A stretch of 64,000 bases of DNA from Chloroflexota bacterium (GTDB lineage Bacteria > Chloroflexota > UBA11872 > VXOZ01), in the NCBI GenBank assembly GCA_963663275.1, contig OY760183.1:2944001-3008000 (forward strand). The letters are read 5' to 3'. The notes beneath the pieces are model-generated. The model was not told the DNA's origin, did no database searches, and was given only the letters and a program-made list of their open reading frames with translations. A program made the translations under genes and the position numbers. Shown here one piece after another: positions 1 through 64,000 of this stretch; positions within the stretch are counted from its first letter, which is position 1, and each line of letters starts with the position of its first letter.

Positions 1-443
1 AGCATGAGCATGAGCCGCAGCACGCCCTCTACCAGGTTCGTGAGCGCCGCGCTGCCAAGCGCATCGTGCCAGACCCCGGCAATCAGCATCGGCGCCACGA
101 AGAAGAGGCCGCTGGCGACAACCACGGAAAAGACCATCGTGCCGCGCACCGAGGACGCCGCGGGCAACTCGTCCGGCGCTTCCTCTCCCTTGATTTCGCT
201 CACCGCCACCTGGGACGAAAAAGCTAGCGCGCGGTAGCCCAATGCCATGGCGTCCCACAGCATGGCAATGCCCCGCACGAAGGGCAACCGGCTGGCGGCG
301 CCTTCCCGCAAGCGGCGCGGCAGCGCCTCGGCGCGCGTGACCACGTGACCCTTGGGATGGCGCACGGCCACCGCCACGTGGCGTTGGCCGCGCATCATCA
401 CGCCTTCCAGCACCGCTTGTCCGCCGTAGAGAGGCCCCGCCAT
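1..443 (-). CDS. DUF1385 domain membrane protein (5' part; runs off window start)
   Basis: Manual minus-strand translation from ATG at 443: MAGPLYGGQAVLEGVMMRG...LPFVRG..., the DUF1385 N-terminal signature; lies directly downstream of rpmE, a common arrangement. Confidence 0.85.
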   Translation of the reverse strand, partial: MAGPLYGGQAVLEGVMMRGQRHVAVAVRHPKGHVVTRAEALPRRLREGAASRLPFVRGIAMLWDAMALGYRALAFSSQVAVSEIKGEEAPDELPAASSVRGTMVFSVVVASGLFFVAPMLIAGVWHDALGSAALTNLVEGVLRLMLM

Positions 444-476
444 GCAATCCGTCCCGCGCCCTGTGACTGCCTGCGG

Positions 477-695
477 CTACTTCTGCAGCCGCTTGGCGCG
501 CCGCAGCCGCTGCATGAACCGATCGACCTGACCCTCGGTGTCTACCAGTTTCTGCTGGCCGGTATAGAACGGATGGCAGTTGGAGCACAAGTCCACGCGC
601 AGCGACTCCGACGTGGAGCCGGTAGTGAACGTGTTGCCGCAACTGCATACAATCGTGGCTTGCTCGTGGTACGTGGGGTGAACGCCTGCTTTCAT
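477..695 (-). CDS. rpmE: 50S ribosomal protein L31 (zinc-binding type)
   Basis: MKAGVHPTY...CSCGNTF...[26 protein letters not shown]; both Cys pairs present. Confidence 0.97.
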
Positions 696-934
696 TGCTC
701 ATCTTTCCCGGCGGGCGCGCAGCCCACCTGTATTGAACTATGGTCGTATCTGGGTACAGTTAACAGTATACCCCATGCTTTTCATGTGGTACAGTGAAAT
801 CGCTGGGCTGGCAGCCGGGGCCCAGCGCAAGCGAGGCGGAGTTGGCGCGGAAGTGCATCGCTGTCGTCCCTTTTCTTGGAAACCTGCGACAATTGCGCCA
901 CACTGTTGAAAGCGTGCCGGAGCGGCGGCAATTT

Positions 935-1011
935 CCCCTCACCCCGGCCCTCTCCCCAGGGAGAGGGAGTCGATGCGCGGGCCTGCCGGACTTCTCCCCA
1001 GGGAGAGGGAA
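935..1011. repeat. CCCTCACCC..CCCTCTCCC-N-GGGAGAGGG hairpin repeat (family D), one full copy plus one partial
   Basis: CCCCTCACCCCGGCCCTCTCCCCAGGGAGAGGG at 935-967; same family at ~6188, ~6313 and 47723. Confidence 0.8.
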
Positions 1012-1082
1012 ACCACTCGGCTGCCGGCCCAGATTGTGCAAGAGCCTCGAGCGTCTTCTACCGCGCCCACAGGCGGACCATC

Positions 1083-2030
1083 GTGCCCTCGTTGGAAGTC
1101 AACATCGCGCCGCGACACCCGACCGGGCTGCTCCTGCAGAATCCCGTAATCACGGCGTCCGGCACCTTTGGCTACGGCGCCGAGTACGCCTCCATCTACG
1201 ACGTGAACCGTCTCGGCGCCATCGCGGCCAAAGCCGTCACCCTGGAACCGCGCCGCGGCAATCCCATGCCGCGCATCGTCGAAGCGCCGGGCGGGATGCT
1301 CAACGCCATCGGCTTGCAGAACGTCGGCGTGGAAGCCCTAATCCGCGAGAAAGCGCCGCTGTGGGCGGCGTGGGACGTGCCGGTGATTGCCAACGTGGCC
1401 GGCGCTTCGCTGGAAGAGTACGTCACGCTCGCCGAGATGTTGGACGGCGTGCCCGGCATCGCGGCCCTGGAACTCAATATCTCCTGCCCGAACGTGGCGC
1501 ACGGGCTGGACTTCGGCACCGATCCCGCCTTGGCCGCCGCGGTAACCCAGGCGGTAAGCGAGCGCTCTTCCCTGCCGCTGATCGTCAAGCTCACGCCAAA
1601 CGTGACGGACATCCGGCCGGTCGCCACCGCCGTGGCCGAGGCCGGGGCCGACGCGCTGGCAATCATGAACACGCTCACGGGCCTGGCCATCGACGTTGAG
1701 CAGAAGCGCCCCGTGCTGGCCACCGTCACCGGCGGGCTGTCCGGCCCGGCGGTGCGCAGCATCGCCCTGCGCCTGGTGTACGCCGTCGCGCCCCTGGTGG
1801 ACACACCCATCATCGGCATCGGCGGCATCGGCGAGACCGGGGACGCGCTGATGTTCCTCATGGCCGGAGCCACCGCCGTACAGGTCGGCACGGCGAATTT
1901 CTACAACCACATGGCGCCGCTGGAGATCATCGCGGGCCTGGAGGCGTACTGCCGCGAGCAAGGGCTGGAGAGCATTCAAGAGGTTGTCGGCGCGGCGCTC
2001 CCCCAACCCGCCGGCGCCGCCGCCCCGTGA
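1083..2030 (+). CDS. pyrD: Dihydroorotate dehydrogenase, family 1 catalytic subunit
   Basis: NPVITASGTFG, MLNAIGLQN, ELNISCPN, VKLTPNV, GGLSGPA, VQVGTA motifs; start placed at GTG 1083 because the ORF extension from 876 reads through a repeat. Confidence 0.93.
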   Translation: MPSLEVNIAPRHPTGLLLQNPVITASGTFGYGAEYASIYDVNRLGAIAAKAVTLEPRRGNPMPRIVEAPGGMLNAIGLQNVGVEALIREKAPLWAAWDVPVIANVAGASLEEYVTLAEMLDGVPGIAALELNISCPNVAHGLDFGTDPALAAAVTQAVSERSSLPLIVKLTPNVTDIRPVATAVAEAGADALAIMNTLTGLAIDVEQKRPVLATVTGGLSGPAVRSIALRLVYAVAPLVDTPIIGIGGIGETGDALMFLMAGATAVQVGTANFYNHMAPLEIIAGLEAYCREQGLESIQEVVGAALPQPAGAAAP

Positions 2031-2112
2031 ACCGCACGCCGGCGGCCTATGCCTACATCAGGGAGCGGGCTCATCCGGCGCAAGCGTCGTGTCCTCAGAA
2101 CGAGGCCCGCAC

Positions 2113-2904
2113 TTACATCAGGGAACGGACCAGGCCGCCGTCCACCTGGAACGTCCCGCCCGTTATATAACTCGCCCGCGCCGACGCCAGGAAGACGGCC
2201 AGGTCCGCCAGTTCCACCGGCTGGCCCAGACGCCCCAGGGGAATCTTGACCTCATACTCCTGCAAAACGTCCTCTTCGGTGAGGTCGGTTGCGCGCACCC
2301 GCGCCGCCACGTTTTCCTTGATGCGGTCGGTGTGGATGCTGCCGGGGCAGATGTTGTTCACCAGGATGTTCTCCGGCGCCAATTCGGTCGCCAGCGACTT
2401 GGCCAGGCCGATCACGGCGGGACGAATCGCATTGGAGAGCAGCAGGTTTTCCAGCGGTTGCTTGACGGAGGTAGAGGTAACGTTGATGATGCGTCCGCCG
2501 CCGGTCGCGCGCATGTGGGGCAGCACGGCGCGCACGAAGCGCACCACGCTCATGAAGGTGAGATTGAAAGCGCCTTCCCAGTCCTCGTCTTCGAAGTCGC
2601 CGAACCCGCCCATCGGCGGGCCGCCGGCGTTGTTCACCAGAATGTCGATCGTGCCCTGCCGCTGCACGATGGTATTGATGAAATTCGTGATGGCGTCGGG
2701 TTTCACTACGTCCACCGGCACGGCGAGCACCTCCGAGCCGGCCGCGGCCTGAATCTCCTGGGCAGCTTGTGAGAGGTTGTCCGGGTTGCGCGAGCAGATC
2801 GCCACCCGCGCCCCTTCCAGGGCCAGGCCCATGGCAATCGCCTTGCCAAGACCCTTGCTCCCGGCAGACACAACGGCAGTCTTTCCGTTTAGACCGAGAT
2901 CCAT
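2113..2904 (-). CDS. SDR family oxidoreductase
   Basis: [39 protein letters not shown]; ATG at 2904 after an AGGAG-like RBS. Confidence 0.92.
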
Positions 2905-2939
2905 GCACCTAACTCCTTCACTGTGCGTTGGCTGATTCC

Positions 2940-3224
2940 TCATGCGATGGCTTGATGCAATGGCATGGCACGCGCCTGCACCGTGCCCCAGTGCTTGCGC
3001 AGGTTGTAGTAGACGTCCGTCTCCTGCGCCCAGAGATTCGGCCCGATGTTGGTTGGCTCGGGCCCTAACTCGATGTCGAGAGAATCCCCCAGGCTGTGGG
3101 CGGAATCGGTGCTGAGGACGATCGTGCGGTGGCCGCGTTCGGCGCAGCGCACGGCGGTGGCGGCCGCGCACGGGGTCTTGCCCACGCCGCCTTTGCCGGT
3201 GTAGAGTAAGACGCGCTTTGCCAC
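2940..3224 (-). pseudogene. Truncated ArsA/GET3-family ATPase (N-terminal ~83 aa only)
   Basis: GKGGVGKT P-loop and STDSAHSL motif; stops at 94 aa and the rest of the domain is absent. Confidence 0.75.
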
Positions 3225-3233
3225 GTTCTTCCT

Positions 3234-4136
3234 TTAGGCAGTAAACTCCAGCCGCGTCCCCGCGCCGCCGTTCTCGCTGGAGCGGTACGCCGCCTCGATG
3301 AACGAGATGATCTCGATCGTCTCCTCGATCGCCAGCGGCGGGGCGCCGGTATCCAGCATGGTCATGATCTCGCGCAGCAGGTTGCGGTAGTTGTTGCTCG
3401 CATCGATCGACTGGGTGTAGGTGGCCTTTTGCGAGAAGGCCGTCAAGCCGTAGCCCGCGCTGCCGTCGCGAATGGCGCGCACCGTGCCCAGGCGGCCGCC
3501 GTCCCAAAGCCCGGTCACGTGATCTGCGCCGTCGGTGCGCACGGCCCAGACCTCCTGGCAGCCGGGGCCCATCAGCGAGTAGAGCACTTCCACGCCGTGG
3601 ATGCCGTAGTTGAGCAGTCCGGGATTGGCGTAGTGCTCGGAGCCGGGGCTATGCGCGTACGCGCCCAGCGCGCCGCCGTCCGCCGCCAATGATTCCTGCA
3701 CTTCCATCACCGTCTCCGTATAGCGCAATGAGGAAGCGGAGAAGATCGGCACGCCGTGGTGCGCCGCCGCCTCGGCAATAGCGCGCGCCTGGGCGGTGGT
3801 GGCGGCGTAGGGCTTGTCGATGAAGAGCGGCAGCCCGGCTTCCAGGAAGGGCTTGGCGTGGTCCAGGTGCAGGTTGCCCTCGTTGGACTCGATGAAGACG
3901 GCGTCCACGTGGCCGATCATGTCAACCGGCTTGTCCACGATCTGCACGCCCATTTCCTTCAGTTCTTCCGTAAAGCCCGGAATCCGCTCCGGGGAGACAC
4001 GCGATTCCCCCGGATAGCCCATGACGACCGTGCCGCCGTCCACCCATTGCTCTTCCGCGATGTCCAGGTGATTGAGCCGCTTCGTGAACTGCACCACGTG
4101 CGACGTATCGAAATCCACCAAGCCAATCCTGCGCAT
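3234..4136 (-). CDS. Gfo/Idh/MocA family oxidoreductase
   Basis: [31 protein letters not shown] motifs. Confidence 0.88.
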
Positions 4137-4378
4137 TTTCTTCTCTTACCTCTCCAATGACTACGCGACCGCTATTCCGCGCTACTCACGCAAGCGGGGC
4201 GCCGTGTTCCCACACCCAAACCCGCCCTTGCGCGTGCGCCGTGTCAAGTATAGCCGATGTACTGCGCGCCTTCTAGTAATGGCGTCTGTGCTACCATGCA
4301 CGTGAAACGCGAAGAGTGTGCGCCCAAAGCCACAGCGCGCCCAATTCTGCCGCAATCAAGCAACGCGGGGAGGCTCCC

Positions 4379-5221
4379 ATGAACCAGGACGACCTACGCC
4401 GCCGGTTCGATGAACACGGCTACGTCAAGCTCGTTGACTTCCTCGACGCGGACGTGGTGGCGCACGCCCGCGCCGCTATGGAAGAGTTGGTGGACCGGCA
4501 AGCCCAGCGCCTGGTAGCAGCCGGCACAATCGCGACCGCGATGGTTGAAGAACCGTTCGAGACGCGCTTCTTCCGGCTCTACGAGCATCATCTGGACGAC
4601 GCGCCCAAGTCGTTTCGCCGGGAGTTGCACCTGGCCGGCCTCTTCGACCTCTTCTTCAACCCGGCCCTGCTCGACGTGGTCGAAGCCCTGATCGGACCGG
4701 AGATACTCCTCTACCCGAATTACACCGCCCGCCCGAAATTGCCCGAATGGAAAGGCACCGAGGTTCTCTGGCATCAGGACGGCGGTTACACGGAACAAGT
4801 GGCCGGGGACAAAGGGAGCGTGGAGTTGCAGCGCATGGTCAACGTGTGGACGCCCTTGGTCCCGGCCCGCGCGCGGAACGGCTGCATGCAGTTCGTGCCC
4901 GGCACCCACAAACTCGGTACCGTGCCCCACGAGCAGCGTGAATACTACCTTGAGATAGCGCGGGAATCCCTGGATCCATACGTGAAGGCGGCCGTGGACG
5001 TGGAACTCGATCCCGGGGACGTCGTCCTCTTCCAGAATCTCCTCTTCCACCGGGGGCAGCCGAATCACAGCCGCGAGATTCGCTGGAGTTTTGACTGGCG
5101 CTATCAGGACTTGCGCCAGCCCACGTTGCGCAAGGAAGAAGGGCACGTCGCCCGCAGCCGCAGCCGTCCTGAGCGCGCGGTCGCGAGCGCGGCGGCGTGG
5201 GCAAACCTGACGTTTCGCTAG
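4379..5221 (+). CDS. Phytanoyl-CoA dioxygenase (PhyH) family 2OG-Fe(II) dioxygenase
   Basis: WHQD, VNVWTPL, NGCMQFVPGTH, LFHRG motifs; GGGGAGG RBS before ATG 4379. Confidence 0.9.
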   Translation: MNQDDLRRRFDEHGYVKLVDFLDADVVAHARAAMEELVDRQAQRLVAAGTIATAMVEEPFETRFFRLYEHHLDDAPKSFRRELHLAGLFDLFFNPALLDVVEALIGPEILLYPNYTARPKLPEWKGTEVLWHQDGGYTEQVAGDKGSVELQRMVNVWTPLVPARARNGCMQFVPGTHKLGTVPHEQREYYLEIARESLDPYVKAAVDVELDPGDVVLFQNLLFHRGQPNHSREIRWSFDWRYQDLRQPTLRKEEGHVARSRSRPERAVASAAAWANLTFR

Positions 5222-5246
5222 CAGCCACATACGAGAAAGGGCCGCA

Positions 5247-6014
5247 ATGCAACTTACCGGAAGAGTCGCGATCGTCACCGGCGCGGGGCGGGGGATTGGC
5301 CGCGCCACGGCGGAACGCCTGGCGGAAGCGGGCGCGAAGGTGGTGGTGGGCGACGTGAACGCGGAGACCGCGGCGGCCGCCGCCGACGCCATTTGCGGCG
5401 CGGGCGGCGCGGCGCTTGGCGTGCAGGTTGACGTTGCGAGTGAAGCGGACGCGGCACGCCTGGCCCATACCGCGGTCGAGCGCTTTGGCCGCATCGACGC
5501 GCTGGTAAACAACGCCGGCATCGGGCTTTACACCGCGCTCGTCGAGACTACGTTGGAGCAGTGGAACCACGTGCTGGCGGTAAATCTGACGGCTATCTTC
5601 CTGTGCAGCAAGTTCTGCGTGCCGATCATGCAAGAGCACGGCGGCGGGAGCATCGTCAACATCGCTTCCGTGCGCGCCATTGCCACCACGCCGCGCACCA
5701 CGGCCTACACGGCCACCAAGGGCGCGGTTATCGCGCTTACGAAGGCCATGGCGACCGAACTGGGCGACGACGGCATCCGCGTCAATTGCGTGCTCCCCGG
5801 CGCGATCGACACCGACATGATGCGCGAAAACCTGGCGGAGGACGGCCTCACGCTTGAGGAAGGCGCCGCCGCGGCAGAGCAGAAAACCCCCATGCGGCGC
5901 CTCGGCGCGGGCCGGGACATCGCCAACGCGGTAACGTTCCTGGCGTCCGAGGACGCATCCTACGCCAGCGGCGCGGCCTTCGTCATCGACGGCGGACGCT
6001 CGGTACACCTCTGA
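5247..6014 (+). CDS. SDR family oxidoreductase (FabG-like)
   Basis: TGAGRGIG, NNAG, YTATK catalytic motif, IDGG. Confidence 0.93.
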   Translation: MQLTGRVAIVTGAGRGIGRATAERLAEAGAKVVVGDVNAETAAAAADAICGAGGAALGVQVDVASEADAARLAHTAVERFGRIDALVNNAGIGLYTALVETTLEQWNHVLAVNLTAIFLCSKFCVPIMQEHGGGSIVNIASVRAIATTPRTTAYTATKGAVIALTKAMATELGDDGIRVNCVLPGAIDTDMMRENLAEDGLTLEEGAAAAEQKTPMRRLGAGRDIANAVTFLASEDASYASGAAFVIDGGRSVHL

Positions 6015-6092
6015 GCGCCCTTCTCTTGCCGAACTATCCTCATACAGCTCAGTCATGATGAATAGCGCGCTGCAATGGCGCAACCGCCTTCC

Positions 6093-6420
6093 GGTAGCGG
6101 CCATCCTCTGGTAGCAGCCATCCTCTGGTAGCGGCCGTCCTCTGGTAGCGCAGGTTTGTAACCTGCGTCCCCGGTTGCGCGGACTCACCCTCACCCTAAC
6201 CCTCTCCCTCAAGGGAGAGGGGACTCTTCACTTCCCCGCCAACCGCCTTCCCGTCGCAGCCACCCTCTGGTAGCGCAGGTTTGCAACCTGCGTCCCCGGT
6301 TGCGCGGACTCACCCTCACCCTAACCCTCTCCCTCAAGGGAGAGGGGACTCTTCACTCCCCCGCCAGCCGCCTTCCCGTCGCAGCCACCCTCCGGTAGCG
6401 CAGGTTTGCAACCTGCGTCC
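6093..6420. repeat. Three 17-bp tandem repeats followed by 125-bp tandem units (REP-B + family D hairpin)
   Basis: GGTAGCRGCCRTCCTCT x3 at 6093-6143; GGTAGCGCAGGTTTGYAACCTGCG at 6144, 6269 and 6394 (period 125). Confidence 0.9.
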
Positions 6421-6573
6421 CCCGCCAGCCGCTTTCCCATCCCTTGCCGCCACTTCGACGCCGTGCCCCACAACTCCCCCGGTAGTAGCGGGCAGATACC
6501 CAATGGTATAATGGGAGAGCAATGAACAATTCGTGGCAAACGCGGCGGCTGAAGATGCAGGAAAGAGGGGTCC

Positions 6574-6789
6574 ATGGAATCGATTTTCAACTTTCCTCGG
6601 TGTTTGAAGTGTGACATTGGCGTGCTCGTGCCGTTTTCGGACTTTGGCGGCCAGGGCGCGTCGGTAACGTTCAAGGCGTGGGTGTGCACCAATCCTGACT
6701 GTCTCTTCAATCTGAAAATTCGCAATGGTGATGTCTACGTAAACGAACGGGTCACCGATGCCGCGCGGGAGCCCCGTCCCGTTCGCTAG
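6574..6789 (+). CDS. Small zinc-ribbon-like hypothetical protein
   Basis: 71 aa with CxxC...CxxxxC (CLKC; CTNPDC); AGAGGGG RBS upstream. Confidence 0.75.
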   Translation: MESIFNFPRCLKCDIGVLVPFSDFGGQGASVTFKAWVCTNPDCLFNLKIRNGDVYVNERVTDAAREPRPVR

Positions 6790-6870
6790 TTGCGCCGCGC
6801 CCGCCGCACGAGGCCATGATGCGGCGCGCGGCAGAGAACGCTCTCCTCGCATCGTCCCTGGGCAACCGCT

Positions 6871-7704
6871 ATGGCAAGGATACTCTTGCGTGAGCAGTAC
6901 ACCTGCTACAATCACCCGCACCGCAAGACCACCGAGCGGTGCGACCGCTGCGGTACCGTATACTGCGAAGAGTGCTTGACAGCGCGAGGCAAACGAGATT
7001 TTTGCCTCCCCTGCGCCACACAGTTCGACGCGATACAGGCGCGGCGGCAGCGGCCCCTGCGCGAAAAGCTCATGGACCTCGCGCCCAGCCGCGCCTCCGT
7101 TTTCGTGACGCTCTTCTTCTTCATCTTGATCATTGCGGTGGGCGGCATCATCGGCAGGCAACTCGCCTCGATTACTATCGAACCGGAAGAAGCCGCCCGG
7201 GTGGCGCGCGCCTTCCGGGGCACGTTGCAAACTACGGAAGGGCTCAACCTGGTCGAGGCGCTCGTGGGCGGAGAGGTCGTGGCCTACTCCAGCGAGCAAG
7301 AGGACGGCGACCACCTGGCAAAACGCCTGGTGGACGGGTGGGCCGATCCGAAAGTGCCGGATTGGCGCGCGGCGGGGGCCGCCTTTCCCCAGGAGTTCGT
7401 CTTTGCCATCGAGCGGCAGGTGCTCGCCGGCGCGCCGGCCTACGCCAACACCGTGACCCTCCAGGCCAGCGAGCAAAGCCCACCGGAGACCTGGGTGCGC
7501 GAGTTCCGCGTCTTCGTGAGCACGGAGTCTGCGGACGGCCCGTGGGAGGAAGTCGGCGCGTACACCTTGGCGGAGAGTTCGCTCTTGCAGCGGTTCACGT
7601 TCGAGGCCCGGCCCGCCTGGTATGTCAAGCTGGTAGTCTTGAGCAACCACGGCAGCAGCGCGTACACCTCGCTGGCGGAGGTGGGGGTCTACCTGACGCA
7701 GTAA
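6871..7704 (+). CDS. B-box-like Zn finger + single TM + discoidin (F5/8 type C)-like domain protein
   Basis: CYNHP...CDRC...YCEEC...CLPC; hydrophobic VFVTLFFFILIIAVGGII; C-terminal LVDG...W, YVKLVVLSNHG...SLAEV. Confidence 0.75.
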   Translation: MARILLREQYTCYNHPHRKTTERCDRCGTVYCEECLTARGKRDFCLPCATQFDAIQARRQRPLREKLMDLAPSRASVFVTLFFFILIIAVGGIIGRQLASITIEPEEAARVARAFRGTLQTTEGLNLVEALVGGEVVAYSSEQEDGDHLAKRLVDGWADPKVPDWRAAGAAFPQEFVFAIERQVLAGAPAYANTVTLQASEQSPPETWVREFRVFVSTESADGPWEEVGAYTLAESSLLQRFTFEARPAWYVKLVVLSNHGSSAYTSLAEVGVYLTQ

Positions 7705-7820
7705 CGTCCGTTTGAAAATACACTGGCAGCGCCAAGTCACGTGAGCGCGAGCAACGCCCGCTGCCATGCTACACGACTGGTGCCACTCCGGCTGAACACC
7801 AACCACGCAGAAAGCGCCTC

Positions 7821-8762
7821 ATGAAACAATTCAAGCAACTATTCGGCGGCAAGTCGTTGGAAGAGAGCGTAGAGAAGAGCCGCGGCGGCGCGTTCTCCGC
7901 GCTCCGCGACCTCTTTCGGCCCGGCGTCCGGCTGGACGAGGACTTCTGGGAGGAACTGGAAGACACCCTCGTCATGGCCGACGTGGGCCCCTACCTCGCC
8001 GACGAACTCACCGTGAGCGCACGCGAGTCGCTCGCCCAGACCCAGGTGGACTCGGCAACGGCGGCGCACGGCCTCATCGAGGAACTGCTCGTGGCGCAAC
8101 TCGCCGCCGGTTCCTCCCAACTCCTCGCCGCGCGGCCGCTTACCGTCATCCTCATGGTGGGCGTTAACGGCTCCGGCAAGACCACCACCACGGCCAAGCT
8201 GGCGCACTGGCTCCAGGAGCAGGGTCACACCTGCCTGCTGGCGGCGGCGGACACCTTCCGCGCCGCCGCGATCGACCAACTGCGGGTATGGGCGGAGCGG
8301 ATCGACGTGCCCGTCATCGCGCAGCAGCCGGGCGCGGATCCGGGGGCGGTGGTGTTCGACGCCATCGATTCCGCGCTGGCCCGCAACGTCTCGCACCTCA
8401 TCGTGGATACCGCGGGCCGCCTCCACACCAAGACGAACCTGATGGACGAACTGCGCAAAGTGCAGCGCATCGCCGTCAACCGCGTCGGCGCGGCGGCCAT
8501 CGAAACCTTGCTCGTCATCGACGCGATCACGGGCCAGAACGTGCTCAACCAGGCGAAGATCTTCTGCGACGCCGTGCCGGTCACGGGCGTGGTGCTGACC
8601 AAGCTCGATAGCACGGCCCGGGGCGGCAGCGTGTTCAGCATCGCCCGCGAGTTGGCGCTGCCCATCAAGCTGGTCGGCACCGGCGAGCAACTGAACGACA
8701 TGGATACGTTCGATAGCGCGCGCTTCGTGCGCGCCTTGCTCAGCGAGACCGTGCCCACCTAG
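7821..8762 (+). CDS. ftsY: Signal recognition particle receptor FtsY
   Basis: GVNGSGKTTT, DTFRAAA, DTAGRLH, TKLDSTARGG. Confidence 0.96.
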   Translation: MKQFKQLFGGKSLEESVEKSRGGAFSALRDLFRPGVRLDEDFWEELEDTLVMADVGPYLADELTVSARESLAQTQVDSATAAHGLIEELLVAQLAAGSSQLLAARPLTVILMVGVNGSGKTTTTAKLAHWLQEQGHTCLLAAADTFRAAAIDQLRVWAERIDVPVIAQQPGADPGAVVFDAIDSALARNVSHLIVDTAGRLHTKTNLMDELRKVQRIAVNRVGAAAIETLLVIDAITGQNVLNQAKIFCDAVPVTGVVLTKLDSTARGGSVFSIARELALPIKLVGTGEQLNDMDTFDSARFVRALLSETVPT

Positions 8763-8864
8763 AAGTACCATCAGGGCGCTTACAATCGCGCTTTCGACGC
8801 GCGTGCGGGCGCGGGCTGGGCGTACGGCGCAAGCTACCCGCACTGTTGGAAAGGAACGTAGAGC

Positions 8865-9626
8865 GTGAAAGGCGTCATTCTCGTCGGTGGCAGCGGCAGC
8901 CGCTTAGACCCGCTGACCCGCGTGACCAACAAACACCTGCTGCCGATCTACGACAGGCCGATGGTCTACTATCCGCTCCAGGCGGTGGTGAACGCCGGCA
9001 TTACGGACATCATGCTGGTCACCGGCGGCAACAGCGCCGGCGACTTCCTGCGCCTGCTGGGCAACGGCAGCGCGTTCGGCCTGAAGCGCATTCACTACAC
9101 GTATCAAGACCGTCCCGGCGGCATCGCCCACGCCTTGGGCCTGGCGCGAGATTTCGCCGACGGCGACTCCGTGCTGCTGATGCTGGGGGACAACATCATC
9201 GAATACAACCTGGCCGCGGCGCGCCGGAACTTCGAGGCGCAAGGACGCGGCGCGCGCATCATCCTGACGCGGGTGAAAAACCCCTCCAGCTACGGCGTGG
9301 TGGAGATTGGGGAAAGTGAGCACGGCAAAGCCGGCCGCATCGAGCGCATCACGGAGAAACCCGCGTCGCCAAAGTCCAACCTGGTGCAGACCGGTATCTA
9401 CTTCTACGATGAGCGCGTGTTTGAGATCGTCTCCAACCTGCGGCCCTCGGAGCGCGGCGAGTTGGAGATCACGGACGTGAACACCTACTATCTCCAAGAG
9501 GGCAATCTGGAGTACGATATTCTGGAGGGCTTCTGGGCGGACTGCGGCGAGTCGTTCGAGACGTACCTGGAGTCCCAGAACCTGGTAGCCGCCCACGGAG
9601 CGAACAAGATGACTGAATTGAAGTAG
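8865..9626 (+). CDS. Sugar-1-phosphate nucleotidyltransferase (RmlA/SpsI-like)
   Basis: MKGVILVGGSGSRLDPLT...NKHLLPIYD, LGDN, EKP, RGELEITD. Confidence 0.9.
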   Translation: MKGVILVGGSGSRLDPLTRVTNKHLLPIYDRPMVYYPLQAVVNAGITDIMLVTGGNSAGDFLRLLGNGSAFGLKRIHYTYQDRPGGIAHALGLARDFADGDSVLLMLGDNIIEYNLAAARRNFEAQGRGARIILTRVKNPSSYGVVEIGESEHGKAGRIERITEKPASPKSNLVQTGIYFYDERVFEIVSNLRPSERGELEITDVNTYYLQEGNLEYDILEGFWADCGESFETYLESQNLVAAHGANKMTELK

Positions 9627-9679
9627 CCGGCTTCAATGAAATCGCCGGCTTCGATGGAAGCGCCGGCTTCTCCGGAGCC
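9626..9679. repeat. 18-bp degenerate tandem repeat (3 units)
   Basis: GCCGGCTTC recurs at 9626, 9644 and 9662. Confidence 0.6.
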
Positions 9680-9725
9680 GCCAATTCCCTCAAAATCGGA
9701 GCATACCTGATAGTGAGAAAAGACC

Positions 9726-11057
9726 ATGTTTGAAACCCTTTCCGATAGCCTGCAAGGCGTCTTCCAGAAACTGCGCGGACGCGGCAAGCTGAGCGAAGCC
9801 GACGTGAACGCCGCTCTGCGCGAAGTGCGCCTGGCGCTGCTCGAGGCGGACGTCAATTTCAAGGTTGCGCGCGATTTTCTCAAGTCGTTGCGTGCGCGGG
9901 CGGTGGGCGCCGAGGTGCTGGAGAGCCTGACGCCGGGGCAGCAGGTCATCAAGATCGTGCACGAAGAGCTAATCGGCCTGCTCGGCGAGCCGGCGCCGCT
10001 CACGCTCACCGGTTCTCCGCCGCACGTCATCATGCTGGTCGGCCTGCAAGGGTCCGGCAAGACCACCGCCGCGGGCAAACTGGCGCTCGCCTTACGCAAG
10101 CAGGGCCAACGCTGTCTCCTGGTGGCGGCGGACGTCTATCGCCCCGCCGCCATCGAACAGCTTCAGACCATCGGCAATCAGATCGACGTGCCCGTGCACG
10201 CCATGGGCACGGCGCAGCCGCCTACCGCAATCGCCCGGGCGGCCGTGGAACGGGCGCGCCAGGAGCGCCTGAGCACCGTCATCGTGGATACCGCCGGGCG
10301 CTTGCAGATCGACGCGGAGATGATGGCCGAGATCGACGAAATCGCCGCAACCGTCTCACCCCAGGAAGTGCTGCTGGTGGCGGACGCCATGACCGGCCAG
10401 GAAGCCGTCAACGTGGCGCAGGCGTTCCACGAGCAGGTACCGCTCACGGGGCTGATCCTCACTAAGACCGACGGCGACGCCCGCGGCGGCGCGGCGCTCT
10501 CCGTGCGCAGCGTGACCGGCATACCGATCAGGTTCCTGGGCAGCGGCGAGAAGATCGAGCCGCTGGACCCGTTCTATCCGGACCGCCTGGCCTCGCGCAT
10601 TCTCGGCATGGGCGACGTGCTGAGCCTCATCGAAAAAGCGGAAGAGACCATCGACGCCGACCAAGCCGCCGTCATCGAGAAGAAACTGCGCACCGCCAGC
10701 TTTACGTTGGAGGATTTCGTCGAACAGTTGCAGCAAATCAAGAAGATGGGCTCGCTGAGCCAGATCATGGAAATGGTGCCCGGCGTCAGTCAGTTCATGC
10801 GCAATCCCGCCATGGCCGCGGCGCTGGACGAGCGCCAGTTCGCGCGCGTGGAGGCGATGATCTACTCGATGACCCCGGCCGAACGGCGCAACCCGTCCAT
10901 CATCGACGGCTCGCGGCGGCGGCGCATCGCGGCCGGCAGCGGCACAACCCCCGCCGAGGTCAACCAACTGCTCAAGAACTTCCGCCAGATGCAATCCATG
11001 ATGAAGTCGTTCGCCTCCGGCAAGTTGCCCAGCAATCTCACGCGCCTCTTTGGGTAG
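9726..11057 (+). CDS. ffh: Signal recognition particle protein Ffh
   Basis: MFETLSDSL, GLQGSGKTT, DTAGR, DGDARGGAALS, Met-rich C-terminal M domain (SRRRRIAAGSG). Confidence 0.97.
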   Translation: MFETLSDSLQGVFQKLRGRGKLSEADVNAALREVRLALLEADVNFKVARDFLKSLRARAVGAEVLESLTPGQQVIKIVHEELIGLLGEPAPLTLTGSPPHVIMLVGLQGSGKTTAAGKLALALRKQGQRCLLVAADVYRPAAIEQLQTIGNQIDVPVHAMGTAQPPTAIARAAVERARQERLSTVIVDTAGRLQIDAEMMAEIDEIAATVSPQEVLLVADAMTGQEAVNVAQAFHEQVPLTGLILTKTDGDARGGAALSVRSVTGIPIRFLGSGEKIEPLDPFYPDRLASRILGMGDVLSLIEKAEETIDADQAAVIEKKLRTASFTLEDFVEQLQQIKKMGSLSQIMEMVPGVSQFMRNPAMAAALDERQFARVEAMIYSMTPAERRNPSIIDGSRRRRIAAGSGTTPAEVNQLLKNFRQMQSMMKSFASGKLPSNLTRLFG

Positions 11058-11362
11058 CCTGTAGAGCGATTGAGCGCTTGAACGAGTGCGAGCGGCAGAA
11101 TCTGTCATGTGAACGACGAGCGGCTTCAATAGAAAACGAGGGCGTACCGTAGTACGCCCACTTCAGACAAGGTAGATTCTCCGGTGCGTCGTATCGCTGC
11201 CCGTCCCTACCCGCCGAGACGCATCTCAATTCACTTGACAACCCATCGGTATCTTGATAATTTGGAGACGGTTCGCATTCGTCTGCGAGCTGGTGAGCGT
11301 TTAGGAAGTGTGCGGAAGCCCCGCATGGCGGGGCGAAGCGCCCACGCAAAAGGCAGTCAACT

Positions 11363-11656
11363 GTGGCAGTCCTCGATACGCAAAGGACATTCAAGGCGTA
11401 CCTGGCGGCCGGGTTCTCTGAAGACCAGGCTCAGGCCTTGGTGGACGAGGGCAAAGAACGCCACGGCGAACTGGCAACCAAAGCCGACTTGAAGGACTTC
11501 GCCACGAAGTCTGATGTAGCGGAGTTGCGCGCCGACATGGAAAAGCTGGAAATGCGCCTGTTAATCAAGCTCGGCGCGTTGATGATTGCCGTTGCCGGGT
11601 TGCAGGCAGCCATACTCGGCTTCCTGCTTGCGCTGCTCCTGGACGCTATCCCATAG
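11363..11656 (+). CDS. DUF1640/CCDC90-like coiled-coil protein with C-terminal TM
   Basis: DT...AGFSEDQAQAL, LATKADL/FATKSDV repeats, hydrophobic C-terminus. Confidence 0.8.
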   Translation: MAVLDTQRTFKAYLAAGFSEDQAQALVDEGKERHGELATKADLKDFATKSDVAELRADMEKLEMRLLIKLGALMIAVAGLQAAILGFLLALLLDAIP

Positions 11657-11760
11657 TTGCCTCGACTCGCGCCCGCTCCTGTTGATTGCCCTTCTACCGG
11701 CTGCTCTTGAGATGTCCCCCGTCCAATAGAGATTCGCCTGTCTGAGTCGCCGCGCGCGCC

Positions 11761-13212
11761 CTACCCCGCGTTTCGCCCAAACAGCGGCGCGAATTGGAAC
11801 ACCAACCAGCCGAGAATGCTGGCCAGCAGCGACCCCACCAGGATGCTGACCTTTGCCGTCTCCAGAAAGCCGGTGCCGCCCAGCGCCAGATTCGCGATGA
11901 AGAGCGACATCGTAAAGCCAATTCCCGCCAGGCACCCGGCGCCAAGCACGTGCATCCAACCGACGCGGCTGGGCAGCGTCGCCAGACCGAGCCGCACCGC
12001 GGCCACCGAGAAGAGCATGATGCCGAGCGGCTTGCCGACCAGCAGCCCCAGCGCCACCCCCAGCGCCAAGGGTTCTGCCATCAGGCTTGCAAACCCGGCT
12101 TCCATAGCGGCGCCCTCGAAGACGCTCACACCCGCATTCGCCAGCGCGAACAGCGGCATGATGCCGAAGACGGTCCAGGGATGGAGCGCGCTTTCGAAAC
12201 GCTGCAACGGCGACTGCGCCCCCACCGCCGTCTGCTCGATCTGGCGCATCAAAGAGACCTGCTCGTCGTTCAATAGCCGCTGCAAAGAGGCCTGCCCTTC
12301 GTCCGCCTGCGGGCTGTCGCCGTCACCCGAAGCCTGCGCAAACTCCTCGACGTACACCCGGCTCAAGTTGGCGAACTCCGCGCTGTCTATGCGGCGGCGC
12401 GCCGGAATGGTAAAGGCCGCAATCACGCCCGCTACGGTCGGATGCACGCCGGAGGCGATGAAAGCCGGCCACAAGCCGCCCGCGACCAGGAGCAAGTACA
12501 CCAGCGTACTGCGCACTCCCATGCGGTTCGCGCCAATGAGCAGCAGCACGACGATAGCCGCGACGCCCAACGCCGGCAGCGAAATCTCGCTGGTGTAGAA
12601 GATGGCAATCACCAGCACCGCGCCGATGTCGTCCACAATCGCCAGCGCGGTGAGGAAGACCTTGATGGGCGTGGGCACGCGGCTGCCCAGAACCGCCATC
12701 ACGCCCAGCGTAAAGGCAATGTCCGTGGCCATGGGAATGCCCCAGCCGCGCTGCGCCGGCCCGCCCCAGTTGAACCACAGGAAGATGGCCGCGGGTACCA
12801 CCATCCCGCCGACCGCCGCCATGATCGGCAACATGGCCCGCCGCGGCGCGGCGAGTTCCCCGGCTATCACCTCGCGCTTGATCTCCAATCCCACCACGAA
12901 GAAGAAGATCGCCATCAAGCCGTCGTTGATCCACCAATGCAGCGGCTGGTCGAAGTGGAAGTCCCCAAGGTGCACGGCAAAGTGGAGATGCCAGAGCGCG
13001 AAATACGACGAGGCCAACGGCGAGTTTGCCCACACGAGAGCCACGATTACGCAGGCCAGAAGCACAATGCCGCTGGACGCCTGGGCATGGGCGAATTCCC
13101 GAAAAAGGCCCATTACGCGAAAAGAGGACTGGCCGAGCGGCCAAGCGCGGCGGCCGGGATTCTGCGGGCCGTCTGAGCGATCCTTCACTTCTGCTGCCTC
13201 ATTTTCCGGCAA
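11761..13212 (-). CDS. nhaA: Na+/H+ antiporter NhaA
   Basis: WINDGLMAIFFFVVGLEIKRE, GIPMATDIAF, LAIVDDIG, GIGFTMSLFI; exact start uncertain. Confidence 0.95.
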   Translation of the reverse strand: MPENEAAEVKDRSDGPQNPGRRAWPLGQSSFRVMGLFREFAHAQASSGIVLLACVIVALVWANSPLASSYFALWHLHFAVHLGDFHFDQPLHWWINDGLMAIFFFVVGLEIKREVIAGELAAPRRAMLPIMAAVGGMVVPAAIFLWFNWGGPAQRGWGIPMATDIAFTLGVMAVLGSRVPTPIKVFLTALAIVDDIGAVLVIAIFYTSEISLPALGVAAIVVLLLIGANRMGVRSTLVYLLLVAGGLWPAFIASGVHPTVAGVIAAFTIPARRRIDSAEFANLSRVYVEEFAQASGDGDSPQADEGQASLQRLLNDEQVSLMRQIEQTAVGAQSPLQRFESALHPWTVFGIMPLFALANAGVSVFEGAAMEAGFASLMAEPLALGVALGLLVGKPLGIMLFSVAAVRLGLATLPSRVGWMHVLGAGCLAGIGFTMSLFIANLALGGTGFLETAKVSILVGSLLASILGWLVFQFAPLFGRNAG

Positions 13213-13310
13213 GCGGGCATTTCTCTACGCGGGACTCTGGTCCAAGGGAAACCGCGAGGTGTTCCTCTACTATAGCGCACCCCGCGCACCCAGTCTCATC
13301 GCCCCAACAT

Positions 13311-13632
13311 GCGCAGGTTACAAACCTGCGCTACCAAGGCACTGGCGCCATCCCCGTAGCGCGGGGGCTTGTCCCCAATACTGTCGCATTAACGTAGCGC
13401 GGGGGCTTGTCCCCCGCCGGAATAAGAGAAATGCTAACGGAATGGATTGACCCTACGGAAGTCGCAGGTTACAAACCTGTGCTACCGGAGAAACAAGCGT
13501 AGTTTTCACTCTCATTGCGTTTAATGCGACAACATTGGGGCTTGTCCCCCGCTCCCAAACAGGCGCAGGTTGCAAACCTGCGCTACCAAGACACTGGCGC
13601 CATCCCCGTAGCGCGGGGGCTTGTCCCCCGCC
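13311..13632. repeat. BIME-like cluster of REP-B (reverse) and REP-A pairs, interrupted by MITE-4
   Basis: CGCAGGTTRCAAACCTGCGCTACCAAG.CACTGGCGCCATCCCCGTAGCGCGGGGGCTTGTCCCC occurs twice. Confidence 0.88.
13376..13537 (+). mobile_element. MITE-4 (162 bp, IS4-like ends) inserted into REP-A
   Basis: TIRs CAATACTGTCGCATTAA / TTAATGCGACAACATTG; 11-bp direct repeat GGGCTTGTCCC at 13365-13375 and 13538-13548. Confidence 0.85.
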
Positions 13633-13670
13633 TCTTGCCGCGAAACCCACACACCTCGCAGGCCGGGCGC

Positions 13671-15194
13671 TTAGCTGATGTCGAGTTTCGGCCGGTACTG
13701 CAACGCCTCGGCCAGGTGCGGGACCCCAATCGTATCCGCATCATCCATGTCCGCAATCGTGCGCGCCAGCTTGAGCACGCGGTGAAAGCTGCGCGCCGTC
13801 AGGTGCATCCGTTCAGTGGCCGTCCGCATCAAGTCCTGCGCATCCTCGTGGAGCGCACAGAACTCACGCACGTGGCGCGGGCCGATTTCGGCGTTGGTCT
13901 TGAACGGCAGCGCGGCAAAGCGTTCCCGCTGCGCCTGGCGCGCGCGCATCACCCGCTGCCGCACGATTGACGACGGCTCGCCGCGCCGGTCGTCGGTAAG
14001 TTTCTCGTACTCCACGCGCGGCACCTCCACGTGTATGTCGATGCGGTCGAGCAGCGGGCCGGAGAGTTTCCGTTGGTAGCGCGTGACGATCGCGGGGTTG
14101 CACGTGCACGCGCGCACCGGATCGCCGTACCAACCGCACGGGCAGGGGTTCATAGCGCCAATAAGGAGAAACTGGGCAGGAAATGTCAATGAACCCGAGG
14201 CGCGGGAGATCGTGACGGCCCCGGATTCCAGCGGCTGCCGCAGCATGTCCAGCAGATTGTTGGGGAATTCGGGAATCTCATCCAGAAACAGCACGCCGCG
14301 ATGCGCCTGGCTGATCTCGCCCGGCCGGGGGAAGCGGCCGCCGCCGACCAGTCCCGCGTGGGAAACAGTGTGGTGGGGCGAGCGAAACGGCCGCTTCAAC
14401 ATCAGCGGCTCATCCGCCCGCAAGAGCCCGCACACGCTGTAGATCTTGCTCACCTCGATCGCCTCTTCCAGCGACAGCGGCGGCAGGATTGAGGACACCG
14501 CCTGCGCCAGCAGCGACTTGCCCGTGCCCGGCGGGCCGGAGAAGAGCACGTTGTGGCCGCCGCTGCATGCCACCTCCAGCGCGCGCTTGGCATGTTCCTG
14601 GCCTTTCACGTCCGCCAGATCGACGTCGTAGGTCACCTCATCGTGGTCGACCGCCGCCGGCGGCCGGGCCCTGGCAAGCGCTTCGACGCCGTTGAGGTGG
14701 AGAACCACTTGCCGGAGGTGCGCCGCGCCAAACACCTGCAATCCGGCGATGATTGCCGCTTCCGCGCCATTGGACTCCGGCACGAACGCGTTCCTGATGC
14801 CCCAGCGCAGCGCGTTCGACACCAGCGGCAAGACGCCGTTGGTGTGCCGCAGCGCGCCTTCCAGCGCCAGTTCGCCCAGGAAGAGCGATTGCTCTAGTCC
14901 CTCCGCGGCCAATTGACCGCTGGCGACCAGAATGCCGACGGCAATGGCCACGTCGAGGCCGGTGCCCTCTTTGGCCACGTCGGCCGGCGCCAGGTTGATG
15001 GTGACGCGCTTCTGCGGAAAGGCGAAGCCGGCGTTGCGAATAGCCGCCCGCACCCGCTCACGGGCTTCCTGCACAGCCGTATCCGGCAAACCCACAATGA
15101 CAAACGAGGGCAGCCCGTCGGCAAGATCTACTTCTACCTCAACCTGCGCGCTATCCAGCCCGACCAGCGTGGCAGCCATAATCTTGGCGAGCAT
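13671..15194 (-). CDS. comM: ComM/YifB family Mg-chelatase-like AAA+ ATPase
   Basis: VGLPDTAVQEARERVR, GELALEG, GPPGTGKS, PFRSPHHT, AHRGVLFLDE, MNPCPCG. Confidence 0.93.
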   Translation of the reverse strand: MLAKIMAATLVGLDSAQVEVEVDLADGLPSFVIVGLPDTAVQEARERVRAAIRNAGFAFPQKRVTINLAPADVAKEGTGLDVAIAVGILVASGQLAAEGLEQSLFLGELALEGALRHTNGVLPLVSNALRWGIRNAFVPESNGAEAAIIAGLQVFGAAHLRQVVLHLNGVEALARARPPAAVDHDEVTYDVDLADVKGQEHAKRALEVACSGGHNVLFSGPPGTGKSLLAQAVSSILPPLSLEEAIEVSKIYSVCGLLRADEPLMLKRPFRSPHHTVSHAGLVGGGRFPRPGEISQAHRGVLFLDEIPEFPNNLLDMLRQPLESGAVTISRASGSLTFPAQFLLIGAMNPCPCGWYGDPVRACTCNPAIVTRYQRKLSGPLLDRIDIHVEVPRVEYEKLTDDRRGEPSSIVRQRVMRARQAQRERFAALPFKTNAEIGPRHVREFCALHEDAQDLMRTATERMHLTARSFHRVLKLARTIADMDDADTIGVPHLAEALQYRPKLDIS

Positions 15195-15342
15195 ACCGAA
15201 TCCTAGTGTCCAGCTAAATCGGTCTCACACATGCTTCACTGAAGGTCCGCAGACGTGTACACGTAAGCAAGGAATGAAGCAAGCGGCTACGTCGGCGCTC
15301 TCTGCCGCATATCGCCGATGTCAATGGCGCATAGTCCCTTCG

Positions 15343-15482
15343 GATACCTTTGCATAACTCTGTCATTCCGGCGAAAGCCGGAATCCAGACCCCATTTACA
15401 ACTAAGAATAGCCTGTTTTCAAGCCTTTACACCCCCATCCCAACCTTCCCCCTCGATGGGGAAGGGGCTATGCAAAGGTCTC
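15343..15482. mobile_element. MITE-1 (140 bp), empty allele without inner element
   Basis: TIRs GATACCTTTGCATAAC / GCTATGCAAAGGTCTC; 5-bp TSD CTTCG at 15338-15342 and 15483-15487; contains GTCATTCCGGCGAAAGCCGGAATCCAG and CCTTCCCCCTCGATGGGGAAGG hairpins. Confidence 0.88.
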
Positions 15483-15560
15483 CTTCGAGGGAGTCGACTA
15501 TCCAACGAGAAGCAATTTCGCCCCCCAAAACGGCGGAAACCGCCGTATCTGGCGCTAATC

Positions 15561-15572
15561 GAACGTCTGTTC
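15561..15572. promoter_or_regulatory. Possible LexA (SOS) box upstream of comM
   Basis: GAAC-GTCT-GTTC matches the GAAC-N4-GTTC box of Firmicutes, Actinobacteria and Dehalococcoides. Confidence 0.4.
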
Positions 15573-15627
15573 CGCCGTAAGGAATGTCACGCGCTGCCGG
15601 CCCGCAGCCGAAGCCAACGTGCCACAG

Positions 15628-17190
15628 TCAGTGAAGCGGGTCGAAAAACGTCAGTTCAGCGCCGAAATCGTCCATCGCCGCCACCGCGTCTCCTTCAAGA
15701 GCCGTCCGGATGTTGCGCGTGCGGTGAGCGAGGGTAATTTCAGTCCGCGCCGCCGGGTATTCCAGTGAAATTGGCTTACCCGGATCAGGTTGGGCAATGA
15801 ACAGGTGTTCTCCCAATACCACGTAGTGGTCGGTACCGCTGACGCGCAACGCAGATCTGTCGGCCCACCGCGGCAATCTGATCCAAAGTGGCGCCGCGTG
15901 TCTGGTCGTTACGCTCACTCGGCCTGACGATTCGCCCGCCTGCACCCGCGCGTCCGGCGTGTCCTGGTCCATCAGCAGGTTCACCCGTACGCCAACGGGC
16001 CCTGAAACGACGCCCTCCCTGAGCGCTTCGCAGAGCGTCCCGACTACGCCGCCGACTATGTCCATATTGAAGCTGACCCGCTCGAGACCAAGCGGGCGGT
16101 GGCCGTACGGCGCTGGGAATCCAAACGCTCCCAGGTGCCGTTCTCTCACGCTTCTCAGACCATCTTCGTCTGCCGGATTGGCAGGTTCGGGGATGAAATC
16201 CGCGTCGCGAAGTTGGGACGGCAACAGGTGCCCGCGTAGTATCCTTTCGGCGTCCTGGAAGCGCCCGGGATATCCGTGCCGGCCGAGAATCAGGTCTGTC
16301 TCGACGATGTCGCCGGTGTTGTTGCCCTCGCCCTTGTCGGGCGGGCTGTCGTCGGCGCTGCTCTCGATCACCCAGCCCAGTTCGTCGCGGATCGCCCACA
16401 GCCCGTTGTCGGCAAAGGCCCGTACTCGCTCCAGGAGCGCGGCGTCGCCGGTCAGGTCCGCAAGCTGCGCCAGAGAGGACATGACGCAGGTCGTCGAGTG
16501 CGTGTGCACGCCGAACTTCTCGCGGTCATACGACCCGTCCGGCAAGAAGAACTCGGACGTGGCCTTCTCGGCCAGGAGAGACGCCAGTTCGAGCGCCTTG
16601 CCCGAGCCGGTGGCCCGGTAGTACTTGACCAGCGGGCCGATGGCGCGGGCGACTCCCGTGATGAATGTGTTCTGCCGGGGCCAGCGAATGCCGTGGGCCG
16701 CCATAATCCTCTCGCGGTCCCAGCCGTCCTCGGGGTCCCACGTATCGAGAATGAACTCGATGCTGGATTCGGCCAATTCCCGCGCCGTGTCGGAGTCTCG
16801 ATACTTGACCAGGGCGTAGAGCGCATGCATTCCCTCACGCACGTTGTGATCGTTGAAGTTCTCGAGTGGTCCGTCCACGCGGTCGCGGTTCATGGGCAGA
16901 GGCACGGGGCCGGAGTAGGAGAAGAAGGCCGCTGCGGCGTGTTTTTCGACCGCCTCTTCCGAGATCGAGACGCCAGCCGCGTCTTCGGCATTCAGCAGGG
17001 CGTTCAGGTGCCTGCCCGGCACATGAGACTCAGAGTGGACGCTGCTGAAGCTGAGCCGGGGGTTGGGCAGGACCTCTGAACCAAAGAACGGGATGTCGTT
17101 GTCGTCGGCGTTGAACACGTTCGACATCGTCCGACAACCGAGTTTGATCGCCGACGTGATGTCGGTGGTGTTGACGTTGGATACCTTCAC
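15628..17190 (-). CDS. Hypothetical protein, probable (alpha/alpha)6-barrel, GH127-like architecture
   Basis: ~520-aa ORF with GGGAG RBS before GTG 17190; HTHSTT, VRVNLL and LWIRLPRW segments recall the beta-L-arabinofuranosidase (GH127) layout. Confidence 0.55.
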   Translation of the reverse strand: MKVSNVNTTDITSAIKLGCRTMSNVFNADDNDIPFFGSEVLPNPRLSFSSVHSESHVPGRHLNALLNAEDAAGVSISEEAVEKHAAAAFFSYSGPVPLPMNRDRVDGPLENFNDHNVREGMHALYALVKYRDSDTARELAESSIEFILDTWDPEDGWDRERIMAAHGIRWPRQNTFITGVARAIGPLVKYYRATGSGKALELASLLAEKATSEFFLPDGSYDREKFGVHTHSTTCVMSSLAQLADLTGDAALLERVRAFADNGLWAIRDELGWVIESSADDSPPDKGEGNNTGDIVETDLILGRHGYPGRFQDAERILRGHLLPSQLRDADFIPEPANPADEDGLRSVRERHLGAFGFPAPYGHRPLGLERVSFNMDIVGGVVGTLCEALREGVVSGPVGVRVNLLMDQDTPDARVQAGESSGRVSVTTRHAAPLWIRLPRWADRSALRVSGTDHYVVLGEHLFIAQPDPGKPISLEYPAARTEITLAHRTRNIRTALEGDAVAAMDDFGAELTFFDPLH

Positions 17191-17538
17191 GTTGACGCTC
17201 CCGCGGTTCGCTCGAAAACGGTCCATCCAGCTTGCTTTACACTTTGCATCATGGACGACAGATCATACCGGTTCTATTCGGTACTAAAGGAGTACCGGCA
17301 CAAACATGCCACAATTGCCAGCGGTTTAGCAATGCGTGAGGTTGCTTGGCAGCCAAATTCGTAATTGTCTTGTCGGTCTGGTAGCATACAGTAACATATG
17401 CAAAACTGTCTTTCGCGCCCCCGTACGGCGGGCGCGGATTTAATGTGCTTTACGATTCGCGCATTGCACTCTGTATACTGCCATTCAATACGTAGCGTAT
17501 TGGTATTGGAGCGTCCAATTCGAGATCAAGTGGACTGA

Positions 17539-17731
17539 GAACCTGTTTACGGTCTTTTTGTCTGCGCGAGAACGTTCGCCCTGAGCCTGTCGAAGGGTGA
17601 ATGGAACCGTCGCAAGGCGGCGAAAAGCCGTTCATGCTTCGACAGGCCTGTACTGAGCTTGTCGAAGTGCTCAGCACGAACGGTTTTCATCGGCTTTGCA
17701 GACTCCCGCTAAGCAGATCGTAAACAGGCTC
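17539..17731. mobile_element. MITE-3 (193 bp, IS5/IS1031-like ends)
   Basis: TIRs GAACCTGTTTACGGTCT / AGATCGTAAACAGGCTC; TGA on both sides; internal CCCTGAGCCTGTCGAAGGG and CTTCGACAGGC hairpin motifs. Confidence 0.8.
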
Positions 17732-17786
17732 TGAGAACGCATTACGCAATCAACAATGAGAGTGACTGGTTCAGGAAGGAGAATCG

Positions 17787-19772
17787 ATGAGTAATTCCGG
17801 ACCAACAGTGATGGAAAAGCAAGCGTGGGAAGTTGTAGGCCAACGCCTCGGCGGCACGGTAGCCTCGCTTGCCGTTTCGCCCAGTTTCGATGAAAACAAC
17901 CTCGTACTGGCCGGCACCATGGCCGGCGTATTCCGCTCTGAGGATGGGGGCAAGACCTGGCAGATTTCCAACGAAGGCATTACCAGCCCCTACGTGCAGG
18001 CGCTGGTCTTCGTGCCCAACGTCGCCAATCATGAGGTGGCGTTCGCCGGCGCGCTGGAGGGCGGCGTCTACCGCTCCGACAATGGGGGAGAGACCTGGCA
18101 GCAACTGGACTTCTGGCAGGGCGCTACCTCGGTTACGTGTCTCGCCGTTTCGCCGGGCTTTGCCGATGACGGCTTGATGTTGGCCGGCACCCAGGAAGAC
18201 GGCGTGTTCAAGTCCACGAACCGCGGCCGCACCTGGAACTCGTCGAACTTCGGCATCATGGAACTGAGCATCCAGGCCGTCGCCATCTCTCCGGACTTCC
18301 AGGAAGACCAGACCGCGTTCGTGGCCGGCGGCGACGGCCTCTACCGCACGTTTGACGAAGGCCGCGCCTGGCGGCTCGTCGATCGCGGGCTGGACAGCAT
18401 GGCGATCCAGGCGATTGCCGTCTCGCCCAACTTCGCCGAGGACCGTACGCTCTTCGTCGGCACCGAAGACATGGGCGTCTTCAAGTCCACGGACGGCGGC
18501 ACGAACTGGCAAGAAGCGAACAGCGGGCTGGATAGCGTCTCGATCAACGCGGTCTGCCTCTCGCCCGATTTCGCCCAGGACGGCCTGGTGTACGCCGGCA
18601 CGGCGGAAGGCCCGGTCTACCGCTCCACCGACGGCGGCGAGAGTTGGGAGAGCGCGATCGACCAGGATTCATCGATTCTCTGCCTGCTTACCACCGGCGC
18701 CGGCGCTGACGACATGGTGCTGGCGGGGGTGCACCGCGAAGGCGCTCTGCGCGCCGGCGGCGACGCCGCCACGTGGGAACCGGCCATCGAGGGCCTCGCC
18801 GCGCGCTCCTTGCTCGGCACGGCGCTCTCGCCAAACTGCCACCAAGACCATAGCCTCTTTGCCACCAGCCTGGAGGACGGCGTCCTGCGGTCTACCGACG
18901 GCGGCGAATCCTGGGAGCCGGCCGGCGCGGGCCTGGAAGAAATGCAGGTCGCCTCGCTGCTGGTCTCACCCGATTACGCCAACGACGCCACCGTTTTCGC
19001 GGCAACCCACGACGGCATCGCGCTTTCCGCTGACGGCGGCGGCAGTTGGCAGGCCAGCAATGAAGGGCTGGAGGAGGACGCCCGGGATCTGCGCGTACTC
19101 GCGGTTTCCCACAGCTTTGCGGACGATCGCCTCGTCGTGGCCGGCGGGCCCGGCGGCGCGCTCTACTTCAGCCGCGACGCGGGCCAATCCTGGGATCGGG
19201 CCGAAGAGACCTTTGGCGAGGAAGACGTCATCGGCGTCACGCTCTCGCCAAACTTTGCCGAGGACAACACCTTGCTGCTCGGCACCTTCCGCGCCTCCCA
19301 GGGCGACTACGCCAGCACCATTACCGTCTGGCGCTCCGCCGACGGCGGCGATATCTGGAAGCGCATCCTGGTACACGCCACCGGCGCGCAGTGGATCAGC
19401 TTTGCCATGCCGTCGAACTACTCCGGCACGGATGAGAACTACAGCAATTTCTTCATTGCCACGGCCACGCGCTTCTTCCGCCCCATGTGGCGCGGCAAGA
19501 ATCTCTGGGTCGGCGACGCGATCGGCGAAGCCACGGCGGCCGTGGTCTGCCTGGCCATCTCGCCCGACTACGAGGACGACACGACCCTCTACGCCGGCAC
19601 CAGCCGGGGCGTCTATAAGTCCGCCGACGAGGGCCTGACCTGGCAGAACATCAACGAAGGGCTGGACAACAAGGCGATCGTCTCGCTGCTGGTCTCGCCG
19701 AACTATGCCGAAGACCGCGCCGTGTGGGCCGTCTCCCTGGGCGGCACGGTGTGGCGATACGTAGACGCATAG
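17787..19772 (+). CDS. BNR/Asp-box repeat beta-propeller protein (YCF48/Vps10-like)
   Basis: Many SxDGGxTW Asp-boxes alternating with AVSPxFAxDxxxFAG repeats; AAGGAG RBS; no signal peptide. Confidence 0.85.
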   Translation: MSNSGPTVMEKQAWEVVGQRLGGTVASLAVSPSFDENNLVLAGTMAGVFRSEDGGKTWQISNEGITSPYVQALVFVPNVANHEVAFAGALEGGVYRSDNGGETWQQLDFWQGATSVTCLAVSPGFADDGLMLAGTQEDGVFKSTNRGRTWNSSNFGIMELSIQAVAISPDFQEDQTAFVAGGDGLYRTFDEGRAWRLVDRGLDSMAIQAIAVSPNFAEDRTLFVGTEDMGVFKSTDGGTNWQEANSGLDSVSINAVCLSPDFAQDGLVYAGTAEGPVYRSTDGGESWESAIDQDSSILCLLTTGAGADDMVLAGVHREGALRAGGDAATWEPAIEGLAARSLLGTALSPNCHQDHSLFATSLEDGVLRSTDGGESWEPAGAGLEEMQVASLLVSPDYANDATVFAATHDGIALSADGGGSWQASNEGLEEDARDLRVLAVSHSFADDRLVVAGGPGGALYFSRDAGQSWDRAEETFGEEDVIGVTLSPNFAEDNTLLLGTFRASQGDYASTITVWRSADGGDIWKRILVHATGAQWISFAMPSNYSGTDENYSNFFIATATRFFRPMWRGKNLWVGDAIGEATAAVVCLAISPDYEDDTTLYAGTSRGVYKSADEGLTWQNINEGLDNKAIVSLLVSPNYAEDRAVWAVSLGGTVWRYVDA

Positions 19773-19877
19773 CCGGTTGCGCCATGTAAGTCATCGTGTC
19801 AAGGGCTTCGAACCGGGATAGCAGATAAGGTGCGCGCCGCTTTACGCGGCGCGTATCTCTTATTTCACATTCATCCG

Positions 19878-20087
19878 TCCCTCATCCGAACCTTCCCCTT
19901 CAGTGGGCTGACAGGGTCTTGTACTCTACAATCGACTTCACGTGTCATTCCGAGCGGAGCGAGGAATCTAGTAGCGGTGATCCTGCAGGGCCATGTCTTA
20001 GATTCCTCTCTCCGCTGCGCTCCGTTCGGAATGACACATACATACGCCTGCCAGTCTCTAATGGAGAGGGGGTATTGCAAAGGCCTC
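19878..20087. mobile_element. Degenerate MITE-1 right part containing MITE-2 (19905-20057)
   Basis: GGGCTGACAGG...CCTGCCAGTCT inside the CCTTCCCC...GGAGAGGGG hairpin, ending GTATTGCAAAGGCCTC. Confidence 0.75.
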
Positions 20088-20186
20088 CACTGGCAAGTTT
20101 GCGCGGATTCCCGCAAACTAGACACTACCATCGGCAGCATAGGACTGTCTTGAAGAGAGTTGCCGCAAACGATAGGAGCGCATATC

Positions 20187-21524
20187 ATGGCAAACCCCGT
20201 GCAGTTGGGAACCGCGAGCATCAACATCACCCCTTCCGTGGGCACGTGGATGGGCGGCTACGGCGCCCGCGACCACGGCTCGACTGACATCCACGACGAC
20301 CTCTACGCCAAGATACTCGTCTTCTCCGACGGCGAGACTAAAGCTGCCGTCGTCACCTGCGACCTGATTGGCGTCACCGAGGAGAGCACCGCTACGGTGC
20401 GCGGCCTGGTTGAGGAGCAGACCGACATTCCCGGCAACCACGTCATGATCACCTGCTCCCACACCCACTCCGGGCCTTCCACGCGCGAGTGGCGCTACGA
20501 AGCGCCGTTCAACAGCGCGTACTTGCGCGAGTTGGAGCGCAAGCTGGCGGGCGGCGTGCAGGTGGCGAACGGACGCTTGCAGTCCGTCGTCGCCGGTCTT
20601 GGCAACGGCTCGTATCCCCTGGCCGTCAACCGCCGCCTCACCACCGACGGCAAGACCGAAATGCGGGTCAATCCTGACGGCGTCGTGGACCATACGGTCT
20701 CCGTCCTGCGCTTCGACGCGCCGGACGGCGCGCCGGTGGCGACGGCCTTCAACTACGCCTGCCACTCCACCAGCATGGGCGCTTCGAACTACGCCTTTAG
20801 CGCCGACTACGCCGGCGGCGCGAAGGCGTTTGTGGAGCAGGCCTACGGCGGCGGCCACACGGCGGCGTTCCTGCTGGGAAGCTGCGGCAACGTGCGCCCC
20901 AACTTCACCAGCGACGGCAGCCGTTTCCGCTCCGCCACGTTCGCTGAACTCGAGAGCGTCTGGCGCGGCCTCGGCGCCGAGGTCGTCAACGTGCGGGAGG
21001 CCATCGCGTGCGCGCCCTTGTCCGGCGTGGCCGTGGCGCGGCGCGTCGTCACCGTGCCGATACGCGAAGTTCCCGACATCTCCTTCTTCAAGGAAGCCCT
21101 GGAAACCGGGACGTGGCCCGATACGCAAGGAGGCGTCAGCCGCGACTCCATGAAGTGGCTGCGCAGCCGCATCAGCGAACTGGAGTCCGGCACGGTCAAC
21201 TGCGAGCCGCAGGCGGAAGTGCAAGTGATCCGCGTAGGCAACCTGGTCTTCGTCGGCTTCCCCGGCGAGTTCTTCCTGGAATACGGCCTGGCGGTGAAAG
21301 AACGGGTGAAGGACGAACTGGGCCTCGAAGCCCTGCACGTCGAACTCGCCAACGGCATGATCGGCTACGTGCCCACCGCCAACGAGATCCCGCGCGGCGG
21401 CTACGAAGTCTACGCCTACCGGCACGGCTCCCAATCCCCCGCCGGCTACGCCGGCGAGGCCGAAGCGCTCTTTGTGGATACCGCCGTGGAACTCGCCCAC
21501 GAAACGGCCCCATCGGCGGGATAA
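20187..21524 (+). CDS. Neutral/alkaline ceramidase N-terminal-domain family hydrolase
   Basis: GGYGAR, DDLYAK, CSHTHSGP, NYACHST, PGEFF, GYVPT motifs; AGGAG RBS. Confidence 0.82.
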   Translation: MANPVQLGTASINITPSVGTWMGGYGARDHGSTDIHDDLYAKILVFSDGETKAAVVTCDLIGVTEESTATVRGLVEEQTDIPGNHVMITCSHTHSGPSTREWRYEAPFNSAYLRELERKLAGGVQVANGRLQSVVAGLGNGSYPLAVNRRLTTDGKTEMRVNPDGVVDHTVSVLRFDAPDGAPVATAFNYACHSTSMGASNYAFSADYAGGAKAFVEQAYGGGHTAAFLLGSCGNVRPNFTSDGSRFRSATFAELESVWRGLGAEVVNVREAIACAPLSGVAVARRVVTVPIREVPDISFFKEALETGTWPDTQGGVSRDSMKWLRSRISELESGTVNCEPQAEVQVIRVGNLVFVGFPGEFFLEYGLAVKERVKDELGLEALHVELANGMIGYVPTANEIPRGGYEVYAYRHGSQSPAGYAGEAEALFVDTAVELAHETAPSAG

Positions 21525-21575
21525 CGTCGAATCCTGGCGGATACTCACCACCTGTGCAAACGGAAGCCGGCTGCC

Positions 21576-22241
21576 ATGCGCTTCGAGCGAACCATTATCG
21601 TGCCGGAGGAAGGTCTTGCCGCTGGGCAGGACGGCGGATTGCCGGCGGAGATTGCCGGCAGGGTGGACGGCATCCTCATTCCGGAGGCGATTCTCCATGA
21701 GCGGGTGGCAGGATTGGCGCGGGAAATTCGTGAGAATTACGCCGCTGGCGGGGAGTTGATCCTGCTGGTGGTTTTGAAAGGGGCGTTCGTGTTTGCGGCG
21801 GACCTGGGCCGCGCGCTTTCACGGCTGGGCGGGCCGGTGGTGCGCTACGAGTTCATTCGCGCCAGCGCCTATGGCGCCACCATCAAGCAGCCGGATGAGA
21901 AGGCGCGCGGCGTGAGCGTGGCAACGCTGCCCGCGGACCTGGCCGGTAGAGACGTGCTGCTGGTGGAAGACTTGGTTGACCAGGGTTTCACGCTGACCGC
22001 CCTCAAGCGGCGCGTGCTGGCTGAAGGCGCCCGCTCCGTGCGCATCTGCGCCTTCATATCCAAGCGCCTCCAGCGGCCCTCGCCGGAGGCGGCGCGCAAT
22101 CGCGCCGCGCTGACCCTCGACTTCGTGGGTTTCGACGTGCCCGACCGCTGGGTGGCGGGCTACGGCACCGACGCGGCAGAGGACTTCCGCGAGTTGCCCT
22201 ACGTTGTCACGGTACGAGAGCAATACTATCGGGAGCGATGA
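21576..22241 (+). CDS. hpt: Hypoxanthine phosphoribosyltransferase
   Basis: VLKGAFVFAADL, VLLVEDLVDQGFTL PRPP motif, WVAGYGTD...RELPY. Confidence 0.85.
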   Translation: MRFERTIIVPEEGLAAGQDGGLPAEIAGRVDGILIPEAILHERVAGLAREIRENYAAGGELILLVVLKGAFVFAADLGRALSRLGGPVVRYEFIRASAYGATIKQPDEKARGVSVATLPADLAGRDVLLVEDLVDQGFTLTALKRRVLAEGARSVRICAFISKRLQRPSPEAARNRAALTLDFVGFDVPDRWVAGYGTDAAEDFRELPYVVTVREQYYRER

Positions 22242-24076
22242 ATAACATGGGCGCCGATCTCCTGCTGCGGGGCGGAACCGTCGTAGACGTGGTGGAGAAG
22301 CGCTGCTACGCGGGCGATGTTCTGCTGCGGGACGGCTTGATCCACCGCGTCGTGCGCGCGCCGGAAACGAGTGACGCAATCGGGTTGACGGCAGACGCGC
22401 AGACGCTGGACGTATCCGGGCAATACGTCATTCCCGGGTTCATCGATCCGCATCTCCATATCGAAAGCAGCCTGCTCAGCCCGCTTGAGTTCGCCCAGGC
22501 CGCGGCGCGCCACGGCACCACCGCCGTTTTCGTGGATCCGCACGAAATCGCCAACGTGGCCAGCAGGGACGGCATCGAACTCTTCCTGCGCCACGCGGAA
22601 ATCGCGCCGCTCGACATCTTCATCGGCGTCCCCTCGTGCGTGCCGGCCACGGCGTTCGAAGACACCGGCGCCGCGCTCACCCTGGCGGACGTCGAGGAAC
22701 TGCTGCCCCACCCGCGCGTCTACGGACTGGCGGAGATGATGAACTTTCCCGGTATCATCCACGACGTCGGCGACGCCCGGGCCAAAGTGGCAAGCGCCTA
22801 CGCCTTGGGTAAAGTCGTGGACGGCCACGCCCCCGGCGTTACGGGACGCGACCTTGCCCGCTACGTCTCCAACGGCCAGGACGACGGCACGGTCAGAATC
22901 ATGTCCGACCACGAGTCGCGCACGGGCGCGGAGGCGCTGGAAAAACGCCAGGCGGGCATGACCGTTGCCATTCGCTACGGCAGCGCCACCAAAGACCTGG
23001 ACGTGATTCTTCCTTACCTGGCGGCGCAATGGCTCGGCCTGGAATCCGGCTCTCACGGGAATGACGGCGACTTCTGGGCGGGCTTCATGCTCTGCAGCGA
23101 CGATCTCGACGCGGCGGAATTGCACGCGCACGGCCACGTGGACCGGATTGTCCGGCGGGCGCGGGACATCCTGATCGAACACGCCGGCATGAACGGCGAA
23201 CAGGCGACAATACAAGCCATTGCGCTGGCCACCCTCCATCCGGCGCAGTGTTTTTCGCGCTTCTTCCGCCGCCACGGCTTAGCCGAAATGGGAGTAATTG
23301 CGCCTGGGAGAGTCGCCAACCTTGCGGTGCTGGATTCCCTGGAAAGCCTCGACTGCCGCGCAGTTATCCATCGCGGTGAAGTTGTGGCAGCGAACGGCAG
23401 CGCAAAGCAGCGCGAGACCCCCGGCGGCTACGGCAAGCTCTTGCAGACGGTAACGGTGAAAGAACCGTTAGCGGCTTCCGACTTCAACGTTCCTTATACC
23501 GGCCCACAGCGCGCAGTGGCCGCCCGCGTCATCGGTGCGGTGGACGGCAGCCTGACAACGCAAAGCCGCGTGCTCACCTTGCCGGCGCGGAACGGCGCAA
23601 TCCTGCCCGACCCGGCGCAAGACGTGGTGAAAATCGCCGTGATCGAGCGTCATCACAACACCGGCCTGCGCGCGGTCGGCTTCGTCAGCGGGTTGGGCAT
23701 CACGCGGGGAGCGGTCGCTTCCACCGTGGGACACGACAGCCACAATCTCATGGTGGCGGGCGTGGACGAAGACGCCATGGCCGCCGCGGCCAACCGTCTG
23801 GTGACGCTCGGCGGCGGCATGGCGGTGGCGCTTGGCGCTGACGTGACCGCGCTGCCGCTGGCGATTGGCGGTCTTATGTCAACTGAAAGCATCGATGTGG
23901 TAGCGGCTCAGTATCGAGAGTTGCTGGCCGCCGCAAAGCAAACAGGCACGTCGAGCGAAAATATCTTCCTGCTGCTCTCATTCCTCGCGCTGCCGGTCAT
24001 CCCCCACCTCAAGATCACCAATCGCGGCCTGGTGGACGTGGACGCCTTCGCCCCCGTGCCGCTGCTGGTTGAATAA
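22238..24076 (+). CDS. ade: Adenine deaminase
   Basis: PGFIDPHLHIESS, DPHEIANV, GLAEMMNFPG, DGHAP, DHE, SDD, HDSHN, LPVIP. Confidence 0.93.
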   Translation: MNNMGADLLLRGGTVVDVVEKRCYAGDVLLRDGLIHRVVRAPETSDAIGLTADAQTLDVSGQYVIPGFIDPHLHIESSLLSPLEFAQAAARHGTTAVFVDPHEIANVASRDGIELFLRHAEIAPLDIFIGVPSCVPATAFEDTGAALTLADVEELLPHPRVYGLAEMMNFPGIIHDVGDARAKVASAYALGKVVDGHAPGVTGRDLARYVSNGQDDGTVRIMSDHESRTGAEALEKRQAGMTVAIRYGSATKDLDVILPYLAAQWLGLESGSHGNDGDFWAGFMLCSDDLDAAELHAHGHVDRIVRRARDILIEHAGMNGEQATIQAIALATLHPAQCFSRFFRRHGLAEMGVIAPGRVANLAVLDSLESLDCRAVIHRGEVVAANGSAKQRETPGGYGKLLQTVTVKEPLAASDFNVPYTGPQRAVAARVIGAVDGSLTTQSRVLTLPARNGAILPDPAQDVVKIAVIERHHNTGLRAVGFVSGLGITRGAVASTVGHDSHNLMVAGVDEDAMAAAANRLVTLGGGMAVALGADVTALPLAIGGLMSTESIDVVAAQYRELLAAAKQTGTSSENIFLLLSFLALPVIPHLKITNRGLVDVDAFAPVPLLVE

Positions 24077-24139
24077 ACGATTTACACGGATGATGGCGGT
24101 CATTCGCGTCATACCTTTCTCGTGTTCCGACTCGTGGAA

Positions 24140-24163
24140 GCGGGGGACAAGCCCCCGCGCTAC
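24140..24163 (-). repeat. Single REP-A (GTAGCGCGGGGGCTTGTCCCCCGC)
   Basis: Exact reverse-complement copy between convergent ade and thrB. Confidence 0.9.
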
Positions 24164-24206
24164 AAGCTGGCAGCGTCGATCGAGCATAATCTGCTAAGGA
24201 GACCGG

Positions 24207-25169
24207 TTAGAGCGGCTCCACCACGGCGCCGCGCTCCGCGCAGGCGAGCGTGAGCGTGCGCGCCGGCGTGTCGTGCGCCCGCGCCGCATCCAGCATGGCG
24301 GCGGCCACGGCCTCCGGCTCGCGAAACGTCAGCGCCAGAATGGACGAACCGGCACCGGAGAGCGCGCTGCCGCACGCGCCCGCCGCCAGCGCCGCCTCCA
24401 TGATGGGCGTCATGGCGGGAAAGATTGCGGCGCGGTAGGGTTGGTGCAGGCGGTCGCTCATGCCGGCGCGGATGCTCGCTTCATCGGCCTGCGCAATCCC
24501 CGCCAGCAGCAGCGCGGCGTGGCCGACGTTGTAGACCGCGTCCCCCAGCGACACCTCTCGCGGCACCACCTGGCGCGCCAGCGCCGTGGGCAAGTGCTGC
24601 TCCGGCACGCAGACCACCGCATGGAGGTCTCGCGGCACGGGGACGCGCGCATAGGCCGGCGCACCGCCATCCTCCGCCGCGCACACGATCAGGCCGCCGA
24701 ACAAGGCCGCCGCCGCGTTGTCCGGGTGCCCTTCCAGGTCGCACGCAATTTGCAGCAGCCGGTCTGTCGAGAGCGCGTTTTCCAAGAGATGATTGGCCGC
24801 CGCCAGACCGCCGACCGTGGCGCTGGCGCTGCTGCCGAGCCCGCGAAAGAGGGGGATGCGGTTCCGCATGTGCAGGTCGATGGCGGGCGGCGGCGCGCCG
24901 GCGGCGGCAAAGGCGCGGTGGAAGGCCTGCACGAAGAGGTTCTGCTCGTCCCGCGCCAGTTCCGCGGCGTCTTCACCCTCCACCGCAATGCGCAGCCCAT
25001 TCGCCGCCGGCCGCACGGTAAATTCGTTGTAGAGCGAGAGCGCCATGCCGAAGGCGTCGAACCCCGGCCCCAGGTTGGCGGTAGTGGCCGGCACGCGCAC
25101 GCGAAAATCTGAAACGCGAATTGCCACGACAATGACCTTTACTGCAAGGAATAGAGAAGGCGGAGACAA
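24207..25169 (-). CDS. thrB: Homoserine kinase
   Basis: VPATTANLGPGFD, PLFRGLGSSA, EGHPDNAA, DRLHQPYR, LSGAGSS; start uncertain. Confidence 0.94.
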   Translation of the reverse strand: MSPPSLFLAVKVIVVAIRVSDFRVRVPATTANLGPGFDAFGMALSLYNEFTVRPAANGLRIAVEGEDAAELARDEQNLFVQAFHRAFAAAGAPPPAIDLHMRNRIPLFRGLGSSASATVGGLAAANHLLENALSTDRLLQIACDLEGHPDNAAAALFGGLIVCAAEDGGAPAYARVPVPRDLHAVVCVPEQHLPTALARQVVPREVSLGDAVYNVGHAALLLAGIAQADEASIRAGMSDRLHQPYRAAIFPAMTPIMEAALAAGACGSALSGAGSSILALTFREPEAVAAAMLDAARAHDTPARTLTLACAERGAVVEPL

Positions 25170-25310
25170 CCGGTCCGCGCCTTTAATGTACCATAGGAGA
25201 GTGCCCTAATTGAGAGCAAGGGCGGCGGCTTCCCTTGCTTGCCTTGGCCGTGCGCCAATAGGGAAGCAAGAGCAAGCTGTCCTATCGAAACGTCAAAGAG
25301 GAGTGGCGCC

Positions 25311-26264
25311 ATGTTCAACTGGCTCAGGCGCGCCGGCATCGTTGCCATCGCGGCCGTGGCGGCCTACGTGGCCTATACGCGCCTCAAGCCGCGGCCCATT
25401 CCCGTGGAGGCGCTGCACACCGACGGCCGGTTCGTCACGGTAGACGGCCTGCAAATCCACTATCGCACCGCCGGTTCGGGGCCGCCTCTCATCCTCATCC
25501 ACGGCATCGGCGCCAATCTCTTCACCTGGCGCATCGTCTTCGACGCGCTGGCGCAAGCGTACACGGTCTATGCCCTGGACCTCAAAGGACACGGCCTCTC
25601 CGACAAACCCGGCAGCGGCGACTACTCGCCGTTCGGCATGGCCGACGTGGTGGCCGGCTTCATGGAAGCGTTAGGGCTGGAGTCCGCCAGGGTAATCGGC
25701 CTATCCATGGGCGGCGCGATCACGTTGGCGCTGGCCGCCCGGCATCCGGCGCGGGTGCGGCAGGCGGTGGTGATAAGTCCGGCCGGCTATCCGCTCGACT
25801 ATCACATTATGCCGGTCGTGGCGCATCTTGCCGGTACGCGGCTCGGAAGCGCAATCGGCGCCTTCTTGGTGCGCCAGCGCAGCCTCATCGAGGCCTACCT
25901 GCGCCAAAACTACTACGACCCGGACCGCATGTGCACGCCGGAGGTGGTGGACGGCTACTTCCTGCCCCTGCTCACCCCGGGCACCGACGGCATCGTTGCA
26001 CTGCTGGCGCGCGACTTCGGGCAGACCAGCATTGCCCACCGCCTGCGGGACATTGCCGCCCCGGTCCTCATCCTCTGGGGCCAGCACGACGCGATCATCC
26101 CCATGCACTGGGGCCATCGCTTCCAGCAGGACATCCCCAACGCCGAACTGGTCGTCTTCCCCAAGTGCGGACACTGCCTCCAGGAAGAGAAACCCGAACA
26201 GTTCCTGGAGACCGTGCACGCCTTCTTCCAGCGCAACGACCCCGCCGGCGCCGCGCAAACGTAG
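25311..26264 (+). CDS. Alpha/beta-fold hydrolase with N-terminal membrane anchor
   Basis: LIHGIG, GLSMGG nucleophile elbow, WGQHD, GHC; GAGGAG RBS; stop TAG lies in the GTAG of a REP-A. Confidence 0.9.
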   Translation: MFNWLRRAGIVAIAAVAAYVAYTRLKPRPIPVEALHTDGRFVTVDGLQIHYRTAGSGPPLILIHGIGANLFTWRIVFDALAQAYTVYALDLKGHGLSDKPGSGDYSPFGMADVVAGFMEALGLESARVIGLSMGGAITLALAARHPARVRQAVVISPAGYPLDYHIMPVVAHLAGTRLGSAIGAFLVRQRSLIEAYLRQNYYDPDRMCTPEVVDGYFLPLLTPGTDGIVALLARDFGQTSIAHRLRDIAAPVLILWGQHDAIIPMHWGHRFQQDIPNAELVVFPKCGHCLQEEKPEQFLETVHAFFQRNDPAGAAQT

Positions 26265-26568
26265 CGCGGGGGCTCGTCCCCCGCCTCTTCACGCGCCGCA
26301 CAACCGTAGCGCGGGGGCTTGTCCCCCGCCGGAGCGCGCGGAACTGCCGCCAAATTGGCAGCAAGAGGCGCTTCCTTAAGACTTTCCCTGTGAGAAGCGG
26401 GCACAGAATGGAATTAACCCTAAAGGAGTCGCAGGTTACAAACCTGCGCTACCGGAGACGCGAGTCAATAGAAACGCCTTGCTCATGACCAGGAGAGTTA
26501 ATGGGCTTGACCTCTCGTCAACGCGGTGTAGGGGCACGACATGTCGTGCCCCTACACCGCGTTGACGA
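26261..26568. repeat. REP-A x2, REP-B, MITE-4-like remnant and a 54-bp perfect palindrome with REP-C core
   Basis: REP-A at 26261 and 26306; REP-B near 26430; palindrome 26515-26568. Confidence 0.88.
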
Positions 26569-26612
26569 ACCGTCCTGGGGATGGTGCGCGCAAACTGCCT
26601 TAGGATAGGCGT

Positions 26613-27590
26613 TCAGGAGATGATCGCGGCGCAGGTGGGCGCGGGGAGGCCGCTGCCTACCGGCTGCCAGGCAAGATCGTCGAACGCCGCGTGATAGACC
26701 GCGTCATCCAGCACCACCGCGAACACGTCCACCGCGTCGCAGATGATGTGCTCGCACATGCGGTCCAGGGGAAACGAGAGGTTTTGCTCGGCGTCCCGCC
26801 ACGAATCGCCGCCGTCGCGGGACACCATCATGCGGCCCAGCCGCCCGACCCGGCGGGAAGGTCCCACCACCACGGTAGCGGGATCGTCGGCCTTGATGCA
26901 GACGCCGCGGGTGTAGTCGTCGATGAGGTGCTGCCACGAACCACCCCGGTCGGTGGAACGATAGACGCCGCCGCCCGTAGCCGCCATGATGGTATCCGGC
27001 TGGGCGGGATGAATGTCGATGCTGTGCACGTCCGGGTGTATGCCGTTTGCCGGGAACTCCCACTGGCCGATCTTCTCTGAGATTCCCCAGGACTCGCCGC
27101 CGTTGCGGCTTTCCGCCAGGCCGCCCACCTCGATAGCGGCCCAGACCGCGTCCTCGCCGCCGTCCAGCATGATGATGGTGCGCACCGCGCCCGCGCGCGG
27201 CGAATACGGCAAGAACCACTCCGCGCAGCCGGGCAGGGCGGTGAAGCCCTCCTCTTCCGCCCACGTCGCGCCGCCGTCGCGGCTGAGCCACACCCGGGCC
27301 GGTTCCGTGCCCACGCGCACGACCTGCGGGTCATGGGGATGGTAGGCAAGCGAGCGAATATACGGACTGCCCTGCCAGCCGGCGATTGTCTGCCAGCTTG
27401 CGCCGCCGTCGTCGGTCTTGAAAAGCCCGGCCCCGTGAGTCCCCGCAATCGCCTGCCGCCCGTCCGGATGCGCGGCGACGGCTTCCAGTTCCTGGTCACC
27501 CAAGCCGGACGATTGCACGTCCCAACCGTCACCCGCGCGGGCCAGCCTGAAGACCCCTTGCTCCGTGCCGACGTAGATTTGTTCTGCCAT
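26613..27590 (-). CDS. BNR/Asp-box (WD40/YVTN-like) propeller protein
   Basis: KTDDGGASW, SRDGGATW, STDRGGSW repeats; VGTEPA; HPDVH. Confidence 0.82.
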   Translation of the reverse strand: MAEQIYVGTEQGVFRLARAGDGWDVQSSGLGDQELEAVAAHPDGRQAIAGTHGAGLFKTDDGGASWQTIAGWQGSPYIRSLAYHPHDPQVVRVGTEPARVWLSRDGGATWAEEEGFTALPGCAEWFLPYSPRAGAVRTIIMLDGGEDAVWAAIEVGGLAESRNGGESWGISEKIGQWEFPANGIHPDVHSIDIHPAQPDTIMAATGGGVYRSTDRGGSWQHLIDDYTRGVCIKADDPATVVVGPSRRVGRLGRMMVSRDGGDSWRDAEQNLSFPLDRMCEHIICDAVDVFAVVLDDAVYHAAFDDLAWQPVGSGLPAPTCAAIIS

Positions 27591-27674
27591 GACACACGCC
27601 TCGTCAATTCTCCTGCAGCGGTTACGTATACTACCGGGCCGGCAATTTTCACATATTCCGCAATCTTCCGCGCG

Positions 27675-28790
27675 TCAGACCGGGCTGCCTTCGCGCTCCG
27701 CCTGCTTCCGCGCCACGATTTCATCCACTTCCGCGATGAGCAGGTCGAAGAGTTCGTCTTCCCGGCAACTGCGAACCGGCTTGCCTTTGCGGAAGAGCGC
27801 GCCCTTGCCGCGGCCGCCGGCGATGCCCACGTCGGCGTCGCGCGCCTCGCCGGGGCCGTTCACCACGCAGCCCATCACGGCCACTTTCACCGGCTCCTTG
27901 ACGTTTTGCAGAAAGCTCTCAACCCGTTCGGCTAATTCGATCAGTTCGATCTCGCAGCGGCCGCAGGTGGGGCAGGCGATGAGCGTCGGGCCGTGCTCGC
28001 GCAGGCCGAGCGACTTGAGGATTTCGTAACCGGCAAAGACCTCTTCCGTCGATTCCGCCGCCAGCGAGACCCGCAGCGTATCGCCAATGCCCTGGTAGAG
28101 CAGCACGCCTAGCCCTACCGCGCTCTTCACCATACCGGCCTTCGGCGTGCCCGCCTCGGTGATGCCCAGGTGGAGCGGATACTCCACGCGGTCGGCGATG
28201 AGTTGATAGGCCAAAATCGTCGTCGGCACGTCCGAGGCCTTGAGCGAAATCTTGATGTCGGTGAAGTCCATATCCTCCAGGATCTTCACGTGGTCCAGCG
28301 CCGATTCCACCATCGCCGCCGCCGTCTTTTCGATCTTCTCATCGCCTTCCAGCATCATCAGTTCGGGGATAAGCCGCGATTCCAGCGAGCCGACGTTGAC
28401 GCCGATGCGCATCGGCACCTGGCGGTCCTTGGCCTCTTTCACCACCATGCGCGTCTTCTCTTTGCTGCCGATGTTGCCGGGATTGAGCCGCAGCCCATCC
28501 ACGCCGGCTTCCAGGGCGCGCAACGCCAGCCGGTAATCGAAGTGGATGTCGGCAATCACCGGAATCGGCGAGCGCCGGCGAATCTCCGGCAGCGCGTCGG
28601 CGTCCTCCTTGTGGGGCACGGCCACGCGCACGATTTCGCAGCCGGCCTCCGCCAGACCGAGAATCTCGGCCACGCTCGCCTCCACGTCCCGCGTAAAGGC
28701 CGTGGTCATGGACTGCACCCGAATCGGCGCGCCGCCGCCAATCGTGACGTCGCCGATTTTGAGCTGTTTGGAAACACGTCGGGGGATCAT
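27675..28790 (-). CDS. ispG: HMBPP synthase IspG (MEP pathway)
   Basis: IRVQSMTT, ADIHFDY, RLNPGNIG, PLHLGITEAG, GIGDTLRVSL, CPTCGR, VMGCVVNGPGE. Confidence 0.97.
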   Translation of the reverse strand: MIPRRVSKQLKIGDVTIGGGAPIRVQSMTTAFTRDVEASVAEILGLAEAGCEIVRVAVPHKEDADALPEIRRRSPIPVIADIHFDYRLALRALEAGVDGLRLNPGNIGSKEKTRMVVKEAKDRQVPMRIGVNVGSLESRLIPELMMLEGDEKIEKTAAAMVESALDHVKILEDMDFTDIKISLKASDVPTTILAYQLIADRVEYPLHLGITEAGTPKAGMVKSAVGLGVLLYQGIGDTLRVSLAAESTEEVFAGYEILKSLGLREHGPTLIACPTCGRCEIELIELAERVESFLQNVKEPVKVAVMGCVVNGPGEARDADVGIAGGRGKGALFRKGKPVRSCREDELFDLLIAEVDEIVARKQAEREGSPV

Positions 28791-29045
28791 GGGATGTCTC
28801 ATCTACCTCGCTTGATCACACGAGACCTGCATTAAGTGTGACGCATCCGCAGGCGGCGCGCAAGGGCAATGATGATTCAATCGGAGCATACGGGAGGAAT
28901 GTCCGGTAGCGAGAATTCGCGCGGAAGTGCGCGCAACCTGCGCCGGTTCCTCGCGCCGTTGCCTGCGCCTACCCACAGTTGCCAGGTTTTGGGGGCGCGC
29001 TGCTTTGAGAACTGCTACTCTCAATAACTGAAGGTACTCACGAGT

Positions 29046-29876
29046 GTGCAGACGGGACTAAATGGACGTTCCAAGATTCTTCTACAGTTTGAAGGGCTTG
29101 ATGACGTGAAACCAGAGCTTGATGAGTTGATGCAGAACGAAGAAGCCTACATGTCTTATTGGTGCGAAATCAAAGTCGTTGAGAGGGTGCGGTACTTTCG
29201 CAATCCTAACTTGCCAATCCACTTGTTCAACTTCGTAACACGGTTGTGGAAATCACCTCACGGCCCATCCCTGCTTGAGGAAGTTGAGCGCTACTACGGA
29301 GAACTGTCTTTGCCCCATCGTCTCTTCTTGGGACCCAAGGAACCCAGATACCTCCAGCGATTTCTCATAGACAATAGCTACTCTTTGCTCAGCAAGCGGC
29401 TTATTCTGGCGCACAATCTCGATTGTATTCCTCAGGCAAGATGGCGAAACATCCACGTCAAAGCAATCGCGGAGCCGGCAGACATCCAAGACTGGGTGAA
29501 TACAGCGCTTGAAAGCTGGAAGCATCCCAGTTTCCCAGAGGACTTTGAGCATCTAATTGCGTCGATAGTCTGCGCAGGCCTTGAGGCTAAGGAGTTCATC
29601 TGCTACTTGGCGCAAATCGAAGGTCGCTCTGTTGGCACTGGGATAATGAACAAGACTGGCAACCTTGGTGGCATACACGCCGTAACCACTGCGCCTGGCG
29701 CACGAGGTCGCGGCGTTGCCTCCTCAGTTGTCAGCAGGGCTCTTGCAGATGCAGCAGCACAGGGTCTTGGCATTGTCTGTCTTCAGACCGGGAAGGGCGA
29801 CGGCGCAGATAGACTCTACCAAGACATGGGGTTCAAAATACACTTTGAACTTGCTAAGTTCGGCCAACAGTCCTGA
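29046..29876 (+). CDS. GNAT family N-acetyltransferase
   Basis: VTTAPGARGRGVA acetyl-CoA motif, LYQDMGF; visibly AT-richer than neighbours; start uncertain. Confidence 0.82.
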   Translation: MQTGLNGRSKILLQFEGLDDVKPELDELMQNEEAYMSYWCEIKVVERVRYFRNPNLPIHLFNFVTRLWKSPHGPSLLEEVERYYGELSLPHRLFLGPKEPRYLQRFLIDNSYSLLSKRLILAHNLDCIPQARWRNIHVKAIAEPADIQDWVNTALESWKHPSFPEDFEHLIASIVCAGLEAKEFICYLAQIEGRSVGTGIMNKTGNLGGIHAVTTAPGARGRGVASSVVSRALADAAAQGLGIVCLQTGKGDGADRLYQDMGFKIHFELAKFGQQS

Positions 29877-29982
29877 GCGCTACAGCCAGATTGCTCCTGC
29901 GGACCAGTTCCCGTCTTGTCTATGCCAAACCCAGCTAACCCTAAATGACAGATGGGATTTCGGCCACTCAAGATGGTAAAGG

Positions 29983-31515
29983 CTACCACACGTCCGGATC
30001 GCGCACCACCACCGTGCCGACCATCTTGTCGTGCCAGGTTTGGGCGTTCTTATCCCAGAAGGCCGACAGGAAGCCGTAGGTCAGGGGCAGCACGCTCACG
30101 AACTTGCCGACGATCTCGCGCCGCACCATAGTCCTGAAGTCAGGGTACTTCTGCTTATCCAGTTGGACCACTTCCAGCCCAAACAGCGACTTGCCCGGCG
30201 TAGTGCCGCGAATCAGGAACGAGACGAAGAATATGCCGTAGACGAGGGGCATGAAGATGTATTGCCAGAAGATGGTCAGGAAATTGTACCCGTCCGCCGG
30301 ATTGAAGCCGGTCAGGCCGAAGAGCAGGATCAGGCCCACCGGCACGCTGAGGTCCAGCGACGCCGCCAGAAAGCGCGGGAAGAAGTGCGCCCGGTGGCCG
30401 AGGTCTTCATTCTGCACGAATGTCCTGCACTCAGTGCAGAACAAGCGTTCTTCGGGTACGGGAGTCCGGCACTTGGGGCAGCGCAGCATGCCCGTTTCCA
30501 ATTCATCCAGCGCCAGGTCTTCTTCGGCTTCCTTGATGGCGAGGTCTTCCACCTCCACCGCCGTAAGGCCCCGGATGCGCATGGCGCTCTCTTGCACGCG
30601 CTTCATCTGGTCGGGGTGTCGGAAATAGCCCTTCACCTGGGCCACCATCGTCTCCGAGTTCACGCCGGCCGACATGAAGGTGGCGCCCGTGAGGTCTGAG
30701 TCTTCGCCTTGCAAGAGTTCCATCAGGCCGATGTTCCGGCGGAACCAGACCTGCTGGCCTACGCGCCGGTCCAAGACACGCAGCATGATGGGGCGGGAGT
30801 ACGTCTGAAAGAGAAAGCCGGCCTGCACCCACACCGGCGTCAAGACGATGGAAGCCGCGAACCCGGACGTAAGCGGCGGCGAGAACGCCGCCGTAATCGC
30901 GCTGATTGCCAGCACGTTGCCCCCCATGATGGCCAGAAACGTGTGGGGTTCCACGTCGATTGTAAGTACCGAGGTGAAATAGAGCCTCATGCGCTTCTCG
31001 TGCTGCAAGGCGTCCCGCTGCACCACGGCCACCAGCAGCCCCAGGATGCCTCCGGCAAACACCACGATCCACATGCGGCCGATGAGCACGGGAATGCCCA
31101 GACCCATCCTGAGCAGCATGTCGCCGGCGTTGGCCAGCACGGAAGCCCCGCCGGTATCGGCCATCACCGTCGCCACGGCAAAAGCCACCACGAGCATCAC
31201 GGCAATGAAGACGCCCACCACCCGCGCCGACAACAACTCGGGAATGAAATACCCCGTGATGCCCAGAAACGCGACGAAGATCACGAGGCCCACGGCGGCA
31301 ATGAGAATGCCGAAGTAGAAGGGGCGCAAGAGTTCCCACAGACTGGCAAAGACCACGGCCAAGCCGATGAAGGCGCTCATGACGCCGATGCCCGCCACGA
31401 ACCCCGCAATCAGAGTCGAACGGATGTCGGACACCATGATGAGCACGTCATCTTCGGTAGCCGCTACAAGCTCTCGTCGATTGAAGTCACGCATCGCGCG
31501 CGCCCTCCTCACCAT
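29983..31515 (-). CDS. Multi-TM membrane protein with zinc ribbon and C-terminal RDD domain
   Basis: Several TM helices; CPKC...CTEC; PRFLAASLD...GTTPGKSLFGLEVV...QTWHDKMVGTVV. Confidence 0.82.
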   Translation of the reverse strand: MVRRARAMRDFNRRELVAATEDDVLIMVSDIRSTLIAGFVAGIGVMSAFIGLAVVFASLWELLRPFYFGILIAAVGLVIFVAFLGITGYFIPELLSARVVGVFIAVMLVVAFAVATVMADTGGASVLANAGDMLLRMGLGIPVLIGRMWIVVFAGGILGLLVAVVQRDALQHEKRMRLYFTSVLTIDVEPHTFLAIMGGNVLAISAITAAFSPPLTSGFAASIVLTPVWVQAGFLFQTYSRPIMLRVLDRRVGQQVWFRRNIGLMELLQGEDSDLTGATFMSAGVNSETMVAQVKGYFRHPDQMKRVQESAMRIRGLTAVEVEDLAIKEAEEDLALDELETGMLRCPKCRTPVPEERLFCTECRTFVQNEDLGHRAHFFPRFLAASLDLSVPVGLILLFGLTGFNPADGYNFLTIFWQYIFMPLVYGIFFVSFLIRGTTPGKSLFGLEVVQLDKQKYPDFRTMVRREIVGKFVSVLPLTYGFLSAFWDKNAQTWHDKMVGTVVVRDPDVW

Positions 31516-31602
31516 CTTTGCGCCGCATCGCTTCTGTGCCTATCCTACCCCAATTCCGCAAGAACTGCTAAATGGGGGACACGGAATTGGCGCGAAAAAG
31601 GA

Positions 31603-33015
31603 TCATTCGTTCAAGTAGGACTGCAACCAGTTTTGCGCCTGCTGCGCCGCCTGCATCACATCTACGTCGCCACGCGCCAGCGGCAAGGTGAGCCTCTCGA
31701 AGAGTTTCAGCGTCATCTCCATGCTGCTGGCGAGGGTTGAGGCCCGGGCGGTGTCGAGCAGATGGAAGACAAGCTTCCGGTCCTCCGGCGGCAACATGAG
31801 GTCCAAGTAGCCGGTGCTGGGATTTTCTATGTGTTGCTGTCCCGCAATCACGGGCGGCAACAGGAGTCGCTCACCAAGGTGGAGCGCAAAGGAACGCAAC
31901 ACCTCATAGGAAAGGGCAGCGTCCCGCGCAACCGTAGGGATCGCCGCGACTTGGTTGACTGAGAGCGGGGTTACGTCTCGGGGACCGGTCGGCAGTAGGG
32001 TTTGCCGGCCGGCAAGCATATTGCTCGGAGGAAAGTACCGAAAGAAGAGAATACCTGAGAGCAAGGTGGTAAAGTCCACGTCGAAGAAGCCCGCAGACAC
32101 TGTTTCACCATGGGGCATGATGCCATGCACCCGGCCCAGCTCTTCCCAGTACTGAAGGCCCCGCAGTGCAGCCGGGTCAGTCAGGCGGATGGCGCCGGAA
32201 TCGAGGTCGATCACGTCTTTGTCCAACTCTTGCAACACGAACGGCAGCCAATTTACGAAGTATTTGTTCGGATTGAAGCCCCACGCATCCACTTTGCCGT
32301 CATTATCAGAATCCTCAGTCAGCCGCTGGGCGGCGCTGACGAACTCCTCGCGGGTCCAGCCCTCTTCCGGTAAGGCTATGCCGGCTTTGGTAAACTGATT
32401 GTGGTTGTACCGCGCCACGCCGGCCTCCAGGGCAACGGGCAAAGCCATTGTCTGGTTGCGATAGCGCATCAACTCTAGCGCAGTGGGGAGAAACTTCCCC
32501 AGCGGTTCGCTGCGATCCTGCTGGAGAAACCGGTCGAGCGGCTGGACCAGACCGCTGCGCAGCACCCAAGGGATATCGAAGAAATAACTGCCCATCAGCA
32601 GGTCCGGCGGCGTGCCCGCGGCATCGTGCTCGGTCAGAAAGCTTGCTAGTGTCGCTTGAGCTCGTTCAATAAGAACGAGCGGTTCCCGGGTTGACGCTAC
32701 GTTAATCCTGACACGCTGCAACTGTACGTCTGCGGGCGCGTCTGGGACCGCGCCTTCGTTCCACCGTTCGATGGCGTCCCCGACGGCATTGACATGCTGA
32801 TCCTGCATCGCGGCCAGCCGCAGGGTGACCGGCGTTCGCGACACCTTAGGTACCGTGGCCTGTGTGGCCTCCGGCGCTGCGCGCGGCTCTTCGGCAACAT
32901 TCTCGTCATCGCCGCCGCAGGCAGCCAACAGCAGCACTTGGGCGCCAAACACAGCGCCACCAAGCATTTCACGTCTGGTCATCAGAAATTCCTCCGCTAC
33001 GCTATTTGGAGCCAC
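31603..33015 (-). CDS. Extracellular solute-binding lipoprotein (ABC family 1), Tat-type signal
   Basis: TRREML, lipobox LLAAC, ALP...ARYN..F..AG...P..GWT. Confidence 0.82.
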   Translation of the reverse strand: MAPNSVAEEFLMTRREMLGGAVFGAQVLLLAACGGDDENVAEEPRAAPEATQATVPKVSRTPVTLRLAAMQDQHVNAVGDAIERWNEGAVPDAPADVQLQRVRINVASTREPLVLIERAQATLASFLTEHDAAGTPPDLLMGSYFFDIPWVLRSGLVQPLDRFLQQDRSEPLGKFLPTALELMRYRNQTMALPVALEAGVARYNHNQFTKAGIALPEEGWTREEFVSAAQRLTEDSDNDGKVDAWGFNPNKYFVNWLPFVLQELDKDVIDLDSGAIRLTDPAALRGLQYWEELGRVHGIMPHGETVSAGFFDVDFTTLLSGILFFRYFPPSNMLAGRQTLLPTGPRDVTPLSVNQVAAIPTVARDAALSYEVLRSFALHLGERLLLPPVIAGQQHIENPSTGYLDLMLPPEDRKLVFHLLDTARASTLASSMEMTLKLFERLTLPLARGDVDVMQAAQQAQNWLQSYLNE

Positions 33016-33158
33016 TGACCACCGGCAGCATCACCGGCACGCCAAGTTCGTCATTGAACCGGTTTTGAGTCGGAATTGGCGCCAAAACAAGCAGGAATCC
33101 GTCGCCCGTTGCCGCCCATTTATCCAAAAGCAATGGCGCCGGCGTGCTGCTATCTCGG

Positions 33159-34652
33159 CTACTGATTCACATAGGCTTGCAGCCAGTTCTGCGCTTCTTG
33201 AGCGGCTTGCTCAACCGCCATCTCACCGCGCGCCAGCGGCAGTGACAGCTTCTCGAACAGGTGGAAGAGCGCCATAGCGCTACTGCCAAGCGGCGATGGG
33301 CGGGCAGTTTCCAATACGTGGTACGCAAGCTGCCGTTCATCTTCCGGCAGCATGAGATTGAGGTAGCCGGATTGCGGATTCTCGATGTACTGCTGACCGG
33401 AAATCACCGGCGGCAGTAAGAAGCGCTCGCCGAGGTAGATTGCCAGCGGCGCCAGCGCCTGATACGACAAGGCGGTATCGCGGGCGCCGGCGGGAATAGC
33501 CAAGGTAGCGCCCAACAATAGTGGCGTAACGTCGTGAGGTCCGGCGGGCAGTGGGGCTTGCTTACCCGTAGAGATGCTGGCGGGAGACGAGAAGTAATAG
33601 AAGAACGTGCTGGGATGCCGGTACCAGAACTCAAACCGGTAGAGATCCGCCGTCACATCGGCGCCATGGGGCATGATGCCGTGTGTTCTCCCCAAGTCGT
33701 CCCAAAAACGTAGGCCGCGCAGGGCCGCCGGATCCATAAGTCGCACTTCGCCGGTATTCAGGTCTACCACGTCCCGGCCCGTCTCCTGCAAGACGAACGG
33801 CAGCCAGTTCATGAAATTCCATATAGGCCGAAAACCCCAGGTATCGATCTTGCCGTCGTCGTCGGTGTCCTGCGTGAGCCGCGCGGCAGCGGCGATGAAT
33901 TCATCACGGGTCCAGCCGTTGTCCGGCGCCGGCAAGCCCGCATCTTCGAAGTGCTTGGGGTTATACCGCGCTACGCCGGCCCCCACGGAAACGGGCAAAG
34001 CCATCGTCTGGCCCCTGAAGCGCACCAATTCCAAGGCCGCCGGCAAGAACCGCGCCAATGGATCGTTGCCGTCTTGCCGCAGAAGACGATTATCAAGCGG
34101 CTGGATGATGCCGCTGCGGAATGCCCAGGGGAAATCAAAGAGACGATTGACCATGAGCACGTCCAGCGGCGCGCCGGCAGACTCCCGCTCGGCTAGGAAT
34201 GCCTGAACACGCTCTTGTACGTGTTCGGTAGTCTCCAGTGGCCCGCCCCGCGAAGATATTTGAATCCTGAGGTGCTCGAGCCGGATGTCCGCAGACGCGC
34301 CGGGTAACTCGCCCCGGTTCCACTCATCGATGGCTTTGCCAATCACAGCGCCGAATTCAACCAACATCGAGGCGACCGTTAGCGTTGTCGGCTCGCGCGC
34401 CGGCGGCGCCCCGGACTGCGGCGCGGTTGGCGCGGCGCGCGGCTGCTCCGCGTCCTCCTCGTCATCGCCGCCGCAGGCGGCCAGCAGCAGCACCTGCGCT
34501 CCCATGAGCGCGCGGCCGAGCACTGCCCGCCGCGTTAATGACAGTCTCGCGGTCCGCGGGTCTGCCGCAGTCTCCGGCACGCCTGCCGCAGTTCCCGGCA
34601 CACTTGCCGCAGTCTCCGGCAAAGTAGAATCAGAAAATCGCACCGCAGCCAT
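33159..34652 (-). CDS. Extracellular solute-binding lipoprotein (ABC family 1), tandem paralogue
   Basis: TRRAVL, LLAACGGDD; colinear with 31603-33015; 3x21-nt repeat at 34563-34625 (PETAA); AGGAGGT RBS. Confidence 0.85.
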   Translation of the reverse strand: MAAVRFSDSTLPETAASVPGTAAGVPETAADPRTARLSLTRRAVLGRALMGAQVLLLAACGGDDEEDAEQPRAAPTAPQSGAPPAREPTTLTVASMLVEFGAVIGKAIDEWNRGELPGASADIRLEHLRIQISSRGGPLETTEHVQERVQAFLAERESAGAPLDVLMVNRLFDFPWAFRSGIIQPLDNRLLRQDGNDPLARFLPAALELVRFRGQTMALPVSVGAGVARYNPKHFEDAGLPAPDNGWTRDEFIAAAARLTQDTDDDGKIDTWGFRPIWNFMNWLPFVLQETGRDVVDLNTGEVRLMDPAALRGLRFWDDLGRTHGIMPHGADVTADLYRFEFWYRHPSTFFYYFSSPASISTGKQAPLPAGPHDVTPLLLGATLAIPAGARDTALSYQALAPLAIYLGERFLLPPVISGQQYIENPQSGYLNLMLPEDERQLAYHVLETARPSPLGSSAMALFHLFEKLSLPLARGEMAVEQAAQEAQNWLQAYVNQ

Positions 34653-34787
34653 GCGGCACCTCCTTGTTCGAACACCTTACTCCGAGAGTGGAGTAACCCC
34701 CTCATTCGAGTATGTAACGATTTGAGTACGCAGTCAAGAGGAGAGAACTGGTCGAGGGCGTACTGCTGCGGCTTGAGCTTGCCTATT

Positions 34788-35332
34788 GAGAATTGTGCAT
34801 AACCCCTTTCCCCACTGAGGAGGGCCGACAGGAGTATGTAAATGTCATTCCGAGCGGAGCGAGGAATCTAGAAGTGCTGGATTTGCGAGTCAACGCTCTA
34901 GATTCCTCACTTCGCTGTGCTCCGTTCGGAATGACAAGTGAAATCGACTTTGGAGCAAATGCACCTGTCAGCCCTCGATGGGGAAGGGGTCTTGCAAGGG
35001 TCTCTTTAATGAGCTGATCGAGGTATGAATTCTGTGGTCAGCTTCACGTGTCATTCCGAGCGGAGCGCAGCGGAGAGAGGAATCTAGAGTGGTGAGCCTG
35101 ACAAACTCCGCGCAGCATGGATTCTAGATTCCTCGCTCCGCTCGGAATGACATTTATGTACCCCTGTCAGCCCAGTGAGGGGAAAGGTTGGGATGGGGGC
35201 GAAGAGGATTGAAGTCTGGCTGATTCTAGTTGTACATGCGGTCTGGATTCCGGCTTTCGCCGGAATGACGGAAGTTTGCAGCCGGAATGATGCGCGCATG
35301 CAGCCGGAATGACGGCGTTATGTAAAACCCTC
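34788..35332. mobile_element. Composite of MITE-1/MITE-2 copies
   Basis: MITE-1-like ends at 34788 (GAGAATTGTGCATAAC), 35004 (TTGCAAGGGTCTC) and 35332 (GTTATGTAAAACCCTC); MITE-2 at 34822-34974 and a 5'-truncated copy ending ~35173. Confidence 0.82.
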
Positions 35333-35334
35333 TT

Positions 35335-36762
35335 CTAGGCGAGCGGCAAGGTGAATATAAAGCGGCTGCCTTCGCCCGGCGCGCTCTCGACGCGGATCGT
35401 GCCGCCGTGGGCCTCCACCAACTGCTTGGCGATGGTCAGTCCCAGCCCCGCGCCGCCGGTGCTGCGGGCGCGGGAAGGATCGACGCGGTAGAGCCGGTCG
35501 AACACGTGGGGCAGGTCTTCAGCGGGAATGCCCTCGCCGCTGTCGGCAACCGTCACCGCGGCCATCTCCTCCCCTTCTTCGATGGCAACGTCGATGCGCC
35601 CGCCGGGCGGCGTGTGCGCAACCGCGTTCTGCAGCAGGTTGTTCATCACCTGCTCGACGCGCGTGCGGTCTACGTTCGCCTGGCGGGCCGGCTGCGCGCG
35701 TTGGCCGGCCCCAGCGTCCCACGCAAGCGTAATCTCTTTTGCCTGCGCCTGGGGGCGGAACGCCTCCACCGACCGCGCGACCACCTCGTCAAGCGCCATT
35801 GGGTCTATGTCCAGGCGAAAGTCGGCCGCCTCAGTCTCCGCCAGCAGCCGCAGGTCTTCAACCAGTTTGGAGAGGTACATCGTCTGCCGGTGGATATTCC
35901 CGATGGTCGCCTCATCAGCTTCCAGCACGCCGTCTCGCACCGCCTCCACGTAGCCGCGAATGTTGGAAAGGGGCGTGCGCAGTTCGTGGGCTACGTCGGC
36001 CACCATGTTGCGGCGCTGCCGTTCGGCGCTCTCCAGGCCCGCGGCCATGGCGTTGAACGTGCGGGTCAGTTCCCCGATTTCGTCGCGCCCGGTCGTTCCC
36101 GTCACTCGTTGCGAGAGGTCGCCTTTTCCCAGCTTCTGCGCCGCCGTCGTCAGCCGGCGCACCGAGCCCAGCATCCGGCGCGAGAGCAGCGACACCAGCA
36201 CGATGCCGCCCAGACCCGCGCCCAGACCCGACCACAGCAGCGACTGGAAAGCCGTATCGGCAAACTGCCGCAGCGAGGGTTCCTGAATCTCACGCCACGA
36301 CTCTTCACGGCTGGGGGAGCCTCCCGGACCGCGGTACGGCCTGAAGGTGGGCCGCGATGCCGCGGGCCCGACCAGGACGTAGCCAATGGGCTCGTTGTCC
36401 AACAGAATGCGCGCTTTGTGGTAGTGCCGTTCCGCCCGGCCTTCAGTCCCGTTCAACCACCTCGTCGCCACCAGCAGACCGCCGTCTTCGTCCAAGACGG
36501 CGATGTCGCGCCCGGTCAGATAGCTCACGCGCTCCACAACGCCCGCGACGCCGCTCCAGCTTCCGCCTCCGCTTACGTAGTAATCCGTAAACGCCTCATG
36601 GATTCTGGCGATCAAGGTCTCATCGGCGGCGACGCGCAGCTCTCGCACCTCGCGTTGCGCCGCGAAGTTGCTGTACGTGCCCACCGCCGCCAGTGCCAGC
36701 AGGAGCACGGCGGCAAAACCGGCGATGAGCCGAAACTGAAGGCTGAAGAACCACTTAGCCAT
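35335..36762 (-). CDS. HAMP-domain sensor histidine kinase (BaeS-like)
   Basis: Two TMs, HAMP (RDEIGEL), H-box [11 protein letters not shown]-box NLLQNA, G-boxes DSGEGI and GAGLGL. Confidence 0.95.
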
Positions 36763-37459
36763 TGTCAACGCCGTCCCAGGCGCTGAAGCGGTAGCCCACG
36801 CCATAGACCGTTTGAATGCGGTCCGGGCCGTCCGGCGGCCGGATCTTGCGCCGTAGATTGGCCACGTGGGCGTCTACCGTGCGGTCGAAACCCTGGAAGT
36901 CGAACCCAAAGACGCGGTCGATGATCTGCTCGCGGGAGAAGGTGCGCTCCGGTTCCTTGATGAGCATGACGAGGATCCCGTACTCCGTCGGCGTTAGCGA
37001 GGCCGTTGCGCCATTAGCGTAGACCGTGCGCCGGTGCAAGTCCACAGTCACGCCGCTGTGGGCAATCTCCGCCGGCCCGCGCTCCAGCGCGTCCGCGGCT
37101 GTTCTGCGGAGCACGGCGCGGATGCGCGCCGCCAGTTCCCGGGGACTGAACGGCTTGGTCACGTAGTCGTCCGCGCCTAAGTCCAGCCCCCGCAGCCGGT
37201 CCTCTTCCTCTACCCGCGCCGTCACCATCACCACCGGCACGGTGGACTCCTGCCGCAGGGCGCGGCAGACCTCGATGCCGCCCAGCCTGGGCAGCATGAG
37301 GTCCAGCACCACCAGGTCCGGCCGGGCGTTGCGGGCCAGGCGCAAGCCCTCGACGCCGTCATGCGCGCTGAGAACCTTGTGCCCGTCCCGCTGCAAGTAG
37401 AGGCTGACCAGTTTCACGGTGTCCGGATCGTCTTCGACAATGAGCACTGTGCTTGCCAT
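36755..37459 (-). CDS. OmpR/PhoB family response regulator
   Basis: [44 protein letters not shown]. Confidence 0.95.
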
Positions 37460-37575
37460 GCGTTCCTCTCTTCCTGGCGCTTGCTTCCAGACCGCGCGGC
37501 GCAAACGAGCGGAGGGGCGCTTCAACCGGCTCCTGTTCCGTCGCTCCCGGCTACCCTTAAGTCTAGCAGTAACTT

Positions 37576-37591
37576 TGAAGGAAATATGAAG
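37576..37591 (-). promoter_or_regulatory. Possible OmpR-type tandem binding site
   Basis: CTTCA repeated with 11-bp period on the minus strand in an AT-rich patch upstream of the response regulator. Confidence 0.35.
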
Positions 37592-37605
37592 ACGGCGGGA
37601 TAGAG

Positions 37606-37653
37606 CGAAACCCCCGGCAGTCACCGCGCGTACGGCGCCTGCCGGGGGTTTCG
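37606..37653. terminator. 15-bp stem hairpin, probable terminator of the upstream gene
   Basis: CGAAACCCCCGGCAG...CTGCCGGGGGTTTCG. Confidence 0.6.
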
Positions 37654-37713
37654 TTGACAGCGTTGGGTCCGAAGCGCCTTTGAGGCGGCATGCGGCGCCG
37701 TTAGACCGCCTAG

Positions 37714-38460
37714 CTAATTGTCATCGTCGTCGTCAGCGTCGGGGGCCGCCGCAGGTGTGGCGGAGGCCGGCGCCGGGGCGGTTTGATCCTTGTCAGGCCC
37801 GATGCCCTTGAAGTGGAAGTATCCCCGCTGGATCGAGTGCCGCTGGCTCCACTGCCAGCCAAAGCCCCGGCCGCGGTCGAAGCCGCCGCCGCTGCGGAAG
37901 CGCTCCATCTGCGCCGCGTACCGCTCGCGGATTTCGCCGGCCTGCTCCTCGGTGAGCTGTCCGTCCTCAACCAGAGCGTCGAGGTACTGATCAAGTTGCT
38001 CTTCGGCCATGCCCGGCATCATGCCCATCTTCCCCTTGGACGGGAAGCCGCGACCGTCGAATGAGTGGCCCCGTTCCCAGCCGCCCTTCTTGTCCCAGCC
38101 GCCTCTCTTGCCCCGCTCGTGGCCGCCGGCCAGCCAGAAGGAATCCGGCCGCGCCGCGTACCACTCGCGGAGTTCGTCCGCCTGCTCCTGGGTGAGTTCG
38201 CCGCTCTCGACCAAAGCGTCCAGCTTCCGGCCGACTTGCTCTTCGAACCTTTCGTCCCGCATTTCCCGGCGGGCTTGGTCGAAAGCATCCTGTACCTGTT
38301 GCTCTTCCAGCCCCAGAATGTCGGCAACGCGGGTGATCAGCCCGCGTATGGGCTTCTCGGCGCCGTTTCCGTTGTCCTGCGCCAACACGGCCCCGCCGCC
38401 GACGCCGACGACCAACGCCAGCGCGGCGAACAGCCCGATAAGCCAGTGCTTCTTCCTCAT
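37714..38460 (-). CDS. Secreted helical protein with Gly/Arg-rich linkers (Spy/CpxP-like layout)
   Basis: Signal peptide ending AVLA-Q; duplicated LDALVExGxLTxEQA motif; GAGGAA RBS; upstream of the two-component system. Confidence 0.75.
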   Translation of the reverse strand: MRKKHWLIGLFAALALVVGVGGGAVLAQDNGNGAEKPIRGLITRVADILGLEEQQVQDAFDQARREMRDERFEEQVGRKLDALVESGELTQEQADELREWYAARPDSFWLAGGHERGKRGGWDKKGGWERGHSFDGRGFPSKGKMGMMPGMAEEQLDQYLDALVEDGQLTEEQAGEIRERYAAQMERFRSGGGFDRGRGFGWQWSQRHSIQRGYFHFKGIGPDKDQTAPAPASATPAAAPDADDDDDN

Positions 38461-38596
38461 GTAATTCCTCCTGTATGCTGCACGCGGTTCATTCCGCCTC
38501 TGATTCGAGCGTAACGGAGGAATGTAAAGGAATTGCGAACAGGAAACGGAAACCCAAGGAAAGGGAGTCTAAGCGCCAGGCGCGCTTCCCGCCCAC

Positions 38597-39054
38597 GTAG
38601 CCCTGGGGCTTGTCCCCCGCAGCCCGACCGCTATCCGCAACCTTCTGGCCCCACCACCGTAGCGCGGGGGCTTGTCTCCCGCTTCCCGACCGCTATCCGC
38701 ATCCATCTGGCCCCGCTACCGTAGCGCGGGGGCTCGTCCCCCGCTTCCTGACCGCTATCCGCGACTATCTGGCCCCTCCACAGTAGCCCGGGGGCTTGTC
38801 CCCCGCTTCCTGACCCCTATCCGCGACTATCTGGCCCCTCCACAGTAGCCCGGGGGCTTGTCCCCCGCTTCCTGACCCCTATCCGCGACTATCTGGCCCC
38901 ACCACCGTAGCCCGGGGGCTTGTCCCCCGCTTCCTGACCTCTATCCGCAACCATCTGGCCCCACCACCGTAGCCCGGGGGCTTGTCCCCCGCTTCCTGAC
39001 CGCTATCCGCAACCATCTGGCCCCACCACCGTAGCCCGGGGGCTTGTCCCCCGC
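38597..39054 (+). repeat. Tandem array of 8 REP-A units, 62-bp period
   Basis: GTAG starts at 38597, 38659, 38721, 38783, 38845, 38907, 38969 and 39031; linkers near-identical. Confidence 0.93.
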
Positions 39055-39112
39055 AGCCCAGCCGTAAACGGCAAACATCATGCCGCCCCACCACTGCGCG
39101 GAGGCTCGTCCC

Positions 39113-39299
39113 CAATGCTGTCGCACTTACCTTCCCGGTCAGGAGCATGGCGTTTCCAGTGAACCGCGTCTCCGGTAGCGCAGGTTCGCGCGGGAAGTGC
39201 GCATAACCTGCGTCTTCTGTAGGGTCAATCCATTCCGTAAGCACTTCTCTTGTTCCGGCGGGGGACAAGCCCCCGCGCTACGTTAACGCGACAGCATTG
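39113..39299 (-). mobile_element. MITE-4 variant with inverted REP-A flanks
   Basis: Ends CAATGCTGTCGCACTTA / TTAACGCGACAGCATTG; internal REP-B and REP-A. Confidence 0.8.
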
Positions 39300-39364
39300 G
39301 GGACTAGCCCCCGCGCTGCGTCGATGCGATTAACCTCTCATTACAAAGGCGTAGGGGCTACAAA

Positions 39365-39398
39365 GGCGTAGGGGCACGACATGTCGTGCCCCTACGCC
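39365..39398. repeat. REP-C perfect palindrome (34 bp)
   Basis: GGCGTAGGGGCACGACATGTCGTGCCCCTACGCC; overlaps a 17-bp tandem duplication at 39342-39375. Confidence 0.85.
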
Positions 39399-39412
39399 GC
39401 GATACAATCAAC

Positions 39413-39446
39413 AAAGAGCCCTTCCTCCGTAGAGGAAGGGCTCTTT
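39413..39446. terminator. Bidirectional rho-independent terminator downstream of the RND gene
   Basis: AAAGAGCCCTTCCTC-CGTA-GAGGAAGGGCTCTTT. Confidence 0.75.
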
Positions 39447-39513
39447 AGATACCCACATTTCAGTCCCGGCGCCTGCGGTCAAGCGCACAACGGCCCGCCC
39501 GCCGCGCCAGTCG

Positions 39514-42500
39514 CTATTCCGCCACCTCCACCCGCTCAATCGCGGGTTTCCGCGGCGGCCTGCGGCGGAACAAACCGGGTACGCTCTGGTTGGCGAGCGT
39601 ATAGACCACCGGCACCACCAGCAGGGTCAGGAACGTCGAGCTTACCAGCCCGCCGATAACCACCGTCGCCAACTCCGCGCCCAGGATGCCGCCGGAGTCC
39701 TCAGAGAACGCCGCCAGCGGAATGAGCGCAAAGCTCGTGGTAATGGCGGTCATCAGGATGGGCCGCAGCCGGACGCGACCGCCCTGCATCAGCGACTCGA
39801 AAACGCTCAAGCCGCGCTCCCGCAACTGCTCCACGAACGACACCAGCACTACCGCGTTGGTGACGACGATACCGATCAGCAGCAGAATGCCCATCATGCC
39901 CGGCAGGCCGAGGGAGCGTCCCGTAATTGCCAGCGCCGCCAATGCGCCTATCAGCGCCAGCGGCAGGCTGGTAACGATCACGAACGGATTGCGCAGCGAG
40001 CCGAGACTGGCGACCATGACCAGATAGACCAAGACCACGCCGACGGCCATGGCGATGAAGATGTCCTCGAAGCCCTCTGTAATCTGCGCAAAGACGCCGG
40101 CGTTCGTCACGGTCACGCCCGGCGGCAGGTCGAGCGCGTCGATCTTCTCCTGGATGATCTCGCCGACAGCCTGCGTGTCGTCCACCGTAATGTCGCCGCT
40201 GATACCCGCGGAGCGCAAGCGATCGGTGCGCCTGATCGCTACCGGCCCCGCTTCCACCTGCACCGAGGCAATGTCGCTCAATGGAGCAATGCCCGCCGGA
40301 CCGGCAATCATCAGCGCTCGGATGGTCTCAACGCTATTGACCCGGTCGGCAGGCCCAGTCAAGATCACGTCTACCGGCCTGCCGTCAAGCGCAACCTGGG
40401 TAACCGTCTGCCCCACCAGAAACTGGTTGATCTGAAATGCGACCGTCTGGGCGCTCAAGCCCAGCGCCGCGGCGCGTTCCGGATCAACGTTGACGATCAC
40501 CTCATCCCGCGCCTCGCTGACGTCGCTGCTGACGTCCTCGATGCCGTCGATCGTTGCCAACTCTTGCGCGAGTTGACTGGCCAGCGACGCGATTTCGTCA
40601 TAGTTGCTGCCGGTTATGCGAATCTCCAACTCGGCGGCGGGCGGCCCGCCGCCCACGTCCGCAATGGTAATCCTGCGCTCTGCCGTCGTTGGCAGCCTCT
40701 CGCGGAGAATATCAACGATGTCTTCCGGCACGTCCTCCTTCAATTGGACGAACGTCGAAGATTCATTGAACCCTGTCGTAAAACTCTGCGCTGAGGCGCC
40801 GGCGGCGGCGCCCATGGAGGTGTAATAGATGTCCGCGAACTCACTAATCTGGCCCTCCAAGAGGTCCACCTCCGCCAGGGTCGCTTCGGCCTGCGTGCCG
40901 GGAGGCAACTCCATGTTGATGGTGACGAACTGGACCCCGCCGGAAGAGAAGAGGTTGACGGGAATGAAGCGCAGCAGCCCAAAGCTGCCCCCGGCGATGA
41001 CGATGGCCGCAAGCAGCGTGAGCGCCTTGTGCCCCAGCGACCACCGCAGCATGGGCACGTAGATGCGCTGCATCCAGGTGTCCGTTTCAGGAATTTCCTC
41101 TCCCTCGCCGACGCCCTCGGGCAGATCGCCCGGCCGCAGCAGGTACGCTCCCAGCACGGGCACGGCCGTGAGCGCCACTATGAGCGATGCAATCAAGGCA
41201 AAGCTGACGGCAAGGGCAAACGGGAAGAAGAACGCCCCGACAAGCCCCTGGATGAACGCCAACGGCGCGAATACGACGATTGTCGCCAGCGTGGAGGCGG
41301 TGATTGCGGGGCCAACTTCCACGGTCGCCTCAAGCGCCGCCCGCCAGCGATCCCTGCCAAGTTCGATGTTGCGATAGACGTTCTCCAGCACCACGATGCT
41401 GTCGTCCACCACGCGGCCAACGGAAATGGCCAATCCCCCCAGCGTCATGAAGTTCAGCGCCAGGCCCTGCCAATTCATCAGCAGCACGCCGGTGAAGATG
41501 CTGAGCGGAATCGAAAGGACGATTACCAGGGTCGGCCGCAAGGTTCGGAACACGCCCCGGAACACACTGGGGCGCACGGTCAGGAAGAAAGCAAAGACCA
41601 CGATGGACGCCAGAGTAAGACCCAGAACCGCCTCGCGCTCCAGCGTATCAATCTGCGCCTGGATCTGGGGGCCGTCGTTGTAGACGATGACAACCTCCAC
41701 GCCCTCCGGCAGGTTGTCCAGGCCCGCCAGCGCCTCTTCCACGGCGGTCGTGACGTCGATCGTGTTGGCGTCCGGCTCCTTGTAGATGGAAACGCCGATG
41801 CTGGGCGTGCCGTTCGTGCGCGAGATGCTGCGCGCCATGCTCGCGCCAAGCTGCACCTCGGCGACGTCTCCCAGCCGCAACGGCTGCGGCGCGGCCCCGG
41901 CCTGCGACGGCGCGCCGGCGAACGTGCGCGGGATCACCAACTGCCTCAGTTCCTCCAGCGATCCGAACCTGCTCGTCGTCTTTACCGGCAGCGCCTGGCC
42001 GTTGCTCGTTATCGCCCCGCCGGGAAACGTAATGTTGTTCTCCCGCAGCGCCTGGGAGACCTGGAACAGCGAAATACGCTCCTGCAACAGCCGGTCCGGA
42101 TCTACCGTAATGAGGATCTGCTGCTGCACGTCTCCGATGACCTCGATGGACGCAACGCCGTCGATGCCGGATAACTGCGGCAGAATGCCGTCCTCCAGAA
42201 TGGCCTGCAACTCGGCGGTTTCTCTCTCTCCGGTCACGCTGATGCGAATGACGGGGATGGAGTCCGGGTCTATGCGGCCGACATCCGGCTCATTCACACC
42301 GTCAGGAAAGCTGATCCCACTGACTCTGGAACTGGCGATGTTCTCCGCTTCCTCCATGTCGGTGCCGAATTCGAAGGTGGCAACGATGATGGATAGGTTC
42401 TCCGTGGACGTGGACTGGATCGTGTCCAGGCCGTCCATCCCGGCAATCGCATCCTCCACCGGAATCGTGACGTTTTCGGCGACCGACTCCGGATTCGCCG

Positions 42501-42663
42501 ACGGGTAGAACGTCGTGACCGTGACAATTGGAAAGTCTACTTCCGGAAAAAGCTCTACCGGCAGTCTGGTGTAGGTGAATATTCCCGATACAAGCACCAG
42601 AATTACTGCCAACACCGTCACCGAGCGGCGGCGCAGTGCGAGACCAGTGATGAACGCGATCAA
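39514..42663 (-). CDS. RND efflux transporter permease (AcrB/SwrC-like)
   Basis: LPVELFPEVDFP, GRVVDDSIVVLEN, GIVVTNAVVL, RLRPILMT; TTG start at 42663 after GGAGG; no adjacent MFP or OMF gene. Confidence 0.93.
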   Translation of the reverse strand: MIAFITGLALRRRSVTVLAVILVLVSGIFTYTRLPVELFPEVDFPIVTVTTFYPSANPESVAENVTIPVEDAIAGMDGLDTIQSTSTENLSIIVATFEFGTDMEEAENIASSRVSGISFPDGVNEPDVGRIDPDSIPVIRISVTGERETAELQAILEDGILPQLSGIDGVASIEVIGDVQQQILITVDPDRLLQERISLFQVSQALRENNITFPGGAITSNGQALPVKTTSRFGSLEELRQLVIPRTFAGAPSQAGAAPQPLRLGDVAEVQLGASMARSISRTNGTPSIGVSIYKEPDANTIDVTTAVEEALAGLDNLPEGVEVVIVYNDGPQIQAQIDTLEREAVLGLTLASIVVFAFFLTVRPSVFRGVFRTLRPTLVIVLSIPLSIFTGVLLMNWQGLALNFMTLGGLAISVGRVVDDSIVVLENVYRNIELGRDRWRAALEATVEVGPAITASTLATIVVFAPLAFIQGLVGAFFFPFALAVSFALIASLIVALTAVPVLGAYLLRPGDLPEGVGEGEEIPETDTWMQRIYVPMLRWSLGHKALTLLAAIVIAGGSFGLLRFIPVNLFSSGGVQFVTINMELPPGTQAEATLAEVDLLEGQISEFADIYYTSMGAAAGASAQSFTTGFNESSTFVQLKEDVPEDIVDILRERLPTTAERRITIADVGGGPPAAELEIRITGSNYDEIASLASQLAQELATIDGIEDVSSDVSEARDEVIVNVDPERAAALGLSAQTVAFQINQFLVGQTVTQVALDGRPVDVILTGPADRVNSVETIRALMIAGPAGIAPLSDIASVQVEAGPVAIRRTDRLRSAGISGDITVDDTQAVGEIIQEKIDALDLPPGVTVTNAGVFAQITEGFEDIFIAMAVGVVLVYLVMVASLGSLRNPFVIVTSLPLALIGALAALAITGRSLGLPGMMGILLLIGIVVTNAVVLVSFVEQLRERGLSVFESLMQGGRVRLRPILMTAITTSFALIPLAAFSEDSGGILGAELATVVIGGLVSSTFLTLLVVPVVYTLANQSVPGLFRRRPPRKPAIERVEVAE

Positions 42664-43066
42664 GGCGGCCTCCATGAGGATTGTGAAATTAATCGCTCTA
42701 TAAGTTGAGTATATCCCATATTCTGCCATTTGTGTTACCGCCGGGCCGGCGCGCCCGCGCCGCGGCCCGCGAGACCGGACGCCATCGGCAGCGCCGCGCT
42801 TGCGCCGGCGGGCAACCGGCGAATGTCTACTGGTGTGGGACGCTGCGCTCGGCGGGGACAAGCGAGAACTCCCGCCGCGCCGGCCGCGTGATAGACGGCA
42901 TGACGCCGTCCGCCGGCCGGCCAGGGACGACCGCTGCCCGCGCCGCTCCCGCGCTGCCTCCCACACCCCCGCGTAAACGCCCGCCGCGCGGCGGCGCCGT
43001 TCCACACGGCGCTGGAAGACCTTAGCGCGGGCGCACCCGGATTTACCGTGAAGGAGCACTAAGCAC

Positions 43067-43942
43067 GTGAAGATTCTGTTGGATCCCGGCCACGGCGGCC
43101 GCGACCCCGGCGCGATTGGCGCGCTGCCGGGCGCAAATACCGGCAGCAACTTGCAGGAGAAAGACGTTACCCTCACCGTGGCGAAGTTGGCCGCCGAGGA
43201 ATTGCGGGAGCGCGGCTACACCGTGCTGCTGACCCGCGAAACCGACGAAGCCGTGCCTCTGCACACGCGCACGGCCATGGCGGTGGCGGAGAAGGTGGAC
43301 GCCTACCTCAGCATCCACGCCAACGCCGGCGGCGGCACGGGCTGCGAGGTGTGGTACCAGGCAGGCGACGAGTCGTCCCGCGCCTTTGCCGCGGCTCTGG
43401 AAAAGGGCATCCGCGACGTGGACGTGGTGCCCAATCGCGGCCTGAAGGCCGGCAGCGCGGCCACCCGCACCAACTGGTACACCTTCTCGCAACTCGCCAA
43501 CGACGCGCTGCTGGAACTGGCCTTTCTCGATCATCCCGGCGACGCCCGGCAGCTTCACCGGTACCCGGAACGCTTTGCGCGCGGCATCGCGAACGCGATC
43601 GAGGCGCACCTGCCGCTGGCGGTGGACGCGCAAGCCGCGTGCGATGACTTGGACGCCGCGTCCGCTGACGCTTCGTCCGCGCCGCAGAATGCCGCGCCTC
43701 GGGAGACGCTGACTTCGACTCGCCGCGAGTCGCAGACTCCCTGGCAAGCGGAAAAGCAGGAAATCATCGCGCAGCGGGACGCCATGCTCGCCGAAATCTA
43801 CGCGGAACTGATGGCGGACCGCACCGACCTGGCCTACGCCATTCGCCTGGCCAACGGCGCACGGAACACCGCCGACCTGGGCGGCATGACCCGCGCCGAG
43901 CGGCTGCGGGAACTCAATGAAAAGTGGGCCGGCAAGATTTGA
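43067..43942 (+). CDS. N-acetylmuramoyl-L-alanine amidase (Amidase_3), no signal peptide, unknown C-terminal domain
   Basis: LDPGHGGRDPGA, EKD, SIHAN, LLELAFLD; AAGGAG RBS. Confidence 0.9.
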   Translation: MKILLDPGHGGRDPGAIGALPGANTGSNLQEKDVTLTVAKLAAEELRERGYTVLLTRETDEAVPLHTRTAMAVAEKVDAYLSIHANAGGGTGCEVWYQAGDESSRAFAAALEKGIRDVDVVPNRGLKAGSAATRTNWYTFSQLANDALLELAFLDHPGDARQLHRYPERFARGIANAIEAHLPLAVDAQAACDDLDAASADASSAPQNAAPRETLTSTRRESQTPWQAEKQEIIAQRDAMLAEIYAELMADRTDLAYAIRLANGARNTADLGGMTRAERLRELNEKWAGKI

Positions 43943-43994
43943 CCGGGGCTCGAGTCAGGCTCACCCGCCGCCAAGCGCCTGATCCCGTTGCCCC

Positions 43995-44142
43995 GTAGCG
44001 CGGGGGCTCGTCTCCCGCCTCACGACCAACATCCCGTAGCGCGGGGGCTCGTCCCCCACCTCCGGCTCAACCAACCGTAGCGCGGGGGCTTGTCCCCCGC
44101 CTCCGGCCCAACCAACTGTATGCGCGGGGGCTTGTCCCCCGC
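43995..44142 (+). repeat. Four REP-A units, 41-bp period
   Basis: Units start at 43995, 44036, 44077 and 44118. Confidence 0.9.
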
Positions 44143-44282
44143 CTCCGGCGCGATGAACACCCGTCATCTCCGGCCAGGCGCTCAACACGTATCCCGTTCC
44201 CCGTGCGCGCCTCCAACTGGCGCGTTGAACGAACCGAAATCTTCGCGGTGTCATCATCCAACCAAAACGAAGGAGAAACCCT

Positions 44283-44552
44283 ATGACCGGAATCGAATTG
44301 CTCGGCCTCGGCGGCATATCCGTCGGCGTGCGCATCGTGGTTTCCGCGCTCAAGCTGGCGGGGCTGCCCAAACGCTTTGCCCCGCTCACGGCGGTCTTCC
44401 TGGGCGCAATTGCCGGCGGCCTGGGCGGACCCACCACCGGCGCCGGCTGGTACACGAGCGTCGCGCTGGGCATTCTGGCCGGCGGCGCCGCCGTCGGCCT
44501 CTACGAGATCGGCCGCCAGGCCACCAGGCGCAATGGAGACGCATCCCCGTAG
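44283..44552 (+). CDS. Probable holin (small 2-3 TM protein)
   Basis: 89 aa; K.AGLPKRFAPL...G...G.LAG.AAVGLYE..., typical of Firmicute-phage holins; charged C-tail; AAGGAG RBS; follows the amidase. Confidence 0.7.
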   Translation: MTGIELLGLGGISVGVRIVVSALKLAGLPKRFAPLTAVFLGAIAGGLGGPTTGAGWYTSVALGILAGGAAVGLYEIGRQATRRNGDASP

Positions 44553-44830
44553 ACGCCCATGGCGACCCCCTGCCGGCTGACCACCGCCGCCGCTTAGGCC
44601 CAAGCTCAAATCGCCGGCTGGCTGTGAGAGGACGCGAACGCCGGCCTCCCCGCATGACGGCCCCGCGCCGCGCCCGCTGCGCCTACCCGGCGCGGCGGGC
44701 GTGACTCAATCGAGTGCAGCCAAGTGAATTAGGGTACACGCGCGCCCATCAGCCGCCAGGAAAGTCTTGCTTTTCAGATCGCCTTTGTGCTACTATCTGA
44801 CTGGTTAGAATAACACGTTATAAATCAAAC

Positions 44831-45082
44831 ATGCGGAAGATTCAAGCGACAGAAGCCAAAGCACATCTCGCCGACCTGCTGCGCACGGTCGAGCGCGGTG
44901 AAACCGTTGCCATCACGCGCCACGGCAAGACGATTGCCCATCTCGTTCCGGCCCATGCGCGCGACTCTGAATCGCGCCAGGCCGCCGTGGAACGCTTTCG
45001 GCAACGGCGGCTGCGGTGGAGCGGCATTGAGATGACCACGCAAGAGATTCTCGACGCCCGGCACGAGGGTCATCGTTCGTGA
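44831..45082 (+). CDS. Phd/YefM family antitoxin
   Basis: ATEAKAHLADLLRTVERGETVAITRHGKTIAHLVP. Confidence 0.92.
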   Translation: MRKIQATEAKAHLADLLRTVERGETVAITRHGKTIAHLVPAHARDSESRQAAVERFRQRRLRWSGIEMTTQEILDARHEGHRS

Positions 45083-45486
45083 GCGACCTCGTTCTCGATG
45101 CGTCCATCGCCGCAGCATGGCTCTTCCAGGATGAATCCGAGCCGCGTGCTGAGGCGGCGCTGGCGCGCCTCGCCGAGCAAAGCGCCTTAGTGCCGCAGCT
45201 TTGGCGCCTGGAAATACGCAACGTGCTGCTCACCGCCGAGCGGCGGGGCCGGTTGGCTGCCGATGAAGCCGTCGAGGCGCTGGATGCCCTGAGCGAACTG
45301 CCCATTCTGACCGATACAACCCCGGATCTTGATGCGGCGTGGGCGCTGGCGCGCGCGCACCAACTTTCCTATTACGACGCACTCTATCTTGAGTTGGCCC
45401 AGCGGCGCAACGGGACGCTCGCCACTTTGGATACCGCGCTGGCGCGCGCCGCGAAAGCCGCGGGCGTGCCGCCCTTCGCGCCGTAG
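45079..45486 (+). CDS. vapC: VapC (PIN domain) toxin
   Basis: VLDAS, E, LSYYDALYLELA, LATLD; GTGA overlap with the antitoxin. Confidence 0.9.
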   Translation: MSDLVLDASIAAAWLFQDESEPRAEAALARLAEQSALVPQLWRLEIRNVLLTAERRGRLAADEAVEALDALSELPILTDTTPDLDAAWALARAHQLSYYDALYLELAQRRNGTLATLDTALARAAKAAGVPPFAP

Positions 45487-45669
45487 GTGACGCAGCCCGC
45501 CAAGGCGAGAGCCAGGCACGGCCTCCCGGCGACCGCCGCCAGCCTCGTGCTCTCGCACGGGCGCTCACGTCGGCCTGCCCGCTGCACCTGGCGCCGGGAC
45601 GATGGGAATGCGCAGGAGAGCGCCGCTGCGGAGGCCACCGGAATTTCCACGTCGTGAGCGGAGCGCATA

Positions 45670-47562
45670 GTGTTAGACAAGCATCGCCAGCGGTCCTTCT
45701 TCCAGCGAACGCGGGAGACGCTGCGCCTGTGCCGTCTCGCCGTTTGGCTGACGTGGCGGGCGCACCCGCAACTGGCCGTCCTCACGTTGCTCTTGCTGCT
45801 GGCGCAGGCGGCGCTCCCACTCCTGCAACTCTGGTTTTCGCAAGCCCTGGTGGAACGCCTCACGTTCGATCTCGGCTTGGTTGCGCAAGTCCCGGACGTG
45901 GCCCGCAGGCTTCCTCTGGCGGCGTGGATCGGCCTTGCGGCCGGCGCGGTGGCGCTCTCCCAATTCTTGCAGCCGCTCTTCGCCACGCTGCACGTCATGG
46001 CCGGCGACCGCATTACGGGATTTGCCGCGGGCGAACTCATCCGCGCCGCCAACCGCTGGCGGGGCCTGGCGCGCTTCGAAGACCCACAGGTTGCCGACGA
46101 CCTGGCGCACGCCCGGCGCTACGTGCGCGGCAGCGGCGTAGACATCATGAACTATGGCACGCGCGCCGTGTTGGCGCTCTTGACCGTCACCGGCATGGTA
46201 CTGGTGCTGGCGGCGCTCCACCCACTCGCGCCGCTGGCGCTCGTGCTCCTCACGCTGCCGGCCATCGCGCAGCGGTGGGACTTCTCCGACCGCATGGGCA
46301 GCCACCTCTACGCGCAGACGCCGGAAACGCGCCGCCTCGAATACAGCCGCGGCATGATGCTCACGCCGGAACCCGCGAAAGACGTGCGCTTCTACGGGCT
46401 GGACCAGTTCTTCACGCAACGGTACGCTACTATCTTCACCCGCACCATGGCGAAGCTGGACCGGGTGCGCCGCTCGCTGGTCCCGCGCGTTACCTTGGCC
46501 AGCCTGCTCGCGGCGCTGGCCGTCGGCGGCGTTTGGGTCTGGCTGGCGTGGCGCATCTTTCTGGGAGAGGAAAGTCTGGGCGCGTTCGTGCTCTACGGGG
46601 GCGCGGCCGCCATGCTCTACCGGGAGTTGCTCATGATCGGTTTCGATTTGGGCTTCCTCCCGCTCGCCTTTGGCGCGCTGCGCAGTTTCCGGCGCGTCCT
46701 GGATGCGCCGCCGGACTTGCCGCTGCCGCGCCGGCCGAAACCGGCGCCATCCCAAATCCGGCAAGGGATAGCATTCGAACACGTCCGTTTCACCTATCCG
46801 GGCAGCGAGACGCCGGTGTTGGCAGATGTCTCGTTCCACCTGAAGCCCAACCAATCCACGGCGCTCGTGGGGCACAACGGGGCCGGCAAGACCACGCTCA
46901 TCAAGCTGCTGCTCCGCTTCTACGATCCGGACGACGGCCGCATCCTGCTGGACGGTGTCGATCTGCGGGAATACGACCTGGCGGACCTGCGCCGCCAGAT
47001 GGGCGTAATCTTCCAAGACTTCGTGCAATACGAGCTCACCGCCGGCGAGAACGTGGGGCTGGGCCAGGTGGATGCCCTCCACGACGAAGCGCGGATCCGC
47101 GCCGCGGCCGCGCAAGCCGGCGCCGACGAGGTGATCGACCGGCTGCCGCAGGGACTTGCGACCCAGTTAGGCCGCCAGTTCGGCGGACGCGAACTCTCCG
47201 GCGGCGAGTGGCAGCGGCTGGCCTTGGCGCGCGGCTTCATGCGCGACGCCCCGCTTATCGTGCTGGACGAACCGACGGCCGCCTTGGACGTGGAAACCGA
47301 GTATGCGGTCTACCAGCAATTCCACGCGCTGACGCGGGACAAGCTCACCGTGCTCATCAGCCACCGCTTCTCCACGGTGCGCATGGCCGACCGCATCCTG
47401 TATCTGGCGGACGGACGCATCGCCGAGTCGGGCAGCCACGAGGCCCTCATGGCGCAGGACGGCGCCTACGCCCGCCTCTATCGCTTGCAGGCCGCGCAGT
47501 ACGCCGAGGGAAAGCAAGAGGACGCCCAGGAACCGCCAAGAGAAGCCAATGGCAAGCATTAA
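45670..47562 (+). CDS. ABC exporter, fused permease/ATPase
   Basis: TM domain; GHNGAGKT, LSGGEWQ, LDEPT, ISHRFSTV. Confidence 0.93.
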   Translation: MLDKHRQRSFFQRTRETLRLCRLAVWLTWRAHPQLAVLTLLLLLAQAALPLLQLWFSQALVERLTFDLGLVAQVPDVARRLPLAAWIGLAAGAVALSQFLQPLFATLHVMAGDRITGFAAGELIRAANRWRGLARFEDPQVADDLAHARRYVRGSGVDIMNYGTRAVLALLTVTGMVLVLAALHPLAPLALVLLTLPAIAQRWDFSDRMGSHLYAQTPETRRLEYSRGMMLTPEPAKDVRFYGLDQFFTQRYATIFTRTMAKLDRVRRSLVPRVTLASLLAALAVGGVWVWLAWRIFLGEESLGAFVLYGGAAAMLYRELLMIGFDLGFLPLAFGALRSFRRVLDAPPDLPLPRRPKPAPSQIRQGIAFEHVRFTYPGSETPVLADVSFHLKPNQSTALVGHNGAGKTTLIKLLLRFYDPDDGRILLDGVDLREYDLADLRRQMGVIFQDFVQYELTAGENVGLGQVDALHDEARIRAAAAQAGADEVIDRLPQGLATQLGRQFGGRELSGGEWQRLALARGFMRDAPLIVLDEPTAALDVETEYAVYQQFHALTRDKLTVLISHRFSTVRMADRILYLADGRIAESGSHEALMAQDGAYARLYRLQAAQYAEGKQEDAQEPPREANGKH

Positions 47563-47598
47563 AGAGAAGCCAATGGAGAGCACTAAGGAAGCCCAGGC

Positions 47599-49569
47599 GT
47601 GAACACGCGGTTCATCAACACGCTGCTAAGGCAACTCCGGGTGTTAAGGCAACTCCCGGACACCCTCTTTTCCCTCTCCCGCTGGATAAATATCCATAAT
47701 CAACTCCGGGATTCCTCTTCTCCCCTCTCCCGCTGGGAGAGGGCTAGGGTGAGGGTCCGCAAGCATCTCCGGGACGTCCGCTCAACGGTTGTGCTCCTCG
47801 TGCGGGGACTCGCCCTGGGCCTCGCGCCCGCGCCGGGCGCGGCGGCGGCCCACGTTGCGCTGGCAGTGGTAGCCGCGGCCCTACCCGTGGCGCAGGTCTG
47901 GCTCGGCAAAGTGCTATTGGACCAGCTCTCGCTGGCAGTAAGCGGCGCCGTCATTGCGCTCTCAGCCATTCTGCTCACCGCCGCGCTCTATGCGCTGACG
48001 CTGGGCGCGCAAGCGGCCCTGGAACCCGTGCAGGAGACGCTCACCGCGTGGCTGGAAGACCGGGCCGTGGGGGAATTCGACCGCCGGGTCATGGCGGCCG
48101 GCGGCCGCTTAGTAGATCTCTATCAGGTTGAGCGCCCGTCCTTCCAGGACGATCTTGCCGTTGTCCAGTTCGGCAGTTTCACCGTGCCGCGGCTGGTCAC
48201 GTTCCTGCAGAGCGGCCTGCCTCCCGCCCTGACGTTGGTTGGACTGCTCGTCCTGCTCGCGCGCCTGCATCCACTCATCCCGCTCTTCCTGATGCTCGCC
48301 ACCGTGCCCTACCTCATCAGCGAACGCCGGATGGCAAAGAACCGTCACGAAGCCATTGCAAAGCAGTCCCGCGCCGCCCGGGAAATGGAATACTATACCC
48401 AGGTGACTACCGAACCCCAATCCGCCAAGGAGGTGCGCGTCTTCGGCCTGGGCGGGTTCTTCCTGCGCCGCTTCGAGCAGCGGCGCGCGCAGGCCCTCCG
48501 GGAACTTGACCGGGTGCGGCTCACCCACTTGCGCAACAACGGGTTCTTTGGCGCGCTCTACGCCGTGACCTTGGGCGGGGGATTCTGGTACGTGGCGGCC
48601 CAGGCCGGCGCCGGCCAACTGACGGTGGGCGACGTTGCCCTCTACCTGGGCGCCATCGCCCAAACCCAAGGGGCGCTCCGCTTCACAGGCATCTGGGCCG
48701 GCATGCTCTACGAAATCACCCTACGGCTCGACACCGTCTTTCGCTTCCTCGACCACAGCCGGCCGGAAATTGCCTTGCCCCAACCCAACGACGCGCGCGA
48801 CGCGCCTGGCCTGCTTCAAGAAGGCATCGCGCTGCGGAACGTCGCCTTCCACTACCCGGAGAGCGACGCAAACGTGCTACGCGAGATCAACGCCACGCTC
48901 CCCGCCGGCAAGGTTACGGCGCTGGTGGGCGTCAACGGGGCCGGCAAGAGCACCCTCGTCAAGCTCATCACCCGCATGTACGACCCCACAGAGGGGGACG
49001 TTCTGCTGGACGGCATGCCCCTGCGCGCCTACGACCTGGAGAGCCTGCGGCGGCGCATCGCCGTGGTCTACCAGGACTTTGCCCAGTTTGCGTTGAGCCT
49101 GGGCGAGAACATCACCGTAGGCGCGGGCGGGCTGGACGCGAGCGACGCGCGTATGAGGCAAGCGGCGGCGTGGGCCGGAGCGGACCAGGTTGCCGCGAAC
49201 CTGGCGCGCGGCTACGATACGCAGCTTACGCGGCGGTTCTCCGGCGGCACTGAGCTTTCCGGCGGCGAGTGGCAGAAGGTGGCGCTGGCGCGCGGCTTCA
49301 TGCGCGACGCCGCTTTCGTCATTCTGGATGAACCCACCGCCGCGCTGGACGCCGAGGCCGAATACCATCTCTTCCAACGCTTCCGCGAGTTGGCGGCCGG
49401 CAAGACCGCCCTTATCATCTCCCACCGCTTCTCAACCGTGCGCATGGCGGACAATATCCTCGTCCTGGAGGATGGCGCGATCTTGGAGAACGGTTCCCAC
49501 GCGGACCTCATGGCCGCCAACGGCCGCTACGCCACGCTCTACGCGATGCAGGCAAGCTGGTATCGCTAA
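47599..49569 (+). CDS. ABC exporter, fused permease/ATPase (probable heterodimer partner)
   Basis: GVNGAGKS, LSGGEWQK, LDEPT, ISHRFSTV; N-terminus contains a family D repeat; start uncertain. Confidence 0.9.
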   Translation: MNTRFINTLLRQLRVLRQLPDTLFSLSRWINIHNQLRDSSSPLSRWERARVRVRKHLRDVRSTVVLLVRGLALGLAPAPGAAAAHVALAVVAAALPVAQVWLGKVLLDQLSLAVSGAVIALSAILLTAALYALTLGAQAALEPVQETLTAWLEDRAVGEFDRRVMAAGGRLVDLYQVERPSFQDDLAVVQFGSFTVPRLVTFLQSGLPPALTLVGLLVLLARLHPLIPLFLMLATVPYLISERRMAKNRHEAIAKQSRAAREMEYYTQVTTEPQSAKEVRVFGLGGFFLRRFEQRRAQALRELDRVRLTHLRNNGFFGALYAVTLGGGFWYVAAQAGAGQLTVGDVALYLGAIAQTQGALRFTGIWAGMLYEITLRLDTVFRFLDHSRPEIALPQPNDARDAPGLLQEGIALRNVAFHYPESDANVLREINATLPAGKVTALVGVNGAGKSTLVKLITRMYDPTEGDVLLDGMPLRAYDLESLRRRIAVVYQDFAQFALSLGENITVGAGGLDASDARMRQAAAWAGADQVAANLARGYDTQLTRRFSGGTELSGGEWQKVALARGFMRDAAFVILDEPTAALDAEAEYHLFQRFRELAAGKTALIISHRFSTVRMADNILVLEDGAILENGSHADLMAANGRYATLYAMQASWYR

Positions 49570-49676
49570 GCAGCGCCGTCATTGCGCGCGGGCCTCTTCG
49601 TTGGTGGATCAATGCAACCCTCCCACCACCGGCTAGAGCCGGAGCCCTCGCAAGGCGTTCACCCTTTGGCCAAGAA

Positions 49677-49918
49677 GCGGGGGACAAGCCCCAAGGGTAT
49701 CGCGTAAACGTAGCGCGGGGGCTTGTCCCCCGCCAGAGCAAGAACACTAGCTCCACAAAGGTTTGATCGAACAAAGACGCAGGTTTAATCCACTCCGTTA
49801 GCGCTTCTCTTGTTCCGGCGGGGGACAAGCCCCCGCGCTACATTAACACGACTGCATTGGGGACTTCCCACCGCGCTATGTTAACGCGGCAACGTTGGGG
49901 ACTTCCCACCGCGCTACG
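49677..49918. repeat. REP-A cluster with MITE-4 end fragments
   Basis: REP-A at 49709 (+) and ~49818 (-); TTAACACGACTGCATTG and TTAACGCGGCAACGTTG end-like motifs. Confidence 0.8.
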
Positions 49919-50026
49919 TTCTGAGCGCCGTGCCTGAGACCCGCGCGCTGCGGCACGCAGCTACGGTGCTGTCAAGAGTGAATGCAAACAATTTATCGAA
50001 AAGTCTCTAATCCATGCCGTTTTCAC

Positions 50027-50056
50027 TTGACGTAGTCTCTGTATTAAGTTTATAAT
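50027..50056 (+). promoter_or_regulatory. Sigma70-type promoter of the ABC operon
   Basis: TTGACG-N18-TATAAT in an AT-rich patch. Confidence 0.65.
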
Positions 50057-50160
50057 CTCTAAAGACGATGTTAATTCTTGTCGAACGGGAAGAGTGACGA
50101 GATGATTGCAGAGAGCGCCGCGAGGCAAGCGCGGCGGTGGCGCAGACGACGGGAGCACCA

Positions 50161-51066
50161 GTGAGCCAGCCCCTCATAGAAGCGGAAAACCTGACCAAAC
50201 ACTACGGCAAGACGATCGCGCTGCACGACGTTGACATGCGGGTCAACGCGGGCATCACCGGTCTGCTTGGGCCGAACGGAGCGGGCAAGAGCACGGCCAT
50301 GAAGCTCTTTCTGGGGTTGCTCACGCCCACCGCCGGGTCCGCGACGGTCCTGGGCGAGAAGCCGTATGAAAACGTCGCCGCCCGCATGAGGCTGGGCTAC
50401 ATGCCAGAGCACGACTGCCTGCCCGACTTTCTCACGGCGTCCGAGTTCCTCAGCCACATGGCGCAGATCAGCGGCATTCCGCCCAAGCACGCCCGCACCC
50501 GCGCCGCGGACATGCTCCGCCACGTGGGCCTGGACGAGGAACGCTACCGCCACATCAAAGAGTACTCCACCGGCATGAAGCAGCGGGTCAAGCTGGCGCA
50601 AGCCCTGGTGCACGACCCGGCGCTGGCGCTGCTGGACGAACCGACCGCCGGCCTCGATCCCGCCGGACGCGAGGAGATGCTGGAACTCGTGCGGCGCACC
50701 GGCCGGGAGTTTGGCATCAACATCATGCTCTCCTCCCACCTCATGGGGGACGTGGAGAGCACGTGCGAACGCATCATCGTCATCGAAGGCGGCGTCGTCA
50801 TCGAGCAGGGCGACGTGTCCGAGTTCACCCAGGAAGGCGAGACGTTCCACGTCGAAGTGGACGATCGCCGCGATGCGTTTATTGCCGCGCTCGAACGGCG
50901 CGGCCTGGAGCCGAGCCTCAGCGGCGCGTCGCTGGTCGTGCGCCTGCGCGGCGACGACCAGCTCGACGACATCCGCGACGCGCTGGCGGAGACCGGCGCG
51001 CGCCTGCGCCGGCTCGCGCCCAGCCGCGGCGAACTCTCAGACATCTTCCGGAGGAGCGCGGGATGA
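50161..51066 (+). CDS. ABC transporter ATP-binding protein
   Basis: GPNGAGKST, YSTGMKQR, LLDEPT, SSH. Confidence 0.93.
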   Translation: MSQPLIEAENLTKHYGKTIALHDVDMRVNAGITGLLGPNGAGKSTAMKLFLGLLTPTAGSATVLGEKPYENVAARMRLGYMPEHDCLPDFLTASEFLSHMAQISGIPPKHARTRAADMLRHVGLDEERYRHIKEYSTGMKQRVKLAQALVHDPALALLDEPTAGLDPAGREEMLELVRRTGREFGINIMLSSHLMGDVESTCERIIVIEGGVVIEQGDVSEFTQEGETFHVEVDDRRDAFIAALERRGLEPSLSGASLVVRLRGDDQLDDIRDALAETGARLRRLAPSRGELSDIFRRSAG

Positions 51067-52150
51067 GCCAGGCGCAGGGCGAAATCTACGACCTCGGCTA
51101 CCAGCACTACGACGGCCCGCGCGGCGGCAGGCTCCAGGCCGTGTGGTCGCTCTGGGTCAACGGCTTCCGCACCACGCTCGGCCTGGGCCGGGGCGCACGC
51201 GCCAAGGTCCTGCCGGCGCTCATGGCGCTCGTTGCCGTCGCCCCAACCGCCGTTTTCCTCGTGCTGGCGGCAATCGTGCCGCTCGGCCCGCCCGACGGCG
51301 GCGTCCACGCCAGCTTCTACCGCGCCACGGCCCTCCTGCTGCTGCTCTTCGCCGCCATCATCGCCCCGGAACTGCTCATTCCCGACCGGCGGAGCGGCGT
51401 CTTCACGCTCTATCTCGTGCGCCCGCTCACGGCCTTCGACTACGTGGCGGCGCGCTGGGCCGCCTTCCTCTGCGTCATCCTGGCGGTAACGCTCTGCGGG
51501 CAAGTCCTCGTGCTCGGCGCCAACTTGCTGCTGGCCGAAGCGCCCATGACGTTCCTGCGGGAGAACTGGCAGGATATACCCCGCTTCATCCTGGGCGGCG
51601 TCATCGTCGCGCTGTTCGTGACCACGATTCCCATGGCGGTGGCGGCCTTTACCGAGCGGCGGGCCTACGCCGCGGCGTTCGTCATTGCCGTTTTTGTCAT
51701 CACCACACCCATGGCAAGCGTGCTGGCGGCGGAATGGTGCGAAACGACAGTGACGGAGAACGGCAGCGGTGGTGAAGTGGAGATTGTCGTTGGCGAAAGC
51801 GCAAGCGAGGGCGGGCCGCGAGAACAAGCGGCGCAATCACGCCAAGAAACCCAGCAAGACGCGACCCAGGAAGAGCGCGTCCGGCAAGATGAATCGGGCG
51901 CGCAACAGGAACCGCCGGTAGCCGAAGAATGCCGCCGCATCACCGGCGACTACGCCAAATGGTTCGCGTTGCTGGACGTCGGCCGCGCCCCCACGCACCT
52001 CATCGACCTGCTGTTCAGCGTTCAGCCGGAAGAAGACCAAACGGCCGTCGCCATCGGCGAACTGCCGCGGGCCGTGCCCATCGCCTGGTACGCGCTCCTG
52101 GTTCTCGCGCCGGGCGCGATTCTGCTGCTGCGCTATCGGAGGATGAGTAT

Positions 52151-52154
<4 letters not shown>
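51063..52154 (+). CDS. ABC-2 type transporter permease
   Basis: IYDLGYQHYDG, multiple TMs, LYLVRPLT; ATGA overlap. Confidence 0.85.
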
Positions 52155-53080
<926 letters not shown>

Positions 53081-53081
53081 G

Positions 53082-53804
53082 ATGGCTGAGATATTCGCGC
53101 TTTCACTCCGGCAACTTCTCGGCCGCTGGCGCGTGCTGGTGATTGTGCTGCTCGCCGCCCTGCCGTCGCTGCTCGTGCTGCTCATCAGGCTGGTTGGCGA
53201 GGGCAACCTTGCCTTTCACGAGGAGTTCATCGGCGTCATCATCGACGCCATGATCACCGGCGGCATCCTGCCCATCGTCACCCTGACTCTCGCCACCGCC
53301 GCCTTTGGCAACGAACTGGAAGACAAGACGCTCTACTACCTCGTGCTGAAACCGGTCTCGCGGCTGTCGATCGTGCTCGCGAAACTGCTTGCCACCTTGG
53401 TGGTGGCCCTGCCGCTGGTGGTGGCGAGCGGCGTGGTGGCGTCGGCGCTGGTGGGCGCGGAGGCGCGCATCCTGGGCACGATTGCCGTCGCGCTTGCCGC
53501 CGGCGTTGCCGCCTACGCCGCGATCTTCACGTTTGCCGGACTGTTGACGCCGCGGGCGCTGGCGTACGGCCTGGTGTACGTGCTCGTGTGGGAAGGATTG
53601 CTCAGCACGTTCGTCGGCGGCATTGGCTACCTGAGCGTGCGCGGCTACACGCTCGCGCTGCTGCACGGCTTCGATGAGCAGAGTTTTGCCGTGTTCGCGG
53701 AGCGTGTGATCGAGTTCCCCGCCGCCATCATCGGCACCGGCGTCGTCATCGTGGGCTTCTTCTTGCTGGCGCTCTACCGCCTGCGCACCATGGACGTGCC
53801 CTAG
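53082..53804 (+). CDS. ABC-2 type transporter permease
   Basis: Six TMs; ELEDKTLYYLVLKPVSR. Confidence 0.88.
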   Translation: MAEIFALSLRQLLGRWRVLVIVLLAALPSLLVLLIRLVGEGNLAFHEEFIGVIIDAMITGGILPIVTLTLATAAFGNELEDKTLYYLVLKPVSRLSIVLAKLLATLVVALPLVVASGVVASALVGAEARILGTIAVALAAGVAAYAAIFTFAGLLTPRALAYGLVYVLVWEGLLSTFVGGIGYLSVRGYTLALLHGFDEQSFAVFAERVIEFPAAIIGTGVVIVGFFLLALYRLRTMDVP

Positions 53805-53837
53805 CGCCGCCCACGGACGACAATGCCTTCGCCAACC

Positions 53838-54095
53838 GTAGCGCGGGGGATCGTCCCCCGCCTAACTCTTCCCGTAGCGCGGGGGCTTGTCCCCCGCCAG
53901 CGCAACACACGCAGGTTACAAACCTACGCTACCAGACTACTGCACCCGCAACGCGGGAGGCTCGTCCCCCGCCTAATCTCTTCCCGTAGCGCGGGGGCTT
54001 GTCCCCCGCCTGTTCAACACGCGCAGGTTACAAACCTACGCTACCGGACTACGGACGCCGTAGCGTGGGGGCTTGTCCCCAATGCTGTCGCGTAA
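53838..54095. repeat. BIME-like REP-A/REP-B cluster ending in a MITE-4 end
   Basis: Five to six REP-A, two REP-B, then CAATGCTGTCGCGTAAA. Confidence 0.85.
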
Positions 54096-54115
54096 AGCTA
54101 ATGAGCACTGTACTA

Positions 54116-54240
54116 CCCGTTCGTGCTGAGCCTGTCGAAGCATGAACGGCTATTCGCCACCTTTCGGCGGTTCCGTTCACCCTTCGACGCGGCTCAGGGC
54201 GAACGTTCCTCGTGCAGACAAAACGATCGTAAACAGGTTC
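54116..54240 (-). mobile_element. Partial MITE-3 copy
   Basis: Reverse-complement match to the left part of 17539-17731, ending CGATCGTAAACAGGTTC. Confidence 0.75.
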
Positions 54241-54370
54241 TTAGGGACGAGCAGGCTAGATGACGTGACGTGCCACATCTTAGGACTGTGAAGCACTCGC
54301 TGTGTGTTCTGTCCGTTCAGTGGTTGCTATCTGCGGACCACGTCGCGTCAGAGATAGCCACTCTTTGCAC

Positions 54371-55090
54371 TCATTGCGAGAGATAGGGCGTCAATTCAAA
54401 AAGCGATGTGATTTCCAAATCAGGTTGGGCATCATTCTTGCTCCGTCCTGTCCCGTCCCGATTTAGCCACACCGAGCAAAGACCGGCCGCATTCGCGCCG
54501 GCTACGTCAGCCGCCAGGCTATCTCCCACGTGCCATACATGCTTGCCGGATACACCAAGAGCCTTAAGCACAAAAGTAAACGCGCGTTTGTCCGGTTTGG
54601 CCACGCCAGTCTCCCCAGAGATGGAGAAAGCGTTGAACAAATCGGCTATTCCCATAGCCTCGATCTTGTTTCGCTGTGTGTCGGCGGCGCCATTCGTCAC
54701 CAGAGCTACGGGGACGCGCGCCTGCCGCACTGCAGCAATCAGTCCCGCTACGTCACTGAATGGCTGATACGAATCCCAGGCAAAGCGCAAGTGTGTCTTG
54801 GCTGCAAATTGAGCGAGTGATTCGTCATGGTTGCCACATGCCTGAAGCGTCCTGCGCCAGGTTTCAAGAGTGAGTTCGGCGCCGCTCAGTCTGCCCAGCG
54901 TCCAAGCGTCATGACTCTCCGGCCCGCGGGTACTGAACACTGCGTGATTGGCCTCCCGCAGCCGCTCTGCCTCTAACCCCGGCCGTAGCAACGCTACTTT
55001 CTCACAGGTTCGCACGACGGATTGCGGGAAAAAGCTGCCGTCCAGCAGTGTATCGTCCAGATCAAGAAGAAGTGCGCACACTCGTCTCAT
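54371..55090 (-). CDS. HAD family hydrolase
   Basis: DLDDTL, VTNG, KPD, HVGDSLAADVAGA. Confidence 0.9.
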   Translation of the reverse strand: MRRVCALLLDLDDTLLDGSFFPQSVVRTCEKVALLRPGLEAERLREANHAVFSTRGPESHDAWTLGRLSGAELTLETWRRTLQACGNHDESLAQFAAKTHLRFAWDSYQPFSDVAGLIAAVRQARVPVALVTNGAADTQRNKIEAMGIADLFNAFSISGETGVAKPDKRAFTFVLKALGVSGKHVWHVGDSLAADVAGANAAGLCSVWLNRDGTGRSKNDAQPDLEITSLFELTPYLSQ

Positions 55091-56022
55091 AACTCGGCCT
55101 CGATGCGTCCGAAGTCCCGCAGCGTTCTCAGGGTGCGCAGCGTAATGCGCGCCTGCCACTCGCGCCGGGCGACCTGCCACGCCGCCGGGTGTTGCTCGCC
55201 CCACGAGAAGGTGGGCGACCACGCGCCGTCCGCGCCCTGTTGCTCAAGCTCGTAGTCCAGGTTCATCGCCACCTCAGCCGCCAACCCGGCCGCCAGCGGC
55301 GTATCCGGCGACGGCGCCACGTCCAAGGGCCGCAGCACGTAGCCGCTCAATTGCTCCCGCTCCCGGGCGACGCCGTGTTCTGCCGCCTTAGCCAATTTCG
55401 CCCAGACGCGCTCGCGGTGGGATTGGGGCAGCGCCGCGGTCTGTGCCAGGCTGGCAAAGCAGAGCACGTCGTGCATCTCCATCTCGTCCGGCAGCGAATC
55501 CAGGTGCGCGAAAACCGCTGTCGTTAACGTCTCTACCAACTCCTCCGGTACCGCGGCCCGGTAGTCGTGCAGGTAGCCGACAATCTCCACGCGCGGGTTG
55601 ACCAAGAACCCGCCAAAGCCCGCCTCGCTTGCCGCGTAGTCCCACCACGGCGCGTGGGGCGCGTCCTCAACCTCCGGCGGCACGATCGGCCACACCTGCC
55701 GGGACTCGTCGTACGTTTCGAGCAAGTACGCGATGCCCCTCTGCGCCATTTCATGGTCTACAGGCACACCCAGCGACCGAAAATTCTGGAATGCTATGGT
55801 CGTCGCGATCACCGACGACGCCGGCGTTCTGAGATCCGGTTCCAGGCCGTGGCCGAAACCGCCGTCGTCGTTCTGGTACGCCGCCAGCGCGGAGAGAACA
55901 TCATCCGCGCTCCCATCCTCGAAGTGGTAAGCGAGCAGCGCCCGGTCCAGGTCCCTGCCCTGCTCTTTCACAAAAGCAATCGCGCGGCGAAATCCCGACA
56001 GTGTAAGGCGCTTCATCTCCAT
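55087..56022 (-). CDS. Hypothetical protein with prenyltransferase/squalene-oxidase-like repeats
   Basis: YQNDDGGFGHGLEPD, PHAPWW, QGADGAW motifs. Confidence 0.7.
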   Translation of the reverse strand: MEMKRLTLSGFRRAIAFVKEQGRDLDRALLAYHFEDGSADDVLSALAAYQNDDGGFGHGLEPDLRTPASSVIATTIAFQNFRSLGVPVDHEMAQRGIAYLLETYDESRQVWPIVPPEVEDAPHAPWWDYAASEAGFGGFLVNPRVEIVGYLHDYRAAVPEELVETLTTAVFAHLDSLPDEMEMHDVLCFASLAQTAALPQSHRERVWAKLAKAAEHGVAREREQLSGYVLRPLDVAPSPDTPLAAGLAAEVAMNLDYELEQQGADGAWSPTFSWGEQHPAAWQVARREWQARITLRTLRTLRDFGRIEAEL

Positions 56023-56140
56023 CCTCGCTCAATCTGCGAAAACATCAGTCGCTATGGAAGCCGCATGTACTCCCTCTCACGTGAGAGTAGCACATTTCCC
56101 CGTAACCACCGCTTCTACCCAAGCGGGGAATGATGTCCGC

Positions 56141-56308
56141 GTAGCGCGGGGGCTTGTCCCCCGCCAGCGCAACACGCGCAGGTTGCAAACCTACGCTACC
56201 GCAATTCTACAGCCGTAGCGCGGGGGCTTGTCCCCCGCCAGCGCAACACGCGCAGGTTGCAAACCTACGCTACCGCAATTCTACAGCCGTAGCGCGGGGG
56301 CTTGTCCC
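56141..56308. repeat. 74-bp tandem BIME-like units (REP-A + inverted REP-B)
   Basis: GTAG starts at 56141, 56215 and 56289. Confidence 0.9.
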
Positions 56309-56484
56309 TAATGTCGTCGCATTAAACGCAATGAGAATGAAAACTACGCTCGTCTTTCCGGTAGCGCAGGTTCGCACGGGAGGTGCGCGTAACCTGCGTC
56401 TTCCGTACGGTCAGTCCATGCCATTCTCACTTTTCCTGTTCCGGCGGGGGACAAGCCCCCGCGCTACGTTAAGCGACAGCAATG
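56309..56484 (-). mobile_element. MITE-4 (176 bp) inserted into REP-A, opposite orientation to the 13376 copy
   Basis: Ends TAATGTCGTCGCATTAA / TTAAGCGACAGCAATG; GGGCTTGTCCC on both sides. Confidence 0.85.
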
Positions 56485-56705
56485 GGGCTTGTCCCCCGCC
56501 GGAGCCGTTTCTACCCAGGCGAGGATTGCTGTATTCCTATCGCACGTCAAGCACTTGACAATTGCGCCGAATTTCAGAGTGCTGCTATAGTATGCCCTAA
56601 GCGGCTTGATGGAACGAAAGGAGGCGGAAAACAGCGTAGTATCAGCCGCGCAAGGCCCGGTTACTTTTCCATGATTCGGTCACTTCCTCTTGAAGGAGGG
56701 AAACC

Positions 56706-58055
56706 ATGGCGGATACACTTTCCCGGCGAACATTGCTGCGCGGCGCGCTGGCAACCGGCGCGGTCGCGCTAGCGGCAGCCTGCGGCACGGTACCGGTTAC
56801 GACGCCGGATGCGGGACAAGCCGACGATGCGCCCAAGGCCGCGGAGGCCGCGCCCAAGGATGAAGGCCCCAAGACAATCAACTTCCTCCACGTGCTCGAG
56901 GGCCAGAATGAAACCTGGCGCAACGGCTGGGCGGAAGTTGTCGAGACGTTTGAGGCCAAGAATCCCGACCAGAAGATCGCGATTGCCGACTCCGCGTTTG
57001 GCGACTTGCCCACCAAAGCGGCAGCGGCGCAAGCCGGCGGGATCAAATTCGACATCATCTACGGCTACTTCGGGTGGGTAGGTACCTTTGTCGCGGGGAA
57101 CATCGTCCAGCCGCTCGATCCCATCATTGCCACAGACCCGGAAATTGATCCCAGCAACTTCCACGAGGCCGCAAAATGGATCCACAAGGGCCAGAATTAC
57201 GGCGTGGCCTGGTGGATCAACTCGCGGGAAATCTGGTACAACAAGAGCCTCATCGTCAACGCCGGCCTCAAGACCCCCACCGAGCTCGAGGCCGAGGGCA
57301 ATTGGACCTGGGAAGCCGCATTGGAAGCGGCCCAGAAGCTCACCCAGCGCCAGGGCGATGAAGTCGTGAAAGGCGGCCTCGGCACGCAGCCGAACTATCC
57401 GTCCGTGCTGACGTATTACTCCTGGGCCTGGGGCGCAGACTTCTGGAACCCGGATTGCACCCAGGCCGGATTTGGCAGCGACGCCTTCCGCGAGGCGCTG
57501 CAATTTCAAGCGGATACCTTTACCAAGCACCGCGTGCAGGGCGGCAACTACTTCGAGGGCAACACGGCCCTCTATCACACCGGACACTTCCAGATCCGGC
57601 GCATTAACGAGCAGGTCACGCCGACGAACCTGTTCGAGGTCGGCATGGCGCCGGTTCCCAATGGGCCGGGCGGGCGCAAGGCCGCCTATGCGGTGGTTGC
57701 CATCCACCTCGGTTCACAGGCCGAGAACGCCGAAGGCGGCTGGGACTTCATCAAGCACACGGTAATCGGCGACCTGCAAGAAATCTGGATCCCGCAGGGC
57801 GGCGGACGCTATCCGGCGGACTTGCGCCGGGAGCCGATTACGACCAAGGACTATGAGGACGCCAGCGTCTACAAGAAGATGGCGGAAATCGCCAACGCGA
57901 CGCCGACGCTCATCCAACAGGGCGACTTCAACGACATCTGGCGCAACGAGACGTGGCCGGCAATCTTGGAAGGCGCCATCACGGTGCCCGAAGCGCTGCA
58001 GAAGACGCAGGATCATGTCCAAGGCTGGCTGGACGACCGCGGCTGTCTCTGGTAG
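56706..58055 (+). CDS. Sugar-type ABC solute-binding lipoprotein, Tat signal
   Basis: SRRTLL, LAAAC lipobox, WYNKSL...WTW; AAGGAGG RBS. Confidence 0.88.
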   Translation: MADTLSRRTLLRGALATGAVALAAACGTVPVTTPDAGQADDAPKAAEAAPKDEGPKTINFLHVLEGQNETWRNGWAEVVETFEAKNPDQKIAIADSAFGDLPTKAAAAQAGGIKFDIIYGYFGWVGTFVAGNIVQPLDPIIATDPEIDPSNFHEAAKWIHKGQNYGVAWWINSREIWYNKSLIVNAGLKTPTELEAEGNWTWEAALEAAQKLTQRQGDEVVKGGLGTQPNYPSVLTYYSWAWGADFWNPDCTQAGFGSDAFREALQFQADTFTKHRVQGGNYFEGNTALYHTGHFQIRRINEQVTPTNLFEVGMAPVPNGPGGRKAAYAVVAIHLGSQAENAEGGWDFIKHTVIGDLQEIWIPQGGGRYPADLRREPITTKDYEDASVYKKMAEIANATPTLIQQGDFNDIWRNETWPAILEGAITVPEALQKTQDHVQGWLDDRGCLW

Positions 58056-58067
58056 ACGAGACAATTG

Positions 58068-58106
58068 AACCAGGGGAGCGTGACCCGCTCCCCTGGTTTT
58101 CTTTTT
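58068..58106 (+). terminator. Rho-independent terminator
   Basis: AACCAGGGGAGCG-TGACC-CGCTCCCCTGGTT followed by TTCTTTTT. Confidence 0.85.
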
Positions 58107-58192
58107 ACAATGCAAGGGCTGGGACTTCATACGTGCTTGCAACGGCACATTAAGCCAGTCCAGCTTGTGTCCGCTATTCTGACAACGGGGAG

Positions 58193-59134
58193 ATGATGAA
58201 TATGGCTCGCTTGGCGAAAGTCGCCGTCTGTTCCACGCCGAATACGGTCCTGGGCGAGAGTGACGAAGAACGGCACGAGTTTAATCTACGCAAAGCTGAG
58301 GAATTGCTCCACGAGGCCGCGGCGCAAGGCGCGGACATTGCCTGTTTGCCGGAGGCGTTTCCCGTGCGCGGCATCAACACCGGCGGTACCGACGACCGCT
58401 GGTACGAACCCGTGCCCGGCGGTGAGACCTACCAGCGCATGGCGGCGGTCGCCCGGCAGCGCGGCATGTACGTTGTCGCGCCGATACTGGGCGTGGAGGA
58501 CGGCTTGCGCCGCAACGTGGCGCTGGTCATCGACCGCAACGGCGACTACGTCGGCGGCTACCACAAAGTCCACCTCACCGTCACTGAAGTTGAAGCGTGG
58601 GGCATCACCGCCGGTGACTCCTGGCCGGTTTTCGACCTCGATTTCGGCAAGATCGGCATCACCATCTGCTACGACGTGTTCTTCCCGGAGGGCTTCCGCA
58701 TCCTCGCCCTCAAAGGCGCCGACGTCATCTTCCATCCCACCATGTACAGCATGTACGGCGAGGTGGGCTGGGAGGCGGTGATCCAGTCCCGCGCCATCGA
58801 TAACTGCGTCTACGTCTGTCCGGTGAACTACGGCTTCACGGACCACGAACCCTGGATGCCGGGCATGTGCCTCAATCGCAGCAGCGTGATCGGGCCGGAC
58901 GGTATCGCTGTGGCCGACCGGGGCCGCTACTGGGGCGTGGCCGTGGCCGCGCTCGACCTGGACCGCCCGCGCATGGTCTACCGGGGCGGGTCAACCGGTC
59001 TCGCGAGCTTCCGTGAAGACGCCTGGAACCACCGCCGCCCGGATACCTACCGGGAACTCCTGGACTACGGGCATTGGGCCGACAATCCGAGCCAAACGCC
59101 GGCCGAGCGGTCTCCTGAGGAGACCTTTGCATAA
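58193..59134 (+). CDS. Carbon-nitrogen hydrolase (nitrilase superfamily)
   Basis: CLPE, YHKVH, ICYD catalytic E-K-C triad. Confidence 0.92.
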   Translation: MMNMARLAKVAVCSTPNTVLGESDEERHEFNLRKAEELLHEAAAQGADIACLPEAFPVRGINTGGTDDRWYEPVPGGETYQRMAAVARQRGMYVVAPILGVEDGLRRNVALVIDRNGDYVGGYHKVHLTVTEVEAWGITAGDSWPVFDLDFGKIGITICYDVFFPEGFRILALKGADVIFHPTMYSMYGEVGWEAVIQSRAIDNCVYVCPVNYGFTDHEPWMPGMCLNRSSVIGPDGIAVADRGRYWGVAVAALDLDRPRMVYRGGSTGLASFREDAWNHRRPDTYRELLDYGHWADNPSQTPAERSPEETFA

Positions 59135-59144
59135 CCCCTTCCCC
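59120..59144. mobile_element. Solo MITE-1 terminus
   Basis: GAGACCTTTGCATAACCCCTTCCCC, identical to 60757-60781. Confidence 0.8.
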
Positions 59145-59253
59145 TCCGTTGCGGTTTCCGCCCGAAAGAGAAATTCATTAATGCAACGGCAGACGCGCCC
59201 ATGCGTAGACGCATCGGCATCGAGGCAAAGGGTACAGCGAGGTGTCCGGCATC

Positions 59254-60756
59254 ATGAAGGTTGCTTGTGTGCTCATAACCCACCTGCGCGCCAAGTGCGA
59301 GTTGCGGCGGCAGCCCGCGTTGGCGGCGGCGCCGGCCGTCGTCGTCGACCGTTCGGACGGGGTTCCCCGGGTGGTTGACGTCTTGCCGGCCGCCGCCGGC
59401 GTAACGGCGGGCATGGCGTTGGCGGAAGCCCTTTCCCACAATCCCGACACCGTCGTCATCGAAGCCAACGAACCGGCGTACCGGCGGGTCTTCCGGCAGG
59501 CGCTGACCGCTCTGCAAGCGGTCAGCGACCGGGTGGAGCAGGCGGCGCTGGGCGTGGCGTACGCGCGTCTGGACGGGCTGGAGACTCTCTACGGCGGCGA
59601 AGAAAGGCTCGTTGCCGCCCTGCTGCGGGCCGTGCCCGCAGACCTCGCGCCGCGCGTGGGCGTGGCGGACGCCAAATTCCCCGCGCTGGTCGCGGCCCAA
59701 GCCGGCCGGGCGGGTGAAGTAACGCGGGTACCGGAGTATGCCGCCGCGTTCTTAGCGCCGCATCCGGTCACGCTGCTGCCGCTCCCGCCCGCGGCGCACG
59801 CCAGCCTGCAACGCTTCGGCTTGCGCACCTTGGGCGACGTGGCGGCCATGCGCGTCGACCAGCTCAGCGGCCAGTTCGGCGCCGACGGTACCCGGGCGTG
59901 GCAGCTTTGCCACGGCATCGACGACGAGCCGTTCATCCCTCTGAAACACGAGGAGTCCGTCACCGCGCGCGTTACGCTGCCGTTTGTCTCCTCCTCCCTG
60001 GAACTCTTGCTGGCGACGCTGGACGGCCTGCTGGAGAGCGCCTACGCCCGGCCGCGGATGCGGGGGCGTTGCGCTGGGCAGGTCACCATAGCGTGCGGCC
60101 TCTTCCGGGCGCCTGCGACGCAGTCGCAGCCGTCATGGGAGAGGGTAATCCACTTCAAGCATAGCGTCGGCCGCGAGGATGCGGCGCGCATTGTCAGAAG
60201 CCGTCTGGAGGCTGACTATCCACCCGCGCCCATCGAGGAAATAACGCTTACCCTGGCTAATCTGACCGGCGAGTCCGCCATACAACCGGGGCTGCTCCGT
60301 GATGCCCGCAAGGACAGAAGCGAGCGCCTGGTGGAGGCGGACCGGCAACTCCAAGCCCGCATGAAAGGCAAGCGCGCCCTCTTTCGCCTGGTGCACGTCG
60401 CGCCCTGGCACCCCGCGCCGGAGTTGCGCACGCTGCAAACGCCGCTCGATCCGGCGGTGAAAGACGGCAGCGTGTGCATCGAAGCGCCCGAAAAGCCGCT
60501 GGCGGCGCCTACGGCGGTGGAAGTGCGCACCGGCGCGGACAACCGGCCCGTGGCGGTGAGCTGCGCGCGCGCGGGGGCGCGCGAAAAGAACCGCTGGCGC
60601 CGGGTAGCCCGCATCGACGATCAGTGGTGCTTCGATCTCTGGTGGCTGGCCGCGCCGCTGACGCGCACCTACTACCGCATACGGCGGGCGGATGGGGTGC
60701 CGCTCACCCTGTTCCACGACCACAGGAACGGCGGTTGGTTCCGGCAAGCCGCGTAG
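59254..60756 (+). CDS. imuB: ImuB-like inactive Y-family polymerase
   Basis: GVTAGMALAEA, RVGVADAKFPA, FGLRTLGDVA; catalytic DE absent; C-terminal WW...RTYYR domain; upstream of dnaE2. Confidence 0.8.
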   Translation: MKVACVLITHLRAKCELRRQPALAAAPAVVVDRSDGVPRVVDVLPAAAGVTAGMALAEALSHNPDTVVIEANEPAYRRVFRQALTALQAVSDRVEQAALGVAYARLDGLETLYGGEERLVAALLRAVPADLAPRVGVADAKFPALVAAQAGRAGEVTRVPEYAAAFLAPHPVTLLPLPPAAHASLQRFGLRTLGDVAAMRVDQLSGQFGADGTRAWQLCHGIDDEPFIPLKHEESVTARVTLPFVSSSLELLLATLDGLLESAYARPRMRGRCAGQVTIACGLFRAPATQSQPSWERVIHFKHSVGREDAARIVRSRLEADYPPAPIEEITLTLANLTGESAIQPGLLRDARKDRSERLVEADRQLQARMKGKRALFRLVHVAPWHPAPELRTLQTPLDPAVKDGSVCIEAPEKPLAAPTAVEVRTGADNRPVAVSCARAGAREKNRWRRVARIDDQWCFDLWWLAAPLTRTYYRIRRADGVPLTLFHDHRNGGWFRQAA

Positions 60757-61072
60757 GAGACCTTTGCATAACCCCTTCCCCATCGAGGGCTGACAGGGGT
60801 AGGCATTCTACATCCGACTTCACGTGTCATTCCGAGCGGAGCGCAGCGGAGAGAGGAATCTAAGGCTTTCGCTGCAAAAACGTCGGTTCTAGATTCCTCG
60901 CTCCGCTCGGAATGACACTTGCCTACCCCTGTCAGCCCATCGAGGGGGAAGGTTGGGATGGGGGTGAAATGGCTTGACATCATGCCAAAGCTAGTTGTAA
61001 GAACACTCTGGATTCTGCGCTCCCGCACGGGAGCGGGCTTCCGCCGGAATGACGGAGTTACGTAAAGTTCTC
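60757..61072. mobile_element. MITE-1 (316 bp) with nested MITE-2
   Basis: TIRs GAGACCTTTGCATAAC / GTTACGTAAAGTTCTC; TSD CGTAG at 60752-60756 and 61073-61077. Confidence 0.9.
60787..60938. mobile_element. MITE-2 (152 bp)
   Basis: Perfect 19-bp TIR GGGCTGACAGGGGTAGGCA; TSD ATCGA at 60782-60786 and 60939-60943; internal GTCATTCCGAGCGG...GGAATCT inverted pair. Confidence 0.9.
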
Positions 61073-61085
61073 CGTAGGAACAGCC

Positions 61086-64000
61086 ATGTCTTCGCCAAAG
61101 CCGCCGTCCGCCGGTTATGTCGAGTTGCACGCCAAGAGTTTCTATTCCTTCGGCGTCGGCGCCTCCCACACGCACGAGTTGCTCGCCCAGGCCAAGGCGT
61201 TCGGGTACGGCGCGCTTGCCTTGACCGACACCAACCTCTGCGGGGCGCTGGAGTTCGCGCGCCTCGCCAACAGCCTGGAGATCCGGCCCATCACGGGTGG
61301 GGAACTGACCCTGCCGGACGGCGCGCGCATCGTCCTGCTGGCCAAGACGCGCGCGGGCTATGCCAACCTGTCGCGGCTGTTCACGCTGGCGAACGCCGTC
61401 GATCGCCGGGAGCCGCGGCTCGATCCGGCGCATCTGCCCCAACACGCCGCGGGCCTGATCCTGCTCACCGGCGGGCGCGGCGGGCCGCTGGCAAAACTGA
61501 TCGAGGCCGGACGCCACCAAACGGCGCTGGCGTTGTTAGAAGACTACGTGGAATGGTATGGCCGCGGCGCGGTGTACGTGGAGTTGCAGCAGAACTTTCT
61601 GCGCGGCGACACCAAGCGCAACAGCGAACTGGCGCGGCTTGCCGATGAGGCCGGCGTGCCCGTGGCGGCGACCAACGACGCGCTCTATCACGCGCCGGAG
61701 CGCTACCGGCTGCAGCACGCGCTGGAAGCCGCCAAGCGCAACCTCACCATCGACCAGGCGCTGCCCCACCTCAAACCCAACCATCACCTTCACCTGAAAC
61801 CCCACGCCGAGATGGAGCGAATCTTCGCGGGCTTGCCGGACGCCATCGGCAATACCGTCCGCATCGCGGAGCAGTGCGCCTTCGATCTCAGCGCCGACCT
61901 TGGCTACACCCTGCCCGATCCCGCCGTGCCGGAGGGCTTCACCCTGACACAGCACCTGCGCGCGCTCTGCGAGGCGGCGGCGGCGCGGCGCTACGGCGCG
62001 CTGACGGCACAAGTGCGGGCGCGCTTGGATGAGGAGTTCGACCTGATCGAGCGGCACAATCTGGCGGGCTTCCTGTTGCTGTACCGCGAGATTGTGGACA
62101 TCGCGCGGCAGATCATGGTGGAGCGCGGCCTGGTTGACCCCGAAACACCGCTGGAGGAGCGGCCGCCGGGGCGCGGGCGCGGCTCATCCGTGGCGCTTCT
62201 CGCCGGTTATCTCATCGGCATCAGCCACGTCGATCCGCTCAAGTGGAACCTCACCCTGGAGCGTTTCATCTCCGCCGACATGACCATGCTGCCCGACATC
62301 GACCTGGACTTCCCGCGCGAACTCAGAGACGCGCTGCTGGAGCGGGTGCACCGGCACTTTGGGCCGGAATACGCCGTGCTGGCCAGCGCCATCGCCACCT
62401 ATTCGGTCAAGGGCATCATCCAGGACCTGGGGAAAGCCCTGGGACTGCCCAAGGCAGACCTGTCGCTCCTTTCCAAGCAACTCCACTCGCACCAGGCCGG
62501 CAATCTCAAGGAAGAGATGCTGGCGCTGCCGGCTTTTCGGGAGAAAGTCACCGCCGCGGGCTGGCGCGACCTCATCGCGCTCGGCCCCGCGCTGATGGAC
62601 GCGCCCAAGGGCATCGGCCAGCACGTCGGCGGCATGATCCTGAGCGACACGCCTATTTCGGCGCTGGTACCCATCCGCGCCGGCGCCATGGAAGGCCGCT
62701 TCATCATGGACTGGAACAAGGACTCCGTGGCGGACGCCAACTTCGCCAAGATCGACCTCCTTTCCTTGCCCGTGCTCGACCAGATCGAAGAGGCGCTGAA
62801 CCTGATTGAAGCAAGCACCGGCGCGCGCCCGGACCTGAGCCGTATCGATCCCGAAGACCCCCAGGTGTACGGCATGATCAACGCGGGACGCTCCGTCGGC
62901 ATCTTCCTGCTCCAGTCGCCGGCGCAACTCAAGATGGGGCAGCGCCTGCGCTCTCAGAATCTGCTCGACCTGGCCTATCAGGTGGCGCTCATCCGTCCCG
63001 GCGTCGGCGTGCAGGGGAGCGCGGTCTCGCAGTTCGTGGAGCGGTACCGGCACGGCGTCGCCTGGGACTACGACCATCCCTTAGAAAAGCGCGCGCTGGA
63101 GCGGGGCTACGGCATCATCGTGTGGCAGGAGCAGGTGGTGCAACTCATCATGGACGTGGCCGGCATGACGGCGGCGCAAGCCGACGAGGTGCGGCGGGCC
63201 TTCACCAAGCCCAATAACGCCCACCTCATCGCCATGCACTGGCAACAATTTTTAAAAGGCTCTCAAAGTAGAGGAGTCTCTGAAGCAATTGCGCAGAAGA
63301 TCTTCGCCAAGATCAACGGCCACTACATGTTTCCGGAGAGCCACAGCCATGCGTTCGCCATCACCGCCTACCAGGCCGCCTGGCTGAAGCGCTACTATCC
63401 GCTGGAATTCTTCATCGGCCTGATGAACAACCAGCCCATGGGCTTCTATCCCCTGGAAACGCTCAAGCAGGATGCGCAGAGCTTTGGCGTGCCCTTTCTG
63501 AATCCGTGCGTGAACCGCAGCCAGGCGCGCTGCGTCCCCGCCGAGGGCGCGGTGCTGCTGGGTCTGCGGTTCGTCAAGGACGTAGGGGAAGAGGCGGCGC
63601 AGCGCATCGTCGCCGAACGGGAGAGCGGCGGCCCCTACACAGGAGCGGGCGACTTCGTGCGGCGGACGGGCGTAAAGCCCCAGGCGGTGCAATCGCTGGC
63701 GCTGGCGGGCGCGTTCGACATGATTACTGCGCTTTCAGTGAAAACGGCGCTTTCAGCGAAAACGGCGCCTCCGGCGAAAGCGCCGGCCGCAACCGTAGAT
63801 TATGCAACCGCAGGGCGCCGGAACCGGCGCGAGACGCTCTGGGCCGCCGGCCTTGCCATTCGTCCCGGCAAGCACGGGCAGCGCGCCTTTGCCATGGCGG
63901 CGCCGGACAGCGTGCCCCGCTTGGCGGACTTCAACGACTTCGAGCGCATGGTGGGCGAGTATGCCGTCATGGGCATCTACCCCAAGGGCCACCTGATGGA
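61086..64000 (+). CDS. dnaE2: Error-prone DNA polymerase III alpha DnaE2 (runs off window end)
   Basis: Manual translation (missing from the ORF track because there is no stop in the window): YVELHAKSFYSF, ALTD, GRGRGSS, PDIDLDF, GQHVGG, KIDLL, FPESHSHAF, NNQPMGFY. Confidence 0.9.
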   Translation, partial: MSSPKPPSAGYVELHAKSFYSFGVGASHTHELLAQAKAFGYGALALTDTNLCGALEFARLANSLEIRPITGGELTLPDGARIVLLAKTRAGYANLSRLFTLANAVDRREPRLDPAHLPQHAAGLILLTGGRGGPLAKLIEAGRHQTALALLEDYVEWYGRGAVYVELQQNFLRGDTKRNSELARLADEAGVPVAATNDALYHAPERYRLQHALEAAKRNLTIDQALPHLKPNHHLHLKPHAEMERIFAGLPDAIGNTVRIAEQCAFDLSADLGYTLPDPAVPEGFTLTQHLRALCEAAAARRYGALTAQVRARLDEEFDLIERHNLAGFLLLYREIVDIARQIMVERGLVDPETPLEERPPGRGRGSSVALLAGYLIGISHVDPLKWNLTLERFISADMTMLPDIDLDFPRELRDALLERVHRHFGPEYAVLASAIATYSVKGIIQDLGKALGLPKADLSLLSKQLHSHQAGNLKEEMLALPAFREKVTAAGWRDLIALGPALMDAPKGIGQHVGGMILSDTPISALVPIRAGAMEGRFIMDWNKDSVADANFAKIDLLSLPVLDQIEEALNLIEASTGARPDLSRIDPEDPQVYGMINAGRSVGIFLLQSPAQLKMGQRLRSQNLLDLAYQVALIRPGVGVQGSAVSQFVERYRHGVAWDYDHPLEKRALERGYGIIVWQEQVVQLIMDVAGMTAAQADEVRRAFTKPNNAHLIAMHWQQFLKGSQSRGVSEAIAQKIFAKINGHYMFPESHSHAFAITAYQAAWLKRYYPLEFFIGLMNNQPMGFYPLETLKQDAQSFGVPFLNPCVNRSQARCVPAEGAVLLGLRFVKDVGEEAAQRIVAERESGGPYTGAGDFVRRTGVKPQAVQSLALAGAFDMITALSVKTALSAKTAPPAKAPAATVDYATAGRRNRRETLWAAGLAIRPGKHGQRAFAMAAPDSVPRLADFNDFERMVGEYAVMGIYPKGHLM

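Follow-up and report, generated by a model that had tools for sequence, protein, structure and literature searches.

Between an imuB-like and a dnaE2-like gene of this Chloroflexota genome, one short non-coding repeat (MITE-2) sits in the hairpin of another (MITE-1), and the window, by which we mean the whole stretch of 64,000 nucleotides that was analysed, holds the uninterrupted hairpin as well. A sequence-only reading had proposed that MITE-2 inserts site-specifically into MITE-1 and is carried by it as a hitch-hiker. The question is what MITE-2 recognises and which transposase moves it. We consider it probable that a ~1.33-kb IS4-family insertion sequence (IS) of Dehalococcoidia/Chloroflexota gave rise to MITE-2 as a non-autonomous derivative, and that the target of MITE-2 is the hairpin, which several host MITEs carry. 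We base this proposal on sequence: the shared 16-bp CTGAC ends, an ORF with DDE and YREK motifs, an 11-bp duplication centred on the palindrome axis, insertion in either orientation and the many different loops.

The nested locus and its boundaries

The nesting first read at 60757 was confirmed: the hairpin of MITE-1 copy A is intact, that of copy B is filled and, once the insert is taken out, 116 of 140 aligned bases are identical. The coordinates of both copies and their 5-bp duplications (CTTCG and CGTAG) stood, and the 16-bp TIRs proved imperfect (14/16 and 13/16). The three other MITE-2 copies, placed at 19905, 34822 and ~35173, do all adjoin a hairpin arm, but none has an intact duplication; within the window it is thus found in one of four copies and is absent at 19908, 34825 and 35015, and similarity is no more than 76-82% for most copy pairs. 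The copy at 19905, said to lie opposite to MITE-1, is ambiguous because its terminal spacer indicates the opposite orientation to the 60757 copy (alignment score 61) and its inner REP pair the same one (129). Junctions between hairpin and TIR occur five times in the window, as compared to none in 100 shuffles. Beyond what had been noticed before, we found a lone MITE-1 end at 59120-59144, CGTC-type REPs in both MITEs, and four free-standing hairpins among the five empty target hairpins of the window (Table 1).

Table 1. Coordinates of the repeats and flanking genes in the window
Feature	Position	Strand	Remarks
MITE-1 copy B, filled allele	60757..61072	+	IS5/IS1106-type GAGACC ends; TIR 13/16
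Left 5-bp TSD of MITE-1 copy B	60752..60756	+	CGTAG; the imuB-like gene ends on its TAG
Right 5-bp TSD of MITE-1 copy B	61073..61077	+	CGTAG; 8 bp 5' of the dnaE2-like start codon
Left 11-bp TSD of MITE-2 copy B	60779..60789	+	CCCATCGAGGG; centre of the target hairpin
MITE-2 copy B	60790..60935	.	146 bp; perfect 16-bp TIR CTGACAGGGGTAGGCA, equal to the IS4 element end in L008
Interior of MITE-2 copy B	60826..60916	.	CGTC-like REP units as an inverted pair
Right 11-bp TSD of MITE-2 copy B	60936..60946	+	
CGTC-type REP in MITE-1 copy B	61007..61053	-	19-bp insertion relative to other copies
MITE-1 copy A, empty allele	15343..15482	-	140 bp; TSD CTTCG on both sides; TIR 14/16
Target hairpin inside MITE-1 copy A	15444..15465	.	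intact
CGTC-1-type REP inside MITE-1 copy A	15362..15388	+	dRS3-like
Degenerate nested copy C	19879..20087	-	MITE-1 left end 20072-20087; MITE-2 19908-20054; MITE-1 right half absent, duplication decayed, orientation ambiguous
Rearranged MITE-1/MITE-2 cluster	34788..35332	.	no intact duplications; MITE-1 left ends 34788-34803 (+) and 34989-35004 (-); MITE-2 D 34825-34971 (-); MITE-2 E 35015-35170, left TIR decayed; MITE-1 right half to 35332
Lone MITE-1 left end with one hairpin arm	59120..59144	+	
Free-standing target-family hairpins	6201..6220 and 6326..6345	.	empty
Free-standing hairpin, target-family variant	39420..39439	.	empty
Free-standing target-family hairpin	47724..47742	.	empty
imuB-like Y-family polymerase homologue	59242..60756	+	upstream of copy B; DNA polymerase IV models, below cutoff
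dnaE2-like error-prone polymerase	61086..64000	+	downstream of copy B; runs past the window end

The boundaries of MITE-2, first read as 152 bp with a 19-bp TIR and a 5-bp duplication, had to be redrawn. When the target is a palindrome, the same site can be read with a duplication of 5, 7, 9 or 11 bp. We place the element at 60790-60935, between 11-bp duplicates and with a perfect TIR of 16 bp, because its plasmid relatives show 11 bp at non-palindromic sites; three G/C pairs earlier counted as TIR are therefore part of the duplicated target CCC-N5-GGG, and the former reading was rejected. Exact 11-bp duplications at non-palindromic sites, together with CT ends, were present in five of the eight plasmid loci fetched (two from Nostoc, two from Methylomagnum and one from Stanieria), while one of the other three had no duplication, one no left end that could be found, and the most distant one an 8-bp duplication. 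Among the Chloroflexota loci listed, the duplications of 47 end pairs match at 11/11 positions in 25, at 10/11 in 7 and at 9/11 or fewer in 15, six of the 11 positions being preset by the search pattern where both ends were seeded. The four split end pairs in these loci all have exact 11-bp duplications, and in L085 and L093 a departure from CCC is copied on both flanks. MITE-2 is therefore described here as a short, non-coding element of 146 bp with TIRs and an 11-bp duplication, its TIR being identical to the first 16 bases of the autonomous element of L008; what we call CTGACAGGGGTA-type ends are the CTGAC ends of MITE-2 and the IS4 element. More generally, palindromic targets make TIR and duplication calls ambiguous by symmetric steps, and families may therefore be misassigned.

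The inserted composite makes up nearly the entire gap between the two polymerase genes. The upstream one is presumably imuB-like, a name we took from its position before dnaE2, the models having hit it below cutoff. Within 60752-61088, the left MITE-1 duplication contributes the imuB-like stop, and the right one restores an AGGA motif upstream of the dnaE2-like start. As RNA, the composite at 60757-61072 is predicted to fold strongly (-181 kcal/mol, z = -9.8); neither a sigma-70 promoter nor an intrinsic terminator was detected in 60700-61120, and an Rfam search of the window returned no matches. Lying where it does and with such a predicted fold, the composite may affect the expression of the mutagenesis cassette.

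The lone MITE-1 end provides the final four codons and the stop of a nitrilase-family ORF (58193-59134) and is preceded, within 59109-59144, by a six-base inverted copy of the MITE-1 start and a 5-bp spacer. This end and copy B lie in direct orientation on either side of the imuB-like gene, without a matching duplication. Another repeat, a GTAG-type REP family (GTAGCGCGGGGGCTTGTCCCCCGC), is abundant in the window (38526-39145, 13331-13640, 43970-44158, 49677-49912, 53841-54131 and 56139-56499) and includes a tandem array whose period is 62 bp; 6081-6422 and 26522/39365 belong to further GTAG families.

An IS4-family element with the ends of MITE-2

As the sequence-only reading had noted, the window contains no cognate transposase: a tblastn search with the IS4 protein gave a best E value of 0.69, and no transposase family was found among the 15 ORFs profiled with NCBIfam or the 46 profiled with Pfam, out of 183 listed ORFs with 100 aa or more. 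Its suggestion to look elsewhere for long copies enclosing a transposase was fruitful for the MITE-2 ends. A scan of GTDB for the junction gave at least 122 loci, five of them from other taxa and the rest from Dehalococcoidia/Chloroflexota assemblies, the window's own genome not being among the matches listed. A placement of the window in this lineage is suggested by a like MITE nest in CAXXVD and by nucleotide matches of 68-74% to genes of Dehalococcoidia. Five of 107 merged segments (non-Chloroflexota matches, taken as chance) were excluded from the counts of hairpins, ends and MITE-1 ends given below. We found a ~1.33-kb IS4-family element with the MITE-2 TIR in at least 15 copies (11 whole, four as paired end loci) in at least six Dehalococcoidia genomes; in the loci listed it measures 1322-1337 bp and has CTGAC ends. 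Among the matches listed, its copies are inserted in the hairpin in both orientations and with differing duplicated loops, all full-length ones having been found by a pattern that includes the hairpin. Relative to the long arm, 10 of the 15 copies listed point one way and four the other, and one is unclassified. The claim that both orientations occur is thus borne out in other genomes and not cleanly within the window. Likewise, site-specific and repeatedly independent insertion of a non-autonomous MITE-2 largely holds, as seen through the loci of other genomes. Furthermore, a 183-bp internal-deletion derivative in L032 retains both IS ends and therefore provides a link between IS and MITE.

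The transposase is encoded by one ORF of 400-435 aa, without frameshift, in the nine full-length copies translated. Both the DDE triad (D124/D187/E290, with spacers of 62 and 102) and the YREK motif (Y283-R286-E290-K297) are invariant in 14 aligned proteins; one transposase has an 8-residue insertion between the E and the K of YREK. The protein scores above cutoff with Pfam DDE_Tnp_1, and its best NCBIfam model is IS4 NF033591 (E ~1e-26), with scores of 92-95 bits that do not reach the 152-bit cutoff; this model is an annotation aid outside the published definition of the IS4 family. A structure search with the transposase and its profile matched no solved structure. At least 1454 relatives are present in the protein set, and those on plasmids are 31-34% identical.

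The IS4 family, as defined in PMC2266710, has D(60-110)D(100-150)E spacing, a YREK signature of Y-2-R-3-E-6-K and a duplication of 7-13 bp, roughly one turn of the helix. The partner agrees with this definition in its single ORF, DDE spacing, YREK motif and 11-bp duplication. At the level of subgroups, CT ends and a length of 1200-1350 bp agree with IS10, but the 11-bp direct repeat differs from the 9 bp of that subgroup, and a filing under IS10 was rejected for this reason. The CTGACAGGGGTAGGCA ends misfit the IS50/ISPepr1 patterns CW------Y---CA-A--W- / YT-AA-YTT---A, and the repeats are 11 bp as opposed to 7-9 bp. Compared by the descriptions of Table 1 in PMC2266710, the partner does not match any of the seven subgroups in every respect. 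Other candidates suited GGG ends or a 5-bp duplication (IS1016-like, IS701, ISH3 and IS1634) and were ruled out by the CT-ended relatives with 11-bp duplications and by the YREK motif. IS1182 elements duplicate hairpin loops; IS1182 was our first guess and was rejected after the YREK transposase appeared, and a literature search for the hairpin-loop-duplication phrase behind it gave no match.

The target hairpin and its hosts

MITE-1 had been taken for the target of MITE-2. As read from the loci of other genomes, the target is instead a family of REP-like hairpins, mostly free-standing and also found in at least three other MITE families. Its palindrome is CCTTCCCCC-N5-GGGGGAAGG, or the sister CCTCTCCC, and the 11-bp duplication is centred on the axis, a single fixed position that splits the palindrome. 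In 1.23 Mb of loci listed there are 325 empty hairpins, as compared to 12 in one Markov simulation; only three of the 325 have a MITE-1 end within 130 bp, and a MITE-1 end lies outside 11 of 177 TIR ends in these loci. The hairpin family is also present on a Leptolinea plasmid, where an array (L132 750-2470) consists of ~180-bp units, each with a target-type hairpin and a GTAG-type REP pair.

MITE-1 itself has the end motif GAGACCTTTGCATAAC and is a non-coding element of 110-140 bp with two REP-like units inside; its duplications are 5 bp in four copies and 6 bp in three. The likeness of its ends to IS1106 was upheld: GAGACC..TGCA ends and a 5-bp duplication are those of the IS1106 type, and the first 12 bases are identical (12/12) in a Neisseria remnant with a 5-bp duplication, whose position corresponds approximately to that in Table S3 of PMC3454330. 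Full IS5 elements with GAGACC..TGCA ends and 5-bp duplications were found on two Desulfovibrionaceae plasmids. Neither the window nor 1.27 Mb of loci listed contained a cognate IS5 transposase between MITE-1 ends, and a generic TIR and TSD scan of those loci found no GAGACC-ended IS. Looking for long copies was in this case unproductive, the sole long element with MITE-1 ends in the loci listed enclosing the ORF of a nested IS4. Plasmid nucleotide searches with the composite, the empty MITE-1 and the MITE-1 end returned nothing beyond short stretches that were REP-like or matched by chance; a Photobacterium match to the MITE-1 end was rejected as chance, since it falls in a coding region. A frameshifted IS5-family transposase of a Dehalococcoidia genome (L032 4046-5081, minus strand) has ends unlike MITE-1, which resemble another host MITE family, as in L060. 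Also noted was an 893-bp element of L036 (3327-4219), in which a short duplication accompanies a perfect inverted repeat of 20 bp.

MITE-1 is also often found in a hairpin loop, of the sister hairpin in L074 (9900-10198) and L019 (9951-10282) and of a CGTC REP in L028 and L089. Both nest layers may thus favour palindromes, although the intact MITE-1 copies of the window do not clearly do so. L028 and L089, from one genome, each have a copy of a 270-bp MITE-2 relative, and with respect to the same MITE-1 end the two are in opposite orientation. In L006/L105, the host of a full IS is a MITE-1-like element whose 6-bp outer duplication is exact; this chromosome also has two empty 110-bp MITE-1-like versions.

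A first alternative keeps MITE-2 specific for MITE-1 and lets it spread mainly as cargo, the ~300-bp composite moving by means of an IS5 transposase. The nested pair also occurs in CAXXVD, with two MITE-2 copies, and all six copies (four in the window, two in CAXXVD) adjoin a MITE-1 end, as opposed to the four free hairpins of the window, which are empty; this hints that MITE-1 is either preferred or a carrier. Moreover, the outer 5-bp duplications are exact in three intact composites (299-316 bp), five of the six copies share their orientation as judged by the terminal spacer, and six of 45 paired elements elsewhere in the loci listed lie in GAGACC-type hosts. Against carriage, the three intact composites differ in their inner loops (ATCGA, TCGAC and TTGAG, internally matched, the last at 10/11), identity between their MITE-2 interiors reaches only 80-82%, and one filled host resembles the empty copy A more closely (87%) than any of the filled hosts resembles another (72-79%). 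Different inner loops and such interiors therefore fit separate insertions. In addition, not one pair of the loci listed shows a single inner insertion with different outer duplications, and 36 of the 45 paired elements have no enclosing host; the nine hosts comprise the six GAGACC-type ones (four with exact outer duplications, one weak) and three with other end types. We therefore regard spread of MITE-2 mainly as MITE-1 cargo as unlikely, and the hitch-hiking first proposed is not borne out, while later co-transposition by a host IS5 transposase is possible.

A second alternative, which we judge improbable, is that the transposase accepts G/C-rich 11-mers with loose specificity and that the bias towards hairpins comes from purifying selection against insertions elsewhere. 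The targets of the plasmid relatives are indeed varied and partly G-rich: these relatives do not use the target hairpin, and the one in L123 (462-1821), from Nostoc, sits in a short G-rich tandem repeat. Moreover, 542 of 879 CCC-N5-GGG sites in the loci listed already have the arm. Unseeded ends more than 2 kb from a pattern-caught end, a small set with many single-ended half-elements, compared with random rather than intergenic DNA, have a hairpin arm with at most two mismatches in 13 of 17 cases (background 2.2%), and nine of the 12 unseeded clusters match six arm bases outside the duplication (background 5.6%), the other three being without a good arm (all in the loci listed). Selection alone would not set the position within the hairpin, and intergenic DNA is available elsewhere. 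Furthermore, one chromosome holds five IS4 copies in both orientations, and its recent copies, the three whole ones being 93-97% identical, all lie at the palindrome axis, as found with a pattern that requires the hairpin.

A last alternative is that arm and TIR make up one repeat unit which recombination or gene conversion spreads among REP-like hairpins, without targeted transposition. It would account for the many single-ended arm-TIR-spacer-hairpin units, the tandem arrays and the recombined look of copy C and the 34788-35332 cluster, but is very improbable: the outer flanks of the full-length copies are unrelated, their exact duplications comprise at least six different 11-mers and occur with either orientation, and relatives produce 11-bp duplications at unrelated sites.

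According to the reading we prefer, i.e., targeted insertion of an IS4-derived MITE, the IS4 transposase would be supplied in trans and would pair both MITE-2 ends. By analogy with IS10, IS50 and IS231 (PMC2266710), MITE-2 would be excised by cut-and-paste. The transposase would attack the hairpin with an 11-bp stagger, and target recognition would extend past the 11 bases; the variable loop is compatible with both sequence reading and the recognition of an extruded cruciform. The hairpin is an abundant REP-like repeat and MITE-1 one of at least four host MITE families carrying it, so that nests would arise again and again in any host MITE offering it.

Some of these elements carry the target themselves. 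Among 34 short CTGAC elements listed, 13 are tagged with an intact target of their own and 18 with CGTC-type REPs. MITEs of 114-126 bp with CTGAC ends and their own target hairpin inside were noted in L036 (10018-10141), L055, L059, L046, L031, L021, L075 and L041. In one genome, three IS copies have a 78-bp extension that is half of a short CTGAC MITE, with new duplications, which is co-movement driven by the IS4 ends. Single-ended half-elements containing the hairpin account for 40 of 126 ends tested in the loci listed, and such units may spread together with the hairpin. They are numerous in the CAXXGY, CATOSD and OY764155 loci, each with a hairpin arm, one TIR, a short spacer and a whole hairpin, and are sometimes in tandem at 38-68 bp (e.g., L066 near 10001-10084 and L008 near 3860-5200); they are probably products of self-insertion and recombination.

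A broader picture, which we put forward tentatively as a possibility short of an even chance, is a self-feeding network in Russian-doll fashion, with an IS4 lineage strict for one palindrome whose landing pads are multiplied by its own MITEs and by at least four unrelated host MITE families. If true, the element itself and other transposases would multiply the landing pads, keeping insertions off genes; the spread of the hairpin family and of "orphan" CGTC REPs without a dedicated transposase would be explained; and the cyanobacterial and proteobacterial transposase relatives without this specificity would offer a natural pair for finding the determinants of target choice.

Comparison with known systems

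What appears to be new, on comparison of sequences, is an 11-bp-duplicating IS4 lineage outside the described subgroups, whose MITEs nest in several hosts and sometimes carry their own target. Our search of mostly non-subscription literature found nothing on this element, on bacterial MITE-in-MITE hairpin targeting or on MITEs carrying their own target, and the passages available of PMC11602168 do not mention Chloroflex, IS4 or nested. That IS elements target REPs is established as a "type 1 association", and IS1106 is listed as REP-associated (PMC1525189).

The closest known system is ISRm22 of Sinorhizobium meliloti (IS4 family, IS4Sa), a DDE element whose copies are all reported to lie in REPs at the palindrome axis (PMC1525189; PMC2266710); nesting in Russian-doll fashion is unusual. 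ISRm22 differs in its host phylum, in its target repeat and in the CA ends of IS4Sa, as compared to CT here. Its duplication is 6 bp (PMC1525189), with 8-10 bp for the subgroup (PMC2266710), as opposed to 11 bp here, and the passages on it in these two sources describe no MITE derivatives or MITE nesting. The IS10 subgroup shares CT ends, a length of 1200-1350 bp, a complete YREK and a single ORF (PMC2266710, Table 1) and differs in its 9-bp direct repeat, the partner scoring below the NCBIfam cutoff. This DDE lineage would be hairpin-specific in Chloroflexota and loosely specific in its plasmid relatives, a contrast that makes the basis of palindrome targeting testable.

For the outer element, the counterpart is IS1106 (IS5 family, Neisseria), which MITE-1 resembles in its first 12 bases and 5-bp duplication and from which it differs as a non-coding element of 110-140 bp with two REP-like units and 5-6-bp duplications. 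The neisserial mosaics of CGTC REPs/dRS3 have a TGTC tag, an 8-bp stem, a 4-bp loop, a CCA tail and several interleaved repeat families (PMC3733652). By comparison with that description of the CGTC-1 consensus, the unit at 15361-15388 of MITE-1 agrees in its TGTC tag, 8-bp stem starting with AT, 4-bp loop and CCA tail; the units of MITE-2 agree in the tag and the first five stem bases, the rest being without the canonical 8-9-bp stem and 4-5-bp loop. CGTC REPs have been described without a dedicated transposase (PMC3733652); here, by contrast, they lie inside IS4- and IS5-type MITEs with target duplications. Travel as MITE cargo would be a concrete route of spread for REP-like repeats without a known mover, CGTC REPs included. 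Lastly, ISPpu9 and ssr9 of Pseudomonas putida (PMC12288879) likewise combine an IS that targets REPs with a non-autonomous module relying on the transposase of that IS, but they belong to the IS110 family and move through circular intermediates, unlike the DDE element with TIRs and target duplications described here.
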